A stretch of 64,000 nt of DNA from Eutreptiella sp. 'Long Island Sound 2002' (GCA_964036045.1 OZ038378.1:164424001-164488000); one strand, 5' to 3'. Shown: positions 1 through 64,000, counted from the stretch's first letter. Numbers and translations are program-made. Notes: a model not told the origin generated them from the sequence alone.

Positions 1-47
1 CATCGTGAAGAGCGAGCAATTGAAGGCGATGACGTTGCAGTACGAAG
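1..47 (+). CDS. Probable partial upstream exon of the coiled-coil gene (IVKSEQLKAMTLQYE)
   Basis: Coiled-coil-like frame ending at a GTGTGC donor (48), the motif used by the other exons. It ends in phase 1, so at least one more exon is needed before 3106. Confidence 0.4.
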
Positions 48-858
48 GTGTGCGGCCGCATTGACGCCAGCGTATCACAGTGCGTTGTGATAGGTACACC
101 TGTCTCCCAGGGGGGCACCTGATGCAGCGCACCTGCGGCGCGCCCGGTGTGCGCGTGGCACGGCTATTTGGCCTGCAGGCGCAGAAGCGGCTTGGGTTGT
201 CTTGTGTGGTGATGGGTCAGTTGGCTGTTTCTGGACGGTGTATTCGATTGTTTTGATGACTGTCCGATGCAGGCTGACAGAGCCGAGCATCCAAGCGACA
301 CTCACAATGCAAAGTGTCCCCGTTGCATAAAACAAACCCACAGATCCACAGACATCCAAGATATGAAGTAGGAGTTTCAGTCAAGGAGGTGACTTCAACG
401 GACCATCAAGAACATTAAGACCACTACCACTGTTCAAGCACCAACAGAGGATGGTGAGCCGTTCCGTCCGACATCCCCTTGATATCCTGTATTCCGATAC
501 CCCAGGGTCTTACTGCGTGGAAGGGAAGGGTCGAGAAGCATAGATCGCAGTGCCACACATGGCCGCCTGCTCGATGCTGCATTTGGGTAGCGTGATAGCG
601 ATAGCGTGACAAACGGGCGCAGCCAAAGCCAGCATCAGTGTACCAGACCTTGTCAGGTCGTCAAACAGCCAGAAACGCGTGGCCGTAGGACGAATAGGCA
701 CAGGAGTGTTCACAGACACGTGCCATGCAGCCGCACTTTGTTTTGCCAGATGTCAGGGGAGAGCACCAGACGGCACAAATGGTATGTCCCAGTGTCCTCT
801 GCGCACCCCTCCCCCCCCCCCCCCACGCAGCGGGGCGTCCGGCCCACCGCCTCATGGC

Positions 859-1150
859 CAGTGATGTATTAGAACGGCCGTACACCGGAGGAGGAGGGGG
901 GCGTACCCCCCCCCCCCCCCCCCAGGACCCCTCCCCCCCCCTCCTCCCCTTCCAATGTTTGGGGCTGACAGCCAAAATTTTGCTTCGGCGCCTTCGGTGC
1001 CAAGAGGATTTACGCTGAAAACTGTTGGCCAGCCTTCGGCAGGGACCATAGAGGGACCCTGGGAGGAGGGGGGGGGGGGCAGCCAAACGCCCCTCACCCG
1101 CCCCCCCCCATCTTCAGACCCCCCCCCCCTCCCCCCCTAATACATCCCTC
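859..1150. mobile_element. Second hAT-like MITE subfamily (~290 bp)
   Basis: CAGTGATGTATTAG...CTAATACATCCCTC termini related to the CAGGGATGCATT family but with a different interior; flanks CTCATGGC/CGCACGGC match at 6 of 8. Confidence 0.65.
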
Positions 1151-1878
1151 CGCACGGCCTGCGGCTTAACCCAAACGACGCAGCACCGCACGACGCAACG
1201 CGGGACCACGGACCCACAGACGTCGGTGTCGGTGCGGCGTCGCACCCCCCTCCCTCCCCCCCCACACGCACCCCCCCCCCCCCCCCCCCACACGCACAGA
1301 CCGCACACCCGGTCCACACGGCAAACGGGGCTGCGTCCCGTCATCTGCTCCGCCTGCCGCGCTCCCCTCAGTCCCTCCAGCGACCCCCCCGTGTCGGTGC
1401 AATGTGCCACGGGGGGCGCTTGCGTGTCGGGCCGGACCCCCCCCCCCCCCCCCCAAAGACATGCATGAGAACAAGAAAATGTACGGAGGAGGTACCAGCA
1501 CCGGCCCAAACCCCCCCTCCTCCCCTTCCAAGTCACCGGGTCACCGGCTTCCAAGTCACCGTTGTGCTTCATCTAGATTGTCCATAGCATATCCTCTCGA
1601 ACACAAGAACAGTTGCAGTTTGAATGATGATTGCGCCTTCCAAGTCACCTGAGAAACATTTTCTTCGGCGCCTTCGGCGCCGATGTTCTGTGTGTCCCTC
1701 AGGATCAGGGTCATGGGCGTGAGGGAGCCGTTCACATTGAATGGCATGTCTCTGTGAAAATGGACTGTCGTGCGTTGACTCCGTCGTTTTGTGGACACGA
1801 ATTCTGCCACGAATTCATTGCTTTGAGCTCCCCTTTGCACTGTGACCGTTGTTGACAAGGAGGGGGGTCGCCCAAGTA

Positions 1879-2133
1879 CCGTGCGAATTCTAAAGATTTG
1901 CGAAAATATTTAATTCCTGGCACAAGGTGTTGTTGTCCGCAAAAAAAAAACGCAAAAAAATTAATTATTGGCTTCATGCCTTACGCAAAAATGGGTTCCG
2001 CAAAAAAAAAAAAAAATCGCAAAAAAATAATTTTTGCCCATTTTGGATGCTGACGCAAAATTTTTTGCTTATTATTAATTCAAAACACCCAACACAAAAA
2101 TTAGGATTCTACGGCTCTTTAGAATCTGGCCGG
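1879..2133. mobile_element. TA-flanked AT-rich MITE (Tc1/mariner-type footprint)
   Basis: Imperfect TIR CCG....A.TTCTAAAGA with TA on both sides. About 140 bp of it recurs, inverted, at 22590-22724. Confidence 0.6.
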
Positions 2134-2639
2134 TAGGGGCTTTTGGTATGCGAAACAAATGTGGCGCCAAATCTGTTTGGGAGTCCTGTTGGGAAGGTGG
2201 AGGGTCACCCCCCCCCCCCCCCCTCAGATACCGAGGCCTTGTGCCAACCCCCCCCCCCCTCAGACCCCCCCCAGTTCCAATGCGTCCCCCCCCCCCCCCT
2301 CTCTGGACGCCCCTGCCCACGCCGCGGGGGTTGGGGTCCACAACTGAACTGCCCCCCCCCCCCCCGCTACCGTCACGGAGCCCCTCGTGCTCATCTCTTT
2401 TCCCCCTTCAAAGCCCCGTCCAGTGCCGCGGGTCGATCACTGCGCCCCCCGTTCTGCGCCACGACGCAGGCCTGTGCCCCGGCCACACACCCGCACCAGC
2501 GGTCCCCCCGATCCGTCCGCCCGCGCTCCATTTGTAAAGTCATACAAACGCCCCAAAACCACGGACCGCCGGGACCATCGATTGCGAAGGCCACAGCCCG
2601 CGCGCGCGCTGCTCCCAGACCGGCAATGGGGTGTGTGTG

Positions 2640-2846
2640 CAGGGATGCATTGGAACGGGGGGAGCCCCCCCCTCCAGGGTGCCCCGCCCATGCCCAGCGA
2701 CCGTCTCCCTGACGGCAAGTGCGAGCTTCAATGGCATTTGTAACCGACAGTAATCGCCCCCAACCGCTTTGGCAACCTCCTCCAACCGCGTGTCCAACCG
2801 CTTCTGGGGCCGCCTCTGGGGTCCCTTCTCTTCTACCGCATCCCTG
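2640..2846. mobile_element. hAT-like MITE copy
   Basis: Same TIRs and internal GGCATTTGTAACCGACAGTAA core as 42567-42784; flanking 8-mers match at 6 of 8 positions. Confidence 0.8.
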
Positions 2847-3105
2847 GGCGTGTGTATCATTGGCCGTCCACGCGGCCTGCGGATGAACGGCCCCCCGCAT
2901 CGAGTCGCCGGCGGGATCCGCACACGGCACGGGCCCGAGGCGACACGCCCGCAGGGGGGCCCGCCCCGCAACGGGTCGCCGCCCCCTCCGCACTCCCCCT
3001 CCGCCGATCCGCTTGGGATCGCGTGGCGCCGCTTGGCCCCGACGCGGGTGTGGCTGCGCGCGTCGCCGTGCACTCGGGGGGCGCTCCGGTGCGTGTGTCC
3101 CGCAG

Positions 3106-41333
<38,228 letters not shown>

Positions 41334-42566
41334 GTGATCCTCCTTCCTCCTCACCCCATCTCTTTCTCCCTGCCCTGTTCGCTGTAGTCTATACACCAAA
41401 AACATGCACACTTCTTCCATACCCTTCGACACTGCATATCCTTAATGATGCGAAGCCCGTTGCCTTCGAATGGTCGTCAGGACACTACGCGCAGTTAGGC
41501 AGTGAGCAGCGGGAGCCCCACTGCCCACTGCCCCCGGCAGTAAGGCAGTTGAATGGAAGGACCAGAACTGTCCACTGCCTGGCACAGTGCGGCAGTAGAC
41601 TGCAAGATCCACTGCCCACTGCAGTGTGGCAGTCTACGGAAGGATCCCCACTGCCCACTACCCATCGCAGTGTGGCAGTGTACTGAAGGTTCTCAGCCGC
41701 CCAAGAGCCGGCCTGCAAGCTGCCCAACCAGGGCCTAGACGCGCATAGGCAGCGAAAAGTCCAGTAGCACTATCAAGCAGAGGGGCAGGGTGTCCGTTGG
41801 GCAGCCCAGGTGCCCGGTGCTAGAGAGAGGGATGGCCCTTTGCTACAGGTGCACAACACACTACACACAACGCGCACTTAGACACACAGCCCTCCCGGCT
41901 TGCATTTTCCTGCGTTCAAGACCATCTCAGCCCACACCACACCACCCCACACCATACCACACCACAGCACACCACACCACACCACACCACACCACACCAC
42001 ACCACAATCATATCCATTCTCGCACGGTGCTTTTTGCCCGAAATGACGACACCAACCTCCCAGGTATTGCACCAACTACAACCTGGACGTGGCCTCTTTG
42101 TCACCTCATTGCCCCTGTGTGGAGCATTGGGTCTGCTTACATGTGAATGCCTGCCCCTCCCCCCTTTGAGGACCCGCACACACCAAAGGGGCCGCCGCGA
42201 CGTCACCAAAGGTCCAGCACCATCTTCTCACCAACTCCATGCCGGGCCTTTCCAGGGCCCGAGACTTGCAAAGGTGTTCCAAGTCGCCTGCTGCACCGTG
42301 CTGAAGGTGATTGGACGCTTGACGGCAGCTTTGGGCTGCGATGTGCGCCGTCTGTTGGGTCTGCAATGCACGTCATCCGTCAGCGGCCATTTGATTTCTG
42401 TGTTGTCCAGGCAAAAGTCAATTCGCAGACTCACCCGAAGCGCAGGAGTTGAAGTCCGCTTTGGCCAAATCCGTCGCGGATCTGAACACGTGCCTACAAC
42501 GCACGCAGCCTCAACAGCCCGCGTAGAAGACAAGAGGGGCCGCTGCATGCGGCGTTGGGCACCTCC

Positions 42567-42784
42567 CAGGGATGCATTGGAAGGGGGGCAGCCCCCCCCC
42601 CCCCCTCCTCCAGGGCGCCCAGCCTCTGCCCACAGCCACTGTCTCCCTGACGGCAAGTACCAGCTTCAATGGCATTTGTAACCGACAGTAACCGCCACCA
42701 ACCGCTTCGGCAACCTCCTCTGACCGCCTGTCTAACCGCTTCTGGGACCGCCTCTGAGGCCCCTTCCCTTCTAATGCATCCCTG
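42567..42784. mobile_element. hAT-like MITE (~215 bp), copy with an intact TSD
   Basis: TIRs CAGGGATGCATT(G/A)GAAGGG and a perfect 8 bp TSD GCACCTCC (42559-42566 and 42785-42792). The CAGGGATG end plus 8 bp TSD matches the hAT (Ac/Ds-type) signature. Confidence 0.85.
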
Positions 42785-44021
42785 GCACCTCCGATCCCGC
42801 GGTGGTGCACAGGACGCAATGGCCAGTTGAACTGAGAGGACTGCATCCGCACTCACCACCGCTGAATGCGGATGCAGAGGACAGCCAGACTAACCCGGAG
42901 CCTTGACCCTGACCCTGACCCTGAGGCTGGCTCCGCCCCCCCCCCCCCCACTCTCCACTGCTGCGACCCCCAATTTTGGGTGTTCCCAGACTCACCGTGT
43001 TTTCCAAGCGCCGATGGCATCATGTCTCGGACGGTGCCCCACTGCCCATGTGACTCTGGCTGTACAACCGCGTCGTGGCACTGAGGCTGCCACTGATCAG
43101 GGGCGAGCTCAGATACTCCACTGACTGCTTTGCGTTGGGCCCCCAGTGGCCCCCAGGCAGGACCATGAATGGCCGCTGTTTGTGTGTGTGTGCGCGCGCA
43201 TGTGTGTGTTTCCCGGCTTCCCGCCGCCTGTCTAGAACGGGGTCAGCGGTGGTCTGAGAGCCCCGAGCCCGGCCGGAGACGCCCTGACAGGTCGGCCCTC
43301 ATTGCACGGCACTGGACGCGCTTCCGGACGCGTCAAGAGTTGACGGGCATACACCCCAACCTACCCCAATGCCCCTCCAACCGACGCCGATGGAGACCCG
43401 CAGTTGTGCGAATGGGGGAGCACGCGCCGGGGGCCCTTTGTGGTCTCGGGGTCCCGGTTTGTGAAGTGTGAATCTCAGTGTATGCTCTGATCTTACTGAT
43501 CCACGGAGCGTGACCCCCCCCCGCCCCCGCCCCACCCCCATTGCACATGCCGCCTGCAGAAGGTACCGAGTTCGAGCCCCAGGGGAAGCACAAGTAAAAG
43601 CGCCCACTCATCACAAGCGACAAGAGTGTCCGAGGGAAACCTACGAACCGACCAACGATGCCTCAGAAGTGGTTTAGTGGTGCACAGAGATCGCCTGGTG
43701 TTGAACCTCTACCCTGCCCCTGCCCCTGCCCCTGCCCGTGCCCCCACGCCATCAGACATCAGCCACCATGGGCCCACAGCACGGAATCGGCTCGGCACTT
43801 GATGTGACCCACATCCGCGGCGTCATTCGGATGCCACGTGGTGATGATGGTCTGGGACGCGACGTGTGGTGGCCTCCTTTCCCACGCACATCGGTCTTCA
43901 TTCCGTCGATTCTCCACAGACCCGTGTGCGAAAGGCCCCGGGGGTCCTTCTCCGGCCCTTGACCAGCCTTTCCCTTCCTCCTGCAGCCTGTTGCCTTGAC
44001 AGTGTCGACAACATGTGACAA

Positions 44022-45810
44022 GTGACAAGTGACAGCCCACACGTCGTTGTACTGGGCGCAGGAATATCTGGTCATTCGTTGGCCACTGACGCGCATCTGT
44101 CTTACCACCAAAGGATAATTTTAGAGAGGGACAAATTTGATGTGGACAAATTTGGAAGCCCTACCTCGTACCAAATATTTCCTTCAATTTTAAGGATGCG
44201 ATGTGTCAAAATGTGTGCACTACACATGGGCTGCAGGAGGGGTGGGTTTTTTGCGCGCTGCGGAGTGCTGTCGGAAATGCATTGTACGACGCGTCGGGGC
44301 GTCGTACAAGGCGTCGGGGCCCGACGCGTCGGGGATGTACGACGCGTCGTACAGTGTCGTACAAGGCGTCGGGGCCCGACGCGTCGGGGATGTACGACGC
44401 GTCGTACAGTGTCGTACAAGGTGTCGTACAGCACCAACACCGTACGACACAGTACGACATAGTACGACCGCCCTCCCCCTCTAGGCGGGTAAACGATGGC
44501 AGCGGACCGTCTTGGGGGAAGGGGGCCTTCGGCCCCCTTCCCAAATATTGGCACTTCGCGTCTACAACATGGCGACAGTGTCTACAATTAGCAGGCCGCG
44601 TCTACCTGTGGTGCACAGTGTCTACAGACCCCAGACCGCCCTCCCCCTGTGCAGAGTGTTGCTTAATAGAAGGGGGGGGGCAGAGTGTTGCTTAAGAGAG
44701 GGGGGGGGGGGGGGGGGGGGGCAGAGTGTTGCTTAAGAGAGGGGGGGGGGCAGAGTGTTGCTTAAGACACTGTACGACGCGTCGTACAGTGTCGTACAAG
44801 GCGTCGGGGCCCGACGCGTCGGGGATGTACGACGTGTCGTACAGTGTCGTACAAGGCGTCGGGGCCCGACGCGTCGGGGATGTACGACGTGTCGTACAGT
44901 GTCGTACAAGGCGTCGGGGCCCGACGCGTCGGGGATGTACGACGCGTCGTACAGTGTCGTACAAGGCGTCGGGGCCCGACGCGTCGGGGATGTACGACGC
45001 GTCGTACAGTGTCGTACAAGGTGTCGGGGCCCGACGCGTCGGGGATGTACGACGCGTCGTACAGTGTCGTACAAGGTGTCGGGGCCCGACGCGTCGTAAA
45101 ATCCCTATTTCGACAGTAGTGGGAGCAGATCAAATTTTGCGTAGGAGAAGGATGTGCTACTGGTACACATGCCTTGGGTCTCGAACACCCGCCCTGCGGT
45201 GTATCATGGCTGTGGAGATTTGCCACTGCTCACGGCAACGCTGCAGAATGCGATCCACCAGTTCTGTTGACGTCACTGTCAACCATTGTAAATGCAGCGA
45301 GACCGGCATGGCTGGTCCTGTGGTGCACAGTGTTGTCCAAGCGTGGGATCCGCGTCTCACCGGTGTTTTCCCTGACTTTGATCATGCACGTACAAAATGT
45401 GGGTGGGGAGGGGGTGGGGGACCCTTTCTGCACAACGTCCCCAGACCCTTGTCCGTGGTACACTTGCGAGATGCGCGCAGACCGCGGCATGGCCAGCCAC
45501 GGGAGGTGCGGTTCCTGCAAATTGCTGCCCTTGTGCCGCGCTGTGGCTGTGGGACCCCCAAAGCCTTCTGACTTCCTTCTTGTGGTTGACCACATGCAGC
45601 GGTGACCGTCCCGGTGGTGTGAGAGGAAGAGGAGCATGTTTGAAGGCTTGTGTCTGTTGAACTCACCCCATCACGTCCTCTCAGTATGGGCTGCATTCCC
45701 GTCTCCCTCAATCCAATCATGAGTCTCTGCATTTCGCAATCCCGTATCGGAGGCTACTCCGTTCTTCACATCACATGGACCAAGGCATCCAAGGTGGCAG
45801 GTTGGACGCG
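44022..45810 (+). pseudogene. Possible decayed FAD-dependent (class A flavin) monooxygenase, interrupted by the 44284-45100 element
   Basis: VVVLGAGISG...ILER (44040-44130), VVGAD (45116-45130) and DQGIQGGRLDA (45778-45810) appear in the canonical order of the GxGxxG, GADG and GQG-x-N-x-G-x-x-DA motifs, but in broken frames. Confidence 0.4.
44284..45100. mobile_element. 0.8 kb non-autonomous inverted-repeat element with TGTACGAC termini, 55 bp palindrome arrays and a copy of the KDZ element's 167 bp module
   Basis: The left end TGTACGACGCGTCGGG is inverted against the right end CCCGACGCGTCGTAAA. The 55 bp units start at 44771, 44826, 44881, 44936, 44991 and 45046, with 2-3 more at 44284-44430. 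Segment 44485-44635 matches the 167 bp unit at 13692-14190. Confidence 0.75.
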
Positions 45811-46987
45811 GATCCGCCCACGACTCTCCCCCCGAGAGCATCAATGCGGTGAGCATCAGGAAACCATCCGGAACGCTCACAACAATGGCGGTCGGCCTTT
45901 CACCTGATGGTGCTCAACATCCAGGGGATGGGGGGGGGGATGGCGGGGGGGTGGGGGGGGGGGGGCAATCAAGGCCCTAAACCTTCGCTTAACCGACCCT
46001 AGCGGGGGAACCAAAGTCCCCTTGCCTGCTTCATGAAGCCTGCTGCCACTTTCTTGGCCCCCAGTGACTCGAATCTGACCTGGCGCCCCCATGCCCCCAA
46101 ACTGAATGAGGGAATTCTTTGCTGAATGTGTGGAGGATGGCCTGCAAGATGACAATTCAACTGCCATGCAAACGATCCCAGGGTGGCCTTGAGGAACATC
46201 AAAAAGTGCCTCCCATAGCTGAACGGCGGTTGGCAGTTCAGTGTGGCAATCCTTGCGCTTGCCTCCCCTGCAGCACATTTCCACCTGCAAGTATACTTCA
46301 GTAGCGGAGGGGGAAGTCGGGTCTTCAAATGGCGGGTGGGGTAGGAGGGGGGGGGTAGAAACCCTCAAAACCGGGGGGGGGGGCGGAGGTTAGGAAAAGG
46401 GCTCAATAGACAGGACCATTAATCAGCTATTTTGTGAAGTCTGGCACCAAAGGCGCCAAAAAAAATTTGAGTATTGAAAATGGTCAAAAATTTTCCACCA
46501 AATACATGGTAAATCATGACTGTTCTGAGCCCCCTAGATGCGCTGATTGCAAAAATCCCATTGTTATTTTTTGCTGAATTTAGGGTCTTGGTCACCTTCG
46601 GGGCCCAGGGGTCAGTTCGGTGGGATTTTGGAGGGCGTCAAATGAGCCCTTTTTGGGGAAGGGGGAGCCTAGCCAGAGGGCTCTATCGACCCCTCCTGCC
46701 CCCGCAGTCGAAAGCCTGCCCAGCCAGGGATGCTCGTACAGATGCAAGGTGCGTCCATGTGGTACCTTGACACTGCTGACAGAGTTGGTAGCCCACCCGG
46801 GTAGATGGCTACGGCCACCCGCAGGCTGAGTGACCTTGCGTCCCCCGAAGTTGGGATGCTTGAACGGCTTGTTGGCAGCGGGCGTCACGTGGCCGAGCGT
46901 GGCGGCGGAACCGATGAGGCTGGGATCCTTCATGATCGGATTATGTGGATGGAAGTCGAATCCAATCTATTAACCGTGCTGTTCGTG

Positions 46988-47332
46988 TCATCCGTCTGCA
47001 ATGTAGTATTTCAGGGTGCTCTCGTAGTCGTTGTTGTGCATGTGTTTTAGATTGTGGTAGCCATTGAGATACGCGAAGCAGTGCCGCAAGTTGTGGGCTC
47101 CTGAGCTATTCCCACCCTTCGGAAATGTCTCCAGACATGCATGAACACACTGCAAGTACACCCTGTCGGTTGCCTGTAACGTCTGGAATACAGATTCAGG
47201 GATGGGTTTGGTTCTATGACGCATGGCAGTGGGGCCAAGTAGAACACTTCCCTGGAACTGAAGGTTATCACTGGACCATTCCAGCACACCGCAGTAGTTA
47301 TTTTTGCAACAATTGAAACTGCAAGATCTTTT
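46988..47332 (-). pseudogene. Possible tyrosine recombinase C-terminal relic
   Basis: ...GAHNLRHCFAYLNGYHNLKHMHNNDYESTLKYY: HxLRHxFA followed by H...ST..Y, resembling the H-x-x-R / H / Y catalytic tail. Spacing is about 7 residues shorter than usual. Confidence 0.35.
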
Positions 47333-48560
47333 TCAGTTGGTGATGCTGGGTATGCCAGAAACGTTTTGGTGCTGCAACTTCTGCACGACCGGTGCGCTCC
47401 GGACAAATTCTTTGGCCCGCCACCGTCATGACGTCGTGTTATGACCCAGGCTCACCGCCACAGAGAAACCCTCACAAATCCCGAATCTCCTCACATCATT
47501 CATCCAAGACCATTGATGGAGGGTGGGGCTAAAGGCAATTGAAACGTGCTGCACACACCCTTAGCTTTCTTTTACGGTTATTGGGAGAAGAGCGACTGGG
47601 AAATATTCTCTTCCCACAACTAAATGACGCCACTGCATGGTTCTGGTCTTTGCAACATGGAGGCATTCAATCCATTGATGAACTGGACAGCTATGACCAG
47701 CTGCACCAAATAGACCCAAAAAATCTATGTTGAAGAGACAGAAGTTGCAGACGGCTGTGGTGCATACCCATCGGCGTGCCTTTTAGCACACTCTACAGCC
47801 TGTGGGGATTGTATAAAAAACGCTGACTTTTGCCGAGTGTGGGGTCACATACCTTCACTGATGAGGGCTTCCTAATTGCGGGCCTTTGCTTCGTTTTGTC
47901 TGATGAATGGCAGGTGCCAGTCCTACGCCCCTGCAGGGATAAGGATGACAGTTGCAATGGGGACTGCCACAGCTCCACAGTCCGGGCACTGGGGTACAGC
48001 CCCGTGGTCAGAGGCACTGGCTGCCTGGCACACACACAGCCCTCAACTTTGAAGGAGAGATAGCAATCAAAGTGACAGTCCAATATGTTGTGTTCACACT
48101 AGCGCATCCAACTATGTACAGTGGGTGACTGAGCTATGTACACATTGTATTGCCCATTATGGCTCTACATTGGAAGGTTGACGGGAGACTTGGTAAGGTT
48201 GGGGCTCCCCTGGCAGTACACGTGGTGCGATGCGGCTTTTGGTGAATTTTTTTTTGCTACGATCCATTTCGTGGGGGTAGGAAGGGCCCATGTCCAATCC
48301 ACAATCCAGTCCATTTTGGGGTGGGGGGGCTTGGGGGGGGGGGGGTTCCACCACTCTGATCCGGAACAGATCGCATCGCCTAGTCCCCCGAGGGACTAGG
48401 AGACTCACATGGGGTGCGGTCTGCGACACCCCGACGTTGCCGCCGTTGTGTGCGCTGAAAATCGACAAGGCACTCCAAAACGACCGCCTGGCCCAAAACA
48501 TGAGGATCACGCTCGCCAACCCGAGGGGCTATGTGGCCTTAAGGGCTGGCGGCATGGGCG

Positions 48561-49179
48561 AGATCGAGCGCCCCAGAGAGTTTCAAGGTCAACACAACTC
48601 AGCTGCCATGAACCCTGAAGACCTCTTCGCATGGCACACTTGGACCCGTTTCCATCAGTCCCAGACCGCGTACGCCAGGCGGTACATGGGGGCTGGCAGC
48701 ACCAGTGTCGCGGCTCCTCAAAGCCCAAAGTACCCCAACAGTACAATCTCCAAGCCTGTGCTTACAACACATAGCTGCCGTGCCCGTACCTGGTATGGAA
48801 CCGCGATCCTACGGAACGACGGTTGGCATTGCCGTTAGCCTACTGCTTGTCTGCTTTACAGGGACAACATGGGGGACCAATCATGAGCTGAAACCCGTAT
48901 GCTACCCAGGCGTTCGCCAAAACCTGCTACATATATGTCCATATTTAGATCTGCCCTCTGGGCACTGGCACTTCTGGAATTTGGCCAATTTGATCCCAAA
49001 AAAAAAGATCGAGTGCTCCAGTTTCAAGGTCAACACGACCCAGCTGCCATGAACCCTAGCAACCTCTTCGCATGGCACACTTGGACCCGTTTCCATCAGT
49101 CCCAGACCGCGTACGCCAGACGGTACACGGGGGCCGGCAGCACCAGTGTCGCGGCTCCTTAAAGCCCAAAGTACCCCAA
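48561..49179 (+). repeat. ~175 bp direct duplication (48561-48738 and 49006-49179) followed by a degenerate AAGTACCCC minisatellite to ~49645
   Basis: TTTCAAGGTCAACAC...GCTGCCATGAACCCT...CAGACCGCGTACGCCAG...AAAGCCCAAAGTACCCCAA occurs twice. Confidence 0.85.
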
Positions 49180-49646
49180 GCACCCCCAATCTACCTCAAA
49201 GTACCCTTAGCCCCCCTAAGCCCCCAAACCCACCCCAAAATCCCCCAAGCCCCCCCAGCTCACCCCAAAGCACTCCAAGATTCCGAAACCCACCCCAAAG
49301 TACCCCAACCCCCTCAAAACCCACCTCAAGATACCCTGGGCACCCCCCCCCCCAACCCCAAAGTACCCCCCCCCCCAACCCACCCCAAAGTACCCCAAGG
49401 CCTCCAACCCACCTCAAAGTACCCCAAGCCCCCCCCCCCCTACCAATCCCAAAGTACCCCCCCCCCCCAAACCTCCCTCACCATACCCCAAACTCTCCCA
49501 ACCCACCCCAAAGTACCCCGAGCCCTCACAACCCACCCCAAAGTCCCCTAAGCCCCCCCACCCCAACCCAAATTACCCCAAGCCCGCCTACCCGCCTCAA
49601 AGTACCCCACCCCCCCCCCCCATCCACCTCAAAGAACCCCAATGTA

Positions 49647-50228
49647 CCCCCCCCCCCTTTGCGCATGCACGGCCTTGTCTAAGCACAGGCTGGGCGTTGA
49701 ACCGCCGTTTTGAGAAAATTTTGGGACCGCTGTTTTTGTTGTCCAGAATGGAGGAACGGGTGTTTGTAGAGCGTTTGTACAGGGAAAGAGGGGCTCAGGC
49801 ATGTTTGTGATAGTGCATTGTGTTCATAACAACATTTTACCGCACATTGCAACCCCATGCTGTTTGTTCTGATGTGATTTTCAGCCAACATGGCGAACAA
49901 TTTTATTCCTAGCATAGCTGTCACGTACGTTCGGAGCACTGGGGAACATGTGTCTGCACATATTTTTCGTCCCTCTCGTCATGGGGACAACTACATCCAT
50001 TTGAAGTACATGCGGAATGGTAAGGAGATTGAGCACAATGCCGCTTTTGATAAACTGCTCTTCCCCATTCGCAGCCCCTCGCCATCCCCATCTGAGGCCC
50101 CCCCCACATGTTTGCTGTCACGTGTGTCGCGCGCATGCACGGCCTTGTCTAATCACGGGGTGGGCGTTGAACCGCCGTTTTGACCTGTCTTTTGGGACTG
50201 CGGCTGTGCTTGCGCAGGGGGGGGGGGG
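49647..50228 (+). mobile_element. Second copy of the TA-flanked TIR element (582 bp), with a 97-codon ORF at 49890-50183
   Basis: TA|C-run-TTTGCGCATGCAC ... GTGCTTGCGCA-G-run|TA; direct repeats start at 49661 and 50131. Confidence 0.75.
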
Positions 50229-51402
50229 TAAACGGTGTAGGCGCGGCCCAAACGACTACATCATTTTGGGGGGGTCAAGAAAAATGTGTGTGTTGGTTTT
50301 GTGTGCTCGTGCTTGCCTACCACAGTATTGTGCTCCACGAATGAATATAATACTGCCACAATTATTTTGGGGGCGGGGTGGGGGGGGGGGAAGGCTGAGG
50401 ACCCCTGAAATGACGAAATGACGATTACGAAATTGCAATTTGCAATGCTTTTTGCTTAGCAGGTATGCCTCACCGTTGCATGTATCGCCGCTGCCAACGT
50501 CCAATGAATCTGCCGGGACTGGGTTGCCCAGGTTATGCACTCCTTCCACAGCATTGTCATCACCTCTGGGCACTCACGTCTTTGCAGGTTTGTGCTCCGC
50601 GCAAGGGGGGGGGGGCGTGAACGGCCTGTGCTGCGTGCTGCTTCGTTCATACCCCAAAGACGGCGGGGGCGGGCAAGTGCTGTTTCACCTGTTGCGCTGG
50701 TCGAAGTACACAGGGATATCGTTGTCACATTACAAACAAGAATTCATGGTTTCATACATTTTTAATGGGATTTTCCATCTTCGGTTGCTTTGATTTTGCA
50801 TGCCACCACTTATACCTCCTGTTTTCTTCAAGAAGTGTCATGATTCATGCATCTACTTTAGGTTGCATGTCACACACGTGTGACTCCAAAAAAAGTCTTT
50901 TAAGAAGCTTTCATGAATTACCAGTCCACCTTTGCTTGCGTGTGTAACCACACTTTGAACAAGAAGGTTTTTGCAACAGGTGTCACGGATTGTTCGTGGC
51001 TACACCAAATCACGTGGACACTTTTGAACGATTTTTTTTTTTGAAGAAGTCACCATGCATCTTTGCTTCGCCGTTGCTTGCATGTCACACCACATCACTA
51101 GGCGGTCTTTCGAAATCTTTCGGCAAAAAATTTCATTGACCATTTCTTTGTTTTTTGTTTTTTGTTGCCTCCCATACCACTGCGTGCGCTTCGAACACTT
51201 TTGCCCAAGGAATTGCATGGATCATTGCTTGTCTTTGGTTGTATGTCACGCCACACTAATCGATGCCATTGATCACTTTCCTTCAAAAACTTGCATGGTT
51301 GGTTGTTGCATAGATGTTAGGCCACAACATGGGGTCCACTTGGAAGAAATCTTTTTTGCATCAATCACCATCTTGCTTTCTTAGTGTCTATTTTTTTTTC
51401 GC

Positions 51403-53079
51403 TTGGGCGAAAAGACTGTAGACACTTCCCCACTGACAAACCTGGCAAAGGCCGTGGTTTCACAAAATGGAGATTGCACAAGATCGGAAGATTTGCTACG
51501 AGAGACGAAAACCTTTAGCTGTGGTTCCCCAAACTCTCTAAGGGAATTTGCCAAACCTCGTATCGGCGGTCCCACCGGCGGCCAGGTTGGCCACCGCTCT
51601 GCTATCATTCACGGAACTAGTACAACGGCATGCCTCCGACCCCGGAGGCCCAATCGAAGTGTACGTTCGACAGATGCACAATTTAAGAAGACGATTGCAG
51701 ATGCCAAGAGTAAAGCCCTCTCCAATGTTACGGTTTGCAAAAACCGGACAGCTGACATCCTGAGTAAATTGAATAGGGAGGAAGAATGGCAGGCGTTGGT
51801 GGAGTCTACGTGTGAGGCTATCAGCAGCGAGGAAACCGATGGGGACCGCCTACAAAAGGCATCCATGAAGGAATCCAACTACCATTACATCGCCAAGATC
51901 CTGAACCCCATCCACATGCGGATGCCAACAGACCTCATGATTGCCCTGGGACCGGCTGTCGGATCTGAGCTTGAACCTGAACCTCATGACACAGAGGATT
52001 TGTGGGAAGAGTATTCTGAAGGCAATGTCAGGGAACACAAGTGCGAAATCTTGAGTTCACAAACAGCGTCATCACTCAGTGGACCACTGTCAGGCGGCAT
52101 GTCGAGCAGACAGCCTTCAGCAGTTGAGAGTCTGGGAGTGGAGGCTAATGCCCATGCGACAATGGCCCACCAGCATTGTGGGGACAAATCAAGCGCCCAA
52201 ACTGAGAGGTCACTTGAAATTGAACCGGAGATCCGCGAGCAGGTACGAATAGCCGAACGGGCATGTATCATGAGGGAGCTCCATGAAGATTTAGAAAGGG
52301 AGCAACGAGCTTTAGAAGTTGTCAAGGACCGCAACACGGAACTTAAAGAGCAGTGGGAAAGTCTTCAAGTGGCCTTGAACATGTCAAATCTGCGGGTAAA
52401 GAAGCTGAACAAAGATCTGCTGACGACGTCTGCAGAGTTGAAGCGTGTTGAGGCACTAGAAGAAGCGGAATTCCCAGAATTCACTGCAGAGGACGGGAAG
52501 CGAAGTTCATCAATCCAGTCTCCCATGTCAAGGCCGTTGCCTCTTTGCTGCGATTTTCACAGTGCAGATTTAAAAGCCCAGATTCAACATGAAAACGAGT
52601 TAGTGAAGCAGCGCAAAATGGAAAACCAGCGGTATCAGGACAGTTGGAGGTGGCTTGTGGATAAACATGAAGGCCCTGGCAAGCTTAGGCAGCCAAATTA
52701 TTTGAAACGCGTTCCGAAAATGCTGGATGAGAGGGAAGTTCGCAGAATCCACCTGCACCACCGATGGAAGGTGCAAAGGATGCTGGCTGGTCTCGAGCGC
52801 CTGCGTATGGAGCATCTTGATGATTCTGTCCACCTTGATATGATGTGTATGATGTCCCCAGTTTCACGAGACAGTGTCCGCAGTCTCGCAAGTTCAAGCA
52901 CCAACAATAACACACACACAGACTCTGACTGGGGGCGAGAGGAATCCAGGCTTTCCGGACGAGAGGAATCCAGGCTTTCCCTGCAGCAGCGAGAGGAATC
53001 CAGGCTTTCCCTGCAGCAGCGAGAGGAATCCAGGCTTTCCCTGCAGCAGCATCCTTACTGGGAAACGAAAGACAGCTGA
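51403..53079 (+). CDS. Uncharacterised protein with coiled-coil segments and C-terminal REESRLS repeats; probably one large exon whose true start is unresolved
   Basis: 558 stop-free codons in non-repetitive sequence; coiled-coil-like block (ELHEDLEREQRALEVVKDRNTELKEQWESL); in-frame ATG only ~150 codons in; candidate AG acceptors at 51421 and 51673. Confidence 0.7.
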   Translation: MGEKTVDTSPLTNLAKAVVSQNGDCTRSEDLLRETKTFSCGSPNSLREFAKPRIGGPTGGQVGHRSAIIHGTSTTACLRPRRPNRSVRSTDAQFKKTIADAKSKALSNVTVCKNRTADILSKLNREEEWQALVESTCEAISSEETDGDRLQKASMKESNYHYIAKILNPIHMRMPTDLMIALGPAVGSELEPEPHDTEDLWEEYSEGNVREHKCEILSSQTASSLSGPLSGGMSSRQPSAVESLGVEANAHATMAHQHCGDKSSAQTERSLEIEPEIREQVRIAERACIMRELHEDLEREQRALEVVKDRNTELKEQWESLQVALNMSNLRVKKLNKDLLTTSAELKRVEALEEAEFPEFTAEDGKRSSSIQSPMSRPLPLCCDFHSADLKAQIQHENELVKQRKMENQRYQDSWRWLVDKHEGPGKLRQPNYLKRVPKMLDEREVRRIHLHHRWKVQRMLAGLERLRMEHLDDSVHLDMMCMMSPVSRDSVRSLASSSTNNNTHTDSDWGREESRLSGREESRLSLQQREESRLSLQQREESRLSLQQHPYWETKDS

Positions 53080-56000
53080 GACCCTCACGCTGTGCCCATC
53101 TAGCACCATACAGACCACTGAATGGCCAGCAGTTCCTTGCTGGCAACCCTTATCCATTTGACTGCAATTCTGCCACCTCACACCTGTAAGCTATCGTGAA
53201 ACACAATTGGTACTCTAATCCTTCTGGACAACTTTTCAGTGGACGAATGCGTTGTGCTTCCTGTGTGATTTGCTATGGTGCAAGTACATCCGAAGAAATA
53301 TTTGGAGTTGCACAAGTGGTGTGTGTTTGGGTGGGGCTGTGAGGACTATCCTGAAGGTGACCTGAGGGCAGAAAGGCTCAGAACAGGGCAGGGGGACAGT
53401 TACACACATTGCACACACAGAGTTTCTAACCGTTGTATTGATTCCCAGCATGCACTTTGAGTTGCTTCCCCAAATGACCACTGCTGCTTGGGTGTGGCAG
53501 TGGGTCCAGCTGTCATCTAGTCAGCCAAGAATACGTCAACAGACCTCGACTGAGCAGCCTCACCAAAATTCGGCCGTCTGCCGGGGTGTTCTGGAGGACT
53601 GTTGGTGTTGCTATCACATGGTATCCTCCCAAATGCTGCCATCCCTTGTGTTGCCATATTTGTTGCCATTTCGCTGCCCACATACTGTTCAATGTTGACT
53701 CTCTTTGCTGTTGTCCTCAGGCTTCTGCAATTTTTGGGACTGTTGGGTGAGGGCCAAGTTCTGCAATTCTAGCGAGCCAAAGGTCCCTCAGGAACAGATG
53801 GCTTTGTGTCCAGCAAACAGAAATCTCTTCAGACGGTGTTCGACTGTGCATCTGATGTGCATGCCATTGGGTTTTTGTACCACTAGTCGCATTTAGGTGG
53901 GAAGTTATTCTTCTGCACTCTTTAAAGTTCTTTTGCTAACTCTTGAAAGCAATAACTCCGCCACCTACGTCGATGTAAAGACCCAATGACCGACAGTTTA
54001 TGGCTGCTGTGTGCGTTGCACTTCCAACATCTAAACCATCTGTGTGCCTTCTCTCATGATGGCCTACGTTACCTGTCCACTGAAGGGCCAAGCTCAGCAA
54101 TGCAATATGCAATAACGCATAATCCTGGGAAAGGTTGTGCCAAACAAGGCAACCAGTCTTGCAAAATTGAGTGGTTTGTGCTGGGCAGGTTGTCATGCAG
54201 AATGGGCATCATCATTTGCTCCATGTTTTTTAGGTGCAGCTTACAGATGCTCCCTCCCCTCTCCCCCCCTTCTGCTGTGAAATGATCTAGCCGATTGCCC
54301 TTGTATTTGTCTTCTGCCGGTGTAGCACCATCGATATTGCAGTGTATATTGGCATCATGTATCTTGGACCTGGGACATCAACTGGGCCATTCCGTCTTGC
54401 CCTTGCTTGGCTGCTCACTTCAGTGTGCACTCTACGTCATGGCATACGGTCCAGCTCTTTTGTATGATCAGGCATGGTGGCATCGTCCCGCAACCTCCAA
54501 ATGCCAACTCATCCCAAAAGTTGGGTTCTGTGCAGACCTTTTTATGAGGCTGTCTTTTGGAAGTACGTGTTTGGGGTGGAAGGAATGGGTCACTTGGTGT
54601 TGTGGTGCACGTTGAGTTTCCTCAAATGGTAGCGCAAGACGGGCTGTTTTGACGACACCAATCCCCGCGGGGTTCACCACTGTGAGTGATGGATACGAAT
54701 CTTGATTGCATGGGAAGTGGACCACTCTGGCACTGTAGTGCAGCCAAAGACATGATGTGTGTAGTTATGGAGTGCTACACAGGTGCCATATGCAAACCTG
54801 TGGCCAAATTACATCTCTCTCAGCATCGCAACCAATTGTGCGTTTTCGGGGGTCGCAGCCCTGTTGCCTCATTTGTGTTCACTCAGTGTCCCGTAGGTAG
54901 GGGTATGTGGGTATACTCAGAAAGCCCTTGAAAAGGGCTGTTCGGAGATGTATGAGTTGGGGGGAGGGGGCCCGGAAACATATTTTTTTGTAAATTGGCC
55001 GTTACTGTTGATTGTTTGGGTTTTTTTTTTTGCCTGTTCTAGTCAGGTTTCAGACACACTGCACTGCACCCCTACCCCCATTACTGGGTGCACTTTTGGG
55101 GGGGTGGGGAGAGGTCCCCCCTCCTATTTTGGGGTTGGAAAATTCAAAAAGTTATATTTTGGAGAAGATTGGGACAGTGGGAGGAGCTGTACGAGGGCAA
55201 AATTATGAAAAAATGGGGTACCCAGAGTAGTAACAAATAGCCATTTTCCCCAGAAAAATAGCCCATCCCTACCCTTTAGCCCCCGCAATACCATGGAAGT
55301 TGGAGACATTCCCCTTCCTTTTGCTTATTTTCACCATTCACAGTCACTTTTAGGGGTTAATAATGGCTCACGTCACCAATTTTGTCCCTAAGTTGCAATT
55401 TTTAGCAATCTGCGCAGGATGACGCCATGCCCTATTTTTCGCCTTTCCTCCCCCTTACTGGGCCCCAAAACACGCCCCTATCCATCTAAATACCTTCCAA
55501 AACATGTTTTTTTAGTTCCCCAGCCTCGATATTGGGAGGGATGTCCTTAGGCCCACACACCAAAGCGAGAGTTGTAAAAAATCCCAAAAGAAGGCAAAAC
55601 ACGCAAAGTTGGCACACCCTGAACGAGGGCGAGAGACATATATCGTGTGGTCTGGTCTGCTGATGTAGAGAAAGGGGGTGGTGCGGGGGAGTTGAATGGG
55701 TCCACAACCTGTTTTTTATCAGACCATGTAAAAATGTGTCTCAAGGGCATGTGCTGCCATGGTGTATCAATGAGCTGCACATGGGGAAAGTGGAGAGAAG
55801 CAGCTGGTCACTGCCATGAGCAGTCATAAGCAATCGGAACAATGTTGTCAACAGCACAAACGATGTTGTTGCACACATGAAGAAGGTGTGCGCTCACAAA
55901 AATCAGTGTGTGCATGTGGTTGTGGATGGTTGTTCCTGAGGGTGGAGGTGAGGCACACGTGGCGATCGCTCACGACAGCCATCCTGTCCTTGGCCTTGAC

Positions 56001-57380
56001 CTTCCTTGGCACCCCATCGTGCATCCACGGCAAACGGGGTCGCCAGGGGAGTTCGATGCTGGTGAGGTGAGGTGGAAAAAGTACAAGGGGAAAGCACTTT
56101 GGTTTTCATTTGGGAAAAGGGGGTGTCCCCGAAGCGGGAATGGAAATCAGAACAGACTTGCCGCTAGCGTTTGCCAGGTCACACGTGATCAGATGGAGCT
56201 GGGTCCTACCGGGTCTGACACGGGACGCAGCCGGTTCCTACTGAGCTCCGGGTGCGACAAATGGTACGGAGCTGATGATTCCTAACGAAACTCAGTTCCC
56301 CTGCCGGACACTAGCGGCATGTCTGAATCAGAACTAGCTGCGTAACGCTCTCCCTCCCGCTGTCCACGAAGCAGGATGGCGATCCAAATTGGCTGCATAA
56401 TCCCGGCGTCTCGCCTTGCCATCTTCGGGGTTCCCAGAGTGGGGACGGACATCAGAGGTGGCTACACTTGGGTACATGTTTTGACCTGCAGTTACACTGC
56501 AGGGCACAGGCAGGGGTAGACAGGGTGATGGCTGCAAAACGAAAGAGTCATGTAGATCTGGCCACCTGCCACAACTTCGGGTGGGTGGGCGCCAATTGCA
56601 CCCTGGGACACAGAAGATGTGTGTGGCTCTCCCATCGGCGCTGTTACTGGTCAGCAACCCTGAGGTGCGGATGAGGATCCCAGCACCCAGATCCCAACCA
56701 ACCCAGGCATTCGGTAATCGGACCTCATACTTCAGTCAAGCCCACCGAACGGCGATTTTGTTGGGAACAGCACTGCGAGGGGGTTGCAGGAAAGTTGTCA
56801 TGAGCGTTGTGCTTGCTAAGCGTGGGGCGGAGGAGGCAGCTGGGAAAATGCAGACAGCGGGTGAGCAGATGCAATCAGACCCTCAACATTGCCAAAGCCA
56901 ATTCCCAAAGGGCAAGTGTAACGTGAGGAGTTAAAATTGTTTTGTTGGTGAGCTCTCATGGCTAATGGCGGTGGTGCTGATGCCGGTCCTGGCGCATACG
57001 CAGCCGCAGCCTCCAAAACAATTCCATTGTCGGGAAGAGCAACACAGGGTCCGCTAATGGAGCATGAGTTTCTGGGTGGCTGGATGCAAAGAGGATGGAC
57101 CTCTTGCTGCTCATAAACCAGGCTGAGCCACACAACGCATGCTAACGGGTGACCCTGACCCAATGCAGCGGACAATGTTGCCGTTTTTTGAATCTTTGAT
57201 TTGTCTTGACCGGGAATGTCAGCAGCAACAAAGTGCACACGTCATGTGCACGGCAATGCTGCATGCGGACGTTGAACGCATGCATTGACCGATACGAGTC
57301 ACAGCGTTGCGCGTCTCAGTTTCGTCCATCGGGCATGTGCATATGCCTCAGGCAGGCCTCCCTGTGTTTATTGTGTGTCA

Positions 57381-57386
57381 ATTCAG
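57381..57386 (+). promoter_or_regulatory. Putative spliced-leader trans-splicing acceptor (ATTCAG) 21 nt upstream of the ABA4-like ATG
   Basis: TG/T-rich tract then AG, short 5' UTR, then GCC-ATG-G. Euglenozoan mRNAs receive a spliced leader at such sites (inference). Confidence 0.4.
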
Positions 57387-57406
57387 AGGCCCATTTCTCT
57401 ATCGCC

Positions 57407-59032
57407 ATGGCAAGCAAGGCTGAGCCCTGCCATGGTGCTTGCAACCGTCCCACTGGTCTGCAGGCCGCCTCCCTTCTGGCCATCGGTGCCGGGGCCTGCG
57501 TTGCCGTCGTCGTCGCTCTGCGCGCCCCGACCGTTCTGGACCAAAGTGTGTTTGCCTCGGCGCTGGCGCCCACATCCGTGGGACACCGCGCCTCCCTGAG
57601 GGCCCCGGTCGCCCGTCCCCCGGCCGCTGACGCACGCTACGCCGCGCGAGTGCCCCCCACCCACGTCCATCCCCCGGGGGACCGCATGCCCCGGCATGGC
57701 CTCGGTGCCCGGGACGCCGCCGTTCAGAGCGGCGGTGACAGGCACGCCGCTCTGCTGTCGTTGCCCGCGTCGGCCTGGGCCCTGCCGGTTGCTGCGTTGG
57801 CCGCGTTCGCAGGCGTCGTCACCGCCGTCCGGAGGAGCTGGCGGCAGGAAAGGGGGGCGAGGCCAGGGCTGCTGGGGGGCCTGGCTGCGCTGTCCCTGAC
57901 GGCATCCCCCGCGCACGCCGCGGCCACGGACGTGCAGCACCTGGCCACCATCGTCCCCAGCGAGGCCCATGCCGCTGCACAGGCTTCACCGGCGTACGGC
58001 ACGTCGGCCCCCGCCTTCCAGGGCCTACGGTACAGCGACGCCCCGGACGTCATGGCAGAGGCCAGCCAAAGGCCTCCCCTCGCAGAGCCCTCCCTCGGGG
58101 CAGGCACGCCCGTCAGCGCCGTGCGCCCCATCGCTTTGGTGGGGGACGCCGCCGGCACCGTCTCCCGGTTCCCTTCCGTGGCCCCCGAGGTCCCCCAGAA
58201 GTACACCCCCCCGCCCATCCCGCCCCTGCCCTCCATTGAGGACCTCCGCGACCTCCGCGTGCCCCGCGTCGAAGACATCAGAGCCGAGATGTCCCGCGCG
58301 TCCCAACAGGTCAGCCTGCCCCGCCTGCCCGACCTGCCCTACGTCGACCTGAAGCCGCTTTCCAGATTCCTGCGGCATCCCCCGCAGCTTTCGGAGACCC
58401 CGGAGCTCTTCACGGAGGTCGCGGACGTCATTGACGCGGAAGGGTATTCGGCGGCCCAGGCCAAGCTGGCGGTCAAGCCCCTGTTCACGACCTTCAACGC
58501 GTTCTTCCTCCCCCCCTTCGCGCTGATGATCTTCCTGCCCAAGTGGCCCGGCACCCAGAGCCTGCTGAGGTCCCCGCTCGTGCCCGGGGTGGCGTCGGGG
58601 CTGTTCCTGCTGGAGCTGCTGTCGGCCACCCGGGCGGACTACGTGTTGCCTGACGGGGCCTTCGATGCGGACCGCTGGCAGCAGGCGGCCACTTATTTGT
58701 TGACGCAGGCGGTGGCGGATCCAGCGTTCATGCGGGATTTTGCCAATTCCACGCCGTCGTACCAGGCGCAGGATTGGCTGCACGTGTGCGCCTGGGACCT
58801 GATCGGGGCGCGCTGGATTTACCTGGACGGGCTGGAAAAGGCCATCTGGACGTCGCACAGCATCTTTCTGTGCCAGGCCGCAGGTCCTGTGGGCTGGTTG
58901 TCGCACGCCATCACGTCTGGCGTTGTAGGCGGGGCGCGTTGGACCAAGGGCCTCCTGCCCAAGCCGAAGCAAGACGAAGGGGAAGCCGATCCGGTTGGGT
59001 TTGATGAGGCCAGCGATGAAGCTGTGCTGTGA
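57407..59032 (+). CDS. ABA4: Plastid-targeted ABA4/DUF4281 (neoxanthin biosynthesis-like) membrane protein, intronless, 541 aa
   Basis: C-terminal domain NAFFLPPFALMIFLPKW...WLHVCAWDLIGARWIYLDG...HSIFLCQAAGPVGWLSH matches ABA4-family motifs as I recall them. N-terminus has TM1, an A/R/P/S-rich transit region, TM2 followed by RRSWR, and a third hydrophobic stretch ending PAHA. GC-rich codon usage. Confidence 0.8.
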   Translation: MASKAEPCHGACNRPTGLQAASLLAIGAGACVAVVVALRAPTVLDQSVFASALAPTSVGHRASLRAPVARPPAADARYAARVPPTHVHPPGDRMPRHGLGARDAAVQSGGDRHAALLSLPASAWALPVAALAAFAGVVTAVRRSWRQERGARPGLLGGLAALSLTASPAHAAATDVQHLATIVPSEAHAAAQASPAYGTSAPAFQGLRYSDAPDVMAEASQRPPLAEPSLGAGTPVSAVRPIALVGDAAGTVSRFPSVAPEVPQKYTPPPIPPLPSIEDLRDLRVPRVEDIRAEMSRASQQVSLPRLPDLPYVDLKPLSRFLRHPPQLSETPELFTEVADVIDAEGYSAAQAKLAVKPLFTTFNAFFLPPFALMIFLPKWPGTQSLLRSPLVPGVASGLFLLELLSATRADYVLPDGAFDADRWQQAATYLLTQAVADPAFMRDFANSTPSYQAQDWLHVCAWDLIGARWIYLDGLEKAIWTSHSIFLCQAAGPVGWLSHAITSGVVGGARWTKGLLPKPKQDEGEADPVGFDEASDEAVL

Positions 59033-62000
59033 TGTCCGGTGCACTTTATATTTCCTGAAAAGCGTCGCATCCAAAGGCATTTGGTACGCACTGGAAGGCC
59101 ACGCCTGCCATTTTAGTGTTGCGCATTTCAGATTCTCAAGGGGCCAGAGGCTTGTGTCTCGAAACTCCAGGGTCCAAGCTGCAACGTGTTTTTGCTGCAA
59201 TTGCCCTCGGCAGGGGACTTGTTTGTAGGTTTTTCTGTCTCACAGCCTTTGGTGTTGAGTTTTTGTATCTTTTTCGGGGTTATTGTCTGCGTGGTCGGGA
59301 GAACCACCAGTTGCAGACGCAAATATGTCCTGGACTTGCTCCTTTGCATCATCGCTCTGAAACCCCCTGGCTCACTTGGTGACAGAGTTGGGTCCGAGGT
59401 CCGCATTTCATGCCACTTACCCGACGTCTGGTTGGCCCAGTCTGATTGCCAGTCAGACTGTCGCATCGGAATGCTTAGTTCAATATCACGTTAGATATGG
59501 AACATTTGGGTGCATTTTGGTGTTGTGCACACCACATGCCCGACAGCCTCTTCGCCTCAGGGTTTACTACATTCTCTGGTACTGCATCGCATGAGACATA
59601 CTGCAAAACTGTATGCTGTATGCTGTATGCTCTGTCAATCATCATATGAAGTGCATATAGACCTGCCTGGACCAGCCACAGACTTGTTGAAGTGGTCCAA
59701 AAACAGAACTGTGGATGGCTGGTAAACATAATATTTCCAAGTACCTGAGATGGACAACGAAACAACATTTTTGGGATTCTCTATCTATTTTGCTTATCTT
59801 CACTGCTGCAAGCATCAAATGGGTGATCCATTTGTGCCCACACCTCTGATGAAAGTGGGCAGCCACAGCCATACCAAACAGCTCTCTTTCGCTCCTTCAG
59901 AAAACAACTGATTCCAAGACCAGAGTGTACACCGAGACCAGTGAACTTTAGGATGATGCTCAGGTTGAGCCTGGCTGATTGTTCATTTTCTGGTTCCTTA
60001 TGTTTGGCTTCTTTTACACCCGTTCACTAATGCTACAGCATTCTGTCCGTTTGGCAGCATTGTATCGAGTGCAAAAAAAAAAATCCGTCCATTTACACAA
60101 TCCAGTGCGGCCAGGTTTGCCCTTTTCGGAGCCTTTGGGAACCTTCATCTCGGAAAACCCTGTCAGAATCTCTTTGTGAATTCAGCTTCAAAGAGTGCAA
60201 TTGTTCAGTTGCACTGTGCTTGTGTGCACGCCAAACATTAGCATGAACAAACCGGTGGTCAGAAAAAGGGGAACCGTCTAAAACTAGTGCAACAGCAAGG
60301 TCAGCACAATACATGAGTCCATGCAGGTATTGCTGTGCAGTGCTTCACGCCGTGCCATCACTACTCACCACACAAAACACCAGCGGGGCACGGGTGTAGG
60401 GGAGCTAAAACGGTTGATTAACCCGCGGCCGAAAACTTTTGGCAGTGGTGCGTAGTGGCACCACAACCGAAGGACGACATATGATAGCAAAGCAGTCCTG
60501 AGCGGGCACAGCAGCACGAAACAAACGGACACCACAGAACGGAGGAGGGGAAGACACAAGGATAAACATGCGGCAAAAGTGTCAAGGGCTGGACGAGAGG
60601 TGCGCTGCAAGCAAAATATGCAAAAAAAAATGCACAAGTGAGGTGGCGCAGGGATCCCCAGGGGGTCTTGGCAGGGCACTAACGTGCATGCCCATGCGCG
60701 GGCATGGCTGAGTTGAGGGATCCCGCGCTACAGCACCGGTGCCGACACTTTTACACCTGACCCGGAGCACAGCGCACTTCAACCAACCCCGCACCCCGAC
60801 ATGCAGTTGTAGTGCCTTGTTGTGTCTCGATGTGCCTTTGCAGTGCTTGTGCGCACATCACCCACAGCATGAACTGACTGGTCGGAGAGGAAAGGAGAAA
60901 ACGGATAAGTACAGCAGCTAAAAGGGAAAAAGTGGAACCAAGGTAAGGTTGTACCAGATGAATAATGCTGTACAGCGCTGTGCACTGCAACGCAATGCTT
61001 CGCAAGAATGACACTCATCACTATCACTAGCACGGCATGGAGTCGAGAGGGCAATGGTGGAAAAGCCTGCAGCCAAAATTGGCGGCGGCACATAGGATGT
61101 GCTGCCAATAATGAAAGGGTGACCCAGGATAGCCAAGCAGTCCTTGGCAGGCACGACAGCACAAAGAGAATGACCGGAACAGAATTGGACAGTCGGGAGA
61201 CAGACACAAGGTGAAACCGGCGACAAACACGCCTGGGGCTAGGCAAGAGCTGCGCAACAAGGAAAATGAGCAAACCACTTGCAGTTTCACCCCAGCCGGA
61301 ACACATCGCACCATCAACCGACTCCGTGCCCTTTTAGGTATTGCTCTCGCTGTGCCTTTGTCAAGAAGCAAAGGAACAACGCAAGAGCGCAGATGGGATG
61401 GAGACAACATGTCCCGGTGGAAGTAGGGTGGAGGCAAAGGTGCATAGCACACAGAGAGGTACAACAAGGGGGGGGGCGGAGAACACCCCAGGGGGCACGG
61501 GGAAGACCGTGAAGCGGGCTGGAAAGATCCCGCCGCCAGAAGTTTATGGCGCTAGCACGTAGAAGTGCGACACAAGCCTGCACATTGGTTGACGTTTGCA
61601 AGTTCAACGTAGAGCAAGTACAACCACCATGCCCAATTGGACAATCAACAAACACCAAGTGATAGCCACCAGGAGGCTCATGGCCGTCCTTGACTAAGTA
61701 GTCCAACATGCAGACCCGCGGATCTAGCACTTGTACCAAGCAATTGCCGATTTCAGGCCCGGCCATGCCCAGTGGGGTGACGGCAAGTGGAAGTCATGGG
61801 CAGATGTGATGCTTGATGAAGCAATCCGAAGAATGCACACAGAGTTGTGCCCACAAGTCTGGCCAGTGCTGCGACAATCGCTGCAGGTAGAGGTTCGCGG
61901 CATACTCAACATGGCGTGGCATTGGCTGGTGGGTGGGCTGACCAAAGCGGGTGACGAGAACATGAATGCGGCCACTCATGGCGCCGAGTGCCCCAAGGAG

Positions 62001-64000
62001 GAAGTCATACGCGAGGTGCTACTTGACCTGCGTTGGAAAGCGGGCAACGCCTCGTTTCACGAGTAATTCGAGGCGGTGCTCCGAAAAGTACCAACACCGG
62101 ACTGTGCCCACAACCACCAGCTATCACTACCGCTGTGCAGTGGCCCTCACCCATGGCGGCTGCAGCCTACCCCGTGTCTCGAGGCCATTGGCCCGAAGTG
62201 ACCGACTCGTCGTCTTCATCAGGTATTCACTTGTACCACATCGTGGCCCCCAATCCAAGCCAAGACGTGTGTGGCCAAGGGGTGACGGGAAAAACAACAA
62301 GCACAATAGTCACTCCTCCGGCACTAGCTGGCGCGGGTGAACCCGATCAGGGATCCAACGACCCCCACGACATGACGATCAGCAACACGGAGAGCCTCAA
62401 ACATTCCACGAAAACACCTGCAGAGCCGCCCTTAGCCACGGCGCACCTACCAGGCACTCATGACGGACCACCGGAGTAGATCCCGTCCCGATCCCCGAGC
62501 CCGGATCGTGCATCCTCGCAAACGATGCCGACCACCCTCGACCACTCAAACACTCCAGATTTCCACAACCCTTGAACCTGCCCTGCTGCCCTCGCAGAAG
62601 GACCAGAGCACGTTAGACCGGATGCCGAAGATGCAATGCACAACACCATGGCAACGGCGATACACCAAAAGGAAGGCCACTGCCCTCCCCAAAACGAAGG
62701 CAACTGCCACACATAGCATGTCCCAGGAGAGTGTGGCGGTCACCCACCAAATCCCCAGCTACATCACCGAGCACTATCACTACCTCCCGCCCAATGAACT
62801 AGTCCGCTTGAGAGGTTAGCATGACGAGCAGCACATCATATGCATGGAGCCGACCGGCCTGACCCCCCTCTTTGGTTGGTACACGCAGTGAAGGGTGATG
62901 GCGTGGGCCACATGTTGTGTACCGTCGACTCGTACTATAGTGGGGGAACGCCTGGTGCTAGGCATTGTCGTCGGGGGCTCGAATCCTAGTGCCTTGGGAT
63001 TATGGTCCATGGAGATTTTAGTTCCGTCTAGGATCTTCTGCTCCCATCCCGGGGGCAGGTAGTTTTTGTGCCCTTTCACTTTCGAAACCCTCCTGGGTGT
63101 TGGCTTTCTAATTGATTGGCTTTTGATCTTTTGTCTTGGTTTGGCATGTTCGGCGCTTCGCTTGGGCACTATCCAACAGAAATCAACTGTGCTCTTACCC
63201 TTCCTCAAATTCCCGTGAATGTCGGTTTGTTCATATGGTCTTCTCCTCACCAACTACACTTCTTGCGAGCAATGCCATGCACTGATTCGAACTCAATTTG
63301 TGCAGAGCTGGATCCAGTGAGCGGGGGTACCCGGTTAGCCAATTATCCGTCTCTATGCCAGCATATGCATGGAGCCAAGGAGACGAGTCGTACTCCGCAA
63401 AGATGCCAACCAGGACAGCGGTGATTACATGCAGCCGGCCGCCCAAGAATTTCTTTGCAAGCTTGCTGTCATCACCCCACCCCCCGGCAACATAGTACAA
63501 CCGGTTAGCTTGCTCCTTAGACACATGATATTAGCACCATCTGATTCAGAAGAGCAGCCCAATGCAGAGGGGCAGGACATGGTAACATTGTACGCGTCCC
63601 TTCGCAATGATGTGGTACTCGAAGACAAGTCTTGGGCGACCGTAACCATTCACAAGGGGTACCAACTCACTTCGTGCCGTTGTACCCAGTCTCCCGTTGC
63701 AATGTCAACGGGATGGACTGGAGATCATCTTGCCTGCAACGCTGTTAGATCACCCCGGCCATGAGAACGCACCTGGGGCATTGCGAGGCCATCTTGGCGC
63801 GGATACGCCACTGCTCGTCCTTGGGGGCGGCGATGGCGGGCGGGGGGGGGGGGGTGTGGGAACCTTGGTTTTCCCTTGATTGGCACCCTCAAATAGGGAT
63901 GTCCCAGGTTTTGGGCCGTATCTCATTAGCGGGCCCGATGTCCCAAAGATGGCTCGCAGGGGCGGGGGGGGGGGGGGTGGACGGACAGTGGGAGGGGCAA

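Follow-up and report, generated by a model that had tools for sequence, protein, structure and literature searches.

A 674-bp non-coding transposon family with dense TACGAC arrays in a euglenid genome, probably driven by a distant KDZ transposase

In the 64,000-nucleotide stretch of DNA analysed here (the window), the word TGTACGAC occurs 28 times against 0.88 expected from shuffled sequences, and 27 of these occurrences fall within positions 44283-45073. What is this cluster and, if it is mobile, what moves it? The sequence-only reading had placed a non-autonomous sister of a KDZ element at 44284-45100, with termini and a repeated recognition word that each differed by one base from those of a KDZ element elsewhere in the window. 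KDZ transposons are known mainly through their transposase genes, from fungi, animals and green algae, and to our knowledge their ends, binding sites and non-autonomous derivatives are poorly described.

The interval 44284-45100 served as the query in a search of the 2.28-Gb genome (2317 contigs). Forty near-full-length matches were scored from at least 1186 first-look candidates, while an exact 28-mer from the left end was found 148 times and a 30-mer pattern from the right end 150 times, with no occurrence of the reversed control in either case. These matches represent a family of about 150 copies with identical ends, scattered over at least 26 contigs. Among 30 fetched copies, conservation extends beyond the queried interval, by 20 bp at its left end and by 21-25 bp at its right end: GAGTGCTGTCGGAAATGCAT is conserved ahead of the first TGTACGAC and TAAAATCCCTATTTCGACAGTAGTG follows the last CGACGCGTCG. 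Perfect 8-bp target duplications, with sequences that differ between copies, lie at these outer positions in 28 of the 30, so the true ends are further out than had been thought. The window copy accordingly spans 44263-45121, with ends GAGTGCTGTCGG...CGACAGTAGTG, and is laid out as GAGTGCTGTCGGAAATGCAT directly followed by TGTACGAC on the left and closing with CGTCGTAAAATCCCTATTTCGACAGTAGTG on the right. The left end GAGTGCTGTCGG and the reverse complement of the right end, CACTACTGTCG, form a short imperfect inverted repeat. TGTACGAC is the first subterminal word on the left and is degenerate at the right end (GTCGTAAA); the proposed one-base difference from the KDZ element of the window therefore holds for the repeated word but not for the termini. 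The parts of the window copy, and the repeat that borders it, are:

44103-44261, strand not assigned: end of an unrelated repeat family, outside the element and adjoining its left terminus
44263-44282, plus strand: true left terminus, GAGTGCTGTCGGAAATGCAT, conserved in 30 copies with the 8-bp duplications directly outside
44283-44431, plus strand: left subterminal array, one degenerate unit and 55-bp units (Tandem Repeats Finder and word positions)
44442-44468, plus strand: three direct GTACGAC words at 10-bp spacing (read from the sequence)
44469-44650, plus strand: one copy of a 168-bp module, with 98.9% identity to its counterpart in the autonomous TACGAC element described below
44651-44767, plus strand: filler, GCAGAGTGTTGCTTAAGAGA and then a G-run, four times (Tandem Repeats Finder); absent from the autonomous element on contig C1
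44771-45096, plus strand: right subterminal array of 55-bp units, in the same orientation as the left array (Tandem Repeats Finder)
45097-45121, plus strand: true right terminus, ...TAAAATCCCTATTTCGACAGTAGTG, outside the interval given earlier

Tandem Repeats Finder resolved the 55-bp unit TGTACGACGCGTCGTACAGTGTCGTACAAGGCGTCGGGGCCCGACGCGTCGGGGA into 2.7 copies at 44283-44426 (93% matches) and 5.9 copies at 44771-45096 (98% matches). The unit holds an 18-bp palindrome without mismatches, TGTACGACGCGTCGTACA, as well as GTCGTACA words spaced by 10 bp, just as had been described from the sequence; in each unit of the left array the palindrome is followed, 10 bp further on, by a third GTCGTACA word. 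The units point the same way at the two ends, an arrangement not usually seen with inverted-repeat recognition, and this counts against the explanation proposed below. The three GTACGAC words at 44442-44468 are what remains of the 10-bp array that runs to 11 units in the autonomous element, where ACACAGTACG stands 11.4 times in the same place. Within the module, four phased GTCTAC(A/C) words are spaced 20 bp apart and accompanied by a perfect GC-rich hairpin with a TTCG loop. A non-autonomous status fits the coding content of the short element, in which only stop-poor frames through the repeats were found on both strands, with no Pfam match; a comparison with Rfam gave nothing above chance.

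The family consensus is 674 bp long and non-coding, and is composed of the arrays, the module and the filler. Divergence of the copies from it is 0-1%, and many are identical to it. The 28 duplications have G or C at position 1 in 26 cases and at position 8 in 22. Two copies with different right-end subfamilies (L015 and L028) carry the identical duplication CATGGATG, and both lie inside satellite-like sequence that repeats about every 12 bp. The window copy has diverged from the consensus by 1.9%, and its right array has 5.9 units compared with about 2.5 in the consensus from the 30-copy alignment. Its flanks match at only one of eight bases, leaving it without a target duplication. On the right it is bordered by unique sequence and on the left by the repeat at 44103-44261, for which there were at least 1350 first-look candidate loci, 40 of them scored at 92-100% identity; these matches stop at 44258-44261, 2-5 bp short of the element start. 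The window copy is thus an old, rearranged member of the family, as seen from its missing duplication, its divergence, its grown right array and the repeat at its left edge.

The TACGAC family also comes in other sizes. GTACGAC pairs 10 bp apart number 6273 genome-wide, and a search with them recovered relatives of 1.5-2.4 kb made of long inverted 10-bp arrays and four modules, with no space for a gene; a search with the ends recovered elements of 192 bp with exact left and right ends, which are still smaller derivatives:

C1:6098001-6100396 and C1:11423009-11424500: mid-size elements
G000:C3:184694807-184694998 and G000:C4:15016932-15017123: 192-bp elements

Pairing of left- and right-end matches also yielded three long 'copies' of 5955, 8817 and 4282 bp. 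The 5955-bp one (L061, G000:C1:166391810-166397764) was considered as an autonomous parent and rejected, as it is instead a short element swollen by a minisatellite with about 160 units of 33 bp, CCCCTTGCATCCCGGCAGGAGCACTGCCCCCGG, which separates the left array from the 10-bp words. At G000:C15:13638574-13780530 and G000:C3:17003366-17003785, right-end 30-mers occur with no left end to match them, several as pairs 390 bp apart; a local tandem repeat may have arisen there from the right arm.

The larger element of the window, with which the sequence-only reading had compared the short one, was delimited by its similarity to the short-element termini and by a 7-bp direct repeat, GAGGCCC, at 13211-13217 and 23052-23058:

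13218-23051, plus strand: TAAGAC-family element, 9.8 kb, with ends GAGAGCTGT...ACAGTTATG
13686-14157: 2.8 tandem copies of the 168-bp module (alignment)
15078-18032, minus strand: transposase ORF, N-terminally truncated, 984 aa; the full-length version is P0002, 1082 aa

In the arms of this element, TGTAAGAC occurs 17 times against 1.03 expected, always within 13227-13352 and 22934-23042. It is related to the TACGAC family, with a word one base apart, so the description of the two as sisters stands. Their outermost bases are near-identical (GAGAGCTGT...ACAGTTATG in the TAAGAC family and GAGTGCTGT...ACAGTAGTG in the TACGAC family, with the terminal 9 bases nearly the same), and both families share a duplication of 7-8 bp and the order of end, arrays, modules, minus-strand ORF, arrays and end. 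The module is also common to both, as had been claimed: the copy at 44469-44650 is 84-88% identical to those at 13686-14157. The words differ, being GTAAGACG and CTAAGACG in the TAAGAC family versus GTACGACG in the TACGAC family, as do the array periods (11 and 24 bp versus 10 and 55 bp), and the short-period arrays are direct in the former and inverted in the latter. GTACGAC is absent from the TAAGAC element of the window, and neither GTAAGAC nor CTAAGAC occurs in the 10 kb of locus L062, where the TACGAC copy on C1 has its left arm, modules and ORF.

A 28-mer from the core of the module occurs 850 times in the genome. On C1, all but about a dozen of its 73 matches fall inside identified members of the two families, and the module is therefore not a free repeat. 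A segment upstream of the transposase gene (window 19290-19781, about 450-490 bp) is 82% identical between the families. It was rejected as a family-specific feature, with many other loci matching at 81-87% (at least 1688 candidates), and is probably an independent repeat, either free or captured as a module.

Assigning the transposases to the KDZ class required remote comparisons. Pfam returned no match for the 984-aa ORF or for P0002, even at E = 10, and the TACGAC-family transposase P0004 scored 13.5 bits against Pfam KDZ (PF18758), below the cut-off of 26.6. A six-frame scan of the genome with PF18758 gave no match, but its controls were silent too. A word-based protein search with P0002 returned two near-identical proteins only, and in a protein atlas the nearest clusters carry CxC5/CxC6 and KDZ domains at a score of 0.86, which is a lead only. 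An exhaustive phmmer search with P0002 gave 49 hits, including the paralogue P0004 at 34% identity, and six of the weak hits carry Pfam KDZ above the cut-off. When the Euglena protein profile was aligned by hhalign to a profile of these six KDZ proteins, the probability was 99.7% (E 3.7e-26, 154 columns), with the motifs YD.aC, DRFH..H..C and NS..EQ in register. Because phmmer reaches KDZ-positive proteins and the profile alignment is this strong, we accept P0002 and P0004 as distant KDZ transposases, an assignment by remote homology in which the direct Pfam cut-off is unpassed. Conserved Cys pairs are visible in both proteins, and neither matches a Pfam CxC family. The two are 32-34% identical overall and about 44% identical in the core, and the figure of about 33% includes the N-terminal Cys-rich region.

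A third KDZ-like locus (L071, G000:C1:146872200-146882199) is 28-34% identical to P0002. Its surroundings contain 16-bp CCGCCTTGTGTGTGCA units within repeats of 83-182 bp and a 12-bp satellite of 72 units, and no TA?GAC words or arrays were found there. In addition, dozens of KDZ core matches spaced about 2.34 kb apart occur at G000:C19:14.00-14.51 Mb, 15.48-15.52 Mb, 6.66 Mb and 7.03 Mb. Each has 35-37% identity and three stops, and the array resembles a satellite that has formed around an inactivated KDZ fragment.

An autonomous partner for the short element, which the sequence-only reading had called for, was found in three copies. A six-frame genome search with the window ORF as query revealed open 1070-aa frames at C1, C5 and C24 with 33-37% identity, corresponding to P0004 (1069 aa), and a search with the P0004 catalytic core (131 matches scored of 199 candidates) returned exactly three copies, all open and 99-100% identical. 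The elements around them are 6.7, 7.5 and 8.9 kb long, each with an intact 1069-aa transposase gene, so there are three KDZ ORFs flanked by TACGAC arrays. The two findings that would have overturned the sequence-only reading, a module common outside both families and a lack of KDZ ORFs beside TACGAC arrays, were thus not borne out. The C1 copy is placed as follows:

C1:16690611-16697269, ORF on the minus strand: autonomous element, 6659 bp (fetched loci L062 and L063)

Its ORF is stop-free and 99.5% identical to P0004. From the left, the element consists of the left end TAGTGCTGTCGGAAATGCATTGTACGAC..., 55-bp units, eleven GTACGAC words at 10-bp spacing, a 136-bp spacer, three tandem 168-bp modules and the P0004 ORF on the minus strand, followed by 1.3 kb of upstream DNA, an (AT)n run, twenty-eight oppositely oriented GTCGTAC words, again 10 bp apart, two 55-bp units and the right end ...CGACAGTAGTG. 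In the C24 copy, which measures 8918 bp, there are about 12 modules and a perfect 8-bp duplication, GTCATTGT. The 7459-bp C5 copy is flanked on either side by GCTGGGA, a repeat of 7 bp that becomes 8 when the first G is assigned to the target. At C1, the right arm and 2.49 kb of adjoining DNA have a second copy, 99.8% identical, on the opposite side of the element (L062 1390-4114; L062 and L063 joined, 10537-13261), which could be a tandem duplication or the product of an aberrant transposition; the target duplication is unreadable because the locus lies in this repeat.

The arms connect the short element to these copies. Over positions 2-206 (about 205 bp), its consensus matches the left arm of the C1 element at 99.5% identity, and its last 164 bp match the right arm at 98.2%, while the G-rich filler at 44651-44767 is the only part absent from the C1 parent. 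As judged from these alignments, the short element is a deletion derivative of the 6.7-8.9 kb P0004 parent that retains 206 bp from the left of the parent, 164 bp from its right and one of the 168-bp modules, with about 125 bp of filler.

Collectively, we read the window sequence at 44263-45121 as a MITE-like internal-deletion copy of a 674-bp transposon from a young KDZ family that is driven by P0004 through its TACGAC words, with a probability of a little under 90%. In the mechanism that we propose, P0004 supplied in trans would bind the dense subterminal GTACGACG words, whose placement in palindromes and 10-bp-spaced arrays would present them on one face of the helix. The transposase would then pair both ends and cut at GAGTGCTG.../...CAGTAGTG, and insertion is accompanied by the observed 8-bp target duplications. 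That the hexamer is the recognition word of the transposase is suggested by analogy with the maize systems Ac/Ds and En/Spm. By the same reasoning, the one-base difference in the word probably separates two lineages between which mobilisation has ceased. It is a more tentative idea, to which we give somewhat less than even odds, that the sister KDZ lineages, retaining their end bases, duplication length and the 168-bp module, switched their subterminal word by one base (GTAAGACG to GTACGACG) as their transposases diverged deeply (to about 33% identity), and were thereby insulated against cross-mobilisation.

The short element might instead be moved by the transposase of the TAAGAC family (P0002 type), with the terminal bases being what matters and the hexamer arrays being irrelevant. 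The near-identity of GAGTGCTGT/ACAGTAGTG to GAGAGCTGT/ACAGTTATG is what such a model would predict, the duplications belong to the same length class, the module is common to both families, and P0002-type coding copies are far more numerous (at least 20 ORF-bearing copies versus three for P0004). It is nevertheless the arms of the P0004 elements that the short element shares at 98-99.5% identity, its own arms lack the TAAGAC word, and the two transposases have diverged to about 33% identity even with their N-terminal Cys-rich regions counted, which leaves this model unlikely. The notion of a local satellite or a chance cluster of palindromes, rather than a mobile element, could draw on the tandem-array build, on a window copy without a duplication and on the right-arm pieces in 390-bp-spaced pairs on C15 and C3. 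Since identical ends and different perfect 8-bp duplications characterise about 150 copies spread across at least 26 contigs, we consider it ruled out, its probability being vanishingly small.

A further proposal concerns methylation. The A-to-C change had been thought to create CpG in one family only, which could make that family alone methylation-sensitive. In a fuller form of this model, the CpG-rich TACGAC arrays would act as an epigenetic switch in which (hemi)methylation gates transposase binding and distinguishes this family from the TAAGAC family. The extended word, GTA[A/C]GACG, does contain two CpGs in the TACGAC family, the CpG observed/expected ratio of its arms is 1.8 (0.72 for the whole window and 0.54-0.61 for the ORFs), and there is a precedent in maize Ac, whose transposase binds subterminal hexamers in a manner that varies with their methylation state. 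Against this, CpG is present in both families and the TAAGAC arms are also rich in it (1.5); as both words end in GACG, the contrast between the families is a matter of degree and not a clean one. The 30 copies contain 15 CpG transitions and 11 at other G/C sites, about 2.3 times the per-site rate, which is too few events to carry weight. Nor did the suggested association with TET/JBP genes bear out: none of these genes is located within the elements or close to them, the autonomous element, with only one long ORF, lacks the space to house a dioxygenase gene, and the three Tet_JBP matches in the genome (C2138, C21:6.70 Mb and C5:60.03 Mb) are far from every KDZ copy found. Since base J concerns thymine, the A-to-C change has no obvious bearing on it. 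The epigenetic reading is weaker than originally proposed and we regard it as doubtful.

The short element itself is a real and fairly ordinary 'parasite of a parasite', and the general picture of transposons is unchanged by it. Its value lies in the completeness of a young system, with three intact autonomous copies, about 150 short copies as well as mid-size derivatives, and a sister family one base apart. The locus and its partners provide a substrate for testing how KDZ transposases recognise their ends, and an aid to annotating a 2.3-Gb repeat-rich genome. If the specificity switch is true, it would be a first handle on how KDZ transposases read DNA, and the module, which carries four phased TGTAGAC-like words and a hairpin, would serve both lineages as a cis-acting site, recognised by a host factor or a shared domain. 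As to the host, a 24-nt query that we take to be the Euglena spliced-leader sequence matched 5458 times (control 0), dispersed and on both strands; this agrees with a euglenid, and the count is far above expectation for SL-RNA genes alone. No report of KDZ elements in Euglena was found in the literature searched.

Among known systems, the Zisupton/KDZ elements are the closest in their catalytic core, which is homologous (hhalign 99.7%; D..C, DRFH..H..C and NS..EQ), in the candidate Cys-rich regions N-terminal of that core and in having terminal inverted repeats. The 8-bp duplications found here (28 of 30 short copies and the C24 copy) are also those of Zisupton and one Dileera lineage (PMC12730594). 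The present elements differ in that both transposases are very divergent, falling under the Pfam KDZ cut-off, in their euglenid host, and in subterminal arms made of long, ordered arrays of one word together with a tandem 168-bp module. In contrast to the fungal-type KDZ elements that carry TET/JBP, a passenger gene of this kind is absent.

The organisation of the short element has its counterparts in other superfamilies. Like the non-autonomous members of maize Ac/Ds and En/Spm-dSpm, it is an internal-deletion derivative that keeps both arms, with many short subterminal words in both orientations and CpG within the word, and it shares 8-bp duplications with hAT elements such as Ac/Ds. These are likenesses in how the element probably works. 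The superfamily here is KDZ and not hAT or CACTA, and the putative binding words stand at an exact 10-bp phase and inside perfect palindromes. It also recalls the mPing/Ping MITE system in being short (674 bp), non-coding and present in about 150 near-identical copies, a deletion derivative that outnumbers its low-copy autonomous partner (three copies). The element is longer than classical MITEs, however, internal tandem arrays with unit numbers that differ from copy to copy make up most of it, and it coexists with mid-size (1.5-2.4 kb) and 192-bp relatives.
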